From NCBI RefSeq assembly GCF_024521635.1, contig NW_026250406.1, positions 744,001 to 808,000 of the forward strand: a stretch of DNA of 64,000 nt. Direction: 5' to 3'. Source of the DNA: Tricharina praecox. Taxonomy: Eukaryota. The notes beneath the pieces were generated by a model. That model worked only from the letters and a program-made list of their open reading frames with translations, ran no database searches and had not been told where the DNA came from. This document shows, piece after piece, positions 1-64,000 of the stretch (positions are counted from its first letter, which is position 1; each line of letters opens with the position of its first letter). Both the position numbers and the translations under genes were made by a program.

Positions 1-1801
<1,801 letters not shown>

Positions 1802-4800
1802 CTACAACCAGATACTATAAGTAAATATGGGGGGGGGGGCTTTTGCGGGGAAATGTGTGAATATTCTTGTACTTTATCATAGATCAAAATGAACACATAT
1901 GGTACCTCCGTCGAGATGATCTGCTGCATGGCCGCTTTCCACTGTGGCGAAAAATTCCCTAGTAGGTATCGTTTCAGCATGCATTCTCGACTCGCATTCC
2001 GATCCTCTCGGTCTCGAGTTTTGAAGCGCGGAGAAGAGCTTCGTCCATCCAGTGCATGCATATCCGTGATCATGCACAAAAGGCCCAAAATTCTGGGTGG
2101 ACCACTTCCCCATGCCAACCCATCCATCCATCCCCTAGCTCCCCTCGCCCTGCGATCTTTAATCTCCCAAGTTCCGCAGCTAATCCACCAAGCGGTATCG
2201 CTTCGACGGAGATATCAGCAAGACAGCTACTTTTTCTAGTGCCTCTATCTCGGGAGTCGGGGCCCATCATCGGACGTGTAGAGTGGGTACGCTGTAATTA
2301 GAAGTGGAAGTGATGTAGATGAGAGCGGGATGCGGAAAACGGCGGTAAAGACCGGAGGGGGAGAGAATAGCACACATCATTCCAGTTACCGACAGTATTT
2401 ATGTAGGTATACACGTACTTGGTGTAAACGTTTCAAACCCCCGGTCCGGTCCGCCCGCCGTCCGGGGCCAGTCCCGGCGGTCCGTGCCGTTTGGGCAGCT
2501 TCTGAACGGCTTCACTCGGGTGTTTCTTCCTGGACGGCCTACATACTCTGCACAGCGAGGGATGTGTCTGCCGATGTGAAAATGCTACACTCCGTCCCTG
2601 GGGTTTGGGGATGATCTGATGGTAAGGTGGAATATCACTCGCTCGGGAAGCTCACCTCGGTAACGAAGTCCATAGGGCCGGTCCTATAGCGTACTGTTGG
2701 ACGGAGCCCTGTCTAAAGCTAGGTAGCGCACTCGAGCGCGCCTTGCAGAAAGCTACGTACTCATACCACCACAATGGTTCGGTGATGATGATTCGGTAAG
2801 TGCCAGTCGCACAACACCGAACGTTTTTCTGTCCGCTCTCTGTCCGCTCTCTGTCTACTCTCCGTTCACTCTCGGCAAAATGGTTCCACCTCTTATGTAC
2901 CCAGTCCGGACTCCGGTCCGATTACCGATCCTACGGCACCTATCCTGGAAATCGTACCGGACTCTACAGGACCAGAGGATTACTGAACACCGTGCATGCA
3001 TGCAGCGTATCGCAGCAGCAACCAATAGTTACTTTAGTCCACGACTCCGCGATGATAGGTTCGAGCATCCAACATCCAACATCCAATTGACGCATGTATC
3101 ATGTATGTACGATACGATACGATGAAGCGAGTCGCCCAGGGGCCAGCACACCGGGCTCTTTCAGAGCTGAACTGAGCGGGCTGGTGCACGTCCGCGCACG
3201 CACAGGTCTACAACCTGTGCTCACTGCTCAGGCTCAACCATGTCTTTACGTTTTATCTTTCATCTCGGATATCTGTGCGAGAGTGCTACGCAACGGAGCC
3301 TGGATGCTGTTACTCGGTTAAGCGAAACCCCCGTCTTGTCGGGTGAGCGAATTTCGGACGACGGAATCCCCCTCGTTAGCGATCTTCGGGCCTCGGGAGA
3401 GCCACGAATCACGGTCCATGTTTTCTTCCTTCCTTCCTTGTCCTTGGTCCTCTGTTCTCTCAGAGGGCATGGACATCTCCGCTCGGATAGTGCTCATGGA
3501 AGAGAGAAAAGGAGCTTGGGCTAATCGACATGACCGTACCGGTGATAGCCTCAACCAGAGGCCTGGAGGCTGGTAGGATGTTGAGCGTTGCTCATGGGCT
3601 CTCACTCGGCCGAGGAAATCTTCAGCTAGGTACCTAGGATTATTCTTCTGGATCATGTAGATAATCATTGGAAGGTGCAAGATCAAGGCAACCGACTATA
3701 AAGTAGTTCGAAGAGTCCATCAGTGCCAGATAAGGCGCTGGGTCTCTGACCGATTCCGCGCGGGACATAAAAACTCACTCGACGTTTTTCGTCGAGCCGG
3801 ATTTAGTCTGGGTCATTACCAGCACAGGGCTGAATGTTCAATGAAGGAAGGCAAAACAGAACGAGATCCGATTATTATCAGCAGAGGTTAGAGGAGCAGC
3901 CAGTTGTTGTTCACCGTTCACGCTGCTGCATCTACTACCTATAAGGCTATACCACCGTAATGGATCATAAAGTCCCTCGTCAGTTATCTATCACCAGCTT
4001 GAATCGAAGCGTTCGTTCCCATCCCTTGTGATCTGTCGAATTAGCTTCCCCGCTGTTGACCGCGACAGCCGCTGATTCCTGCAACTGCCAACCAATCAAC
4101 ACGTCATCACTCGTTCGCCGGGGCCACAAGCACATGCCACATGGACGCTGAAACAACTATGCTAGCTAACTATCTCATCCCATTTCATCCCATCACATCC
4201 CATGATTCACACCCACGCTTCACTATCAGCAGCACAGCGGCGGCGGCGGCGGTGTTGTCGCGCACAGCTGCCAGCTGGCCGACTGACTCGCTGGCTGGAA
4301 AAATCAAATAATAATTTGGAAAATCGTAAAAAAATCAAATCACAAAAACACAAGACACAAGAAACAAAACACAATGGGCACAAACTGATATAGTTAGCCT
4401 AGCCTGCGTTGAAGCAGCTGTACACACTGCACAGACGCATGATTTCCCCCGCATGGGCACTTCAGTGCATTGCGGGCGGTTGCTTCGGATAAAACACAAA
4501 CACAAAACACACAAGACACAAGACATAATGTGCGGGTGCACGGTGAGGCACACTTTGATGGAATCGTCACGCACAGACTATATACAGCCACCAGAAACAA
4601 GTATGCATGTATGCGGCTGGCTTGTAGGGTAGCCTGGGCACCCAGACGTCGACTCGTCTATTCGGCCACTGATCATGCTGATAAGAGCAGCATGCATGTG
4701 TGCGCCGTGATTGGCTGCCCCGTCCCGTCACCCCGTGCGTGCGATCCACTGCCGCCGCCTGCATATGTACAATGCACGGGATATCTCCTCTTTCTCCTCT

Positions 4801-6857
4801 TTCTGTTCTTGGTGGGGGGAGGGGGAGATTCCTGCATACGCATTGACGAGGCTGAAGGAAGCGCTGGTGTGCACGTGTGCCATGGAATTCATCTACCCCG
4901 CATCGAGATTTGGCGCACAAGGTGGTAGGCCGTGGTCCCGGTACCTTGTTCTGTGCAACCTAGACGACCACCTAGCACTTGTAGAGTACATGCGCGCGCA
5001 CGTCCTTTCCCAGCACACTGATGTGCGAAGAATCTCACTCCGGGGCCGATCTCGATTCTCGAAGCTGGGCCGAATCTACTTATATATAGTATACCGCATG
5101 TGCCCGGCAGCAGCAGCAGCCCTTGTCGAGAGGCTGAGAAGGAGAGGGGGAATGTGTGCGCAACCCTACCGGTTTGCCTACCGATGACAATGGCATGCAG
5201 TCCGTAGATCCTCTCCTCCCGCTCCCCCCACCTCCGGGGTTCGCCGGTACTTGCCGATCTCGGCGGGATATGCGCGCAGTCCCTCCCCCGGTAAGCGAGT
5301 GCCGTAGTCACTGGTGGTTCGTCCGGAGACGTAATTAGGCCCGTATGTAGCACAAGCCGCGCAACAAAACGTTCGCAGCTCGTCAGCCTTCTGGTTGCCT
5401 AAAGTGCTCTGAGCTTCTGACACTTCACGGTGGCACATGAATGACGAGTCAAGTCAGGCCGCCTGCCAATGCTTCAGCCTTCCATCAGTAGTCAGCTATG
5501 TAGCCTCGGACACCGTAGCCGACTTACTCGCAGCTGAGTGATCCGAGACTGTGGGATGCAGGCTCCACTGCACTGTCCACAAGGTGAAACGGTGAAACAG
5601 TAGAAGGATGCAGCTCGGTGGACCCAAAATATCCACCTGGCACCGGAGGAGTCCGGGATGATAATAGATACATTGTAGCTGTTGCTGCCTACATAGGGCC
5701 TTACAGATCCCCGCGGGTGTGTCAGATTCGATGACGTGCTCCGTTGAAGGTCGGACGGAATGTAAGACCCTATGTAAGCATGTGCTTTATGTAAGGTGTA
5801 CGCATCGTGCAGTGTCGGTCACATGCTCGACCCCGCATTTGCTGTGGTTGCGATGCATCCGCTGCGCTTCCAGCCGCGGCACAGTGGGAGCCCATTGCGG
5901 TTCGAGAGTCCAGCCCCGTGATGGTAGTACCGTTTCTACAAGGCTCTAGCACGACGTCGGCCAAAGGAAAAGGCATGGAAATCGACTCACTCTACGCAAT
6001 TTATGCACACGGCGGCGGCGGCGCGCATTACATACCAACTACGGCGGATATGGTAGGTAGTAGTTGGGGGCTATTCTGGCACAATGCCACCCCACGTCCT
6101 GGTCAGACTGGTACTGTGTCTCACTTGTCAGCAGCGCCAGCAATGCAAAACGTTGGCTGTGCTCTCCAGTGTACAGTGTCGACTGGGATCGGCAATCGGC
6201 CACCACCTGCCTACCGTATGAGTATCCGTCTCCACAGGCCGGCGTTCGGGATGATGAATTTGAAAGACAGCTGGAATGGTGATTCTGCCCGCAGTGCTCT
6301 CTCTGCGCCTGCGGCAGATGATGTACACTACACTACAGAGGAGGCGTGTATGTACTCTACATACCGGTAGTTAGTTGGTTACTCGTGTACATACACAGGG
6401 TACAAACTCATGTACATATGAGCTGTCAGCTCGGTGCAATTTTTTCTTCTTTTCACAAACTGCACACGAGCCGCAATGGCATCCTCGGACCAAAACCTTC
6501 AGGATCTAGATCGGTGCTCATATCTGAAAAAGTAACCAAGCTGCTTGGGTACTTTCGTCGATATGGGTTTCGGCCGATGACACTCAAGACTCAAGAGTCT
6601 CCAGAGCCCAGAACCAGGAGCACTGCAGGTTTGGTATCCGTTCTGGATGGGCACCGTATGATACACACGACATGAACATACTTACTTAGGTAGCTCAATG
6701 CATTTTTCCGTGCATATATAAAAGCAACCGTCGAAAAATAACATTCGGTTACTTGATGCCGGCGAGAATGGGCGGGTCAGCGCGAAAGTTGAAACCGGCA
6801 TTCACCCATCATCCGAGCCCCAAGTCTGAGTCTGAATCCGGGTCCGAGTCCGATCGG

Positions 6858-6905
6858 GCTGGCTGACTGGCTGACTGGCTGACTGACTGGCCGACTGGCT
6901 GACTG
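6858..6905. repeat. (GACT/GGCT)n tetranucleotide-type microsatellite
   Basis: ggctggctgactggctgactggctgactgactggccgactggctgactgg seen directly. Confidence 0.8.
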
Positions 6906-9900
6906 GTGGGATACGGTCGAGTGCTCGATGGACTCTTTTACGTAGGCTACATATTCCGAATACTCAGTGCTGCCGAGAGCCTGACAGGCTGCTGGTGGTG
7001 GGTCGTGGGCCGAATGGGAAGCTTGCAGACTTGCAGTCGTCAATGTGTAGGCCGCGTCGAGGAGGTGCATACATATGCGCGGGTTCCCAGTAACTTGCTC
7101 TTGATCCTATAATCACACCTACTTCCGCGGGAGGAGCTGGCTGGTCTGTTGGTTTGCCGTCGGTGTATTACCTATATGTACTTCATACTATACATACTTC
7201 ATACATACCGGTAGAGTACATAGGAAGAACTTTGGCGGACAAGGCCTCAGCCGCCTCCTCAGGTTAGAACCCCATCCCCTCCTCGCCCCCTCCCCCCAAA
7301 GAAGGACCAAGTACGTGCAACGTGTAGTTGATAGTGGGAGATGTCCCAACGATGTATGCACGGCGGGCCCAAAGTACTCTAGGTATGTATGTACGGTGTG
7401 TATGTACATCTTGAAGGGGTGGGGGCCGGGACGGGACAGGTTGGGTCGGCCAGTGCGATCGGTCTGCGGCAGAGAATTCAGTTAGTTAACTATCGCGCCG
7501 AACGGCTATAACTATCCCGTGATGTATGTACGTACGTAGGAGTTCTGGAGCGTTCGTTCCATCTAGATACATCGGTACCGGTAGTGCACAGAAGCACACT
7601 CAATCATCCCAACAGTATTTTCCACCGAGAAAGCCCCCAAGGATGTGGCTGGCCTTGTGGGTTGCGGCCCTTCTTTCGAGAGCGGTGCGGTCCCTGTTGC
7701 TATTGCTTTTGGCCCGGTGGATCAAGGCTTAGGTTGTTGGTTACTGTCCGCTACGGCCGGGCGCGGTAGAGTACCGTCTAGTACAAACCGTGGGACCACA
7801 GGCTCCTCCCTGTGGCCAAACACTGGGCTAACTAAGCGAATAGACGCTAACTAATTGGACAAGGGAAACTTCCCCGCCTCGCCAACTGATACCTACCCGA
7901 AGTAGCGGTCTTGCGGCGATCTTTCGTGTTTTCGACCATGGCAGCATCCGCCCACACAACAGGCCTGTGTCGAGCTGCAGTTCACCTACGACCGGGTCTG
8001 CTTCGGTGTGGAGGGGCGTTTCTTGCACTCTAGCAGCGCCTGAGAGGGGAGGGCGGGGGGGCGAGGCAGAACATCACTGAGGCAAGCCCCCACGCCGAGT
8101 AACCGTTAATCGGTGCTGATGCTATCTGCCCGTCTGCCTCTGTGTCAGAAATAAGTTTTTACTGATTGGAGACGAGGACTGTTTTAGCGACTCACAGATC
8201 ACAAATAATCCTGAGGAAACACAGCAGATGCTACCAGCACTATGAGCGACGGCCACGTTTGTTTCGTGGACAATATTTTTCATGGCCATCGCGATTCGCA
8301 TGCATACCATCCCATACCTACACCCAACAGCTTGCTGAGCTGGGCTGGAGATGGCGAGCGTGTGTGCGTCCTCTGTTCTCGATGCGGAAGGGTAGGTATG
8401 TAGCATATATGGCTGGGGGATTGGGGATTTGGTGCCGGATGGAGGCAGGCGGCCTGCAGAATAGGTAGGTTGTTTGTAGTTAACGAGGAAGTCGATTGTT
8501 GCCTCGCTCTGAGGAATGGACGCTAGATATCTATCCATCGGAAGCGGGATTAAGTATGATACGTGGGCGGGGCGGGAATCTGGCGAATTTTGACCACCCC
8601 CTGGCCCGCTAGAGTACATAGGTGCCGGAATACCGGTATTATACTCATTCCCAGATCGGGATGCATAAGGGAGGGGAGAAGGGAGGGGGGGAAGAAGGGG
8701 ATACACTACCTATCATACGATAGAGTACTTAGTATATGAATCGATCGAAGATGGAAAAGATGATAGATCATAGATGCTAATGGATTTGGCGGCATGATGC
8801 ATCCCAAAGTTGTGATAATGGACCGGTAGTAGGTAGTAGAAGGAAAGGCCATGTTAAACGTACATATTCTCTCAATGCCCCAATTCCATTGTTAAACACA
8901 CCTTTCCCCCCATCCCCATCCATCCCGATCCCATCCCCAATTCCCAACTGCAGTTTTGCTCCGCGTTTGAACCGGGTGCAGCAGCTCTCCATATGGTACG
9001 AGAGTCGAGACCGATCATGTCCTACTCACATGTCGAGAGGTACCTATACATGCATGTCCGATACTCACGGGCCAGGAAGGAATTGAGTTACTGGGAACTG
9101 GGCACATAAGATCAGCTACCGTGGCCCGTTGGTGTTGGCGTTGACGCCGGTACTCAGTATCTGAGGCAATTCATTCGGGACATACAAACGCCACGACCTC
9201 ACAGTTTGTATCCTGGACGATCCGGAATGCCATTCGGATGGTGGGCTGGTAGGAATCCTGCCAGAATGGGAAAAATGCATGCAGTATGAATTCCTTTGGC
9301 TGGCATGGGCGTTTGGTGTTGACGAATGTCCCCTCTCAATGTGTGCAGTGGGCCACGGGCCTAGGTGTGAAGAATCTTCGAGTCCAATTATATTGGGCCT
9401 AGATGGTCTCCAACCCAGTCCGGGAGACCCCACCCCCTCCCTCCCCTCCCCCCGTACGATACGCAAGCCAACATGAGCTTAAAATCTTGGTCGCTGTCCA
9501 TGCAGGATGATATCGTTTACGTGCGTGCGTTCGTTCGTTCGAATTATCTCCGGCGAATATTAGACGCGCCCTCCGCCTCTCTCGAGTCGAGAGTCGCAAG
9601 AGAACTTGATATATCTCCTTCGAAGCTCAACACCTCTACCGGTACCCCCCACATTCGCCACTGTTCGGTCCGATGCGAGGCTCGAGCCGAAGATGAGGAA
9701 CCCCCCGGGTATCCGGGCGAGCTAGATCTAGAAAAACAAGTCTAGAGTCTAGAAGCACAGCAGGGCTTCGTGGAACGTCGTTCTGACGGGCGGGCCTTTT
9801 CTAGGCTTCGGCGGACGGGGGTTCATAATCGATGCATCGGTCAGTGTCGGTTTTCACTTCAAAGGACACGGGCTTACAGAGTTTAGATTTCTACTTCAAG

Positions 9901-12900
9901 CGCAACATAGCCACCGGTCAACCTCCTCCCCCCTCATCGTAGTCCCAATAAGCGCGCGCCCACCAGGCTGTCTCGCGCCCCAAGCGAGCATGACATCGCG
10001 AAAGTCCTCCACCCTCGAACGCAGCCGGCGCACTGCATTCCGACTCCGTTGTCTTTATGGTGCGTGAGTCGGTCAGAATCTTTCGAATAATCCGATCGGA
10101 CTATGTGCTCGTACTTGTACTGACTTTCACCGTAGATCGTCACGACCGAGCAGAATGTACCTCGACCGTGGGGGACTCGTCCCCGGAGCAGCACTGGTAA
10201 TCACTCGCGTCTCCGCCATCACATTTACATTTACATTCACGTTCCGAGGTGCACGTCGCGATGTTTTAACCCATTCTTTACTACATGCAAATGATGGAAG
10301 CAAATATTTTTCTCGATTCTATTGGCAAGGCTGCAGATATTGGGGATCCGTTGGCACTTTTTCCTAAATCGGCTGAGCGCCCTAAGAACTAAACGCGCCA
10401 CGAACGTCGGAACCTGTGTGAATGGACAGCCTTGCGGGTTGGGGTAAGGGTTCAGCGACGGTCGACCTGAGCTCATGCACGTACGAGATACACGAGATAC
10501 GGTACGATTCTAGAGATCACAACGACAGCGGCTCTTGTCGACGAGAACCCCCAATATTCCCCACGGACCTTTCGGCTACATTTTTTTCTCTCAATGCAGC
10601 CGTTCGGTTGAGGTTCTACATATCTCCCTATTATTCATCACCCCACCATTCCCATGCATAAAAGCGCCCAAGTACTAACCACCTAATTCGTTCTAGTTAC
10701 CCTGGGCTCTAGAGTACGATATAGTTAAGCGCACCACGTCGTTTCTCACGAGTCGTCCATCGCTCTAGATACTCTAACCAAGTCGGTTGTACATACTGGG
10801 TGATGAAGCGACGCATATCGCCAGCCTCAACTTGACGTGGCAGATTTTCTACACTTTCGGACGGTCTCGGTTCTGTTGCGAACATCGCCGTTTTCAACCA
10901 CATAAAGCCCCGGCCCATCATGCCACCGAGGCTGGCCACTGGCCGCTGGCCTTGGGGTACGCAGTCGATGAAAGTGGCCTTTCGATGGGTTGGGTTTCGG
11001 CGGTCAGCCCCCGGGAGGTAGGGACATATGGATATCTGCTAGATGTGGTGATCCCCGCGGATAGCTGAGGGTGGGAGGGGAAAAACGTCGCTTCTGGTTC
11101 CTGGTTGGCGACGGGTTATGGATTCACCGACCGCCACAACTGGGTTTCTCCATGCATGCCTATGTGCCACCTATTACTACCAACCATGATACACACCTTG
11201 AAGTCTTGGGCCCACCGAAACACCAGGAGACCTGAAGGAGTCTTCGGAGAGCGCAGTTGCACCACCACCCGTCTCGAGGGAGTGCGCATTCATACGCACG
11301 TACTCACTGGAGAGACCAACCAACTGCGATGCATTGCCAGCGATGGCGATCCAGACCTCCTAGCATCATCCGGAAACTGCACTCCCGTTTGTTCTGACGG
11401 GCCGCATGAAGCTTGGGAACCAACGACCTTGATGCTACACAATCCGGACTCAAGAGAATGCGGCCGGACGAATCGCCAGTGGTCGTCTTTCGCGATTGAT
11501 TGCTTGCTTGCTTCGGCTGCCAGCGTATTTGAATTCGAGAGAGACTCAGCCTCGTTGACAGCACATGTTCAAATGATACCTTCAAGCCTACCTCGGTGCC
11601 CGTATTCCTACATACCGTAGGAATCAGGATGAGGCCTTTTGGTTCAGAGATGATAGGAGTAGTTTCGCATGATAGGTACAGCACAATCGGCTACCTAGCC
11701 AGCCAGCCGTTGTGCGCACTACGATCTCGGATATAGTCGGGACTCGATACTCTCTAGAGAGGGTTTGATCGATGCCGGCAGCGGACGGCTGAGCACATTG
11801 GGCCAGCTGTAACCGTGAATGGATTGATCCTCGCCAATGCTGGTGAATGTTGATGATGAGCTAGTGCCAGCTCGGGAGTTGCCACTACTACTACTACTAC
11901 GCGACGGCCACACTGAGCACTGAGCACAGCACAGCACACACAACGTGCGCAGCTGGACCCGGCCCCGTTAGCGAACAAACTACCTACAACATACGAAAGT
12001 TAGATTTGAAGGAGTTTTACTAGGCAGGTTGAGCTTCGTGCGTGTCGACCAACAGCCGGCGGCTCGCCAGCCGCTCGTATGTTTGTGCGCCACTGCCCTT
12101 TCATGGGCGGCCTGGCGGGCGTTGGCATTTCAGCTTGCCCTTTTCGGATCGAAAAGGCAATTCTGCAGAATGAGGTTGGTGAACCATGAGAGCTGCGAAG
12201 CAAGTCTAGCCCTACACATATAACTAGAGCAGTGCTCAGGCGGTTGCACTGCGGGGCCGATAATGCGCTTTTGATCATATTGTGCGCAGACGTCTAGAGC
12301 TGGGTGTACGGTACCCACATACCGCTGCCGCTTTGCGGTCACTCAAGGGAAATTATCTCAGCCCGTGCTGAGCGTTGCAATTGTGCTCAGTGGTGGAGGG
12401 TGGGGACATATCGGATTCAGAAATACAACAAACCCTACTTGTTACTATGATAGGCCTTGGCCGGTAACATGCCCTGTACCCTACCTCCCTCCCAACTTCC
12501 CAAGCCAGCATACCTATTACCGGTAGGTTGAAGGTGGTTTCAGATCGAAAACACCTTTCTCTAGGAGTTGGTTGGTTAGTCACAGCATAACTCAGCTCAG
12601 CTCGAAAGCATGTAACGTCCCCGGCCGTAACTCGTGAGCCCACGGCTAAGGATCTAGCATTACATGTCTAAATACTCTAGTTACCATGCACACAAATCAT
12701 CGGAACGTGGGCGGTGACTTCGGCAGTCCGGGGAGGACGATCACGGCCGCGGGCCCGGTACCGACTGCCGTGGTAATGGGCCCTAGCAGCCGTACGTACC
12801 TTGGCTGCGATGATTTCAGAGCCATAGGCATCCATTCGGCACTGTTCCCCAGGCCCCTCACCGGTCGGATGCCGGCACATAAAGTGGAGAACATCGGCTT

Positions 12901-15431
12901 CCAGCCAGTACTTATGCCGAGAAGGCGGCGCGGTGTGCCGACTGACTGCGCACACTACCTACAGACGCGGGCCCGCGCCGCGACCAGGGCGTGCATCCCA
13001 GGCTTTGTGGGAGTCCTCCGTTCGCTCGCATTTGACTTGTGATTGTGTGTCTACTGGGGCTAAGTGTACATCCGAAGCCAGGAGACGCGTTGCCGGGGAT
13101 CGAGAAGCATACTAGATCTGGGATCACAATGTCAGCTGTTGCTACCCTCGCTCTCTCTCTCGCACGGAAGCTGCCCAATCTGTACGATGCGTTTTGTGAG
13201 CCCGAGCCTGTGTGCACTGTGAGCCCGGCTGCTTGCGTTCTGCGGGGCTCCGTTGCCGTGTCGTACCCGTTGCAACGTTCCGTTCGGACCGGTGACCGTT
13301 GTAGAAGTTCTATGGAGTTTCGTACGTACGTACGTATCTTCCCGCCCAGCTATGCTACCTACCTGTAACCTAGGCCCTAGGGTGTAGGTGTTTATCGGAA
13401 TAGCTCCCGCTGCCGCCACGTTACAAACATAAACCCTACATATCTGATGCACTTAGATCATCGTACTCTGCTACGTCTTCCCTATAGGTGAGTTGGGGTT
13501 GTCACCAAACGTTCAACGTTCAACAAAACTAATCTTGACTCTTGAGGTGTATATGTTTCGATTCCTCCCGATTATGGGGCACCGGTGGCGGAAGTGCTGA
13601 TCAGTACATTAGCGGGGGCATCTACGCGTTGCGAGGTCGTCCTGTTAGGTATCAGGGCCCATGATGGAGCGTCCATTTCGGCCTGGGGTCCAACGAATAT
13701 CAGGAATCTCCAAGTTCTAGAAAGATTCTGAGCCGTCGGATGCAACCACCTGCGATCGTCATGACGATCGTGTAGAGGCCGCGCGAAGATCTCGAGAGAC
13801 TTGCGCCTCCCGCCTCCACAAAATGAGGCGCCCTCGCTCTTCTTGCCGCTTCCAATAGGTAGTTCACTACACAGCGAGCATCGAAGTGCTTCTGGAGGAC
13901 ATGAGACAGCAGGCAGAAGGCAGAAGGCACTCCACAGCTACCTATGGTGAAAATATCTTTCTGGTGGCCTGGCCTAGCCGGAGAGCAATAGGTAGGACCC
14001 AAAAGGTGATCCGACTTCGAACGGAAGGCAACGTAGACGATTGGTATCGATATTGTCCAAGACTCGTTGGGGAAGGCATATTTTGCCCCCTCCACCACCC
14101 GCCGCCGCCCTATGGCTAGCCATCCCGTACCTCACAACAGTTTTGTGTGGCAAGTTGGAAATGGGTGTTTGTACAGAGGGGCTCCCGTCTAGAACCCGTC
14201 CGGAATAGTGTTGGATTTCCGTATGGACCAGTTTGCCCTTCGTCGTGTGTATGTTTTCCGCGAATGCTTTCGTAAATAATCTGTTTGAAATGGTACCGTA
14301 GCCTGCTTCTTTCCGCGCTCGTTTCGATACATACGATTGACGGTTGATTCGGGCGATCCAGATCATGGACCTATAGTTCTATGCTTTGGTGATAGGCAAG
14401 ATGCCTAGCCGTATCACAGAACCGGTGCCTCTATGGTGTATGTTACAGTCACGATGGATGGACCCATCGTGATTGCGTACAATAGGCCTAGCAAACCCTC
14501 CGGTTGAAACGTCTGAGTGTCGTCCAAAGGTCCAAAACGTATTGAATCTCCAGGCAAAATACATCTACAAGCTGGTAAGCGTCCGATTTTCCCATGCCCC
14601 ACTGGGAGATACATACCTCGTAGAAGCCCGATCGTACCTAGATGACTCGGTTGCTGGAAACAATTAGCTGTTTCGGTCTGCCTGAAGGGATGACAATAGT
14701 GACCAGTTGCTTCACGATTTTGCCTTAGGCACAGATGATGCTCTAAGAAATAAGAGAGGTTTAGACGCTCACAGCATAAAAGCCCTTCCTGCTGCCTACC
14801 AGAGCCCTCTCGTGCACAATCCTGTTGTTATTCCGGATTGTCCGAGCCTCGCCCTAGAGCCTCGGCTAGACACTACCACCCCTAAATGCCGAAGTGTGCG
14901 CACTCAGTGTGCTCAATGCGAACCATGTCCTCCCCCCGAAAAATCAAATTCTTCTCGATAATAGGCAGAAAGAGGCAGAACACAAAGTGTGCGAATTGTG
15001 TATATCTGCTGCCATTCCCGACTGACAGATCCCGAACGACAGACCTCAGTCTTATGCCAACAGTATCCCATCATACTTCGAGACCAGAGTTCAACTTCGA
15101 TATTTGATGTTAGTGAGCCACTTCCCGTCTTTGAGCTATCTGCCCCCCCTCCCCTCATTTTCCCGAGCCACGACGCGGCCCCCGCTAGTCCCCGGAACGC
15201 GTGCTCTCTGTCGCGATCGCTTTTGCGGCTCTGCGAAACGCACGCCCTACTCATACTTTCTACGTGCTGTCCTGCTGCCCACAACTGGGCGAGAAGCGAG
15301 AAACCTCCTTCTCCACAATCACTGCACATACTCAACCTCCACTGCGATGCTGCCCAGTCTCCGCCATTCTTGCGACCCTTGGACGACTAATACTTGACTC
15401 TCTTCGCATTCTAGTCACAGATCATATAATT

Positions 15432-18400
15432 ATGACTTCCTACACCTGCAACTCTCTCCAATGCTCCGCCAAATTTGACTCCGACAACGAACTCTGGTCT
15501 CATGTCATGGCGGAACATCCGGAAGCGCCGCCCCGCGCTGAGCCCGCGCACAATTCTACCGGAGTTGGGCTTCGTGGCGTTGGCAACGCGGCCCATCAGA
15601 GCATGTCACCTCGCGGCGAGCCCGAGCACGACACCGCTCGCAGACGAGGCGGGGCAATAGCACTAGGAGGAACGGGCGATGTGGCACCAGGAGGCGCAGC
15701 GAGAGGCGCGGGCGGAGGATCGCGTACAAGGTGGGGGTGAGCCTCAGATCATCCGACTCTCTCCTTCTCCCCTTTCACGAGCTGATTTTGAGTTTCAGGC
15801 CGTCGGCGACAGTGGATGTGCAAGCGGTCAAAATGCCTTCTCGCGACAAAGGAGGTGATCCCTCGTCGAAACTCTCGACCCGCACCGCGCAGCTGGAGAT
15901 CGCACCGCGAAACACCGATGTCGCACAACGAAATGTTTCCCCTCCGGCAAAGCGCAATGCATCTCAGATCAGTGCAGCGGATATGAGCACGAAACAAGAA
16001 AACAAGCCGCCCCACCCCAGCTCCGGAAAAAGAGTTCGGGCACCACCGCAAACGAGGAAAAGTGTGTACTAACTCTTCCCCCCGTACCCAGAAGATCTAC
16101 TGACCGATTTCTTAGGTCAGCCGCGCTCGCAGAATCGGAAACAGGTAGAGCCGGATCCAGCCTTCATCAGGAACCTGGGGTCTCCCCGGGACGACGACGG
16201 AAACCGCACGAAGCGTCTGTTCAACCCGGACCGAGACGATGCTAGGACCTTCAAGCCCCACCAGCCAGCGCCGCCGAGCGCAGATCCAGTGCCTACTGAA
16301 GATGCACGGCGGAGAAAGGTGGCAAGAAACCATCGCCCATCTGCCGGTATCCTCCAGAAGGATATACCACAACTGCAACAACAGTCACCACACCCCCCCA
16401 CACCAGTCGCGATCGTGCAACGTAATCCTGCCCCCGTGCCGAGACCCGTGAAACAAGAGCCGGATCATCAACCGCCCTCTCTTCCTCACGTGATTGCCCT
16501 GCCAAATGAGAGCGAGGAACGCCTCAGGATGGTACGGCAGCCAGTGACCCGGCCGATCAGCCCCGAGCAACTCATTGCCGAAGTTAAAGGGATCTATGCC
16601 GGCTTGATAATGGTCGAAGCCAAGTGTTGTGAAGTCGATGCGAAGCAACACCAAGCCGCTTTAGAAATGGACAGTAACATGCCCTCGTTGAACAACGAGC
16701 AATGGTCCGTACTAGCCCCCCCGCCTATCATATAAGAATGTAGGAAATAACAGGATCCATGTCTGCAGGCAAGCCCTTATAGCATTACACAGAACACTTT
16801 TGCACGAACATCACGATTTCTTTCTGGCCTCGCAACACCCGTCCGCGAGTCCTTCTTTGAAGCGACTCGCGCAGAAGTACGCGATGCCGGCCAGGATGTG
16901 GAGACATGGTATCCACAGCTTTCTAGAGCTACTACGCCACCGCTTGCCTCATTCTCTCGAGCACATGTTGACTTTCATATATCTAGCTTACTCGATGATG
17001 GCCCTATTATACGAGACAGTGCCCGCTTTCGAGGATACCTGGATTGAGTGTCTTGGGGATCTTGGAAGATACCGAATGGCTATCGAGGATGATGATGTCC
17101 GTGACAGGGAAGTCTGGCAGAACGTTGCGCGGTTTTGGTACAGTAAGGCAGCAGACAAGACGCCAGCTGTCGGTAGACTCTACCATCATCTCGCAATCTT
17201 GGCGAGGCCCAATATCTTGCAACAACTCTTTTACTATTGCAAGAGTTTGGGTGTTAGCCAGCCCTTCAGCTCCGCCCGGGAATCGATCCTGACAGTCTTC
17301 GATCCTATCTTTAACCCGGACGTGTTTAGCAGCAGAAGCCAGCCAGTTGACGCCTCATTCATTCAACTTCACTCCATCACGTTCTCCCATATTGAGTTCG
17401 AAAAGTTTGACTTTGCGCTTGATGCATTCCTAGATCTCCTTGATAAACACATCAGCCGACCTCAGTCCAAATGGAAGGTTAGTACCGCTCATATCCCTCC
17501 CCTCCATGCATATGATGCTAATAACAGTAGGTGCAAGGGTTTTACATGGCTGTCTGCAACATTACCTCTCTGTACCAGTACGGCGCACGTGATAGTTTGC
17601 TTCGGAAAGCTTGGAAGGAAAGCCGGAAGACCCATCCCTCTGCCGAGGCGGGCGCCGTTGGAGACGAAGAAATGGAAGAGGCACCGCCCACCGATGTCGA
17701 AGCGGAAGCCGCAATCGCCACCCTACTTCCCCCGTACGGGACTAACCCAGAGCATGTGGACCCTATAAATGCGACGGATGACAAAGAAATGGACCCAGAA
17801 AGCGCCGGTCTCGCCCAGTCCATCCAGGAGATATCGCTCAATGTATCGAAGCGCCTGGCGTTTACCGTGCTCGGCCTTGCGCTCGATCGCATCAATGATG
17901 CCAACACATTGCCCCATACTCACGCATGGATGGTCTTCGTCGAGCACCTCACCAACTCGGTTGCGGCCATGCGTCTGATAGAGATGGAGTTTCCCTGGAA
18001 GTCTTTGGTTGACATGCTCAATGACATGCGTCTCGCGTACGATGGTGCGGCGGAGAAGATCGAGGGCAAGACATTCCCGGTCCCCGATAAGGGCGTGGGC
18101 AGGCCACTCCCCGAAGACTACAATCTACGTGGGTTTGACTGGGCCAAGAGATATTTCCCGGCTCGCTGGTTCGAGGACGCGCAGGTAAGATCCGAAGGTC
18201 ATAATATTGGGATGTCGCGTGCTGACTGTTTGGAGATTGATAACGAGGAACGTACGCAAGAGCTGCCGTCGATGACCAACATCCGGCGCGAGCGCATTCT
18301 GTGGCTTGCTTTGAGAATCTGCGCGACAGATGACTGGATAGTATACGATGAGGGAATGAAGACCTTCGCTCTGCATACTGCATTGCTGCAACGTATGGAA

Positions 18401-19430
18401 GAGGCGAGCAAGCGGGCAGCTGCGGCAGCTGCGAGGCGAGAGAGGCGTGGGCGGGCGTTGGCCGATGATGACGATGTTGACATGACGACCACTGGATACA
18501 GCAACTCCGACGAAGAGGATTATGTCATGGTGCCACCTGCGCTGCTGGAACTCAAGAAGAAGAGGCGCCAGCTCCAAGCTCAACTTCAAGCCGGGCCACT
18601 TGGCCATGTCATCACGCCAGAGGCCATCGCCGAGGTTTCTCGATCCGCTATCGTCAAAGGCCCGGAGGCGCTGGACGCGCAAATTACTGCCTTTGTCGTG
18701 GACACCAACTTGTTGGTGAGCCATCTGGAGACATTCAACTTGGTCACGAGGGAAGGATGGACAGTCATCATTCCGAATTCTGGTAAGCGGTAGAATTCGA
18801 CCAGTGAGCTGTACTGTTTTAACCATTTTCCGTACAGTGATTACCGAACTCTCGGGCCTTGCAAACAACTCTTCCGTCGGGGATTCGGCCAAGAGCGCCA
18901 TGATAGCCATCAACAAGGCAATTGCTGATAAAGCTAACATCCGGATCATCACCGCGAAGGGGAACGACGTCACAAAGGCCGGATTCTTCAAGGAGAAGGT
19001 GGAGCGGGACGAAAATGAAATCCGCAACACTGACGACATTATCATCCGTACTACCCGCCACCAAGCGGAGTCGCGTCGTTACGCGTTTGCGTCCAAGGGC
19101 GTTATCGGATATGCCGCTCAGCCTGCCATTCTTCTGACCGAGGACACCAATATGCGCGTTAAGGCTAACGCGCGTGGAGTCCCGGCCATGTCGACTACGA
19201 TCCTCAAAAAGTTCTTGGTGCAGTTGAGACCCAAAAGGCCGTCTCCTCGAAGACCTGAGAAGAAGTCGGCCGCCCCGGTTGTTAAAATCAAGTCTGAATA
19301 CGATGATGAGGATGATTTGCCTATGCCGGATATGCCGGAAATAAAGGACTCGAAGCCCATGAGAAACAATCCTGCGGTTGTCGAGCCACGGTGGAAAACG
19401 GAAACCCCAAGTTACTCCCCTACTCGGTAG
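15432..19430 (+). CDS. Est1/SMG6-like protein (Est1 TPR-like DNA/RNA-binding domain plus C-terminal PIN nuclease) with a predicted N-terminal C2H2 zinc finger
   Basis: Exons approx 15432-15736, 15799-16061 (alternative donor 16034), ~16116-16704, 16769-17477, 17531-18184, 18236-18782, 18838-19430. Conserved fungal Est1-like block QLIAEVKGIYAGLIMVEAKC..EQWQALIALHRTLLHEHHDFFLASQHP..MPARMWRHGIHSFLELLR..WIECLGDLGRYRMAIE..GRLYHHLAILARP, and PLPEDYNLRG. PIN motifs FVVDTN, VITELSGL, NTDDII, LLTEDTNMRVKA. Confidence 0.9.
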
Positions 19431-22400
19431 GTGGGATTAAATTAGTGGGACGACGGGAGTGGGAGGGTGGGAATGAAAATGGGGAGGAGACCTTCGTCTA
19501 CCGCAATGGACAGCACTAGCCTTGTCAGGACGTACACGGGTGGGATCAAGGTCAGCACACGGTTCTCTTCTGAGCCCGTTGCGGTCGATACACACTCGGA
19601 GAACACGCTAGGAGACATAGTGCCATTCGGTAAACCGCACACACGGCACGGAGGTACCAGGGATTTGTTTTAGGTTTTCTTTTCTTTCTCGTTGGTATGT
19701 GCTTTACATGGGAAATGGGTCTTGTTTTTTTGTTCGGTTTGTATTCTGTATTTCTGTATCGTGCGTGAATTGTGTGAATTGCGACTGTCCAATAGAGAAT
19801 TACTTGTGTTTCCACGGATTGTTCTCTCATGTGTCCCATATCCATCTCGACACCTATCCCACTTTCCGCCTTGCGCGACTGTCTGCGCTGGTCACGGTAC
19901 GTACATACTCCGGTCACTAAACCTCCCTCCCCCCCCCTCCCCTATGCAGAATATGTACTGACACTTGTCTAGGCCGGTTGACCCTCACCCAGCGGACCGG
20001 ATCCTAGGTACGTTGTACTTGCGCTGAGGTTCCTACTCAGATACCTAACAGATACTTTGACTAAGAACATAGGTACCTTCTCACTTACTTGCTCAAGTAG
20101 CTCAAAGCACATTCTCTCTTGGAGCCCGTCAGTACTAGACACCGGCGCGACTTTGTTCCAATATCTAGCAACAGCGACTACAGCAGCCACAACCTCAGCC
20201 ACAGCCACAACTTCAACCTCAGCCACCGCCACAGCAGCAAGGGGTGCTGCAATGCGAACCACCACACGCCACAAGCTCCTGATCCTGTGCGCACTCCACC
20301 CTCCACCTCCCCTAGGATCATACCTAGCACAACTCTCACGTTCATTCCTTCATCACACCCCTGTCGAACCAAGCGCTGTTCAGAATGATCCCAAGCCCTG
20401 TCGCAGGCATGGTGCGCACTCGCATATCTGCAGCAGCAATCTCATCCACCACATCCGCATCCACACATCCACACATCCAGGGGATGGTAGGGGGCGTTGG
20501 ACTCGTATGTGTGAAGGAAGGGAAGGGAAGGTGGAGGAGCCTAGGAGATGGAGGGTTGCCCTGCCGGAAAGGAATGGATGGCAAGGGATGGCAAGGGATG
20601 GAATACCCGACGTACGTACGTGCCGCGAATTGGAAGGCCATACGGACAACTACGATCGACTCGACAAGACTCGACAAGACTCGACACGGCGTGCGCGCAG
20701 GTGGGTGGGGGGCGGGGGGGCGGAGGGCGGAGGCGACGCGGGGGTGACGCGATGGGAAAGACACTTCGCAGTTTTTCTGTCTGAGGCTTTCTCTGTCTAA
20801 TCATTGGAGTTCACAGGATCCGTGTCTGTATGTCGTATAATCTTTTCTCTCTCTTTTTGAGTTGAGAATTCTTGATTTGCGTCATCAGGCGATTCGAGAG
20901 GATTTTTTGTGGGCGCGCTCCGCCTCCTTCCTCTCGGCTTTGGGGCCGAGACTTGATTAGCTGGGTTTGTTGGTAGGTGCGCTGTCTGTCTGGCAGTCAG
21001 CAAGAGCAGTGTGCGGTGTGCAGACCCAGAGTGCGGTGCGGTGTGATCATCGTAAAAGCGTGGATCGATCGGTGCGGGAACATGATTGGCGTTGAACTTG
21101 CAACAGAGCCAATCACAAGATGCAGATTTTGAAGCGACGGAGGGAGCGCTGGAGCAGTGGGGTGTGCTTCTGAATATTTATTTATTTTCGCACGCCAACG
21201 GAAAGGATTGCACTTTTGCAATTGCAAACTTGAAGACGGGATCGTCTTGTCTACGTACCCAACTAACAAACACAACTGTTTTTTTGCATCCCCCCGCAAG
21301 GAAGGCTCGCCGGTCGCGACCTAAGAAAGCCCTGGCAGAGCTTGCTACATATGCACAGTGCACACTACATACTTGTTCTCTGAGTAAGGACGGATACCTT
21401 CCCACCCCGGTAGATGACGAAAACCACCAGTCTCTGATCCTTCGCAACCAGCAAGCTCGCTTGCGGCTACGCTCACAGGGTTCCCCGAAACGGAAGTCGA
21501 ACAACGGAAAATCAGGTTACTTATTTTGAGCTGAGGCCTCAGGCGACCGCCGACCGGATGGAATCATGGAAGGCTATCATACCTACAGGAATTCGCAGCA
21601 GCCGCTTCCGTCCCATGACGGCACCCTAGAGGACGTCACAAAGAAGTCCGCGCCGCGTCGCGCAAGGCTCTCGGAACACGCCCGAAACGACCGGACGGCT
21701 GCGATAGAGTGGAGTGGGGACATGCCGGGGATATGCCGGAGGCGACGGTGCTCACTGCTCACTGCTTCCTGGGGTGATGGAAGCGCGCATGTTGGAAGGT
21801 TGCAATGGGGCTGCGACTTCGAGTGGCCACGGAGATGGCCATGGCCATGGGATGCGATGCGATGGGGCAGAAAGTGGCAAGGAAGGAAGGGTGGGACCGA
21901 ACGCGGTCGTTGGGCCGATGATTTGCTTGTGCTCAGTGCTCACAGCTCACTGGTCGTAGATACTTATGAACCATTCCTGCATTTGGGATTCGAGACTTGA
22001 GAGCGCCGTTAACTGGTTGACTATCTACTAGTAAGTTGTAACTCGTATCATACTTGTACTCTGGGAAACTATCTATGGCGCTACGATATTGTTCGCGACA
22101 AGGGCTGACAGCGCATACGGCCAACCAAATCCATAGCCTTGTCATCCTTTCGCCGCCTCAGGCACCGATGGGCCATTCCATCACAGTTGCTAGCTTAGTA
22201 CGGTGTCATTGTCGTTAATTCCTATATCTTTGCGGGCCTTTAATGTGGGTGAGCCGCAGAGTCATACGTACCCGGATAGCGGGATAGTGGGATTCATGTG
22301 TCGTCTCCCGGAGTCGATAATGCAGCCGACAGTCTAACCATCTAACTAGTACCTAGCCATACCGGCGGGTTAACTACCCATACACAGCAGTCACTCCATG

Positions 22401-23671
22401 ACCAATGACCTTCGCTTTTGCGCACAGCCGTGTGGAGCCATGGAAGGTGACTCTCCTTCCGTGGCAAGGAAAATCTGACGGCGAAGTGATACGTATGGGA
22501 CGTCCAGGTTCGAGGGGCGGGAACGAGTTGGGATGATAGCAGCGGTGATTGTGATAGCCGTGACAACTGTGCCGACGGGGCACGTGGGGTGCCTGGGTGG
22601 AGGGTTCCCGACTCCAATCCAATCGAGCCGTGGTCCGTGGGGCTTCATGTGCGCGCAGAGGAGCAGTGCAGCCTTACGTACGTACTCCAGACGGCAACTA
22701 GTTATACCGGAGCCTTGTTTCCCAGGCCTGCATTTAAACTGCACTGATATTTCTTGTCCCGGCTATTGACTGGGCACATCCCGCTTCATCCCGCGTCTTC
22801 CGGCGCGCCAGCATGTCATATCAATGTCTCCAGAAGATCAAACAGCGCACATCGCACCGCACTGCGCCGCCGTGAAGTTCGGAAAGCTTAAAGTTTAAAG
22901 TTTAAAGTTTATTTGTACGTCGGCGTCCACGGTCACTGCGCGCGGCGAACATTAGTTAGCTGTCGGGGGATGTGCACACGCTGCGTTTCGAGAGTTCGCC
23001 TATGTACGCACACAACTACATAGGGGGGGGTTCCGTCTCATGATGGAGATCAGCGTGGCGGTTCCTGCGTCCAACCGAGCTGCGGAAACGGAAACATGGG
23101 CGAGGAGTAAGCGCTAGTTACTCGATACGATCACTAGGAATAGTGTTCGCACGCGCGTGCGAGGTAGGTTAGGCACGTGGTTTTGTTCAGCTTTTGCCGT
23201 TTGGGGGATCGTCTACCTGGGTAGAGTAGGACGCAGTATGCTCTACGAGTAGAGTATATTATGCGTTCCCACCCTACGATACGGCGGCGTGCTCCATGTG
23301 TTAATTGTACGAAACCCACGAAATGAGGGAGTGAGTGCGCAAACTACACAGTGGCAATCAATGTGATGTGATACTTGTGTACATTATCCCCTACAGTATC
23401 TAGTGGATATCCTTACACCTTCCAGAATCCACATTTTGAGGATCAGCTGTAAAATCGCACCCACGCAATCCCTACTCAACTCGACGTAATTTCTCAGTCG
23501 ATGTTAGGCGGTTATGCACTCTATTCTATGCACCACGGACTTCATCTCCGTCTCAAGTCAGCCGTTGCACATCTTCTAACCTGTGCACGCGGGTCCATAG
23601 GGGAAATTGGAACGGAAAGGGTGCGCAAGCACCTAGAAAAGAACTGAGCGCGGTGTGTTCCATGTGTGTGT

Positions 23672-23698
23672 GGGGGGGGGGGGGGGGGGGGGGGGGGG
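23672..23698 (+). repeat. poly-G homopolymer (~27 nt)
   Basis: Direct run of G following tgtgtgtgt. Confidence 0.9.
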
Positions 23699-25171
23699 AT
23701 AGGTAATTAATCGAGCGCCATTTCGTGGTCGGTGTTTGGTTTCGTATTGGATGTGCGGCGCCCGAAACGGGTTTCGTAAATATGTCGAACTGTGTCGAAT
23801 CGATTGCCCGAGGCCGTAATTTGTGTGTGTTTTTTAACAGGCCGATAACTATTATCCACCGTGGATCGATACTCTACTCTACTCTACCTATTACTTTATG
23901 CTGTGATGCTGTGATAGGTATGTACTCTAGATACTCTAGATAGGGCCGGTCGGGCTCTGCGGCGACAAAATCCTGAGCTCGCGCAAATCCGCTGCTCAAT
24001 CGCTAGAGTATTCAACCCTACAACCTCCCTCGAGACTTACATATGGCCCACATGGGTGATGTGCGCAGAAATCTAAGACATGCATACAGTATATCACTAT
24101 AAGATATGTGATATGTGGAAGAAACGAAGCTCTGCAGTGCGCAGTACACAGCAGTCCAGAGTCGACTGCTGTGTGTCACGAATTCCCAAATTAGAACACC
24201 ATCCTACAGGCTACCGCAGGCTTCTCGATTCCTCGATTCAGCCTGTTGAAGGACAAACGATTATCAAATGTTTCATCGACTGTTTAGTGATTTCGTTGGT
24301 AAGATGATTCCGTGATGGTTGGCGACGAGGATGGGAAGGGGTTGCATCCCACTGAGCACATCGAGATCAGGGTGGAGCGCGCTGCACCGTCTGCCGCGAT
24401 CACCGAGCACCACCACAGAACACCACCGCCGAGCATATCTGCATTACGCACACGCTCGCCCCCCGCTTTTACGTATGTCGGCTCTGATCCGTGGCAACAC
24501 TGTGGATCCGAAGGAAGATCCTCCTCACTCCGCCTCCCTTCCTCCCTTCCTATCAGGCGTGCGCTCGCATCCAAGGACTTAGTAAGCTCAGGCGCCATCG
24601 TCATGCGACCAGCATCCGGCTTCGTAGTGAGCCTAGGAATATCGCTGTACTATCATAGGTAGTGTAGTACACAGTGGATGCCAGGTGAGCTGGGTATGGT
24701 ATTCCGACGTTTGGATCGTTCGCACCAATGACATCCGCAGCGACGGATGCGAGCTACGTAAAGCGGACTGATTCACGGGATTATATCGAGTAATATCTTG
24801 TGAATATCATCGCGAGTGATATCATATGATTTCTCGCCTCGACGCTGTAGTGCTGCACTGGGGGTCAAGGTGAGCGGGGGTGGGAGCAAACGGGATATTA
24901 ATGTGGCTGCCCAGTTCGAGGAGGAGCACTCGACCGCAGCTGGCAACGGACGAGGTGGTGCTCCAGAGTTCTGTAGTGGTTTGGAGCTGGGGTGGAGCGG
25001 ATCCGCCGGTACGGTGATGGATGCCGGATGATGGTCGTCGGTGTGGCCGTTACCACTTCGGCTGCGCTCTACAGTGTGTGCTGGATCTGTGACTGCTTCT
25101 GGCTGCCAGTGAATATTCGTCGACCACGGCGCGAGGTGGATATCCGGGCATGGTGGTCCAGACTCCAATAT

Positions 25172-25376
25172 GTACTTCACACAGGCCCTGACGGTTCGAG
25201 CCACTGCCATCGCTCTTTCAATGGGTTATCGCAAGTCCATGGGACCATTCGAGTAGGGATCCTCGCGCGGTGGTTCAGTACTTGACACAGGTCCTGACGC
25301 TCTGAGCCACTGCCACCGCTCTTTCACTGGGCTACCACGAGTCCACGGCACCATCCTCGCCAGGATCCTCGCGCGG
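25172..25376. repeat. Diverged tandem duplication, period 106 bp
   Basis: gtacttcacacaggccctgacggttcgagccactgccatcgctctttc...ggatcctcgcgcgg (25172-25270) versus gtacttgacacaggtcctgacgctctgagccactgccaccgctctttc...ggatcctcgcgcgg (25278-25376). Confidence 0.85.
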
Positions 25377-25955
25377 ACACGGGAGTCATGTCACTGAGCG
25401 ATGACTCGGTTGTTATAGTTATACCGGGTTGGGCCGGTATGATTTCCGTGACAACAGCCAACCGTGAGTCTTCGCTGTGCACTGCGTACGCTGCTCACTC
25501 GCTGTAGCCTTCAAAACACGACATCACGCTTCTTCCCTGGAAATTGCGAACTGGCCTGGAACGGGCCTGGAGGGTTATGGGCCAACAGAACAGCCGAGAA
25601 GCAGCCGCGGCCCGGCCATGTAGTCAGTGCTATGCACTCGCCACGGAAGGGCCATCAGTGCTCGCCGGTCGGTGTGTACATGCAAGGTACGTATCAGTGC
25701 TCCCCACGGTATATATACTGAAGATTTCCTGGCGAAAACCCCCATGCCCGCGAAGGTGCATTCCGTCAGCTGCTTCCGAAATAAGTATGTATGCACGTAT
25801 ACAGAGCGATCGACACTCGCCTCGAAAGGCTGAAAACCCTTCATTTGCACTAACCTCTCCTTACGGGTGCGCCGGCTAGATCCTGTGTTCCCTGGTGTGA
25901 TCTGTTCGGCAGAAGAGGTAGTAATCGCGTGTTGACCTGGTAAGATATATACCGG

Positions 25956-26011
25956 TATCACGTGATAAGCACACCACTCACGTGATCGATGTCTTCGCAG
26001 CAACACGTGAC
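25956..26011. promoter_or_regulatory. Cluster of three CACGTG E-boxes (candidate bHLH binding sites)
   Basis: TATCACGTGATA (25956-25967), CTCACGTGAT (25977-25986), AACACGTGAC (26002-26011). Confidence 0.4.
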
Positions 26012-28551
26012 AACCGGTCCTGCACCTGACGATACACCCACAGGAGAAGCTCGCCAATCCCAGACGAATTCGCTGGCTGAGCGGGGTTGAAGCCACCTCG
26101 GAATTCTACCAAGGTCGACAAAGATCCCACTCGAATCATGGGCACGCACTCGCCGACTACCCAGCTGCATTTGGAAACGCAACCGGCAAACGCCAGCTCT
26201 GCGCCGTCGCCGTCCGGGGTATCATTCTAATCCCGCGTACATCTGCTACGATAGCGTAGATAACTATGCGTGGTCAGCAGGGTCGGGCGAGGCGAAGGAT
26301 ATAATGGAATCACCGTATGTACACCGACGAGAAAGCGCGCGTGGGGGGAATGAGGTAGCGGCGAACACGCACAAGCACATGGCATCCCGAATGAAGAGGA
26401 TATACCACCAGGGAAGGGGTTTGAGGGTTTTTGGACGGCGGGCTCGGGACGCTTGGTGTGGCGGCCTCTCCTAGCCGTGGACGGAAGAATAGGCTCAGAG
26501 ACGGTTGCCCGACGAGGAGACTCCGGAGTATGTACTTCCCACTTGCTAAGGAAACCACACACGTTGTCTATCGAGCTGCCCAGAAGGTGGTGGCAGACGA
26601 CGCAGCGGGTATTCCCAGCGATGCTCACCGAAAGATATCGATCAAGTGATAGATCCGCAATATGGAGCCGCAACTGTTTTCGCACCCTCAGAGGCGCACA
26701 CACTGGCACTGTTGGTAATTGGCATTATCGACGGGATGTTGGATCCGGGCACCAGTAGTGGCTGCTGCTGCTGAGTTCTTCGGCACCGGCACCCATTTAG
26801 TACCGTCTCAAAGCGCCTTTAATTTCACGGCCTCTCCATTACCTACCTTCGAATGGGATTTCTGTTCATCAGCTTTTGCAGTGCCGACTCACGCGGAGAG
26901 GAATTGCATGACCGATACCTAGGTTCCTTGGTGGAGTAGTGAGAGACCCAAAAACAGGATGACACAAAGGCGTGATCAATTGAAAGTGAGGTCTATGACG
27001 ATGATGATGAGAAGAAAAGCAAGACGGACAGGAAGAACAATAGTGACAGCAAGAAAATTTCAACGTTTACCAACCGTATCGGGCCTGATGCAGGCCTCAC
27101 CTCCATAACACATATGACATAGGCCCGACCAGGTCCCAACAAGGTCTCCTCTCTCCAGTGCTCACTACGACGCCAAGCCTCCTCGACCTCCGCGCTCCCT
27201 CAGTAGCCGAAGAGCAGGGCTACAAACTTCCGTGTCCACCAGCACTTCACGAGCAACTACATGGCAGCATGAACCTTGCCATGGCTTCGGCGACAGCCAA
27301 CCGACGAAGCCGTTGTTTCGACGGCCCATCTCCATTCGGTGGTTGATAGCCATATCCGAATTTTCGAAGACACCGAATCATAGCATTGACCTTTGTTCCT
27401 AACTCTCAACCGTTAAACCATTGTCTTATGTACATTGTCCAGTCCGTCCATTTTCGAGGCTCGGACGATGCGGGGCTAGGTACATCGCCGTCCATCCGGA
27501 GGCCATGGCAGAAACGGGGCAGTCCCAAGGAGCCGCCGAACCGAACGGATGTATTCAAATGCTTGAACGGAATAAATGTTGGATAATGGATTTGTGAGTA
27601 ATCAACAGTTTTGATGCTCTTCGTCCTAAACGGCACCAAGTAGCCCGAGATTTCGTCTGTATGTCATGTGACTCTCCCTTCTGTGCCTTGCCAGGGACGG
27701 TAGGAAATATGTACTTGAAACAGACGGGAATTCGTTAGAAGCCTAACCAAGAGCGCTATATCTTCGCATTCCCAAGTGGAAATCCCCTATGACCGCAGGT
27801 ATTCCGTCGTATAGTCTTCGCTACTGACAGACGAGTCACGAGACCGACTGTTCAGATGTCGTCCTACCGAGGTAACCGACGGGAGCGAACCGTTGGGACC
27901 GAGAACATTGCGGCAGATAATACGACATCTACTAGAAAAAAATCGTCTCGTACATAAGCTTCCGCGCCTCCATGGCTTGTGGTGCTACTATGCTAGTAGT
28001 GCAAAAGAAATGATTTCACCCAGGCTCGATCTGGGGACCTTGTGTGTGTTAGACACATGTGATAACCAACTACACCATGAAACCATTTATGATAACATCT
28101 GGTCTAGTAATTTTATGGACTGCTGGCAATAATAATAATACCCAACGTAGAGACCCTCCCGCACCCAGGCACAAATGTAGCCTCACCAGCTCCCTGCACC
28201 CAGTGCTGATTACTCGCGATCGTGATGGGTCGAAATATATGCCGACATCTGTACTTCTGAAGAAGTCGTGTACCTACCTAAGTGCAAAGACCAGGACACA
28301 ACTTTCTATTTCGTCCCGGCAAACAGTTCAAGCTTCCGGTCCTCGATTTTGCCGCTCTTCGTCCACAAAATCCCCCACAGGTCCAATGCGCAAGGTGAAT
28401 ACTAGCAGGTACGAAGTGCGGGGCACCGGTTCAAAAGCAATCAATAGAGATAGAGATATGTCCTTGTACATTGCCCAGTATCCCCTGTACACTCCTCCCC
28501 CACAGCCACGCTCACGGGCTAACATCACTCGCCTCCGCCGAAGACCCTCCA

Positions 28552-28795
28552 TCGTCGTCCTCCTGCTCCTTTTATTCCTTGGACTTTCCCTTGATTTACG
28601 TCCACCTCGAAGACGAGTCAATGCCATTGTCGTAATCCTCCTGCTCCTTTTTCTCCTTTTTCTCCTTGGACTTTCCCTTACTTTTCGACTCCTTCAAAGA
28701 CGAGTCAATGCTATCGTCGTCCTCCTCCTGCTCCTTTTTCTCCTTGGACTTTCCCTTACTTTTCGACCCCCTCAAAGACGAGTCAATGCTATCGT
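28552..28795. repeat. Three ~75-87 bp tandem repeats at the 3' end of the AAA+ gene
   Basis: Repeated ...tcctgctcctttttctccttggactttcccttacttttcgac...agacgagtcaatgc..., encoding DDSIDSSL.SKSKGKSKEKKEQEE units on the minus strand. Confidence 0.9.
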
Positions 28796-31700
28796 CGTTC
28801 TCAACCACCTCGTGCTTCTTTTTCTGCTTAGGCTTTGCCTTGCTCTTTGGCGCCGGCTTGTCCTCGCCAGTACTTTCACCCGACTCTGCCTTCTTCTTCT
28901 TCTTCTTCTTCTTATCCTTCCTCTTCTTCCCCTTCTTCTTAGCCGGCCTCTGTTCCTCTTCCTCACTTTCCTCGGATTCTGAACTGGATTCGGACTCGGA
29001 TTCGGACTCGGATTCGGACTCGGATTCCACCACCACGTGCTTCTTCATCCCCTTTTTAGACCTTCTTCTCCTCCGCTGCCCATAATCATCTCGTCGGATC
29101 ATGTCCTCTTTGGCGATGAGACTATCCGACGCCCGTGTCTTCTCCAGGTACTTCTGGAAGTCGAGTGATAGCCTGACCACACGCTTCAAATGGTCTGCCT
29201 GCAGCCGCGGGCGCTCATCGTCACCACGGGCCTCGTATAACGCCAAGCTGACCGCCGTCTGGAACAAGTTTCGGATCTAGCGAGGGTAGTCAGTTAGCAA
29301 AAGCGGAACGAGGGGTACGAGGGAACTAGGGGGTTGGGGGGGGGGCGGTTCCACCTGGCGTCCGTTGAATTCCAGCTTTCGCAGTTCGTCCGAATGGATG
29401 TACCTTGTGGCATTACTGGCCACACGGAAGTCTTGTCGTGCCTTTTCGAAGCGCTTGATGTGGTTCTCCCAGATCCTAACGCGGTCGTTTTCGCCGAGAG
29501 GTGGGTAGTAGACGATGGCGTGGATCCGTGAGGTGAATGCTTCGTCGAACGTACCCACACGGTTCGTCGTAAGGAATAGGATGCCTTTGTAGTACTCTAG
29601 GATCCGCAGAAATACTGTGGGACAATGAAGGGCATTAGTAACGGCGGGGTAGAGGAGACGTCCATGGGCTCCTACCAGATACTAGACTGTTCCTTGCGAG
29701 GTCATCTAGTTCTCGTCGTTGCAAAAAGACATCCGCCTGGCCAAAACTGAACAATTATTCTAATGAGAGAGGAGATGGAGTGTGGCATACCTCGTCGAGG
29801 AGCAAGATAGCATTCCAGTGATGGGCGCTGCGAAATCCAGTCACTATTGTCATGTTATGCTTGCAGACCAGCAGGGGAACTCACAGCCGGAAGTTCTGTT
29901 GAAGATTCTTCTCCAGCTCGCTTGGGTCGATTCCGATATCCCCGCAGGTGATGGGAAACAATGGCCTCATTGTGTACTTGGACATTGTCAGCTACATTGC
30001 TTCGAGAAGCGGGGCTGCGAAGGCGGCACAAACCTCAGCAACGCACTCTGCAGTACTAGTCTTTCCCGTGCCTGGAGCACCATGTAAGAGAACCAGAAGG
30101 CCTTGCCCTTTCCCTCGGATGGCATCGGCCGAGTACAGCTCATATGTCTTGTCACCGGATTTATCATCCGGCGACCTCTGCACATGTGATTGCACAAGAG
30201 CCTTAATGATATCGGTTCTTCCTTCTGGCAGAATGAGATTATCGAACACTTCCCTGTTTGATAGGATCTCGGAGATGTAATCGACATTTAGATTCGCTGT
30301 GGATCCGTCAGCTTGAGGAAGCCGAAAGGAAAAAGGCTAGGGGTGAATCTGTACTCCACCGTCGATCCTTCAAGATCCAACCATACAGACGGTTGTTGAT
30401 GAGGAAACATTGATGAGCGGTAGGTGCCTTGCTCTTCTCCAAGCTTTCGTATCCAAAAAAGGGTTCCTTCCCCCCAGGGTCGGCGAATTTGGTGCCCGAG
30501 TCATTGCGGCACTGCCTGCAGTCGCAGCTTGCCTTGTTGTTCTCCTTCAGCTTCTCGTCTTCAAATCCCGGGAAAGAAAGCTCGTATCGGTGATAGCTTG
30601 CGGAATCAATAACACATCGGCTTTCGACCTGTCATAACTCAGCATACACCCCACCAATCAACCGAAGTAATGCGGTGGACTTACGTGGAGTGGTGGGTGA
30701 TACTCGTACGCAAAAGTGTTGCCATTGTACTCGATATGCAATGGAGATCTCCTATGGAGTTCAAACATCTTGTTTCCACGCTCTTCCAACTCCTTCACCA
30801 AGCTTTTTCCTTCAGTCCTATCTTTGTGATATCTAACAGGATAGATCTCCAGTGATTGAATCTCTCGCGGGTCCTTGAAGTAAGGGATCCAGAACATCTG
30901 GGTGCACCTGCCCCATTTATTCCCGTCATACTCGATGTACCAACACTCAATATTGTAAACGTTCGCCTGTTTCATTGTTAGCACATGGAGATATTGGAAA
31001 GAAAGCCTTAGGGGGAAATACTTTCTCGTAGTACGAGTCACTGAGGGCTACAGCTCTGACCACCATCCCTCTAGGAAAATCGTGAGTCTGGTTGGTGATT
31101 ACGTCGTCTCCGGGCTTGAAGATCATCCAAAGGTTATGGAAGCTACATCTTGGCACCGGATCATTATGAAGTGCCTTCTCCGTCTCCCAAGCCGGCAGCA
31201 CAGACTTCCGTAGAAAACCGAGAAGGAGATTGATGTGCTCGACTCTGGTTTCCATATCGTCGTGCTGGGGATACAGCGTCGCATAATTTTCCAGGTCGGA
31301 AAAGTGATGGTAAAGTAATGGGTATGGTTCGGAGAATATCAGGTTGTCGTCGGTCAGTGATTCGTTAGGATAGTATTTGACTATGGTCCTGATGGCGTTG
31401 GCGAGATACGGAGAGTTGATCACGATCTGAGACGGTATCGCCTCGAACCCAACCCATCTAGTCCGAAGAGTTGCAATCAGTCGTTCCAGTCGTACCACGT
31501 TAGGGGGGCTTCAATACCTCCTAATATCACGCACGTATATCTTCTTTCGAACCTCGATCGCATGCAGAACATCTTTCACGTCTTGCTCCCCCTGCGGTTC
31601 GAATGACGCCTCTTCTCCTGGAACGGTGGCGTGGATACTGGCTCCTGAATATCTGGAGCTTAGGTAATCGACGTGATACTGGATATCGCCCACGACTGTA

Positions 31701-32368
31701 TTCTTCGGTGCTTCTTCTGCCGTGCCTTCATCACCCCCAGGAGAAGCCTCTTCTACTGCAACTACTTCTTCCGACTTGGAAGGCAAGCCTGCCTGGGTTG
31801 TTTCAACTGCATTCAGTCTGTCCTCGAGATGCTGGATATACTCGACGTATTTAGTGGCTGCCCGGATCTGTGGTACACAGGGTCAGTGGGAGGGAGCAAC
31901 TGGTCTAAAAAACGGTAAACAAGCCTTTAGACCCATGGATTGAAACGTCTGTTCCTTCTCCCATTCCCGAGGATCCGAATACCTCAAGTCGTAGCTAATC
32001 CTGGGGTCTAACGGAGAGGGTATGTCGCGAAACATAACAGTTCCAGTTTTTTGTTTAGGCGGCGGTTTGGCCGCCTCTGGTTCCAAATCCTCGTTGGCGG
32101 GGGCTACAGTTTCGATCTTGGGTTCTTCGGCGGTGAGCAGATCCTCGGGATGTTCCTCCTCCTCCTCGTCTCTTCTTTCTGCGGCCCCAGGCCCGAGACC
32201 GAGCTCGCCGCCATCCGGATTCACGGAGTCATCCTTGGCTGGCGGCGGGGCGGTCACGCTTTCGCCGGCCGCAGCTGTGATACGCCGCTCAAACCGAATT
32301 GCGGCGCCGTTGCTGTCCGTCTTTGTTTCCGAAGATATCTCGGGTTCCTCGTATGATTCCATGACCAT
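28596..32368 (-). CDS. Fungal AAA+ ATPase (family with a DUF7025-like N-terminal region and a single AAA module) with a long K/E/S/D-rich C-terminal tail
   Basis: Multi-exon; first in-frame ATG at 32368. Spliced motifs: IVINSPYLANAIRTIVKYYP, EPYPLLYHH, SFHNLWMIFKPGDDV, CWYIEYDG, IQSLEIYPVRY, SCDCRQC, FDNLILP, DAIRGKGQGLLVLLHGAPGTGKTSTAECVAE (Walker A), RPLFPITCGDIG, WNAILLLDEADVFL (Walker B), RNSLVSVFLRILEYYKGILFLTTNRVGTFDEAFTSRIH, FNGRQIRN. The donor of the first intron is uncertain. Confidence 0.92.
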
Positions 32369-32981
32369 CGTTGGAGTTTGCTGCTGCTCTGGGGGCGCAG
32401 GTAGAGACACGGCGAGGTGATGCCACCGACGACTGCTACGGGACGAGCGGGCGGGCCGGTGAGTTGGTGCTTCGCTTGAGTGCTGGAGATATCCAATGGC
32501 ACTTACAGGTCAGTTTTCGCAAATGGAAGGCTTGAGCGTTTAGTACTTATTCGTATCGTACTCGCCTCGGTACTTCAGATCTATTTCACATTCGCCATCT
32601 TGTCCGAACCCCCCACTTGTTGTGCCAATGCACACGGCACCGACATGCATGCATGCATGAACTTCGTATCCGGGTTGGCTATCAGGTGTTCAGGCAGCAG
32701 TGGCTGTCGGGGTGTTACACGGACATGCATGGATGCAGATTACCGTAAAAGACAATCGTCGATTCTCTCTTGATCTACCCCGCACAACGAGGGGGAGAGA
32801 CTGTAGGAGAGCAGATCAACTGGGTGCCAAAAGCGCCCCCACCGCAGCGCCTATCAGAAACCATATCTACATGCATCTTCGGTACTTTATACCATTCTCA
32901 GACTCTCATCTAGTGGTGACGAGTTCGATTCCCAGATTCCATACCCAAAGGCGCCCCTAGTAGCGGCTGTGCGAAATCGAA

Positions 32982-35320
32982 ATGCTTCCAGTCGACATAT
33001 CCGCGCCGGCCCAACAGGTCTGGCAAGCCCTGCTGGAGCGTGACTTTCCAGCCGAAGTCCGTGAAATCCTGCATCGGCCACAGGCGAGGTATCTTCACTC
33101 CCCCTCGGCCTATAGATAGTACGGCAGCTGACCGGCCGCACCAGCTCTCTCCACCCCGTCAACGACCGCAAAGCCAAGGTCAACGCGGCACTCAAGATAT
33201 TCGTGGAGCAGAAGCTCTCGCGGAGCGAGCGCGAGAAGTTCAAGGCCTCGGGAAAGTACCATTCCTTCGAGGATGTAGTCACGCACCTGCAGGAATCGGC
33301 CGAGCACTGGGCAAAGAAGGGGGGCCCGCTCGTCACCGCTAGAGAGACATTGTTGAAGGTCTTGGATCGCCTGGGTCACTTCCAGACACTGTTTAGCATC
33401 TTCCCGAGTCAGTCCGCGTACATGAGCCCCTTTTGTGGTGCGCTGAAGGTGCTTTTGATGGTATGTATGATACGTCTGGGTAGCTGCAAGAGTGCGGCTG
33501 GTGATGTTGATCGTGGGGCGGCGACAGGTCGCGAGTAACTATGAGAGCTCCGTTAGAGAGATTGTGGATGGACTTCTGGAGATCTCGGATGCCACCCGAG
33601 AGGTTGCGGAGTTATCGTGCTTGTTCCATCGGGACGAGATCCAGAAGCACGTTGTCCTATTCTACGCGGACATCCTCACATTCTGCTGGTATGCTTTGGA
33701 GTGGTACAATTCGAAATCATGGAGTAACATCACACACATACAATCCGCTGTCACTTCACCTAGGTATCTAACAGCTTTTCGCAGTGAAACTGGCCAAAAA
33801 CTTCCGTGATTGCGGCTTCAGCAAGAAGATGACGGAAACGATACTCGAGGTCCGGCGCGACGCAAAGAACATCCGTAGACTATCAAGGAACAGCAGCTTG
33901 GCCGAGATCAAGCTTATAGGTGGACAGCTGTCGAATCTTACCCGGGCCAACTGTGATGTGCAGACTACCCTGAACGAGGTCAACAGCGAACTTAGACAGG
34001 TCTCTGATAACCAGCAGTCAATTATACTAGGTGCGAACCCTATCGGTCCGGGGGTCTGCTCTTTCTGACGATGTTGCAACTATGTAGGGCTGGCAAAGGG
34101 CTTGGAAGAGTTGAAAATGCAGACGTGGGCTTCGCATTGGCGACAGTCAATAGAGATCTTGCGTCTGCGGCGTGAGGAGAGAGGACGCATTGAGCCCGGT
34201 ACGACACCAAGTTATGACATTCGTTTTCTCCCTTTTCCTAACAGACAGGCACATACAGTGAAGGAATACAAGAAGAAAAAACCTTTACTTCTCAAGGCCA
34301 GGGATGACGACTCCAGTGAGTTGCTGCCACATCCATACGTTCTATGTATGATTTCATGATAAAATCTGACCGAGCCACAAAGCCTCCAAGGAGACGTCAG
34401 AAGAAGAATCCAGCGTCCGCCGCTACAACCTAGCGGAAGTCATCAAGCAATTCCGAAAATCCACCGGCCTCACAGGCTACAACGTAACCAAGGACCTCGA
34501 AGCCGCTACACGCAAGCAAAGGACCGGCGGGCGATGTCATCCCAGCGACCGCCTCCCATCCTGGATCTCGGGACGGAAATCGCAGCTACTCTGGCTGCAA
34601 GCAACCCGGGCACCGTCTCAGAACACCGGCTCTGCGCTTGCCCACTATGCGGCCGATATCGTAAACTCGGCCGCATACGCTGATATTCCCATCATCCACT
34701 ACTTCTGCAAGCGTACATTAGACTCGGACGATGAGGATGGGGATGAAGACCCCGTGTGCGCGCTCATCAATAGCTTGTCGCTGCAGATACTGCTGCTCTT
34801 CGAGAAGAAGATCCTGGAGACCGATATTGCCCTGGATAGGAAGCGGTTGGCGCGCCTATCCGCATCGCATAAGGAGGCATGGAAGTTTTTTGGGGAGCTG
34901 GTGGGCTTGCAGCCATCACTGGCAGTTGTCATCCACTGTCTAGAGTACTATGAGGATTATCCGGCGGCGATGGACTTGATGAAGCGATTGAACGGCCTGG
35001 TCGAGGGGCGCGGCAAGACAGTACTCAAGGTCCTACTGACAAGCAAACGTCGCACCACGACGCTGCGAAGAAGGATCCCCGAAGATGCTGTGGTGCATTT
35101 TGAAATCGCAAGACACGAGCGTGGTCGGAAGTTGAAACAGAGATTTCGGCGCCGGGCACTAGGGCGAACTGCGGATGCGGCCGATAGGGTCTGGCTGAGC
35201 AGCGGGGATGAGCGTGACACTGCTTCCAGTGAGGATGATCAGGAAAGCGGCTCTGAGGAAGAAGAGGATGATAGCGAGGACTCCGAAGAAGAGGCGGAGG
35301 AGGCCGAGGAGACCGAGTGA
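32982..35320 (+). CDS. NACHT/STAND-like protein: helical N-terminal domain (DUF7708-like), coiled coil, degenerate NACHT-like P-loop fold, acidic tail; no C-terminal sensor repeats
   Basis: Exons approx 32982-33088, 33145-33460, 33528-33723, 33785-34030, 34088-34198, 34259-34315, 34383-35320, all GT-AG and in phase. N-terminal pattern LFSIFPSQSAYMSPFCGALKVLLMVASNYE..FYADILTFCWYALEWYNSKSW. NACHT-like order: RLPSWISGRKSQLLWLQ, IPIIHYFC, ALINSLSLQIL, LAVVIHCLE, LKVLLTS. Confidence 0.75.
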
Positions 35321-36244
35321 TCCGAAAGCAGATAGATTAGGCGGGAGCCGCAGGACCAGGAGATAGGATTTGGTAACTTTATGCACGATATGCAGGTGGT
35401 CCACGGACACGGTTAGAGTGAGCGGGTGGGGAGGGGGCGAATTCAAGTTCAAGTTCGACAGGCGAGACTAGAAGCACTATGAGTGCTTCTTCCTCAGGTC
35501 GCGGGGGGTGGTCGCTGGTCAGGTGCATCGCTTCACAGCTGCGGGGCAGAAGGTTCCAAGCATAACTCCAGTATGATTGGCCCCGGTATGAGAAATGGTG
35601 ATGCGAGGTGGGCGCGGCACCGGCATCTTGGGGGCGAAAGCGTCATGCGGGCGCCCCTATAAGCGAGAAAAATGCATCGGCTCTGGTTTCCAAGCCCAAG
35701 GTTCCGTCGTATATCTCGAGATCCGCACGTAACGCCATGTGCACGGAGTTCGGTTGGTCGATAAGGCCTGAAACCCATGTGCGTGGCGGCCATGGCAGAG
35801 TATTTGCGCAGTTGCCTCTTTCGGCTCCCATTTACGGGATTCCCAGGAGCGGGATCTAGAGTGTTCAACATGCTGGTTAACCTCTTAGGCCAATAGGGCG
35901 CGTACGTGGGGTGGTGGGTGTTTTTGACCCGGTCTTCTCCCGCCTGAGTATTAATTCGGGCAGTACCCCCCCACCTCATTGAGTCGCATCGATAACCTTC
36001 AGCGGAAAAAGGTGATACCATCACCAACCCACGTCCGAACGTAAGAGACACTCGTCCAAGGATCTTGTTCGAAGGTCCGACAACTGAACTCCTCTTGCAT
36101 TGTCGATCTTGCTGCCCAAAAAAGAGACACTCGTCCTACGTCCTCGCCCTCCAAACCACTATAGACGATCGAATTCCTCTTTTCCGTAACGGACGATCAC
36201 CTTGGAGCCCCAAGAAAAGAGCAATCCGGAACGAGAGAAGCCGG

Positions 36245-37390
36245 ATGTCGGACCGAGACACCACCAAGATGGCGCCTTACCAACCCGAAGTCACTCCGGT
36301 GCTCGAAACGTCGCCGCTCATCACCGCGCGCCGCCAGTTCTTTGCCTACATGAGGACGCCGCGTTTCTACCTCGTTCTGTTTATCGGTCAGATACTCTCT
36401 CTATGCATCACGGGCACGAACACCTTCTCCGGCCTTCTGGCCAGCCGCGGTACTTCGATCCCGGCCTTCCAATCGCTCTTCAACTACGTCCTCCTCAACA
36501 TCGTCTACACGTCGTACACTCTATATAAGTATGGGTTTAGAGGGTACCTCAAGATGCTGAAGGAGCGCGGGTGGAAATACCTGATCCTCGCCTTCCTCGA
36601 TGTCGAAGGTAATTACTTCGTCGTTCTGGCCTACCGCTACACCACCGTCATCTCGGCGCAATTGATCAACTTCTGGGCCATCGTCGTCGTGGTCATCATC
36701 TCCTTTGCTTTCCTGCGCGTGCGATACCACTGGACGCAGGTGGTCGGTATCCTGATCTGCTGCGGTGGCATGGGACTGCTACTGGGACGTGATGCACACA
36801 ACGGCATGACGGTCGGCGGAATCCCCACGGAGCTCAAGGGCGACCTCTTCATGCTGCTCGGCGCAAGTTTCTACGGCTTGACAAACGTAGCCGAAGAGTT
36901 CCTGGTCTCGCAATCGCCGCTCTACGAGGTCGTCGGCCAGATCGGATTCTGGGGCATGCTCATCTCTGGCGCGCAAGCGGCAATTTTCGACCGCTCCCAG
37001 TTCCAAAGCGCGACTTGGACAAGCGAGGTCGGTTGGTATCTGACCGGCTTCACCCTGATCATGTTTATCTTTTACTCGACGGTGCCGATCCTGCTGCGAC
37101 TGGCGTCCGCCGCCTTCTTCAATATCAGCTTGCTCACGAGCAACTTCTACGGTGTCGCCATCGGCATCAGGGTCTTTGGTTACGTGCTGGACAAGTATTA
37201 TCCGCTTGCGTTCGTCATGATTATTGTGGGTCTGGTTATTTATTTCATGTTCATTTCTGTGTACGGCGAGGCCAAGAAGCCGTGGCTGGGCGATGATCAG
37301 GCGGCCGGTGTGGTGGGCGTGGGAACGGCGAAGAAGATGGCGCTGAAAGAGCCGGCGGCGGTGGGGCCCCAGGGTGATCGAGTCGTGTAG
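36245..37390 (+). CDS. SLC35F family (DUF914 / SLC35F1-F2-like) multi-pass membrane transporter
   Basis: Intronless ORF with about 10 hydrophobic segments; motifs GQILSLCITGTNTFS, IPAFQSLFNY, DVEGNYFVVLAYRYTT, GDLFMLLGASFYGLTNVAEEF, FFNISLLTSNFYG. ATG at 36245 (alternative 36269). Confidence 0.92.
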   Translation: MSDRDTTKMAPYQPEVTPVLETSPLITARRQFFAYMRTPRFYLVLFIGQILSLCITGTNTFSGLLASRGTSIPAFQSLFNYVLLNIVYTSYTLYKYGFRGYLKMLKERGWKYLILAFLDVEGNYFVVLAYRYTTVISAQLINFWAIVVVVIISFAFLRVRYHWTQVVGILICCGGMGLLLGRDAHNGMTVGGIPTELKGDLFMLLGASFYGLTNVAEEFLVSQSPLYEVVGQIGFWGMLISGAQAAIFDRSQFQSATWTSEVGWYLTGFTLIMFIFYSTVPILLRLASAAFFNISLLTSNFYGVAIGIRVFGYVLDKYYPLAFVMIIVGLVIYFMFISVYGEAKKPWLGDDQAAGVVGVGTAKKMALKEPAAVGPQGDRVV

Positions 37391-37948
37391 GTTTCGGGTG
37401 TGTTATGAAGCTGGCAATGGCTGGCGAGTAATGATGTGCACATACCGTGCGGTGGAGAAGGGGGCATGCGGGCCTGTTGTTCGTTTTGTATGTATGCCTT
37501 GTACACCTTATATGCCCGATATGCCGTGGGTCTCGTGCGGTCGGCCTGGAGATTTACCTATGTGGAATGTATGTAATCGAGTCCCGGTAGAGATGGGTTC
37601 GCTTGAGATTGTTCGTCACGTTCATCGTTGATCACTCGGCTGTTTTCCATGCGCCGCGCCCCACACCCGCAAGTGAAACCGGTAGATTACCGTCATCGCA
37701 CTGGTATTTGGTTATCACGAACGCCCGCGACCAATATCTACACTCTACGATTACGAGGTTGCGCTTCCAGTCTTTTTTTCGCCCTCGCGTCGCACAACAT
37801 AGTGATCATTCTTATTGCCGCCGGTCCTTATTAAGCTAACTACGCACAGGCCACAAAGATCCCCGTCCTTGCTTGCACCATCCAGCCTCGAGCAACTGTC
37901 CGACTGTGTGCCCGCTCACACTCGAGAATCAATCCACATGCCGAAACC

Positions 37949-39024
37949 ATGAGCACTCCACAACACTCCTCACGTACCGCCTCCCGAGCGCAATCTCCCT
38001 CGCAGTCCATATCGCCTCTTCCGACGAACGGCATCATAAATATAGACCCACCTCCGCTGTTCGTCGGGCAAGGCTTTGCCGATTTCAAGGTATCTCCCCC
38101 ATCCCGATACCCGCTCTCTTCCAGCAACTTCCCGCTTCACGCTATTCCCCTCCCCACACAAAACTCACCGCCCCCTCCGACCGACCGGGCCGACCGCTAA
38201 CCTATTCGCAGACATTCAAGGACAAGCTCACGGACTGGGCCATCTCCGCCAAAGCAAGCCCACCTACCACCCCACTCTCCGGCCCCACACTACCACACAC
38301 AAACAAAAAAAACGCGTCGCTTTTCTTCTCTAGTTCATGACTTGAATGGGAGATATCGATCTGGAATGGGGTGGGGGAGGGGAAAGCAGCAGAGCGCGGG
38401 GCTAACTGATTCTGCGGGTTCACTCAACAGTTCTACACGCGCACCAAAAAGTCCGACGCGAAACGGGTCATCGTCGATTGTGCGAGCCCAGTATGTGCCT
38501 TCCACGTGCGCGCGTACATGTGTGCTCGTCGGGGCTGTGTCGTGGTCGGCACCCTGATGCCAGAGCACACTTGTACGCCGGAGGCCATGGTCAACAAGAA
38601 ACGCGCGCCGGCGAGTAAACAGGCGTGGATCCAGCGAGTGCTGCCGGAGACGATCGATGTTACGAGGGATACAACGCCGACCCAAATTATTGAGGCGATA
38701 CAGAAAAAGTGGAACCATACAATACGATATGAGGCTGCTCAGAGGGCTAAAAGCATGGCTCTTGCTGGCGCGGGGCTGATTGGTGGTAGTGGTGTCGGTG
38801 TCGGTGTCGGCGGCGGTGGTGGTGGCGGTGGTGGTAGTGGCGGCAATGGTGGTGGTGGAGGAGTCAATCTTCAGGGCAGCGTAATGGCGGCGACAAGGAC
38901 ACAACTTCATCAGGCGCTTCCACCGCCTCCTCCACCAACGCCGCCACAACAGCAGCAACACCAACAGCATCAGCAGCAGGTGCATCAGCAACAGCAACAG
39001 CAAGTGCATCAGCAACAGCAACAG

Positions 39025-39059
<35 letters not shown>

Positions 39060-40026
39060 ACAGCAGCAGCAACAGCAGCAGCAACAGCAGCAACAACAAC
39101 AGCAACAACAACAGCAACAACAACAGCAACAACAACAACAACAGCAACAACAACAGCAGCAACAACAACGACAGCAGCAACAGCGGCAGGCACAGCACCA
39201 ACAGCAGAATCAGAACCAAAACCACCTGCAAGGAGGTGGGATCAACCCGTCACAAACAATCACAAAAACACCCACCGCAACGCCCACACAGCAACAACAC
39301 CACCCGAATACCATCACCACCTTCCATCACCACCATACCCTCCCGGGCAACAATCTTCTCTTCTCCCCACCACCATCAGCTCCACAACCTTCGCCGCCGC
39401 CCGCAGCTCCAACATTTGCCCCCCCTCAACAACCAGCACCCCCAGCGCCAGTATCAGCACCTCCAGCACCTCCAGCACCTCCCGTGACACCACCACCCCC
39501 TCCGAAGCAGGGCCCAGAATACGCCGCACGTGCCATCCGCATCGCTATCACGGACCCTCTGCTTGCACCCTATCCACGGGCAAGCCACCCATGGCGTGGC
39601 AAATCCGTATTCCTACGTTATGGTATGCTCCGCGGGCCAACACTACGCGACTTGCTTCGCTGCATCCAGCGACATCTACCTCCAGGACGGGTGCCATACT
39701 ACATTACCGGTGCCATCTCGGCGGAAGACGTTCCAGCCGCCGATGAGGTCGGGCATGCCGAAGACATGGAGGGGGGCGGGGAGACTGGCACAGTTGTACT
39801 CAAAGACGATGACGACATAGAGGCGTGGTGGTGGATCTCCGCGGCAAGGCCAATGGAGGTCCAGGTCGTGCTCGACTCTCCGACCGATCCGGCCGGGGAC
39901 ATGGCGCAGATCTTGGGTGTCGAGGCTGTCAATGGCGTTGGCGTCAAGAGGCCCCGTGTTGATGTGGGTGTCTGGGAGGAGGTATTGGGCGAAGAGAATG
40001 GGGGGAGGAGGAGAAGAGTCGGGTAG
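37949..40026 (+). CDS. MuDR/Mutator transposase N-terminal (WRKY/GCM1-type Zn) domain protein with polyG/polyQ/Pro-rich middle and a PB1-like C-terminus; no DDE catalytic domain
   Basis: Exons 37949-38089, 38212-38253, 38431-40026 (second intron GC-AG). Spliced sequence: PPLFVGQGFADFKTFKDKLTDWAISAKFYTRTKKSDAKRVIVDCASPVCAFHVRAYMCARRGCVVVGTLMPEHTC..WIQRVL..TPTQIIEAIQKKWNHTIRYEAAQRAKSMAL. Confidence 0.78.
38947..39210 (+). repeat. CAG/CAA polyglutamine tract (uninterrupted run ~53 Q at 39010-39168)
   Basis: Direct reading of (CAG/CAA)n, in frame with the 37949-40026 gene. Confidence 0.95.
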
Positions 40027-42404
40027 TCCCGTGGCTAGGGCTTTGCATTTCCGATATTTCGCACCGTTTCTCATTTGTGGGCGTTCTTTGGGGGTTGGGG
40101 TTAGGGTTGGTCGGATTGGATTGGATCGGTTGGTTGGCTGGCATGGTGCTCAAGAGGCAACGTGGGGGGTAGAATGCATTTCGTCTTTCCTTCTTTTTCT
40201 TCTTCTTCTTCTTTGCTTGTCTCTCTCGATATCTCTGTCTTTGTTTTTCTTTGGCATCTGAAGCTGCGAGAAGTCTGGTCTGGTTCTGCTCTGGTTCTAC
40301 TCTTTTTATTTGTTGTGTTCCCCTTTGTTTAATTTTGTGTTCTGGTCCGGTCTCATCTTATACTCTTCTTTCTATTGAGTTACTTACTTACTCACTCGTC
40401 TACTGATTTGGTGCGCGCCTGTTGCACTCTCTCTCTCTCTTGCTTTGGGGAATTTATACCCAATATATCCTCTGACATGTGCGTCCTCACGTGTTCCCGT
40501 GTTTCACATGTCGAGGCTCGTGATCACAGTAGCCCTTGATCTCGCATCGGTTTCAGCTTCTATTGACTACCCGCCCACTGCCGAGTTTGGGTAACGGAGC
40601 TGCCACGATGGCAATGTTCAGCCCATCGACTTGTTACGTGCATTGTACATAATAGTCACACTGATTTTTCTCACGAAGACCACCGTATACCTATACGAAC
40701 GGTGAAACTTCTAGCCGGACCGCGCGTACTATGCAGGTACTCGTAGGATACCATACGATACGGCATAGCCACCGAAGCATTGGAGTGGCTCAGACCTCCA
40801 GTCACCAGTGAGCCTAGAGCACGATGCCGAAAATGCCGAATAGGTAGTTACCGGTAGTCTGGCGTGCGGTGAGGGCTTCGGTGGCTGTGTACATAGGGAC
40901 CCAGGAGACCCCGTATGGCTACTTATAGGTACATAAGGTAGTAGTTACTGGGTCAAGTTATGTACCTACCATACACACGCCAGCTAGGGGAAAGGGGGAT
41001 GTAGTTTGTATGAGTATATGGTGTACACTACATTGGTGGTGGTTGGAATCGAGCCGCACTGAGCCGGCGGCGACGGCGGCGGCGGACGGAGGGATGAGAT
41101 AAGCGTGGAGATACCCGATCACCGCTACATACGGACCAACGGTTGCACGCAGGTGAACAAGCTTTTTGAGTACTGCACCTACGGTGTCTGTCCGTGGTCA
41201 GGATCTAGGTACTCTATGTACGGTAGGTACTCCGCTCGAGACGAGGCCGAGATCAGGGTCTCTCGCAGGCGGTAACTACGGTACGGTATGTATGCTTCCG
41301 TAGAGTATATGTATATGTAGCGAAACACTTGACTGCCCTGCCACTGCCACTGCCGGATTCCTGCGGAAGTGTGGGGAGATTTATGCATAGAGTACGTACG
41401 ATCTCCCTTCAAGGAGCGGAGCGGACTCGGCGGAGGCCAAGAGGAGCGACGGGGAGCGTCCTGAAAAGGTGCCATGTGCCAGGTAAAAATACCTAACTAA
41501 GCCTCGGCTACAACGGGAGAGTCGAAACGACTCACGAGACCACCACCTGGAAGTCTGGACTCTGGAACAAGGACGGTGTTCAGTTCAGTTCAGCTTCCCA
41601 GCTGAGGAGGAGGTGCCAGTAGGTAGAGTAGAGCACATGTAGCTCGGTGGCGGACACTACATGCACCGACTTACATAAGTCAACCAGTCCCAGTCCGCAA
41701 CCCGCGACTGGGCCTTGACGGGCCAATCAGCGCGGCGCCCGCGTTCGCGTGGTGTGTGAAGGGTGAAGGGACGCACGTTACGCACACACTACGCGAGAAG
41801 GTTCCAGCCGGAGCATTTCGTGCGTTCCTTTAAAGCTGTGCACTTCCCGTCTCTGTGGGTGTTTCTGCTCTTCGAGCTCTCATCTACATATATAGAGTTT
41901 TTGGATCTTTGAGTTTTATGCTTTGAGTTTGAACGCGCGGAATCTGGTTTTGACGGGTGGATCGATCTGTCCGAGTACTCTGCGATACGTTCACTACTTT
42001 GCTTCATTTGCTTGCTTGCTTCATTTGCTTGCATCGGCTTTTTTCTCTTGGCTACATACATACGCAGGAGCATATCGTTAGTGTCTGCCTGCCTGCGGAG
42101 AGCGAGGAGATATTTTTTTGGTGGTTGTGGTGGTGAGTTCTTGCTTGGTGCGCGCACTGCTGCTGATTGGCTGGTCGAGGAGCACGCGAACACGAAGGCT
42201 GCTTCTTTCTTCACCGGAGTGGAAGCGGGCGGGCCCCTGAAAGGCTCAGCGCAGTCGGCTAACTGTCGATGTCACAGGACCCTTACAGGACCCTTACATA
42301 CAGCTTCATCCAGCTTTCAGCATTCGGGACCTGCCTTCAGTCCAAAGATCCGCCATACGAGACCGTCGTCCGGTATACTCTATATTATAACCCGGACGGG
42401 AAAG

Positions 42405-43871
42405 ATGGGGCGGACGATGGACGAGAAAATGGTGGTGGTGGAGGAGAGCGCGAGTGTTGCGCACACCCCCGGCAGCGACATGCGTACGAACACGACGGTT
42501 GCCGATACGCCGTGCCGGAGTGGGACCGGAGCCAGCGGGCAGCAGCAGAACCATGCTTGCGCCATCACTCATCCTCGCGCCGATGGTTTCTGCTGCTGCT
42601 GCTGCTGCAGCGATGACGGCCCGGGTCGAACTTCTTCCGAGAAGTCTTACCACCGCTACAGCAACAACCACCCCCATGCGAATCAATTCGAAAAATACCC
42701 AAACCACAACACCCTCCTCCCACCCCTTGCACCACTCTCCGCAACCCAACAATACACAGCTGTCGACATGAGACCTAGGAGGCGATTCATGCGTCTGATC
42801 GTATACTCGGTCCTGGTCACTGTGTTTACCGCTCTCTTCTACTCGATCCTCATCGTCATATTGGGCCCCGGGCCCCCGGAGGAGCCCGGCGTCAACTTGG
42901 CTTCGGCGAAGCGATTGGGCTACAAGCAACTGGAGGATATTCCGCCTCGCCATGTTCCGAGGGAGTACGACACCGATGTCAGGAGACTGGTGTTCATTGG
43001 CGACGTGCACGGCATGTTTACAGAGCGTATGCAAACACCCCCTTAAGGGTGGAGTGAGAGGGGGGGGGGGCTGATAGTCATGTACTAATTGCAACTGCTG
43101 CATAGTGAAGGACCTCCTCAAGAAGGCCAACTACGACGAAGCCACCGACCACATCGTCTTCACCGGCGACCTGGTGACCAAAGGCCCGGACTCCCTGAAG
43201 GTCGTCGATTTCGCCCGCAAACACGGCGCCAGCTGCGTCCGCGGCAACCAGGACGACCGTGTACTGCTACACTACCACCACGACCAGGCCCACGTGACGG
43301 ACTCCCTCTCGGACAGCGAAGCGGATCCCGCCCACAAGGTCTCCAAATCTGAGGCGATGATTAGGATCGAGAAGGCGCTGGCGAGGAAGATGACGAAGGA
43401 GCAGGCGGAGTGGCTGGACTCCTGCCCGCTCATCCTCAAGGCCGATGGCGTCAAGGGGCTGGGGAATATTGCCGTCGTGCATGCGGGATTGGTGCATGGT
43501 GTTCCGTTGAGACAGCAGGATCCGGCGGCCCTCATGACGATGCGCAGTATTCAACCTAGATCTAGGGTCCCGAGCTCGGGCACCGACGGAACCCACTGGG
43601 CGCGGTTGTGGAATCGCCGTGAGAAGAACGAGAGGGTTCCGCGTACTGTTATGTATGTTATTCCCAACCCCAACCCAACCCCTTAGCAGGCAGCTGACCG
43701 TGGGATAGCTATGGACACTACGCGGCCAAGGGTCTCGACATCCGCCCTCTCTCCAAGGGTCTCGACAGCAACTGTGTCCGTGGTGGTAAACTCACCGCGC
43801 TGATCGCGTCGACCCGAACCGACGAGCCCGAGATGGTATCTGTTTGTTGCCGCAAGTACTACAACAAATAG
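42405..43871 (+). CDS. Calcineurin-like metallophosphoesterase, PPN2/YNL217W-like, with a single N-proximal TM segment
   Basis: Exons 42405-43026, 43106-43652, 43709-43871. Motifs FIGDVHG, FTGDLVTKGP, VRGNQDD, VVHAGL, IYGH, GLDSNCV. TM segment LIVYSVLVTVFTALFYSILIVIL follows RPRRRFMR. Confidence 0.88.
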
Positions 43872-44493
43872 ATGGGGTAGAAGGTGCATATTCTGGCGCC
43901 GGCGTTTTCTTTTCTTTTCGCTTCACTTCACTTCCTTTTGCATATTTTAGAGTAGGGGGGACAGAGGGGGTTCTTCTTGCTTGGAGCTTGTTTTCTTTCT
44001 GGACGGCGTTCGCATGCGTATAGGCGGGTTTCTTTTCTTCTTATTATTCTTCTTCTTCGTGGGCTCTACACTATTAGCGGGAGCGAGATGCATAATGACG
44101 GTAGATTCAATAAAGATGTCAATTGAATATTACTCTAGAGCTGGATCGTGGGGATATCGATGGCACTCTACTTGTGATACCATGCATGACGTTAAATGTA
44201 TGTGTGTAACCTGCTGGCTGCGCGAGTGATCATTTGTACGATTGGCCACGGAACTCTCCAGCACGTCTCGCTCCTTCAAAGGCGTCGTATGTCATCATAC
44301 CCCCCGCCAGTACTCGTATTCCCCCGGATCTAGAAGCTTCCCTACATACCGCATCTCCAATACCCCATACATATTGTCCCGCCACCAGCACCGACAGTTT
44401 GTCGAACACCCTCCTTGCGTCGTCAACGAAACGAAACCTTTACATATTTCGCCTCGACAAGGACAAGAACAGCTCCCTATAATCACCACAACC

Positions 44494-45588
44494 ATGAGCG
44501 GCCCGCAATACGCGCCATCGCAGGGCCCCACAGCGGGGCAACACAGCGCCGGACCGCAGAACTACTACGGCAGCGCCGACGACCAGACGGCCATGTACAC
44601 GCGCGAGCCTCCGCAGTATGCGGACGACGAGACGTTGCTTCGTGGCGGCGTGCCGCGCAGCAGCGAGGATAATGTAGGTCGACCTAGAGAGCTGGAGAGC
44701 TGGAGAGTGGGCTAGCGAGCTGGAGTTGAGCTAATGTGCGCCCCACCACTAGATTCCAGACGACTTCAAGTTCGGAGGCTGCGTCGCTGAGGGCACAATT
44801 GATATCCGCCACGCGTTTATTCGTAAGGTTTATGCGATACTGTATGATGCTCCGTACTTCTGGTTGGATGTGGTGGGAAGGCGAATGGTGGGAAGGCTAA
44901 TGGTGGCTGACTTTGGGGCGTCAGCACGGTGCAGCTCCTCGCGACGGCGGTTCTCTCGGCGGTCTCGTTCTTCAGCGTCGGCTTCAAAGCATGGATCCAG
45001 AGCAATACGTGGATGATGTTCGTGGCGATGTTCGGCTCTCTCGGCTTCCTATTCGCCACCTACTGGAAGCGCAAGTCGTACCCGACCAACCTGCTGTTCC
45101 TGTCAGGCTTCACGCTTCTCGAAGCGTACACCGTGGCCGTGATCACGTCGTTCTACGACTCGCGCATCGTGCTCGAGGCGGTCATCATCACCGGCGCGCT
45201 GTTCGTCGCGCTTACCCTGTTCGCCTGCCAGACCAAGTATGACATCACCGGCTGGCAGAGCTATCTCTACGGCGGCCTGTGGATGCTCATCATCTTTGGC
45301 TTCGTGTCGATGTTCTTCCCCGGCACCTGGATGGAACTCGCGTATGCTGGCGCTGCGGCCCTGCTGTTCTCTGTGTATATCGTCGTCGATACTCAGTTGA
45401 TCATGAGACATGTCCATGTCGAGGAGGAGATTGCCGCAGCGATCTCCCTGTATCTCGATATCATCAACTTGTTCCTGGCGTATGTTTCCCTCCCAGGCGA
45501 GCGAGCGAGCGGACTGCGTGCGTACGGTGACTGACAATATGTGAACCATAGCATCCTGAGGATCCTCAACTCCTCCAGCGATAACTAA
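44494..45588 (+). CDS. BXI1: Bax inhibitor-1 family (TMBIM/LFG-like) membrane protein
   Basis: Exons 44494-44673, 44753-~44841, ~44925-45479, 45552-45588. Motifs IPDDFKFG, IRHAFIRKVYAIL, KRKSYPTNL, ACQTKYD, YIVVDTQLIM, EEEIAAAISLYLDIINLFLAILRIL. Confidence 0.92.
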
Positions 45589-46106
45589 ACGCAAGCCAGC
45601 GCCATCGCGCCGCGTCGTCGTGGGAATCCGAGAGATTGAGAGTGGGATGGGGAAGGGTGTTTGGGAGTCTGTTGGAAATAACTGCTCATTGATTGATTTT
45701 TGATTTCGGTTCTGGCTCTGGTTCTGGTTTTGTCCGTCGTCGTGGTTCGTGGTTCGTAGTTCGTGCTGCCGATGTGTGCAGCTGCACTGCACCATGGCCG
45801 CACTCGCTTCTGCCCTTCTGTTTTCTTTTTCTTTCCTTTTCCTTTTTGTTTTCTTTTTCTCTCTTTTAGTGCCACAATATAACGAGCTGTTTTATCTGCG
45901 TGGTGCTATGCTAAAGTCTGCATCGTGCGTTACGTCTGCCTGTATTTGTACTGTATGTAGTTTTGTAGTTTTGTTTCCTGTACTTGATCTGAATCGAATC
46001 GAACCTGTTGATTTTTTTGATTTCGCCTGCCTGGGCCCTGCACGTCACTGTCACTGCGCCGCTGGGAGCCAGGGAGGGCGGCATGTGAGCAACCGGTATT
46101 TAGAGT

Positions 46107-46188
46107 AGAGTAGAGTACCAAGAGTAGAGTACCAAGAGTAGAGTACCAAGAGTAGAGTACCAAGAGTAGAGTACCAAGAGCAGAGTAC
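46107..46188. repeat. 14-bp minisatellite (AGAGTAGAGTACCA), ~5.5 copies
   Basis: Direct tandem copies. Confidence 0.9.
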
Positions 46189-46576
46189 GGTATCAACACC
46201 ATCCCCACAAGTTGCAAGTTGCAGCAGAAATTGAGGCTGTAAATACGATGGATGTAAATAATGCCCGCCAGCCCCCAGCCTTTCAAGCTCTGTATCCACG
46301 GTACCCAACAAATTGTAGCCTGTGAGAACCGGTGGGAAAGGAAACAATGGTTCGGAATTAGATCTAGGTACCAAGTATCCAGGCTTCCAGGTTTGCATCT
46401 CGCTCACCAATTTCCGGGGCTTGCTCTAGCGGGTCGGTTGGCTGCGCTGTATTGTACCGCACTCTGGGTACCGTAGTTACTCGGGGTGCTCTAGTGTGCT
46501 CCCGCGGCAGGTGCCAGCTGCCAGAAATGTAGGTGCCAGCTGCTCGCTCGCTCGTGAATCACAGCAGCAGCAGCGG

Positions 46577-46622
46577 CAGCACCAGCACCAGCACCAGCAC
46601 CAGCACCAGCACCAGCACCAGC
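46577..46622. repeat. (GCACCA)n hexanucleotide repeat
   Basis: gcaccagcaccagcacca... about 7 copies. Confidence 0.85.
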
Positions 46623-47840
46623 AGCGGCGGACGGGAGGCGAGTTGGCTCTTGTATGGTAGCTAGAGTTGTATGGAGTAGGTGCTCTACATATGTGGGAAT
46701 GTGGGAATGTGGGAATGTGGCGGACGGGTGTCTCACTCCGCCGTGCCTACTCCGTGCCTGCTCTGCCTATCATGGGCCGGGTCGGGTTGCTGTTCCGTGC
46801 GGCTTGGTAGGGAGGGAGGGAGGGACGGAGAGGGAGGATTAAGGCGGACGGGTTGTTGTTGTGTTGTTGCTGTTGTGCTTGGAATTGGCACTGGCACGGG
46901 AGGGAAACTGGGAGGGAAACTGCCACTGGCATAGCAACGGGAGAGAAACACCGAACCCGCAAACGAAGGGGCGGGCGGACTCCGGAGGAGAGCTCGAGTT
47001 GCTATTCTAACTAGAACACTCGCGTGCTGGGTTTCTATCGTGCCAGGCTAGCACACTAGGCATTCTATTGTACTAGTAAGCACCTACACCACGCATTCTA
47101 CAGACTCCATATGCCCGTCCCAGGATAACCCTCGCTCTTCACTCCCTCCAGGAGGGCGGGAGGAAGAAGGAAAAGAAGAGGTTTTTCTTCTGCCTACTTC
47201 AACCCATACTTCATCATACCTCCTGTCCGGGGTGCAGCGTCAGGGTTGCGTGTGTGTCTGTTCCGTCGTTTGATTAATTTCGTGAGTTGCGTGGAGTGCG
47301 TGTCGGCTGTGTTGCCGGAAGCAGCCGAGTGACTGGGTGAAAGTGACCCTGATCGTGCACCACCTCCCTCGTCCAACACCACTACCGTACTCTACCAACA
47401 AACAACTCTAGAAACCCGCTCGCTCGCTCGCTCGCTCGACCACTGTCTTGGTTGACTCTCCTCCCCCTGATTTACCTCACCTCACCTCAACCTCTCCTCT
47501 CCTCCCCCCATTCACGGTAGATACTTCAGCACTTCCTCCCCCCCCCCCCCACTCCCCTCCACCCCCAGACGACAACGACTCTCTTCTTCACGAACGAAAA
47601 CCGATCCGCTCACAGAATCCAATACCCATCCACCCTACCACGTCACGACCCAGCAACCGAACCCATCACCCCAACCCCAACCCGCCGCTTCCCACAAACC
47701 ACAAACGCGTTTGCACCCAGCACCCACCACCCAGCACCCGCCACCACCACCCTTCCCTCCTCCCCCCGCCCCACCAGCTCCCCCGCCAGCTCCCACCAGC
47801 TCCTCGCCCCCTCCCCTTCCAGCTCCCACCTTCACCCACC

Positions 47841-48260
47841 ATGCCCGCGCACCCACCACCAACGCGCCGCCCCGCGCTGATCCCTCACAACAGCGACCTC
47901 TCACTGAGCCTATCGGCGGCGTCCGCTGCTCTCTCGATCGCAACGTACAGTCCGGCGCGGGACACGCCCGAGGACCTTTTGATCCTCACGCCGGCGACCA
48001 CGCCCGAGCTCGGCGGCGAGGAGTTCAGGCGCGACGTGTTTAGTTGGGTTAATAGTGATGATGAGGAGGGTGGGGTTATGGGGGAGGGGCAGGGGGAGGG
48101 AGAGGGAGAGGGAGGTAAGATGGGGACTGAGGGGAAGGGGGGGAAGATGGGGGATAGGAGGGCCGCGCTCCAGGCCATCACCGCTCCTACCAGTCCTAGG
48201 GAGGCGTCGTTCGAGGCCGTCGAGAAACAGAGGAGACGACTGGCCGCGCAGGCGTGTTGA
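47841..48260 (+). CDS. Hypothetical small disordered protein (~139 aa)
   Basis: CCACCATG start context, GC-rich codon usage, SP/TP motifs (LTPATTPEL, PTSPRE), followed by a T-rich 3'UTR-like region. No recognised domain. Confidence 0.4.
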   Translation: MPAHPPPTRRPALIPHNSDLSLSLSAASAALSIATYSPARDTPEDLLILTPATTPELGGEEFRRDVFSWVNSDDEEGGVMGEGQGEGEGEGGKMGTEGKGGKMGDRRAALQAITAPTSPREASFEAVEKQRRRLAAQAC

Positions 48261-48985
48261 GCGTGCTCTCCTGCGCTCCTCCTGCGGCTGCGGCTAGGTT
48301 CCACTGCTCGCCGAGCAGCAGGGCAGAGCTGCAGCAAGCGAACGGACTACTCTTTTGGCTACATGGCGGGGTGTCGGTGTCGGTGTCGGTGTTTTTTTTC
48401 TTTCTCTTTACGATTGTACGATGTTTACGACCTTTACGAAATCACGACGTTACGACCTTTTACGACGATAATATCCTTGCTATATATCCCTACATCTTGA
48501 TTATTCTTTTGGGCGGAGCGAGCGAGCAGCGGGTGCGCGGGAGGTGTTCTTCGTTCGATAGAATCATCTTGCTTGCCTTCTATTACTTCCTTCTACCTAC
48601 TCTACTCTTCTGCTCTACTACTCTATGATACTCTTTTTTTCTTCTTCTTTCGAGCGTGCGGATGCATATTACGGGTGTAATGGTTGTAATGATGTTTTTT
48701 GTTTCCTTACCTATCTCTTCTCGTTTTTTGTTGTCGAAGGAGGAGGATTTCGAGGTGTCGAAGTGGGTTGGAGGATTTGATGCTTAAGACTTGAATGAGA
48801 GCTTGCGAATGGGATTGACGTGGTGGGATGGCTGAGGATGAGGGTGAATGGAAGGTGGAATGCATATGGAGGATATTTGGTATCTATAATCTCTGAAGGA
48901 GCAATTGTGGGTTCGTGGGAAGGAGGTGCTGGAGGGAGCAGGGTCGAGGGTCGAGGGTGGGAGAGGATGGTTGAGACGGAATGAA

Positions 48986-49251
48986 ATGAATGGTTCGCTT
49001 CACCTCACTTCACTTCATGTTGAGACTTGAGACTTGGAACTTGGAAGATCGTAGATGTGCCATGTGCGCGTGCTTTCGTGAGGTTGGTGAGGTTGGTGAT
49101 GGTGAATGGAATATTCGAGGCTGTGAGACAGCGGAGAATGGTTCGCATCACTTCATGTTGAGACTTGGAAGATCATAGATGTGCTTCATTTCGTGAGGCT
49201 GGTGGTGGTGAATGCAGCACTCAAGGCTCAGCGGAGATCAGTTCCTCTCGC

Positions 49252-49296
<45 letters not shown>

Positions 49297-49560
49297 TTCA
49301 GCACTACGTAGAGCTATTCACTCTGGAAGCTACCTCCATTGATCATTGATAATTGATTACTGCCAAGCGCATACCCACCACAACAGATGGTGATGGTGAC
49401 GGTGATGGTGAATGGAGCATTCGAGGCGGCGGGCAACGGGCAGCGGAGAACGGTTCTTCTCGCTGTCTATCGGCACTACGCAGAGCTATTCGGTCTGGTG
49501 ATGTTGAATGGCGCATTCGAGGCGGTGGGGTAACTACGCAGAGCTATTCGGTCTGGCAGC
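48986..49560. repeat. Mosaic of short diverged direct repeats with an embedded (GTCT)n microsatellite (49252-49296)
   Basis: Modules cacttcatgttgagacttggaagatc.tagatgtgc (x2), ggtgaatggagcattcgaggc-like (x4), cagcggagaa.ggttc (x3), actacg.agagctattc (x3). Confidence 0.75.
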
Positions 49561-50289
49561 TACAGTTGATGCCACGAGTGACGAACAGGAATTCCTCGCA
49601 TTCCAAGTTGTCCGAGCTTGGAAGAATGCTAACATACTCTATTAGGCAGTAAGTGATCCTTCTCTCCAACACACCAGCTGAGAATCATGTTTACCGAGCG
49701 CAAAGCTATCACAACAACATGGTTTCATGGTGTAGTTGGTTATCACATGTGTCTAACACACACAAGGTCCCCAGATCGAGCCTGGGTGAAATCACTGTTT
49801 CTTTTTATTTATTTTCTATGGATGATTTATGTCTCTGGATGCTCCTTTTTTTGTTTATTTGTCGCGTTTATCGATGTGCACGATGAAGGTGTGTATAGAA
49901 TAGAATAGAAGAGAAGAGAAGAGAATCATGATTACATGTGTGTATGTTTGTATGAATCAATATACTCAACAGTGACAGTGACCGTATCATATCTGTATAC
50001 CCAAGATGTAGTATGTGTGGTATATGTGGTATGTGTGTGTGTAGAAAAGAAAAAGAAAAGAAAAAAGTATTCACAAAAATCAACCCCCAAAACTCCATTC
50101 ATCCATCCCAAACCCCCCAGTCGGATCCATCATAACATCGTGATAATAGTACTCGTATCGCCACCTCCCGTGAGGCCGGGCGATACGAACAAGAAAGCAA
50201 AAACAAACCGAAAACCGAAAAAACAACAGGAAAACAAACAAACAAAACAAAACAAACAAACAGCCGTCCCAGTTTGTATAGCAGCCACG

Positions 50290-50961
50290 CTACTGCGCCA
50301 TCTCAACATCCCCAATCTCCAACTGCACCAACTTCCTAACCCACTCCTTCCCTTCCTCCTCGGTCATGCCCTCGCCGCCCTCGCCCGCACTATTCATCCC
50401 CTGCTCCTTAACCCACTCCTTCAGCCTCTCAATCTCCCTCGTCCTATCCTCAGCGGTGACCACCTCTTCCTGCATCTCCTCGAACTTCTCATGCGCAAAC
50501 GGCAGGAGGTGCACCGTGACCTCATCGACAAATCCGACTCTCTTCGCCCTCCTCGCGAGCCTTGCGCGTGGGGTGCGTGGCGTCCTCGGCGTGCGTGGCG
50601 TCCTCGGCATAAAGCTGGCACTCGGCGTGCTCGGCTGATGGGCAGACATGGCCTTACGTCCGTGGCGGTGTCTCTGTCTTCTTTTTCTCTGGCGCTCCTC
50701 GTCGGTGCTGCTGCCGGGGCTGGAGAGCGGGCTGGGCAGCGACGGCGACGGCGCAGTGAGTGTACGGTTCAGCCGCGTGTTCCGTGTCGTCGGCGAGACG
50801 GCCGAAAGAGGCGTGCGAAGGCCGGAGGGAAGGCTCGATGCTACGACGCCGGAGTGCACTTGTAGAGACAGCTTGGGGCGGGGCCGGGCGGCCCGAGAGG
50901 GCGGGAGCACGAAGACCGTGTTCATCAACGGGCTCGGGGGCGGGAGGGTCGCGAGGAGCAT
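50290..50961 (-). CDS. Hypothetical protein (223 aa) with short linear motifs (RPKLSLQV, SP/TP repeats, KRVGF); putative phosphatase-docking protein
   Basis: ATG-initiated ORF with coding-like composition: S/P/R-rich N-terminal half, E-rich helical C-terminus. Followed on its strand by a T-rich 3'UTR-like region. Confidence 0.6.
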   Translation of the reverse strand: MLLATLPPPSPLMNTVFVLPPSRAARPRPKLSLQVHSGVVASSLPSGLRTPLSAVSPTTRNTRLNRTLTAPSPSLPSPLSSPGSSTDEERQRKRRQRHRHGRKAMSAHQPSTPSASFMPRTPRTPRTPRTPRARLARRAKRVGFVDEVTVHLLPFAHEKFEEMQEEVVTAEDRTREIERLKEWVKEQGMNSAGEGGEGMTEEEGKEWVRKLVQLEIGDVEMAQ

Positions 50962-51609
50962 GCTGGGTGTTTGTGGGGGGTGAGAGGGGTGAGGGAGGTG
51001 TTGATACTGGTGGTGGTGTTGATATTGGCTGGCTTGTGGGAGCTGGCGGTGGCAGTAGTAATAACAATAGCAGTGGTGCTTCGCTTTGACTATTCGATCT
51101 GGCTTTTCCTTGGATGGATGCTCCGAATGACTGGGCGCTGGCGTCCTCTTGAGTCTTTATCGATGCTCTTCACCTGCTGTCTTCGTGTCTTGTGTCTTCG
51201 GGGGGGGGGATGCTGGCTAGCGAAACCGTGGGGAAGCGCCGACCTTATGTAGCACCCGCACTCTTGCATGTCACCGCCCACTCCCAGTGCACTCCCATTC
51301 CAACACGCACCCGCCCGACGCATGTACATAGCGCATGTAACTACTTTAGAGTAGGTGGGGTAGGAGCACCCGGCCGGCGGCGAGTCGGCGTCGAGTCGAG
51401 TCGGGTAAGGGTGTTGCGCCTCCCTGCGCAGCAGCAGCAAAGCGCCACCGCTGATTGGCCGGCCAGTCTTGAGACTTGGGAGGGGAGACTCGGTGGCTGC
51501 ATTGGGACAGGAATAGATCAAGGTACAGCAATCAGATTCAGCGTAGACTACATACATACATGTGCACTTTCTTTTCGAAGGGAGAGGGAGAGGGTGGGAG
51601 AGGGGGCTA

Positions 51610-51711
51610 GTGGCTGGGGATGGGATGGGATGGGTGGGCACTGGGGGCTGGTGGCTGGGGATGGGTGGGCACTGGGGCTGGTGGCTGGGGATGGGTGGGC
51701 ACTGGGGATGG
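51610..51711. repeat. G-rich ~28-bp tandem repeat (GTGGCTGGGGATGGGTGGGCACTGGGG) x3
   Basis: Direct copies; multiple G3-G5 tracts. Confidence 0.8.
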
Positions 51712-52117
51712 GTCCGAAACATTACAGCGACGGCGGGCGAATGGGAGGGCGTCCTGCCATCTGCAAGGCTAGGAGTCCGAACAGAAACGGCGCAATGGAG
51801 GGACGGAGGGAAACGTTTGCCGCTGCAAATCCGCATCCAGCTATTCACACATCTGCCATGGAGGAGGAGGTGCCCGTAGTGGGCAGCTGGAGACTCGAGA
51901 GACTCGAGACACCTGTATGTGGACATACCCACATACCCACATAACTCTGGAGTCTATGCAGCCGGCCGGGCGTGGATAAATCCAGCATCCAGCATCCAGC
52001 ATCCGGAATACCCACAGCACAGTTATCCAGGCGGCTGTAGAGCACTTTCTCTCCGCAATCATCACTTGCACTTTCACTTGCCCTTCACTTGCATATGTAG
52101 AGTAGAATACTTACTCA

Positions 52118-52165
52118 CATACGGACCACATACGGACCACATACGGACCACATACGGACCACATA
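52118..52165. repeat. 11-bp minisatellite (CATACGGACCA) x4
   Basis: Direct tandem copies. Confidence 0.9.
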
Positions 52166-52370
52166 CACATAGCCAGGCGGCAGAGGAAACGGCGCATCGC
52201 TCTGTTTCGTTTCCCGAGTCGTCCCCCTGCCCTGTCATGCCCTGCTATGCGGATGAGGAATGCGGGATGCAGGAATGGCTCACGCGATGTCACTCGTGCC
52301 CTCCCCGGCTAGAGTAGTCCTGCAGGCTGCAGAGTATTGCGATCTTGGTCTAGCAACGCTACTCTATTGA

Positions 52371-52373
<3 letters not shown>

Positions 52374-52438
<65 letters not shown>

Positions 52439-52449
52439 CTCTCTCTCCC

Positions 52450-52484
<35 letters not shown>
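52374..52484. repeat. (CT)n microsatellite, ~110 bp, interrupted
   Basis: Direct. Confidence 0.95.
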
Positions 52485-52490
<6 letters not shown>

Positions 52491-54679
52491 CATAGGAAGG
52501 CCGTCTGCGACAATTTGTAGATTGATCTCCTCTATCTCGAGTCTGCAAACAAACCCGTGCGCTTCGAGCTCCATTCAGCCGGCACTTCCCCTCCACCCCC
52601 TCCCGCGAACCGTCGTTAACCCGCCGGCGGGAGCAAGAATACATTTCGAGCGGTATTGCAAGCCGATTGGCAGCATACTTCCCATGTATGCGCAGCTCTG
52701 CAGCGTGTGTGGGTGGCCATCTGCAGCGTGCATAGATAGATGCCCGGTACATACCGTACCGGTGTGTACTCTATGTATGTACCGCAGCCAGCCAGCCAGC
52801 CACGGCGGAACGGTGCATAAAAATCTGCATGGCATACGGGATAGGGCACACCCACACCGGAGAAGCGAAATTTGATGATCTGGCTTTAGCTACACTCACG
52901 CCCGCACGGTGATTCTAGAGCACGTCGATTGCGATCCGGGGGCGATTGAGGCGGCGGGAGGGGAGATTAAAGCTGAGGTTTTTCTAAAATGGGTTTTGAC
53001 GCTTTGCTCGGACTGCGAAGTGCTGTGAAGTGCTGTGAAGAGCTTTTTGTTCTGCGCCGGTTGTCTTGATTCTTGCAAGCTGGGGAAAGGGGAGTGAGTG
53101 GGAAGGGAAGGGAAACGGGGAGGGGAACGGGGAGGGGAACGGGAAGGGGAGCGGGATGGGAAACGGGGAATGCGTAAAGACGGTTTGTACGATGCTCCAT
53201 GCTCCAGCAACTACTCCAGAAACCGAACAGGTGCCATGAGACGGCGAAGCGGCGACAGAGCGGACTCGCGTGCTGCACAGCACCAGTACCGGTACACACC
53301 CCGAGACCAAGATCCAAAATCCAGAATCCAGATCCCGATACATACGAGTCAATAACATCAGTAGCATCAGAAGCATCAGTATGAACATCAGCCTTAACTG
53401 ACCCCCCAGACAGGCACCTCCCTCTCCCCATCCCTCTCCCCCATCCCCCCCATCACCCTCCGCAACAACACCCCTGCCAAAACTCCAGCATAAACCAACA
53501 AAAATTCCAATCAAAACCACCTTTCGTACTTTTTGGTGCCCCATGCCAGCAGCAAAAGTGCACATATGGAGAAAATGGACCTCACGCAGCACAGCGCAGC
53601 CGCCCGCCTGCTCTTCCCGGTTCGGTTCGGTTCCAGCGTCAAGCCCCGGCTCACTCCAGGTCGAGTCGAGTTCTGCCCGCGTGCTGGCACTTTTGGCACT
53701 TCACTCTACTCTAATGGCACTTTACTCTACTCTAATGGCACTTCACGTGCGCTGTGCGGCGCGCGCGGCGTGCGACGTACGGCGTACGGCGTGTGGTGTG
53801 TGGTGTGTGGCGTGCGGCGTGCGGCGCATTATCTACCTATTAGGTACCGGTATCAGTCCCTTTATCTAGGATTCTGGGTACTTTTCTTTTTTTTTGCCGC
53901 CAGGGCCCAGGGATCAGGGACTTCGGAAGAATGCTTGGTGCTCATGCTCGACATCAGCCGCCGACATGCTTCTCGATCATGCTTCTCGATCATGCCCTCC
54001 GGTGGGAGGGGAGGCGGGGAAGGCGCTTGCGTATGATTCATGGATGGAGGGAGCACCGGCGCTCAGGCAGGTGAAAGCAGGTGAGGGCGGGTGAAGGCAG
54101 GTGAAGGCGAGCGAATATCCCTCAAGACACTGGACACTGGACAGTGCACAGTGGCTAATGCTGAGACTCGAGAGAAGTGCAGATCCGAGTCATCCAACAA
54201 CAACAACAGTCAACAACAGTCAACAACTCCGAATCCTGAATTGAAAGCCGCGCCCATGTGCTTCAGCCCCCCCAGGGATCGCCCGTCTGGTCCTCATGAC
54301 GATGGCATGGATTCCGCTGGAACGAGCGGACTGCAGCAGGCCTGGCCTCGGATTCACATCCACATCCACGATGCACGCCGATTGCACGCCGGTTGTGCGC
54401 AGGATGGCTTGCGGAGCGAGGAGCGAGGAGCGGGGAAAGGGCGTGGCGTCACTGGCGTCACTGGCGTGGCAAGCGGGAAGCATGGTCAGCTCGCTAGGTA
54501 GAGTAGAGGACTCTAGGGATTACTATGCTTTAGTTGACAGTGCACGGGCTCGAACGTCGGTATGGCGAGGGTTGGGAGGGTTGTCACTGGTTGCTGGTCA
54601 GCGAGGGTTCGGCCGGGTTTGGACAGTGGAAAGGGTACCTAGAGGCTGGAAGATGAAGCTGGAGCTCGAGTTTCCGAAG

Positions 54680-54944
54680 TCCATTCCTCGTCGGATCCTC
54701 GGGCCAACGAGTCGCACCGAGGGATGCAGCATTTACCTCTCCACGCGACTGCATATACACAGCATACACAGCATTTACCTCTCCACGCGACTGCATATAC
54801 ACAGCATACACAGCATAAACACCCGAAACCCTCGCGGGGCCCCTCCAGTTTCCGCTGTCCATACCCCGTCCATTCCTTGTCAGATCCTCGTCGGATCCTC
54901 GTCGGATCCTCGGGCCAGCGAGGGCCAGCGAGTCGCCCCGAGGG
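54680..54944. repeat. Nested direct repeats: ~45-bp flanking copies around an internal 42-bp tandem duplication
   Basis: tccattcctcgtcggatcctcgggcca.cgagtcgc.ccgaggga at 54680 and, expanded, at 54869-54944. cagcatttacctctccacgcgactgcatatacacagcataca occurs twice between them. Confidence 0.8.
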
Positions 54945-57164
54945 AGTGGAATGGAGTTGGATCCGACATTTCGCCTCGCCGCTCGGCCGCATGTCCGACG
55001 CTTGCCCATCTGTTCGGGTTGACGTCCGCGCCGCTCGAGTGCTTTGAGTAGAAACCTAGATACCTAGGAAGATACCTAGTGGCTTCGGTAGAGCATGTCC
55101 TGGACATGGCGGGGATAACTACTCTACTCTAGTTATACCTACCTAGGGTACATCCGCCAGGCTCCAGAACGTGAGAGCGTGAGTGAATGTACACTTTATG
55201 TAGTTACGCGCTGTTGGAAGTGGTTCGGTACATAGACTATGTACGTGTTCGGCCAGCCAGCGCTTGACTTGCCTGTACACAAGTGGGGAGAAAGGGCGAT
55301 GGGGACTGGAGATCGAAAGAAGCGGTATTTGGGTACACACCAGTAACTATCATACACAGGGTTGTAGATACTTGTCGGGATGGGATGTTCGGCGGCCTAG
55401 TTAGTGCCCCGAGAACCACACAGAACCGGGATGGCGATGTTCCTCGGTAACACTTGCTCGCTTCGAGTAGTTGATCCGCGCAGTTGCCGCGTATGTAACT
55501 CTGTGCATGTACCTAGTATGTACCTAGGCTTCCAAGATTCACAGTTTTACATATGTACCGTCTACATACGGAGTTGGGATGGGTATGATACATGGCTGTT
55601 GGAAGCTACGTGCGTATGCTCTTCAGTGACGGACTTGCTGGTAAGTTGAGTTAGAGCACGAACGCTCGCGTTGATCCTGTACCGTAAACCATAGCACCTA
55701 CTAGTAGAGCAGTTACCGCATTTTGAGCCGTCATCACACCTTTGCTTCCAAATCTTTGCTTCCAAGCTCCAAGTTCCGGCCTCGTGAGTCGTGGGTTTAT
55801 GATGGGGAGCTTAGGTAGAGTAAGCCACCGCTAGGTAATAAAGAAAGACATCAATCTGCAAAGTCAGACTTGAGTCGCCCCCATCAACGCCCTTAGGAGT
55901 CTGGGCTACCTAGGTACAAAAAATAAATCTACTACCGATCTAACGCCACGGTCATGGTTCGATTTGAAGACAACTACCCAGATATGTTACTCAGCTCACT
56001 CAGGTGTGCCCTGGGGGGAGGGGGAGCGGCGAGGTAGAATAGGTATCATAGAATAGGTAGGTAGAATAGGCAGTCGAAGACACAGAGTTGCACCCGCTGT
56101 GATGGATGGATGGAGCTTGGGGAGTGTTTCTAGCGAACAAGTTTAGTCACTCGAAACCCACGAACGTCTAGATTCCCGGTGGCTTGCGTGTATACACCGT
56201 ATTTCGGGGAAGGATAGGTAGAGAGTGAGACTCGAGTATCGGCTACTCCATTACCGGTATTATACGGGTCGTCATCGGGTTGGCGATTTTTTAGGATCTG
56301 GAAACACCCACTCACAGCGCATCACTCGAGCCACCCTGCGCCTGCGAGTGATGCGATTCTCGTTCTCGTCGAAAAGCCACCGTCGTCACTCGTCCAACAT
56401 AGGTATTGCACATTTGTCACATTTGTCACATTTGCCCCATTGGCCATATGCGCCTCGTTTACGCCTCCTCGAGTGAGCCTCGGGTGAGCCTCGAGAATCC
56501 TGTTTATTCTCATACTTGCTTCTGATTCTGCTTCTGCTTCCGTCTGGTATGTCTAATCTAGCTGGTCATCCGCTGTGTTCTACGAATGAATCAAGCAACT
56601 GAAGAATATCACTCATATTCTCTACAGCGAGAGCGAGAGGGAATCCGAATCTACGGATTCGCCGAGAGCCCAAGACGCTCGGAATTTCCCCATAGGTATG
56701 GAAGCAACCCGCGAAGTCCGAAGGCCGTCTAGTAACGTGAGCGATGGTGGCCGGAAGCCCGAAGCCCCCCCGCGCAAATAAGTGGTGGCCTGGGTGGTGC
56801 AGATTACGGCCTCAATGCGTACATACGGTAAACAGCCATAGTTATGGAACCTTGAATACACGGCTTCCCCATCCGCCCAGCCGCTCATGGAGTGTTTGTC
56901 AGACTCTTTTTGTGGTGCATACGGCAGAGTTAGACACTGGGAGTCCGTAATATCATCACCCTCGAGAGGTAAAAATCCTCCCATTCGGAGGTTTCCGCTG
57001 GATGGAATTGTTTTTTTGGGGGCACCGCAGACAGTCACTTGCCGCCATCGCCTTTTCTCGAGATTGGCCTGACACCGTTGGCAGGAATGTGAGGACAGTT
57101 GATTGTACCAGTCCCGATATCTCTATCATACACTTCGTATCGTATCGTACATACATCTCTTGAA

Positions 57165-59763
57165 CTACTCTCCTCTCATAGCCTTCTCCACCTCCCTCGC
57201 TCTAGGACCCTGCATCCTCTCCCATCCCTCGAGCTCCATGACAAAAGTCCCGCGCCCCTGGGTCATAGCTCTCAGATGCTTTAGATACCCGACCATCTCA
57301 CCGAGGGGAACCGTAGCATTGACAACCCTCTTTATCCCCTCACCAGCCTCCCTTCTCTCTCCATCACCCTTCAAGAACGGCACATACACGCGCTTCATCT
57401 CGATCTCCACACCTAGCGTTTCGCCATCACCCAGACTCGAAACCTGCCCTCCGCGCGAGGACGAGATGTCGGCGACAACTTTGCCAAGGTCCTTCTCGTC
57501 GCAGGAAACGGAGACGGTCATCACCGGCTCGACAATCAACCCCGTGGCCTGTGCCTGTGCAGCGGCCAGGGCGTCACCAACAGCGAGGCGCGTGGCGGTC
57601 GAGATCGCGGCGAGGGAGCTTTCGGCCGTGAGGTCGGTGGCGGGGTTGATGGTTACCTCGACCTGTGTGTCCCTAAGGGGGAGGTGGAGGTGTGGTCCGC
57701 GAGAGAGTGCGGCAGCGACGCCGGCACCCATCGCGGCTTCGATTTCCTTCGCCGTAAGATGCGATGGGATCTTGGCTTTCAGTGTTTCGCCTGTAGAGTC
57801 CACATACGTCTCCAAGATATGGATGGCGACATTATTCCCATCGGTCCCGATCTCGACGCCCTCCTCGAGATCGTCGATGTTGAGCGGCGAGACGCTGGCG
57901 GTGCACCCGGCTTTTGCGGGCTTGCCGGCAAGTTCCCGGTTGAGGAAGTGATGGGTTGGGCCCATGGGGACCGATATCGTCTCGCGATAGGCAATCAGTA
58001 TCTTCCCCATGTCCGCCTTTGCCTTCAACTCCTGCACCAGCCTGTCACGGCCAATCTCGAGGTGCAGTTCGCCCATTCCCGAGAGCAGAGTTTGTCCGCT
58101 GTCAGGGTCGGTAGTGACACTGAAGGAGGGGTCTTCACGCAGGAGCATGGCGAGGGCTTCCTCGAGAGGCTTCTGTTCGGAGAGGGAGTAGGGCTCCAAG
58201 GAGGCGAAGAAGACGGGAGGTGGGACATCGATTGGCCGGAGCTGCAACGTTTTCGGATCGTATTTTTGGATTGCGGTTTTGGATTTCTTTGCATTTGAAC
58301 TTTGACCAGAGGGGGAAACGGCGTGCTCAGAGATCAGTGTGTCGCCTGTGCGCGCTTGCTTGAGGCCGATGATGACACCGATGTGGCCGCACGGTATGGA
58401 GGGGATGTCGACCGCCTCGTCGGCGTACATTTGTAACAATCGGTGGGCACGCTCCTTGACTCCAAGGGAGGTGTTGTATAGAGTTTGCGCCTTGGATAGG
58501 CTACCCGAATAAACTCTAACGAAGACCATGGCGCCACGTTTCGGGTCGTTGACCACCTTGAAGGCGAGCGCACAAGTGCGATTCGTGTCCATGTCGAGCA
58601 GCGCGTACTGGTTTCCGCTGTGGGTGATGTCTGTGGGAGGGCGGTCAAGAGGTGAGGGGAGGTAATCTACGACAGCATCTAGGAGCGGCTGTACGCCAAT
58701 ATTGCGGAATGAGGCACCGCAGAGAACGGGGATGATCCGGCCATTACCTGTAAGGGTAAGTTTTCGAATGGAGCTTTTGAGAGCGGCCGTGGGGATCAAA
58801 TGGTGCTCCCCCACTTCCAGGAAGAGCTCTACCAAGTCTTCGTCGTGTTCGCCGAGTAGCTCAACCAGCGCAATTTGTGCGTCGAGTGCCTCCTGGTGTA
58901 GCTTTGGGTTGTTAGTGGACAACCACTCGTAGTCGTGAACCGTAATGTTCTGTCCATCCCCGCCGAGCTCATAGAGGAAGACCCTCTTCTCGACCAGGTC
59001 CACCACACCCCTTAGCACGTCCTCGCCTCCCTTCCCATTGTTTTCATACACCGGCAACTGCAGCACTGCCGGCCACGCATTCAGCTTTGCCGCCACCTCT
59101 CTCACCGTAGCTCCAAAGCGTGCGCCAACCCGATCAAGCTTATTGACGAAGATCAAGCGCGGGATCTGGTACTTCGCTGCCTGCCGCCACACCTTTTCCG
59201 TCTGCGCCTCCACCCCCGCAACACCATCCAAGATCGTCACCGCCCCGTCCAGCACCCGGATCGAACGTTCCACCTCGAAAGTAAAGTCCGCGTGGCCGGG
59301 GGTGTCAATAAGGTTTATGATGTGCTCTTGGGCTGAGGGTGGTGTCCAATTAAATGTTATTGCTGCCGAGGTAATGGTGATGCCGCGTGCTCGTTCCGCT
59401 GGTAGATAGTCCATTACCGTGGAGCCTTCATCGACCTCGCCGATGCGCCGAGTGAAGCCTGAGTAGAAGAGCATGCGCTCTGTTGTTGTGGTTTTCCCCT
59501 GTGCCAGAGTTAGAAGTAGCTCGTAGGAGACAGGAGACGGGTAGACATGCGGCATCGATGTGTGCTATGATTCCGATATTCCGGGTGTGCGCAAGACTGG
59601 CCGGGGCGGGAGCTTCCGTACTGGAGGCATATCGCCGTAACGAAGGTGGAGGTCGCTTCAGTGATAACGTCGAAGGACGGAGAGCTGCAGCCGAATGGGG
59701 CCTAATGAGCTCACAGCGCCAGCAGATGTTTCGTCCGATGGCGGAAGCGGGAAGGAGGAGCAT
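57165..59763 (-). CDS. MEF2: Mitochondrial ribosome-releasing factor 2 / elongation factor G2 (EF-G2mt)
   Basis: Exons 59763-59551 and 59498-57165 (GC-AG intron). Arg-rich mitochondrial presequence; [87 protein letters not shown]. Confidence 0.93.
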
Positions 59764-60078
59764 CGTCGGCGAGTGCTGTGCTGTGGGAAAAGCTCAAAAA
59801 TATTGGCCCTTACTTTAGCTCCGACTGAAGAATTCGGCCATTGCGTTATCTTATCAATCAATCGAACCAGGGTCTTTGGCCAGAGCCCAATCTCCACGTG
59901 ATTACATCTGCTCGTTAACCGCTCATTCATCCGCGAGACAACATCCAACCAAGCTCTCTGCTGTGGAGCGAGCGTCACCCCTCCACCACCACCACCACCA
60001 ACCCTCTCCAGAAACCAAATCAGCACTCCATCGCTGCATGCAAGAATAACTTGTCACAGGCCCGGCTACCTGCACCCA

Positions 60079-61908
60079 ATGGACTACTCAGCTTTCAACT
60101 CCGGCTTCGCTGATCCCGAAGAGGAGTCTCCGTTTGCGAACCCGCACAGCACTGCTGCCCCCCACCATCACTCTGCGCTTGCCTCTCCGTCCTTCGCTGA
60201 CGACGGCCACGAACCAAACTACCCCGCCTATTCCCCCGCTCTTGGCACTCCGCAACATGCCATATTCGGGCATGTCACCGACCCCGAAGACGGTTTCGGG
60301 GTTCCGTCGGCATTCACGGAAGCCGAGTCGCCACGGATAGATCGCCCAAAGTACGACGAAGAACAACGGCAAGCTTCGGAGAGCAACGGTAGTCATCCTG
60401 GAGATTCGGACCGCGCCGAGTCCCAAAATCAGCAGCAGCAACAACCTCAGCATCAGCAGCCGGCAAGATACAAATCACACCCTCAGCAGCTGCAGCGGCC
60501 CCAAGCGCAATATCACCTACAAGCAAAAGTCACCGGTCTTGAGCGATCCGGCAGAAAGGACCCTATTCTTAAGTTCGATGTGCACGTACGCACACCCAAC
60601 ACACCCTAGGGGGGGCTCAACAAGCTGACGCTACTGCTACCTATCTAGACCAACCTTCCAAAGTTCCGCACTACACAGTTTCGCGATGTCCGCCGTACGC
60701 ACCCTGAGTTCCAGAAACTAGCACACCACCTGCTCTCGTCCAATCCCGAATGCATTGTCCCTGCCGTGCCGCCGCCCTCGACCTCTGCCGGCGTGGGTAC
60801 AGACGAAGACGAGACGCGCGTACGCGGGTACATGCAACGCTGGCTAAACACGGTCTGTTCTAACGATGTCCTCATCCGGGATGAAGAGATGGTGTTTTTC
60901 GTCGAGTCAGACTTTGGCTACTCTCCAGTGGTACGTCGGAAACAGCCGGCCACAGGTGTACGCAGAAAGGTGATCAAGCAATTCGCACCGCCGCCCGACG
61001 ACACTCCCGAGTTGGAGCGTGCCCGGCCCATCGTCAAAGCCTTCTACCTGGGGACCATGGAAACCGGCCAGAAAGTCAACGCAGTAGTCAAAGCCCGGCG
61101 GGGATTAGGCCTCGCCGAATCCGCGCTCGGCAACACACTCGCGCTTCTGGCCCAGACTGAGGCCCACCCAGGCATGTCTAATGCCTTCCGCAAACTCGGC
61201 CGCACGATCCAGAGCGCTGGCGACTTCCACGCAGCCCAAGCCACCGCGGAAGCAACTACCTTCGCCGACCCCCTCAATTACCACTCCTCTGATGCCTTCA
61301 TCGTCAAAGAAACCCTGACCAACCGGCAAATTCTCATGCGCGAGCTCGAAAGCGCACGGAAGGACACCCGCAGCCGCCTCCAGACCGCCGAGGTACTTAA
61401 AAGCAAGGGCTCTATCCGCCGCGACAAGGTCGACGAAGCGCTACAAGCCCTCGACGAGGCCAAACACACCGAGGCCCATCTCGAGAGCAAGGTCCGACGT
61501 GTCACCGCTAACCTCGTCCAAGAGCGCCGGAAATGGTTCTCCCGCACCACCCGCGATATGCGTGCCGCCATCCGCGACCACTGTCTTCGACAGATCGAGG
61601 CAGAGCGCCGCACCCTCGCCACCCTCGAGAGCGTCCGCCCGGATATCCGCGCTATCGACTCTAGCGGCGGACTCAGCCGTCTCGGCCGTGATGCACCCCC
61701 GTCAAGTCGTCGGGCGAGCCTCGCCGCAAGCCAGGGCCCTCGTGGCGATGCGTGGAGTGGTGTTCCTCGTGCTGCTGGCGTGCAACGCGGAGAGTTTGGG
61801 GCTCCCCAGCCGAAGCGTGAGGACCGGATAGTTGAGGAGGGAGACGGCGAGGGGGACAGGTTGGATGCCAAGAATGCTGCTAGTAGACTCGCAGGTAGTA
61901 CCTTCTAG
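60079..61908 (+). CDS. VPS17: Retromer sorting nexin Vps17 (PX + BAR)
   Basis: Exons 60079-60585 and 60649-61908. Motifs LQAKVTGLERSGRKDPILKFDVHTNLPKFRTTQFRDVRRTHPEF, NPECIVPAVP, FVESDFGY, VKETLTNR, GGLSRLGR, DAKNAASRLAGSTF. Confidence 0.93.
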
Positions 61909-62189
61909 TCAAAAGTGGGGTTTGGCGATGATGGGGCGGCGAGATGGTGAGTGATGGACAGTGGAGTGGGTAAATGAATGGTCTGTGTATGTGGCTCCGT
62001 GTTTCTGGGCATCGTAAGTAAGCAAGCAGCCTGTGCGTGAATACTTGTAGTCTTCCTGTTTCCTGTTTCTGTTTCCTTTCTGCGCGTTTTTTGTTATTTT
62101 TCGGGGTGGCTCTACGGTGGATGAATGAAGTGTATTTGTGCATCGCCAGCTTCTGAGAGCTAGTTTGTATTGCATGTCGAAATATAGTG

Positions 62190-63482
62190 TTACTCCACAG
62201 CACCACCCAGGGCGCCTGCCCCCTTTTTCCTCCTAGCCTCAGACTTTTCTTTCCGTATCCTCCTCCTCGCGGCGGTCTCACTCTCTTCGACCTTGCCCTC
62301 GCCCTGTATCCACTCTTCAAGTGCCCCCTCCTTAACATCGTCGAGTATAAACCTCCCAAGCAGCCCCTTCCTATACCGCCCCAGCATCCATATCGCAGCC
62401 GCCTCCACATCCGCCTCCCCACCCTTCAGCAGCTTCCCCGTCTTCTTCGCCACCGCCCGCAGCCACACCAGCACGTCGTTCGTCGGCGCACACCACTGCT
62501 TGTACAATTTCGGATCCGCACGGTTGATCTGGAACAGGAGGTAATCCGCGAGGGTGATCAGGGGGACGAGGGAGTCCTTCACACTGCCCACCAGGGCCAG
62601 CTTCAGCATCGTCTGTGGATTCGGCATGTACGGGACAAAAACCCCGGGGGTGTCGATGACGTAAATCAGCCCATCCTCCTCGCCAGAGATCTTGACGGTA
62701 TTCGACAGCTTTCTAGTGATCCCCGGCTGGCCGCCTGTCTTTGCCGCCTTGGTGGCGTTCCCCGTCCCCGCCCGCCGCAGCGCGTTCAGCAACGTCGACT
62801 TGCCAACGTTCGGCATGCCGACGATTAGGATCCGCAGCCCGGTAAGACTGTCGTTCTCTCGCGCTACCCCCTGGCAGTACGATACGATCGTTTGTATGTC
62901 ACCCCGTGACGTCGTGTCCGAGAAGAAGACTGTGTGCGGGTGGTGCCAGCGCGTCATGATATCGCGCGTCTAGCTTTCATCAGCCCCCTTCCCACCCAAC
63001 CCTCCCCCCTCCTAGAAACACACCTTATCATCCAGCACCAGCATCCCGAGATCGCGCTTTGTATAGACGACTACGCGCTCCTTCCCGAGCAGTGTGGACT
63101 CAAACAGCGGGTTCCTTGAGGCCAGCGGCACCCGGTAGTCGCGGCACTCGATCACGAGCGATACGCTGCCCACCGACTCCTTCATCCGGTCTAGGCCCGC
63201 CTTGTGGTGGCCAAGGAAGAACGACGGCGTGATGGAGCCCGCCGTGGTGAAGGATGTGCGCGCGACGAAGCCGCCGTTGTTGGGCTTGGGCGCGGGGGAG
63301 GCATGGGCGGGAGGGGGGGGAGGAGTGGGTGCCGCGAGATGTGGAGGTACCGCCGAGGTAGCGATGTCGCTGATTCCTCGGGCGAGAGTGCAGAGCCGTA
63401 CGAGTGATGGCGCGTGCCGCGGCGAGATGATGGAGGACGCGGCAAGCGTGGTGCGATAGAGGGCACGAGCGGGAGCAGCCAT
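62190..63482 (-). CDS. MTG1: Mitochondrial GTPase 1 (RbgA/YlqF family, circularly permuted)
   Basis: Exons 63482-63024 and 62969-62190. Motifs FFLGHH, IECRDYRVPLASRNPLFE, YTKRDL, VGMPNVGKSTLLNAL, GGQPGITR, IDTPGVFVP, YRKGLLGRFILD. Confidence 0.93.
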
Positions 63483-64000
63483 GTGGCGGGGGGGGAGTGG
63501 GGGTTCGGGGTGCGTGGACTAGTTAGAGTAGAGTAGACTGCAGGGAAGGCCGGAGGAAGGACTGGTTGTTTTTTTCTGCTCATGCAGGAACAGGAACGGC
63601 TCAGCTCCGATAGTCAACGGTTGTTGGCTCCAGGCAGACTCGGGAGTTATGTACATGGCACATGCAACAGAAGAAAGATGGATGGAGGCCTGCTTTTTTT
63701 CTTCTTCATGGCGAAGTCATGTGATATCGTGTCGTGTCGTGAGATGCCGGTTTAAGCTCGGATGCATAGTGCATGGAGGGGAGGTTAAGATAGAGTTGGA
63801 TTTACTAACTAGAGTACATACTGAACTGGTGGAGGGATATATTGACGGGCATGATATAACTCCAGTAAAGATGTTTACGATGACTCCCTAGTATCTACGG
63901 AGAATTAGTAATATCTCGGGAGGAACTGCTACTCACTGCCTAAGTAGCAAGCAGTGAGATTGCCGGCTCGGTATCTTCGAATTCTTCTGCGACATATCAA

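Follow-up and report, generated by a model that had tools for sequence, protein, structure and literature searches.

A head-to-head gene pair encoding an AAA+ ATPase and a P-loop-less NLR-like protein as a possible co-inherited unit of filamentous ascomycetes

The 64-kb window, by which we mean the whole stretch of DNA analysed here, contains two divergent genes whose products may work as one unit: gene A, encoding an AAA+ ATPase, and gene B, encoding an NLR-like protein devoid of a P-loop. With a probability of roughly 0.4, we tentatively propose that the two genes have long been inherited together in filamentous ascomycetes, as a unit with a shared divergent promoter in which B would be a scaffold or adaptor served by A. 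The earlier note on this DNA had read the locus as a co-regulated module of an ATPase and a dead NACHT-like partner, possibly acting in immunity; taken as a whole, that interpretation is partly supported.

Results

Two divergent multi-exon genes with start codons at 32368 (A, minus strand) and 32982 (B, plus strand), as anticipated in the earlier note, were confirmed by spliced transcript contigs of X1 and X2, two public runs belonging to two studies; in both runs the genes are transcribed and correctly spliced. The genes lie head to head across an intergenic region of 613 bp (32369..32981), of which ~300-350 bp fall outside both mRNAs, as judged from the ends of the transcript contigs (those of B calculated from contig sizes). 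On the 5' side of the A mRNA, contigs extend to 32491 in X1 and to 32496 in X2. A and B may be co-regulated from this putative divergent promoter.

The coding sequence of A (28596..32368, minus strand, ATG to TAA) comprises 11 exons with an open translation of 1059 aa. Exons 1-6 span, from high to low coordinates, 32368-31925, 31867-31518, 31457-31022, 30966-30685, 30628-30355 and 30296-30034, followed by exons 7-11 at 29976-29885, 29827-29791, 29736-29676, 29614-29355 and 29276-28596; the splice joints of all ten introns were present in the contigs of X1 and X2. Intron 1 (31924-31868) is of the GC..AG type, and an in-frame TGA is spliced out with intron 2 (31517-31458). Exon-by-exon Pfam searches gave the domain order DUF7025, AAA and AAA_lid_13. 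The DUF7025-containing N-terminal domain (PF22942; 30685..31457, minus strand, exons 3 and 4) scored 61.5 bits on exon 4 and 25 bits, below the 27-bit cut-off, on exon 3. The AAA core (29355..30296, minus strand, exons 6-10), delimited from translation and Pfam AAA, reached 22.7 bits on exon 6 (cut-off 21.2), and AAA_lid_13 matched single exons with 36 and 42.4 bits. The latter score belongs to exon 11 (28596..29276, minus strand), which encodes the second half of this lid (PF23232) and then a Lys/Glu/Ser-rich low-complexity tail, in which Tandem Repeats Finder detected a 78-nt unit at 28653-28802 and 6- and 12-nt units at 28971-29027. The opposite end of the protein is a long, disordered N-terminus of ~250 aa.

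The catalytic motifs reported for the ATPase proved intact in the spliced translation, namely Walker A GAPGTGKT (residue 668), Walker B ILLLDEAD (721), sensor-1 LTTN (761) and SRIH (775), so that, judging by its sequence, A belongs to the fungal DUF7025/AAA_lid_13 ATPases and is competent for catalysis. The pore loop 1 position (CGDIGIDP, residue 694) carries no aromatic residue in a weak alignment of the L005 homologue with AFG2B. Since threading AAA+ unfoldases have such an aromatic, A fits poorly with a simple unfoldase model.

Gene B (32982..35320, plus strand, ATG to TGA) encodes 656 aa in seven exons (32982-33088, 33145-33460, 33528-33723, 33785-34030, 34088-34198, 34259-34315 and 34383-35320), with an open translation. 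Five of its six intron splice joints were found in the contigs of X1 and X2, and the sixth intron (34316-34382) is deduced from contig pieces whose first base lies exactly at 34383. The intron at 34199-34258 is 60 nt long and in frame, and the transcript in X2 stops at 35396, followed by adaptor sequence. The helical N-terminal domain proposed for this protein was identified as DUF7708 (PF24809, 43 bits on exon 3). In the alignment with full-length relatives, exons 2-4 (33145..34030, plus strand) fall along the DUF7708 columns; they hold this Goodbye-like domain and the start of a long helix. The supposed coiled coil may correspond to this helix, as the structural model of the relative P0013 (residues 1-358, alignable with the B exons) predicts a helical bundle and then a single helix of ~110 residues.

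The nucleotide-binding-type domain of B (34418..35119, plus strand, residues ~12-245 of the last exon) was delimited from a structure model and the family alignment. As the earlier note had claimed, it has no recognisable P-loop: the Walker A position reads LLWLQATRAPSQNTGS, without GK[ST], while the Walker B position reads VVIHCLEYYED, in which the aspartate is replaced (VVIHCLE). The last exon has no Pfam match of its own at E<=0.1, and its predicted fold is confident (pLDDT 81.7, pTM 0.77), with an alpha/beta NTPase core. In VIA-align comparisons, this core scored Z 12.6-13.5 for Orc1/Cdc6, 12.3 for Avs3, 11.7 for Sir3, 10.7 for ZAR1 and 10.4-10.5 for CED-4; Foldseek returned Orc4 (E 3e-5) and Sir3 (E 6.7e-4). 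Neither a winged-helix domain nor a helical arm is present in B. An acidic Ser-rich tail (35135..35317, plus strand), predicted disordered (pLDDT 49-58 from exon residue 250 onward) and also seen in some relatives, closes the protein. The absence of WD, ANK or TPR repeats was likewise confirmed, given that the chain ends ~60 disordered acidic residues past the fold, which leaves no room for them. Lacking P-loop, winged-helix and helical modules and sensor repeats, B cannot be a self-contained nucleotide-driven switch.

B is a member of a small ascomycete family, with 39 matches among 1.84 billion representatives. The NACHT-like character attributed to B holds at the level of the family, 29 of the 39 relatives matching the NACHT-type Pfam domain NPHP3_N at E<=0.01 and 17 reaching its 24.8-bit cut-off, but NACHT and Orc/Cdc6-type AAA+ domains cannot be told apart by fold alone. 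An NLR origin of B is supported. The Walker A GK[ST] is missing in all 20 relatives aligned residue by residue (18-62% identical to B), and the seven full-length relatives (613-722 aa) likewise terminate directly after the nucleotide-binding-type domain. Purifying selection was evident in the pseudo-domain (dN/dS 0.157 between window and L001, 0.252 between window and L003) as well as in exon 2 (0.089). These data support B as a maintained and expressed protein rather than debris.

A metagenome scan yielded six loci, corresponding to three lineages besides the window, with upstream context in three lineages when the window is included. The A-B pair was present in two of these three, the window and a distant fungus represented by L004-L006, a single species (98.7-99.8% DNA identity). 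There, an A-like gene (DUF7025 80.5, AAA 42.5 and AAA_lid_13 101.9 bits; 39-65% identical to A) and a B-like gene (28-31% identical to B in the last exon) are arranged head to head, with 496 bp from ATG to ATG as against 613 bp in the window. The flanking genes (GDPD, aminotransferase, GH47, ATP19) have nothing in common with those of the window, while introns 1-4 of B occupy identical positions and phases in both, indicating that the pair was retained while its surroundings changed. In the closest relative of B (L001/L002, 76% identical in the last exon), by contrast, searches relaxed to E<=50 detected no trace of A in the 8.0-8.6 kb upstream of B or in the 6.8 kb downstream of it. Similarity between L001 and the window starts 2 nt before the B ATG, and a Tc1/mariner transposase remnant lies upstream of B in L001. 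Given that B is under purifying selection in the comparison with L001, adjacency is not essential for B. The expected recurrence of the adjacency is therefore borne out in a distant genome with different flanks, but not beside the nearest B homologue.

No second copy of A or B occurs in the 64-kb window and no A-type gene in the other ~30 kb of flanks examined, a density too low for A to be a likely chance neighbour. On this comparison of gene order in two lineages, a conserved two-gene unit is plausible. We found no published description of a recurrent pairing of an AAA+ ATPase with a pseudo-NLR, and none of the papers searched names DUF7708, DUF7025 or AAA_lid_13.

Discussion

We propose that B derives from a fungal NLR by reduction and would have kept the DUF7708 helical domain, the long helix and the alpha/beta nucleotide-binding core and lost the P-loop, the winged-helix and helical modules and the sensor repeats. 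Such a protein would most likely act as a scaffold or adaptor. A might recognise B, or a complex nucleated by B, through its DUF7025 N-domain, and could provide, in trans, an ATP-dependent step of assembly or disassembly of which the pseudo-domain of B is no longer capable. Both the physical contact and this direction of action, from A on B, are conjectural. A role in immunity or allorecognition, as previously suggested, or in cell death would be a further conjecture, to which the neighbourhood lends no support: the other genes of the window are of housekeeping types (SLC35F, Est1/PIN, Bax inhibitor, EF-G-like, PX/Vps5), with neither HET nor further NLR genes among them. The description of the neighbouring interval (19.5-28.5 kb) as gene-poor and repeat-containing applies in part: none of its stop-free frames of at least 110 aa matches Pfam at 1e-5, but the tandem repeats in it are few and short.

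It is quite possible, at somewhat less than even odds, that A and B are functionally independent, neighbours by descent whose arrangement has lasted in some lineages because disrupting a short promoter region used by both genes carries a cost, rather than because the proteins cooperate. Divergently transcribed fungal pairs have been reported to persist longer than other neighbour pairs, whatever their function. This possibility agrees with the intact and constrained B of L001/L002, where A is lost or never adjoined, with a pair found in two lineages only, and with a shared intergenic region without conserved motif, the window and L004-L006 regions having none in common above shuffled sequences. 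It accounts less well for a pair whose orientation and spacing are kept although the flanking genes differ completely. Moreover, A and B are fast-evolving genes of accessory type and the B family is rare, so that inertia alone would explain their joint retention less readily than it would that of housekeeping genes.

We consider it unlikely that B is mainly a nucleotide-independent decoy, inhibitor or adaptor co-assembling with canonical DUF7708/Goodbye-type NLRs while A has another job. In plants and animals, shortened or atypical NLRs are known to modulate full-length ones, the pseudo-domain of B is conserved, and its N-terminal domain type also seems to occur in longer STAND proteins. As leads, a language-model search with the DUF7708 part of P0013 gave Goodbye, DUF7708 and NACHT_N as nearest clusters, and a 920-aa cluster with DUF7708, NPHP3_N and WHD_GPIID matched it at TM 0.72. 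However, no canonical NLR gene is present in the window or at the related loci, just three long relatives carrying a B-type DUF7708 were found and they resemble gene-model fusions, and the recurring ATPase neighbour is left unexplained. This possibility overlaps with functional independence of the two genes.

That B is a decaying NLR remnant transcribed by chance, as the missing P-loop, repeats and own Pfam match on its nucleotide-binding part could suggest, is highly improbable and contradicted by a 656-codon frame open through seven correctly spliced exons, dN/dS values of 0.16-0.25, a reduced architecture without Walker A shared by 20/20 aligned relatives, intron positions kept at ~30% identity and a confidently predicted last-exon fold.

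The proposed scaffold-and-ATPase unit shares features with several known systems. With fungal NLR/STAND proteins (Goodbye-like/DUF7708 plus NACHT/NPHP3_N; NWD/HET-E type) B has in common the DUF7708 N-terminus, the NPHP3_N matches of its relatives and, in its own copy, the AAA+/STAND fold. It differs in lacking Walker A, the Walker B aspartate, the winged-helix/helical arm and WD/ANK/TPR repeats and, with 656 aa, has about half the usual size, so it cannot be a repeat-based sensor or a self-contained nucleotide switch. A has all three domains of the uncharacterised fungal DUF7025/AAA/AAA_lid_13 ATPases (PF22942, PF23232) in the usual order with intact motifs, and differs by its ~250-aa disordered N-terminus and its Lys/Glu-rich repetitive tail. 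The best structural matches of the B domain are the scaffold AAA+ domains of the Orc/Cdc6 group (Orc4, Orc3, Sir3, Rif2), several of which act without ATP hydrolysis. They have no sequence relation to B, whose sequence relatives are NACHT-type, and possess lid and winged-helix domains, both lacking in B.

As in clustered NLR-plus-partner systems, such as the fungal NLR/effector pair NWD2/HET-S and head-to-head plant NLR pairs, A and B diverge from one short promoter region and recur in another genome. There, the NLR serves as sensor and its partner as executioner or second NLR, whereas here the NLR-like B has neither sensor nor P-loop and its partner is an AAA+ ATPase. The nearest solved sequence to the ATPase is AFG2B, at only E 7e-5, and weak PADLOC matches of the L005 ATPase exons to TRIP13 (E 1.8e-6 for the lid exon, 1.5e-4 for the core) and IetA (E 5e-7) may reflect general AAA+ likeness. 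TRIP13/Pch2-type AAA+ remodellers are dedicated to one signalling scaffold, the HORMA proteins, also in bacterial CBASS defence operons. B is not a HORMA protein, but these systems offer a working analogy for the pair, that of an AAA+ enzyme dedicated to resetting a non-enzymatic scaffold whose gene lies next to its own.

Results

Between 28.6 and 35.3 kb of the window, the stop-free frames fall into two exon sets on opposite strands, in fungal DNA with short GT..AG introns. The spliced models give gene A, an AAA+ ATPase gene (28596-32368, minus strand), a product of 1059 amino acids from 11 exons, and gene B, an NLR-like gene without a P-loop (32982-35320, plus strand), one of 656 amino acids from seven exons. 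Both models were built by hand from the sequence and then checked and corrected against contigs of two public sequencing runs from two studies, X1 and X2. These runs are recorded as 'RNA?', and their spliced nature is evident from alignment to the window: on the locus the contigs show no other letters in the pieces listed and omit exactly the proposed introns, which identifies them as spliced transcripts, with a depth that cannot rank A against B. Splice joints were seen for all ten introns of gene A and for five of the six of gene B, the last gene B intron being implied by contig pieces starting at 34383. Transcript joints also define a GC..AG splice pair for gene A intron 1 (31924-31868, minus strand) and the fifth intron of gene B, which is in-frame and 60 nt long (34199-34258, plus strand), while gene A intron 2 (31517-31458, minus strand) excises an in-frame TGA between otherwise continuous frames. 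Read without transcript data, the first two introns of gene A could make the gene appear broken. The two start codons lie 613 bp apart, and the contig ends leave a gap of about 300-350 bp between the two mRNAs.

Further contigs were observed at the outer ends of the two genes. A single 4416-nt contig of X1 spans gene B, the intergenic stretch and the SLC35F gene (35996-37387, plus strand), and may represent read-through or an assembly join; in X2, the gene B contig runs into adaptor sequence after 35396, and another contig starts at 35474. Just past the 3' end of gene A, transcript contigs are present at 27702-28403, with several loose ends (28009-28011, 28074-28075); position 28042 differs as G>A in both runs. 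The stretch has no Pfam match and might belong to another transcript as a small spliced exon.

The product of gene A contains Walker A (GAPGTGKT at residue 668, matching GxxxxGK[ST]) and Walker B (ILLLDEAD at residue 721, matching hhhhDE, across the transcript-confirmed joint of exons 8 and 9), followed by LTTN (761) and FTSRIH (775), whose counterparts in the homologue of the metagenome locus L005 are LTSN and FTSRLH. By their position and the general consensus, we take the latter two to hold the sensor-1 Asn and the second-region-of-homology arginine. The list of catalytic motifs in the earlier note was correct, all four being found in the spliced product. Pfam matched DUF7025 at 61.5 bits and AAA_lid_13 at 36 and 42.4 bits on its two exons (both cut-offs 27), as well as AAA (PF00004) on exon 6 alone at 22.7 bits against a cut-off of 21.2. 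As far as can be judged from its sequence, gene A encodes an AAA+ ATPase with catalytic motifs, an ordinary member of the uncharacterised DUF7025/AAA_lid_13 family. The nearest solved sequences were weak matches, led by AFG2B (E 7e-5) and followed by Lon and NVL. In a weak alignment (domain E-values 0.5-4), the PFVG loop of AFG2B D2 faces GTDPATLE in the L005 homologue, and at the pore loop 1 position taken from the weak AFG2B alignment gene A reads CGDIGIDP, neither stretch containing an aromatic residue. The lack of this aromatic, if it holds, argues against gene A acting as a plain threading unfoldase. In PADLOC, the ATPase exons of the L005 homologue matched IetA and TRIP13 weakly, and the DUF7025 domain and B gave no match. 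A homologue search for longer proteins related to the N-domain of the L005 ATPase returned none.

The first ~250 residues and the C-terminal tail of the gene A product are low-complexity. In the tail, a 78-nt unit is repeated in 1.9 copies that are 95% alike (28653-28802), encoding an Asp/Ser plus Lys-rich unit, and 6- and 12-nt repeats at 28890-29027 encode Glu-Ser runs; the transcript contigs are ambiguous across these tail repeats. In the ATPase of L005, the linker exon (L005:6650-6800, minus strand) encodes an Asp run and then Tyr/Asp repeats, an insert absent in gene A.

In gene B, Pfam recognised DUF7708 in exon 3 (43 bits) and gave no match at E<=0.1 for the last exon (34383-35320), whose 311 residues hold the P-loop-less nucleotide-binding-type domain, hereafter the pseudo-domain. 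A HMMER search with this exon against 1.84 billion representatives returned only 39 proteins at E<=0.001. NPHP3_N, a NACHT-type P-loop domain, was matched in 29 of these 39 at E<=0.01 (17 reaching the 24.8-bit cut-off) and unmatched in the other ten, and 14 of the 39 additionally carried DUF7708. The seven relatives available at full length (613-722 aa) run from DUF7708 through a helical stretch to an NPHP3_N-like domain, at which the protein ends. Longer proteins were not found by the homologue search with the last exon of B, and the longer relatives of the DUF7708 part of P0010, another relative of B, were three proteins that appear to be fused gene models.

At the Walker A position gene B reads LLWLQATRAPSQNTGS, which is not a P-loop. 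GK[ST] was found at this position in none of 20 relatives aligned residue by residue, in which the strand before the P-loop position is conserved as LLWIxG. The Walker B region reads VIDGLxxLD in most relatives and VIHCLE in the window and its nearest relatives; in VVIHCLEYYED of gene B, His occupies the Asp position of the family alignment, and Glu follows three residues on. The AlphaFold2 model of the last exon (pLDDT 81.7, pTM 0.77, from a 40-row alignment) has an alpha/beta core at about residues 12-245, order ending near residue 258 of 311 and then a disordered acidic tail. Its Foldseek matches were Orc4, Orc3, Cdc6 and Sir3, with E-values between 3e-5 and 1e-3. VIA-align, run over 48,161 chains, gave Z scores of 12.6 for Orc1/Cdc6, 12.5 for Orc4 and 12.3 for Avs3 (rmsd 3.5, 183 aligned), followed by ZAR1 (10.7), CED-4 (10.4), NRC2 (10.1) and Apaf-1 (9.3), and realigning the Foldseek matches with VIA-align produced the same picture, Orc1/Cdc6 scoring 12.6-13.5 over the two runs. 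The two comparisons agree in assigning the modelled exon to the AAA+/STAND alpha/beta nucleotide-binding fold. The fold does not tell NACHT and Orc/Cdc6 domains apart; it is from the Pfam matches of the relatives that B takes the NACHT label. No animal NACHT chains appeared among the 50 matches listed per VIA-align run, a result that excludes nothing, and the PDB profile search with gene B gave one match, the Walker B region of NLRP5, which was non-significant (E 0.55). A language-model atlas, used at the level of leads, placed the C-terminal part of B among ascomycete NPHP3_N clusters.

After the core, the model contains no lid and no winged-helix or helical arm, and neither the model nor Pfam revealed C-terminal repeats. 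The N-terminal half was approached through a model of residues 1-358 of the relative P0013 (pLDDT 80.8), which stands in for B, the alignment placing window exons 2-4 in the same columns. It consists of a helical bundle (69-245) and then a single helix of ~110 residues. For this part, Foldseek against the PDB returned generic helical bundles and no match at E<=0.001, and the absence of a solved match does not make the fold new. At lead level again, the atlas set it next to the Goodbye, DUF7708 and NACHT_N clusters, and near a 920-aa cluster with DUF7708, NPHP3_N and WHD_GPIID (TM 0.72). B thus has the fold and the N-domain of an NLR and lacks the P-loop, the arm and the repeats, which makes it an NLR derivative, not an NLR. 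On these grounds of sequence, canonical nucleotide binding by B is ruled out, and B has no sensor.

The surroundings of the pair were scanned with Pfam in 150 of the 174 stop-free frames of at least 110 aa, the other 24 lying inside A or B (18, covered by the exon scans above) or at the far end (6). At 1e-5, matches were obtained to a GMC oxidoreductase, Est1 plus PIN, SLC35F, a metallophosphatase, Bax inhibitor-1, an EF-G-like GTPase, a PX/Vps5 protein and a GTPase, SLC35F lying directly downstream of B. The Bax inhibitor-1 family gene (44911-45531, plus strand, 172 bits), 10 kb downstream of B, and the Est1/SMG6-like gene with EST1_DNA_bind and PIN_4 (16716-19427, plus strand), 9 kb beyond gene A, are ordinary conserved genes. 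None of these 150 frames matched a HET gene, a further NLR or a transposon at 1e-5, which does not fit the variable NLR cluster envisaged in the earlier note. The gene-poor, repeat-containing interval that it had described is confirmed in part, 19.5-28.5 kb being without Pfam match and holding small repeats only.

The recurrence of the pairing was assessed from one metagenome scan with a 5-sequence alignment of the closest relatives of B, which yielded six loci with B-like genes from three further lineages. The scan motifs sampled the 'I[HD]C[LM]E' subgroup of the B family, to which P0010-type proteins do not belong. L001 and L002 are 100% identical, L004, L005 and L006 are 98.7-99.8% identical to one another, and L003 covers 2 kb starting inside B, too short to show the upstream neighbour. 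Locus content was established by Pfam, by tblastn queries with the two spliced products and by inspection of the DNA itself. The B-like gene of L004-L006 stands head to head with an intact DUF7025/AAA/AAA_lid_13 gene (80.5, 42.5 and 101.9 bits), 496 bp separating the start codons. Compared with A, this ATPase shows 39% identity over the N-domain and 56-65% over the ATPase part. The B-like gene shows 28-31% identity to the last exon of B and 35% to its DUF7708 part, and P0004, a relative of B with an NPHP3_N match, agrees with the last exon of the B-like gene at 98% identity. Introns 1-4 of B have common positions and phases in the window and in L004-L006; the ATPase gene has three introns there against ten in the window, two positions being in common. 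None of the flanking genes of L004-L006 (GDPD, aminotransferase, GH47, ATP19) recurs in the window. Adjacency beyond this genome, on which the earlier note had made its reading depend, was therefore found: the pair stands head to head again in L004-L006, between other flanks.

The L001/L002 lineage presents the opposite arrangement. From B downstream, everything there, SLC35F and the genes after it included, keeps the order of the window at a DNA identity of 76%. Similarity between L001 and the window starts 2 nt before the B ATG (around L001:8595) and the upstream DNA is unrelated, so that the whole promoter and the 5' UTR differ from those of the window. No trace of gene A was detected within 8.0-8.6 kb upstream or 6.8 kb downstream of B in L001/L002, even at E<=50. 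About 640 bp upstream of the B start, L001:7538-7960 (minus strand) holds a Tc1/mariner-type transposase HTH remnant, scoring 31.4 bits against a cut-off of 31.5. Among the three lineages whose sequence reaches upstream of B, two thus have the pair, those of the window and of L004-L006, and L001/L002 lacks it. The simplest history suggested by these sequences would be an ancestral A-B pair broken in the L001 lineage.

Apart from the pair, L005 contains a 232-nt stretch twice (4812-5039 and 18513-18742, ~92% identity), with one copy close behind the ATPase gene on its 3' side and a second ~8 kb beyond B. It may be a dispersed repeat bracketing the pair.

Discussion

A and B lie on either side of a common divergent promoter region, transcripts of both are present, and their arrangement has been kept in a second, distant lineage. 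We tentatively favour the view that the two genes form a functional unit, with a probability of roughly 0.4. Its main rival, a credible second choice, holds that A and B are merely old neighbours kept together by the shared promoter. Divergent gene pairs in fungi are reported to outlast other neighbouring pairs, and the L001 lineage has B without A next to it. Further A- or B-type genes were found neither in the rest of the window nor in the other flanks; at this density a chance neighbour is unlikely, although the bound is crude. Recurrence between different flanks is a real signal, yet it comprises two lineages and one counter-example. Promoter motifs shared by the window and L005 were sought as common 8- to 12-mers, which did not exceed those of shuffled sequences. 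A complex prediction for the L005 ATPase (three exon-encoded parts) with the B pseudo-domain, the chains being folded without alignments, scored 0.00 and carries no weight either way. With lower probability, B may serve as a decoy towards canonical DUF7708 NLRs, an explanation that overlaps with that of old neighbours. The reading of B as a pseudogene is contradicted by dN/dS between the window and two related species (0.157 and 0.252 in the pseudo-domain, 0.089 in exon 2, at dS ~0.8).

If A and B do act as a functional unit, B might use its helical N-domain, long helix and pseudo-domain to act as a scaffold or adaptor that does not depend on nucleotide, and A, via its DUF7025 N-domain, could assemble or reset B or the complexes of B, supplying in trans the ATP-driven step. 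A bolder version, which we consider improbable, is that of a 'split NLR', in which one lineage of ascomycete NLR-like proteins lost the nucleotide switch from the receptor-type protein and a separately encoded, divergently co-transcribed AAA+ ATPase took it over. In that version the DUF7025 ATPase and the pseudo-NACHT scaffold would make up a single ATP-controlled device for signalling or cell death; this would represent an uncharacterised fungal immune or stress module, a unit older than the split between the window and L004-L006 fungi. The interpretation offered in the earlier note is supported in part: the anatomy and the recurrence hold.

Fungal NLR-like proteins are numerous and most have no known function, and the DUF7025/AAA_lid_13 and DUF7708 families exist only as uncharacterised Pfam entries; our literature search found no paper naming DUF7708, DUF7025 or AAA_lid_13. 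One paper treats NLRs without terminal domains as a category (PMC12258605). No account of such an ATPase/pseudo-NLR pair was found in the literature available to us, and the supplementary tables of the same paper may list truncated NLRs of the B type (PMC12258605). Should the pairing prove general, it would give the first functional handle on both partner families, indicate that an NLR-type scaffold can persist under selection without a nucleotide switch of its own, and provide a simple two-gene system for studying the control of pseudo-ATPase scaffolds. Even if the pairing is not general, B marks a small, conserved family of NLR derivatives with neither sensor nor P-loop, and domain-based NLR censuses may miss or misclassify proteins of this type.

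With a NACHT NLR, B has the N-domain type and the fold in common, but it differs in having neither P-loop nor arm nor repeats. The known systems with which the pair invites comparison are the NWD2/HET-S clusters, the head-to-head NLR pairs of plants, and TRIP13-HORMA, together with the non-hydrolysing AAA+ domains of Orc and Sir3 proteins.

Follow-up and report, generated by a model that had tools for sequence, protein, structure and literature searches.

New transcription factors have arisen repeatedly from the DNA-binding domains of transposases and, to our knowledge, the well-studied fungal cases are few (Aft1/Rcs1 and Rbf1) and of another subfamily than the one met here. Within the window (the whole 64-kb stretch of DNA that was analysed) lies a gene whose N-terminus recalls that of a Mutator-like element (MULE) transposase and whose remainder follows a different course. 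The question raised by this locus is whether the gene was recruited by the host from such an element and, if so, what its product may do.

Gene structure and transcripts

The features proposed for the locus in the initial annotation were all recovered by sequence reading and in transcript contigs, and they are collected in Table 1 with those added here.

Table 1. Features of the gene and of its product (positions in the 64-kb window; amino acids, aa, numbered on the 592-aa protein)
Feature	Position	Strand	Description and basis
5' UTR	37898..37948	+	contig starts at 37898 (X4) and 37904 (X2)
Tiny upstream ORF	37939..37953	+	ATG CCG AAA CCA TGA; direct sequence reading
Protein-coding gene	37949..40026	+	592 aa, 3 exons, 2 introns, 0 internal stops; start ATG at 37949, stop TAG at 40024-40026 (direct sequence reading)
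Exon 1	37949..38089	+	aa 1-47; Ser/Pro-rich N-tail and first strand region of the DNA-binding domain (LFVGQGFADFK)
MULE-type HxC-family WRKY-GCM1 zinc-finger DNA-binding domain	38051..38574	+	aa 35-109; partial PF03108 match, homologues, motif
Intron 1	38090..38211	+	122 nt, GT..AG; joint 38087->38210 (cut +2) in X2 and X4 contigs
Exon 2	38212..38253	+	aa 48-61, TFKDKLTDWAISAK; transcript contigs
Intron 2	38254..38430	+	177 nt, GC..AG, CTAAC branch-like site near the 3' end; joint 38253->38431 in X2 and X3
Exon 3	38431..40026	+	aa 62-592 (531 aa) and TAG; transcript contigs
Post-finger region, as in MULE transposases	38575..38775	+	aa 110-176, KRAPASKQAWIQRVLPETI...TPTQIIEAIQKKWNHTIRYEAAQRAKSMAL; homologue alignments
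Gly-rich low-complexity stretch	38776..38922	+	aa 177-225; composition; length varies among orthologues
Gln-rich stretch	38923..39237	+	aa 226-330; composition; much shorter in L001 and L003
Pro/Thr/His-rich, disordered-looking stretch	39238..39522	+	aa 331-425; small conserved islands GINPSQTI and FHHHH.LP..LLFSP
Conserved C-terminal module	39523..40023	+	aa 426-592; orthologue alignment, dN/dS
KRPR, candidate monopartite nuclear localisation signal	39946..39957	+	aa 567-570; composition
3' UTR, at least to 40183	40027..40183	+	contigs end at a skipped repeat

The two introns originally postulated, whose junctions had been singled out for verification by RNA sequencing, are borne out by contigs of public runs: both introns are absent from one X2 contig, intron 2 from X3 and intron 1 from X4, these spliced contigs coming from three runs of three studies. 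That X2-X4 represent RNA is a guess, X4 being labelled 'DNA?' and yet having intron 1 removed. Intron 2 is kept in some contigs (X3 record 9, X4 record 12), the unspliced form of the gene is present in the soil-metagenome DNA run X1, and the public runs X6-X20, which share 0.05-0.06 of words, were left out of the transcript evidence. Positions 38779-39189 are passed over in the transcript contigs. The GC donor of intron 2 is absent from the initial annotation; a GT donor at 38316 was rejected because it would break the frame and because splicing in the transcript contigs starts from the GC donor. An antisense ORF of 304 aa (38335-39249, - strand) was likewise rejected as a gene, being a poly-Leu mirror of the polyQ tract. 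The spacing between DWAI and the following F, given as two residues, is in fact of three (SAK), and the homologue P0007 reads DWSISAKF across the junction equivalent to the end of exon 2. The stop of the tiny upstream ORF overlaps the main ATG (ATGA); this small frame lies within the transcript contigs and, by alignment, is identical in the orthologous locus L001.

Transposase homology and genomic setting

The N-terminal domain, which is interrupted by both introns, displays the pattern C-X4-C-X23-H-X-C at aa 78-109, with C78, C83, H107 and C109 as predicted zinc ligands. This fits the definition by a short Cys spacer and an HxC end (C-X4-5-C ... H-X-C) that is given for the HxC family of the WRKY-GCM1 superfamily in PMC1702500. 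In an alignment with 10 homologues and transposases, C17, C22 and C48 are invariant and H46 is nearly so.

A phmmer search of 1.84 billion proteins, with the first 115 residues of exon 3 as query, returned 115 matches at E<=1e-3, 14 of them at E<=1e-10, and this match to transposases is far beyond chance: P0005 (7e-19), P0011 (1.2e-12) and P0024 (2.2e-9) all carry the MULE domain PF10551. When the spliced N-terminus served as query, the alignments began at aa 33-42 and the scores rose (from 84 to 106 bits for P0005 and from 64 to 83 bits for P0011), the homology to transposases reaching into exons 1-2. A word-indexed protein search gave no match with the same 115 residues of exon 3 and none with the whole of exon 3, where it was swamped by polyQ words; the homologues considered here came from the exhaustive search for the N-terminal part and from a word-indexed search restricted to the C-terminal region.

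A scan with Pfam covered 53 of the 115 homologues, namely the top scorers (P0003-P0009, P0011-P0013) together with the longer sequences. The family PF03108, put forward earlier as a check of the assignment, reaches only 18.1 bits on the exon 3 part alone (E 0.0021, over positions 29-58 of the 67 in the profile), short of the 25-bit cut-off, but it is found at E<=0.01 in 46 of the 53 scanned homologues, with 43 of the 53 at or above the Pfam cut-off in the aligned region. PF10551 is also present in 14 of the 53, several of which have Transposase_mut and SWIM as well. Overall, the homology to the N-terminal part of fungal MULE transposases spans aa 35-176, with 30-45% identity over the N-terminal 140 aa, and ends just before the catalytic domain: the aligned transposases run on into the DGTF...SDRDKG catalytic region where the protein becomes poly-Gly. 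The MuDR/MULE-like N-terminal arrangement recognised at the outset is thus found again in the phmmer matches to MULE transposase N-termini and in the conserved Cys and His columns.

The catalytic half and the other marks of a mobile element are missing, as had been claimed. No match to PF10551 or a DDE catalytic domain was obtained on the protein at E<=10, and seven full transposases align to 38410-38769 only, no further match to them turning up elsewhere in the window or in five related loci. Between 35500 and 42500, a search for terminal inverted repeats (TIRs) gave only pairs at chance level (arms of 14-20 nt, 79-93% complementary). The gene is present once in the 64-kb window and once in each fetched locus. 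Its setting is ordinary, also in agreement with the initial annotation, with an SLC35F gene upstream and Metallophos and Bax1-I genes downstream.

Orthologues and selection

Intact orthologues of 550 aa and 515 aa occur at L001 and L003, respectively, with both introns at the same positions as in the window, the donor of intron 2 being GC in L001 and GT in L003. The conserved C-terminal module is common to L002, L004, L005 and the Sphaerosporella brunnea protein P0118, at 72-92% identity; S. brunnea, the sole named relative and the basis for placing the gene in a Pezizomycete lineage, is alone in having a public annotation of the orthologue, a shortened 'hypothetical protein' of 219 aa. The expectation of syntenic orthologues under constraint holds for the SLC35F gene, found upstream in L001 and L003 as in the window, for the intron positions and for dN/dS ratios far below 1, but not for the downstream genes of the window, which were not found at L003.

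The substitution rates were obtained by the Nei-Gojobori method with our own script, the DNA-binding part being represented by 112 codons of exon 3. For this part, dN and dS are 0.050 and 1.5 versus L003 and 0.008 and 0.42 versus L001; for the C-terminal module, they are 0.153 and 1.6 versus L003, 0.029 and 0.69 versus L001, and 0.022 and 0.51 versus L002. The resulting ratios of about 0.03-0.1 on both structured parts, those versus L003 being approximate because dS is near saturation, point to strong purifying selection at both ends of the protein. Identity to L003 is 92% in the DNA-binding part, higher than the 81% in the core of the SLC35F neighbour. Between these two ends, the Gly/Gln/Pro middle evolves freely, with a dN of 0.35 and gaps in 132 of 292 alignment columns, and these approximately 250 fast-evolving residues are probably disordered. 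The polyG, the run of about 53 Q and the Pro-rich stretch reported there are all present, the longest unbroken Q run being of exactly 53 residues (aa 255-307, mixed CAG/CAA) among 103 Q in the whole protein. A Q/P-rich region is not in itself proof of an activation function.

With low-complexity sequence making up about 40% of the ORF, and with a shortened model as the sole public annotation of an orthologue, one might suspect that the ORF is no working gene but a MULE fragment, in decay or non-autonomous, or else a chimera formed by chance that happens to be transcribed. Such a reading is very unlikely because the ORFs are intact in three diverged lineages (592, 550 and 515 aa) with conserved intron positions, dN/dS is low on both structured parts, the introns are only 57-63% identical between the window and L001 where adjacent exon DNA is 92% identical, the upstream neighbour is conserved, no TIRs were found between 35500 and 42500 and spliced transcripts are present.

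The three orthologues group together (SH-aLRT 100) in a tree of 77 rows, their clade being nested among rows with a MULE domain; the tree results from a quick search on 143 columns, and the nodes around the orthologue clade have support of only 81-90. Homology to transposases, the missing DDE domain and TIRs, spliced transcripts, orthologues and dN/dS far below 1 together uphold the core proposal of a host gene exapted from a Mutator-like element: the gene is an exapted transposase DNA-binding domain. It also shows the features by which exaptation is judged in PMC4948706, namely an intact frame (here in three lineages), no TIRs, upstream microsynteny, constraint and spliced transcripts.

Exaptation may nevertheless have served a purpose other than the regulation of host genes. 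The part that was kept is exactly the one that a transposase uses to recognise its own ends, the catalytic part being gone, and the closest relatives of known architecture are real MULE transposases (30-45% identity). Truncated transposases acting as repressors are known in other transposon superfamilies, and a DNA-binding-only derivative could similarly bind the terminal repeats of related MULEs and block or silence their transposition, either by competition or through silencing partners recruited via the C-terminal module. However, an arms race with a mobile family would be expected to speed change in the DNA-binding surface, whereas a dS above 1.4 with a dN of 0.05 at a fixed, upstream-syntenic locus points to long-term constraint, which is more easily explained by a host function. 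The 64-kb window and the fetched loci, which make up a very small genome sample, showed neither MULE copies nor TIR-like repeats. We regard a role in taming transposons as unlikely.

The C-terminal module and the likely function of the protein

The C-terminal module comprises, in order, IRIAITD...KSVFLRYGMLRGPTLRDLLRCIQRHL...YYITGAIS, an acidic loop and TVVLKDDDDIEAWWWIS...MEVQVVLD; it amounts to about 140 conserved aa that include an acidic DDDD motif, followed by the basic clusters KRPR and RRRR. KRPR, a candidate nuclear localisation signal by its composition, is invariant in all 5 orthologue sequences that cover it, and RRRR (aa 587-590) is conserved too. The module had been likened to a PB1 domain on account of TVVLKDDDDIEAWW...MEVQVVL in the C-terminal part of the protein, and TVVLKDDDDIEAWW is indeed invariant in 6 of 6 orthologue sequences. 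PB1 domains are of type A when they bear the acidic OPCA motif, the first half of which is Y-x-D-x-x-G-D, and of type B when they bear a basic Lys in strand 1. By eye, TVVLKDDDDIEAWW resembles the second half of OPCA, with the first half absent, and the presumed first strand IRIAITD is devoid of Lys.

The PB1 assignment could not be established by any of the searches. PF00564, named in advance among the profiles to be checked, gave no match at E<=10 on the protein or on the C-termini of 6 of 6 orthologue sequences, and Pfam as a whole returned 0 families on these six C-termini at the same threshold. A profile search of PDB sequences with the module produced a single row at chance level (E 1.3). 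AlphaFold2 reached a pLDDT of 35 with the module alone and 33 with a 7-row orthologue alignment, and a Foldseek search of the PDB with the first of these low-confidence models gave nothing at E<=0.001, the few weak rows being unrelated. For the S. brunnea orthologue, the model in the ESM Atlas (mean pLDDT 0.54) resembles PB1 and PB1-like clusters and plant MuDR-type proteins with TM scores of 0.53-0.59 over 69-78 residues, all below the Atlas thresholds, and with feature scores of 0.86. A PB1-like identity of the module, as hinted at by this model, is a lead only. A phmmer comparison of the C-terminus with all 115 N-terminal matches gave none at E<=10, hhalign against the homologues with long N-terminal extensions (P0101, P0086, P0116) gave probabilities of 0.1-0.2, and in the searches run here the Gly/Gln/Pro region and the C-terminal module were found only in the gene's own orthologues.

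Two constrained modules joined by a long flexible spacer, together with the Atlas leads to PB1-type interaction domains, would also suit a structural adaptor, comparable to other transposase-derived chromatin proteins, in which the finger anchors the protein at repeated sites in the DNA while partners are assembled by the C-terminal module, which may be PB1-like. The evidence does not, however, specifically favour such an adaptor over a transcription factor, and the PB1 assignment lies below every threshold, which leaves this account improbable. A bolder proposal, in which the tail is a diverged PB1-type beta-grasp and the gene a fungal counterpart of MUSTANG-B and the PB1-MULEs, acting as a lineage-specific master regulator that binds sites derived from transposon ends, is conceivable although rather doubtful.

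The reading that we favour, and hold to be fairly likely, is that of a host gene exapted from a MULE transposase in a Pezizomycete lineage and acting as a sequence-specific transcriptional regulator; the product is probably a nuclear DNA-binding regulator. From its sequence, we infer DNA binding, nuclear location, a transcriptional effect and the role of the C-terminal module, and with them the transcription-factor function itself. What was retained would be the N-terminal HxC WRKY-GCM1 zinc finger and the conserved segment after it, this part being, in the transposon, the one that recognises the ends of the element. Since the DDE catalytic core is absent, the protein is predicted to be able to bind DNA but not to cut it. 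The basic clusters would carry it into the nucleus, the zinc finger would bind a specific motif in DNA that may derive from the terminal repeats of MULEs, and the Q/P-rich region and the C-terminal module would recruit partners, so that the protein would act, as proposed, as a sequence-specific transcriptional regulator.

FHY3/FAR1 (FRS family) of plants offer a first parallel, being transcription factors of MULE origin that bind DNA sequence-specifically. Their MULE core and SWIM domains are still present in an inactive form, whereas the present gene is without the MULE core entirely. Closer to home, the fungal transcription factors Aft1/Rcs1 and Rbf1 fall among the DNA-binding domains of MULE transposases (PMC1702500) and resemble the present protein in having a stand-alone DNA-binding domain with low-complexity regions. 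They differ in belonging to another subfamily, which is marked by an HxH-type pattern and by a long insert separating the two Cys (PMC1702500), and are domestications independent of the gene described here. The AFT family PF08731 gave no match at E<=10 on the protein (exon 3 part scanned) and weak secondary matches on some of the scanned homologues.

No description of this particular gene was found in the literature searched, and in this respect it can be called undescribed; its class, on the other hand, is in print. Fungal HxC-type WRKY-GCM1 domains of MULE origin with a truncated or lost transposase domain are reported, and their recruitment as DNA-binding domains is proposed, by Babu et al. 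(2006, PMC1702500), where Coccidioides and Aspergillus examples are named in one sentence without characterisation. Compared with these proteins, the present gene comes from a Pezizomycete lineage, also keeps a post-finger segment of about 65 aa, and carries the Gly/Gln/Pro region and a conserved C-terminal module.

The initial annotation is right in stating that PB1 is present in plant MUG-B proteins (PMC4948706). In MUSTANG-B and the PB1-MULEs, host genes of MULE origin, domains taken from the transposase are joined to a PB1 beta-grasp (Joly-Lopez et al. 2016, PMC4948706), and the resemblance lies in the sub-threshold Atlas look-alikes of the C-terminal module, which include PB1 domains and plant MuDR-type proteins. 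In contrast to the present gene, MUG-B keeps the MULE domain, and its PB1 is a recognised member of PF00564 which, in that paper, is reported only from plants; the module described here lies C-terminal to the finger, has no PF00564 match, and its PB1 fold is putative. Among mobile elements, the Hop and Mutyl MULE groups are listed for Ascomycota in PMC6446971. Autonomous fungal MULE transposases (here P0011, P0024, P0027, P0089, P0101 and P0114) are homologous to the gene over the N-terminal 140 aa; unlike them, it has no DDE/MULE domain, SWIM or TIRs and sits at a fixed locus, beside a conserved upstream neighbour and under purifying selection.

The gene provides a clean and datable example in the HxC subfamily, with a break point that falls precisely where the DNA-binding part gives way to the catalytic core. 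Its value as an example lies in the conserved introns and upstream neighbour and in two constrained modules split by a free-running polyQ/Pro spacer. The result also shows that the public gene model of the S. brunnea orthologue is truncated. Should the tail prove PB1-like, the question of a fungal parallel to the plant association of MULE and PB1 would arise, and this partnership would be either older and wider than the published angiosperm cases or would have arisen twice. More generally, the gene offers a tractable system in which to study how a domain that binds transposon ends gains host targets.

Gene structure and transcripts

The gene under study (window 37949-40026, +) comprises three exons whose splicing yields a product of 592 residues without internal stop, and all the motifs listed by the initial annotation were found in it: the zinc pattern, the polyQ tract, the Gly- and Pro-rich stretches and the tail TVVLKDDDDIEAWW...MEVQVVL of the C-terminal part. 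The two introns it had proposed are confirmed by contigs of public sequencing runs aligned to the window, one contig of run X2 skipping both exactly, with the second joint seen in X3 and the first in X4. The run types of X2-X4 are guesses of the tool, which labels X4 'DNA?', and these runs are taken as RNA because they contain spliced contigs; X1, a DNA run from a soil metagenome, has the sequence unspliced. Transcript contigs start at 37898-37904 and extend to at least 40183; they skip the polyQ repeat, and its length is a reading of the window DNA, not of RNA. Given that intron 2 is retained in some contigs (X3 record 9, X4 record 12), its splicing may be inefficient or regulated. L001 and L003, two metagenome loci with orthologues, have GC and GT, respectively, as the donor of this intron.

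Features of the gene in window coordinates
Feature	Position	Strand	Remarks
Exon 1	37949-38089	+	sequence and transcript contigs
Intron 1	38090-38211	+	GT..AG borders
Exon 2	38212-38253	+	sequence and transcript contigs
Intron 2	38254-38430	+	GC..AG borders, confirmed by transcript contigs
Exon 3	38431-40026	+	sequence and transcript contigs
polyQ tract	38923-39237	+	53-Q run encoded by mixed CAG/CAA

A four-codon upstream ORF (MPKP, 37939-37953), whose TGA stop overlaps the main ATG (ATGA), is contained in the transcript contigs and recurs unchanged in L001, and in L003 an upstream ATG stands out of frame, 17 nt 5' of the start; such elements may serve translational control. At 38681, the X2 and X4 contigs carry a C>A change, probably a strain difference, that replaces Thr by Asn in TPTQII at a position variable among homologues. 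A Leu-rich antisense ORF of 304 residues (38335-39249, -) mirrors the polyQ tract and was rejected as a gene, and could mislead gene callers.

The DNA-binding domain and its transposase relatives

The zinc pattern C-X4-C-X23-H-X-C spans residues 78-109 and has the short Cys spacer and closing HxC of the HxC family in the WRKY-GCM1 superfamily, as defined in Babu et al. 2006 (PMC1702500). The profile match to PF03108 (DBD_Tnp_Mut) is partial: with the exon 3 part alone, Pfam matches profile positions 29-58 of 67 (E 0.0021), and the 18.1 bits fall under the 25-bit cut-off, as expected because this part is half a domain. Run exhaustively on 1.84 billion representatives, phmmer with exon 3 residues 1-115 as query gave 115 matches at E<=1e-3, and the Pfam scan covered 53 of these, the best-scoring (P0003-P0009, P0011-P0013) and the longer ones. 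PF03108 occurs at E<=0.01 in 46 of the 53, with 43 reaching the cut-off, and is absent from seven (P0003, P0050, P0056, P0076, P0082, P0106, P0113); 14 also contain PF10551 (MULE), in several cases alongside Transposase_mut and SWIM, and are real transposases. With the spliced N-terminus as query, alignments start at about residues 33-42 and bit scores rise (from 84 to 106 for P0005, from 93 to 119 for P0004), and therefore the first half of the domain, missing from exon 3, is supplied by exons 1 and 2; the sequence of P0007 over the exon 2/3 junction is DWSISAKF. Aligned against transposases, the Cys ligands show no variation and the His very little, which, together with the PF03108 and PF10551 transposases among the matches, upholds the MuDR/MULE N-terminal arrangement claimed initially.

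Homology extends through TPTQIIEAIQKKWNHTIRYEAAQRAKSMAL, beyond which the transposases continue into the catalytic DGTF...SDRDKG region and the studied protein into poly-Gly. The stretch 38410-38769 is the sole match of seven full-length transposases in the window and related loci, and Pfam finds no PF10551 in the gene at E<=10, in line with the claimed absence of a DDE domain. The flanks likewise agree with the reported lack of TIRs, showing no inverted repeats above chance-level short pairs.

A quick maximum-likelihood tree (77 rows, 143 columns) was computed from P0003, three spliced orthologues and the 73 matches that span 110 or more query residues, shorter matches being left out. In it the orthologues make up a single clade (SH-aLRT 100) with the fragment P0003 as sister (81), which is 63% identical and also Q/P-rich after the conserved segment, and all are nested in a clade (90) including the MULE-domain rows P0005, P0008, P0024 and P0032, the label of P0008 being our sequence reading and not Pfam. 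This nesting, of moderate support, agrees with transposase descent and is not proof alone.

Another DBD_Tnp_Mut clade of 17 rows (SH-aLRT 99; P0026, P0031, P0043, P0046, P0048, P0059, P0065-P0067, P0071, P0078, P0079, P0085, P0099, P0102, P0107, P0108) groups proteins of 300-410 residues that carry DBD_Tnp_Mut at the N-terminus, frequently together with a CCHC zinc knuckle, and lack a MULE domain; it may be another transposase-less lineage or the accessory ORF of an element. DBD_Tnp_Mut is fused to an L-rhamnose mutarotase domain in P0041 and to an SH3 domain in P0054, and these fusions may represent additional exaptations or chimeric gene models.

Orthologues, locus and selection

A scan of metagenome contigs yielded five loci, and in L001 (550 residues) and L003 (515 residues) the gene is whole and intact, both introns interrupting it where they do in the window. 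Synteny holds upstream, where both loci carry the SLC35F gene, but not downstream: Metallophos and Bax1-I, which follow in the window (40027-45534), are absent within 10 kb in L003 (10460-20432). The sole named relative in the C-terminal search is a 219-residue 'hypothetical protein' of Sphaerosporella brunnea, 83% identical over 96 residues. This public model (P0118, FN846DRAFT_946994) begins at the internal Met of MLRQPTLRD and, after MAQI, contains 123 residues that bear no relation to those of the other orthologues; it looks truncated and mis-spliced.

Substitution rates between the window and metagenome loci (Nei-Gojobori, our own script); ratios against L003 are rough because dS is near saturation, their direction not being in doubt
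Region	Locus	dN	dS
DNA-binding part (112 codons of exon 3)	L003	0.050	1.5
DNA-binding part (112 codons of exon 3)	L001	0.008	0.42
Residues 1-176	L003	0.067	1.9
Residues 1-176	L001	0.014	0.39
C-terminal module	L003	0.153	1.6
C-terminal module	L001	0.029	0.69
C-terminal module	L002	0.022	0.51
Middle region	L003	0.35	2.05
SLC35F neighbour	L003	0.125	1.39

The dN/dS ratio lies below 1, as anticipated for a domesticated gene, for instance in the DNA-binding part and the C-terminal module against L003, and it is very unlikely that the gene is a dead relic. Identity to the window is 92% (L003) and 98% (L001) in the DNA-binding part and 81% and 84% in the SLC35F core; at the DNA level, introns are 57-63% identical to L001 and the adjacent exon 92%.

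Spacer, C-terminal module and proposed role

The middle region has gaps in 132 of its 292 alignment columns, and the polyQ tract, uninterrupted over exactly 53 residues in the window, is far shorter in L001 and partly poly-Pro in L003. Conserved islands occur in this fast-evolving spacer (39238-39522 and orthologues), GINPSQTI..TPT.TPTQ and FHHHH.LP...LLFSP, and may be short linear interaction motifs.

The C-terminal module has 64 invariant columns in six aligned sequences and was not found outside the gene's own orthologues, whether among the N-terminal phmmer matches, in the C-terminal protein search or in metagenome contigs. The PB1-like domain initially proposed for it received no backing from Pfam (no family, PB1 included, at E<=10 in six orthologues), from the PDB profile search (no match) or from AlphaFold2 (pLDDT 35 and 33, such that Foldseek on this model carries no meaning). 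The sole positive fold signal comes from the ESM Atlas, with the stored S. brunnea orthologue: among feature clusters carrying a Pfam family, the best are PB1-like (PF26130, 57% of members) and 'putative PB1', both at 0.86, below the 0.9 line, and the structural matches (TM 0.53-0.59 over 69-78 residues, all flagged 'under the bar') comprise PB1 domains as well as plant clusters in which DBD_Tnp_Mut, MULE and 'Transposase MuDR' predominate. Judged by eye, the order IRIAITD, KSVFLRYG, TLRDLLRCIQRHL, YYITGAIS, acidic loop, TVVLKDDDDIEAWW, MEVQVVL would fit a beta-beta-alpha-beta-beta-alpha-beta grasp, with an acidic part similar to the OPCA motif. We regard a PB1-like fold as a tentative assignment, on the doubtful side of even.

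Plant MULE-derived proteins joined to PB1 (MUG-B, PB1-MULEs) are described in PMC4948706, which bears out the initial statement that MUG-B carries PB1. Aft1/Rcs1 and Rbf1, FHY3/FAR1, and MUSTANG represent the same kind of event, and the closest known system, going by one passage of Babu et al. 2006 (PMC1702500), is that of fungal proteins of the HxC family whose transposase domains are truncated or lost. The gene itself may well be undescribed, literature searches on fungal or domesticated Mutator-like, PF03108 and PB1 topics giving no paper on it or on a Pezizomycete MULE-derived regulator, but its class was already noted in that passage.

Five points are established, namely descent, lost catalysis, expression, the kept upstream neighbour and intron positions, and two modules under constraint, which are joined by a freely evolving spacer. 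The zinc finger would bind a specific DNA motif, the KRPR and RRRR clusters, invariant in the orthologue alignment, would provide nuclear import, and the Q/P-rich spacer and C-terminal module would contact other proteins. The same anatomy with a different target would suit a repressor occupying MULE ends, which we consider unlikely, or, to the same low degree, a chromatin adaptor. We favour a sequence-specific regulator as the net role of the protein, encoded by a gene of a kind already known and ending in a tail that is possibly PB1-like.
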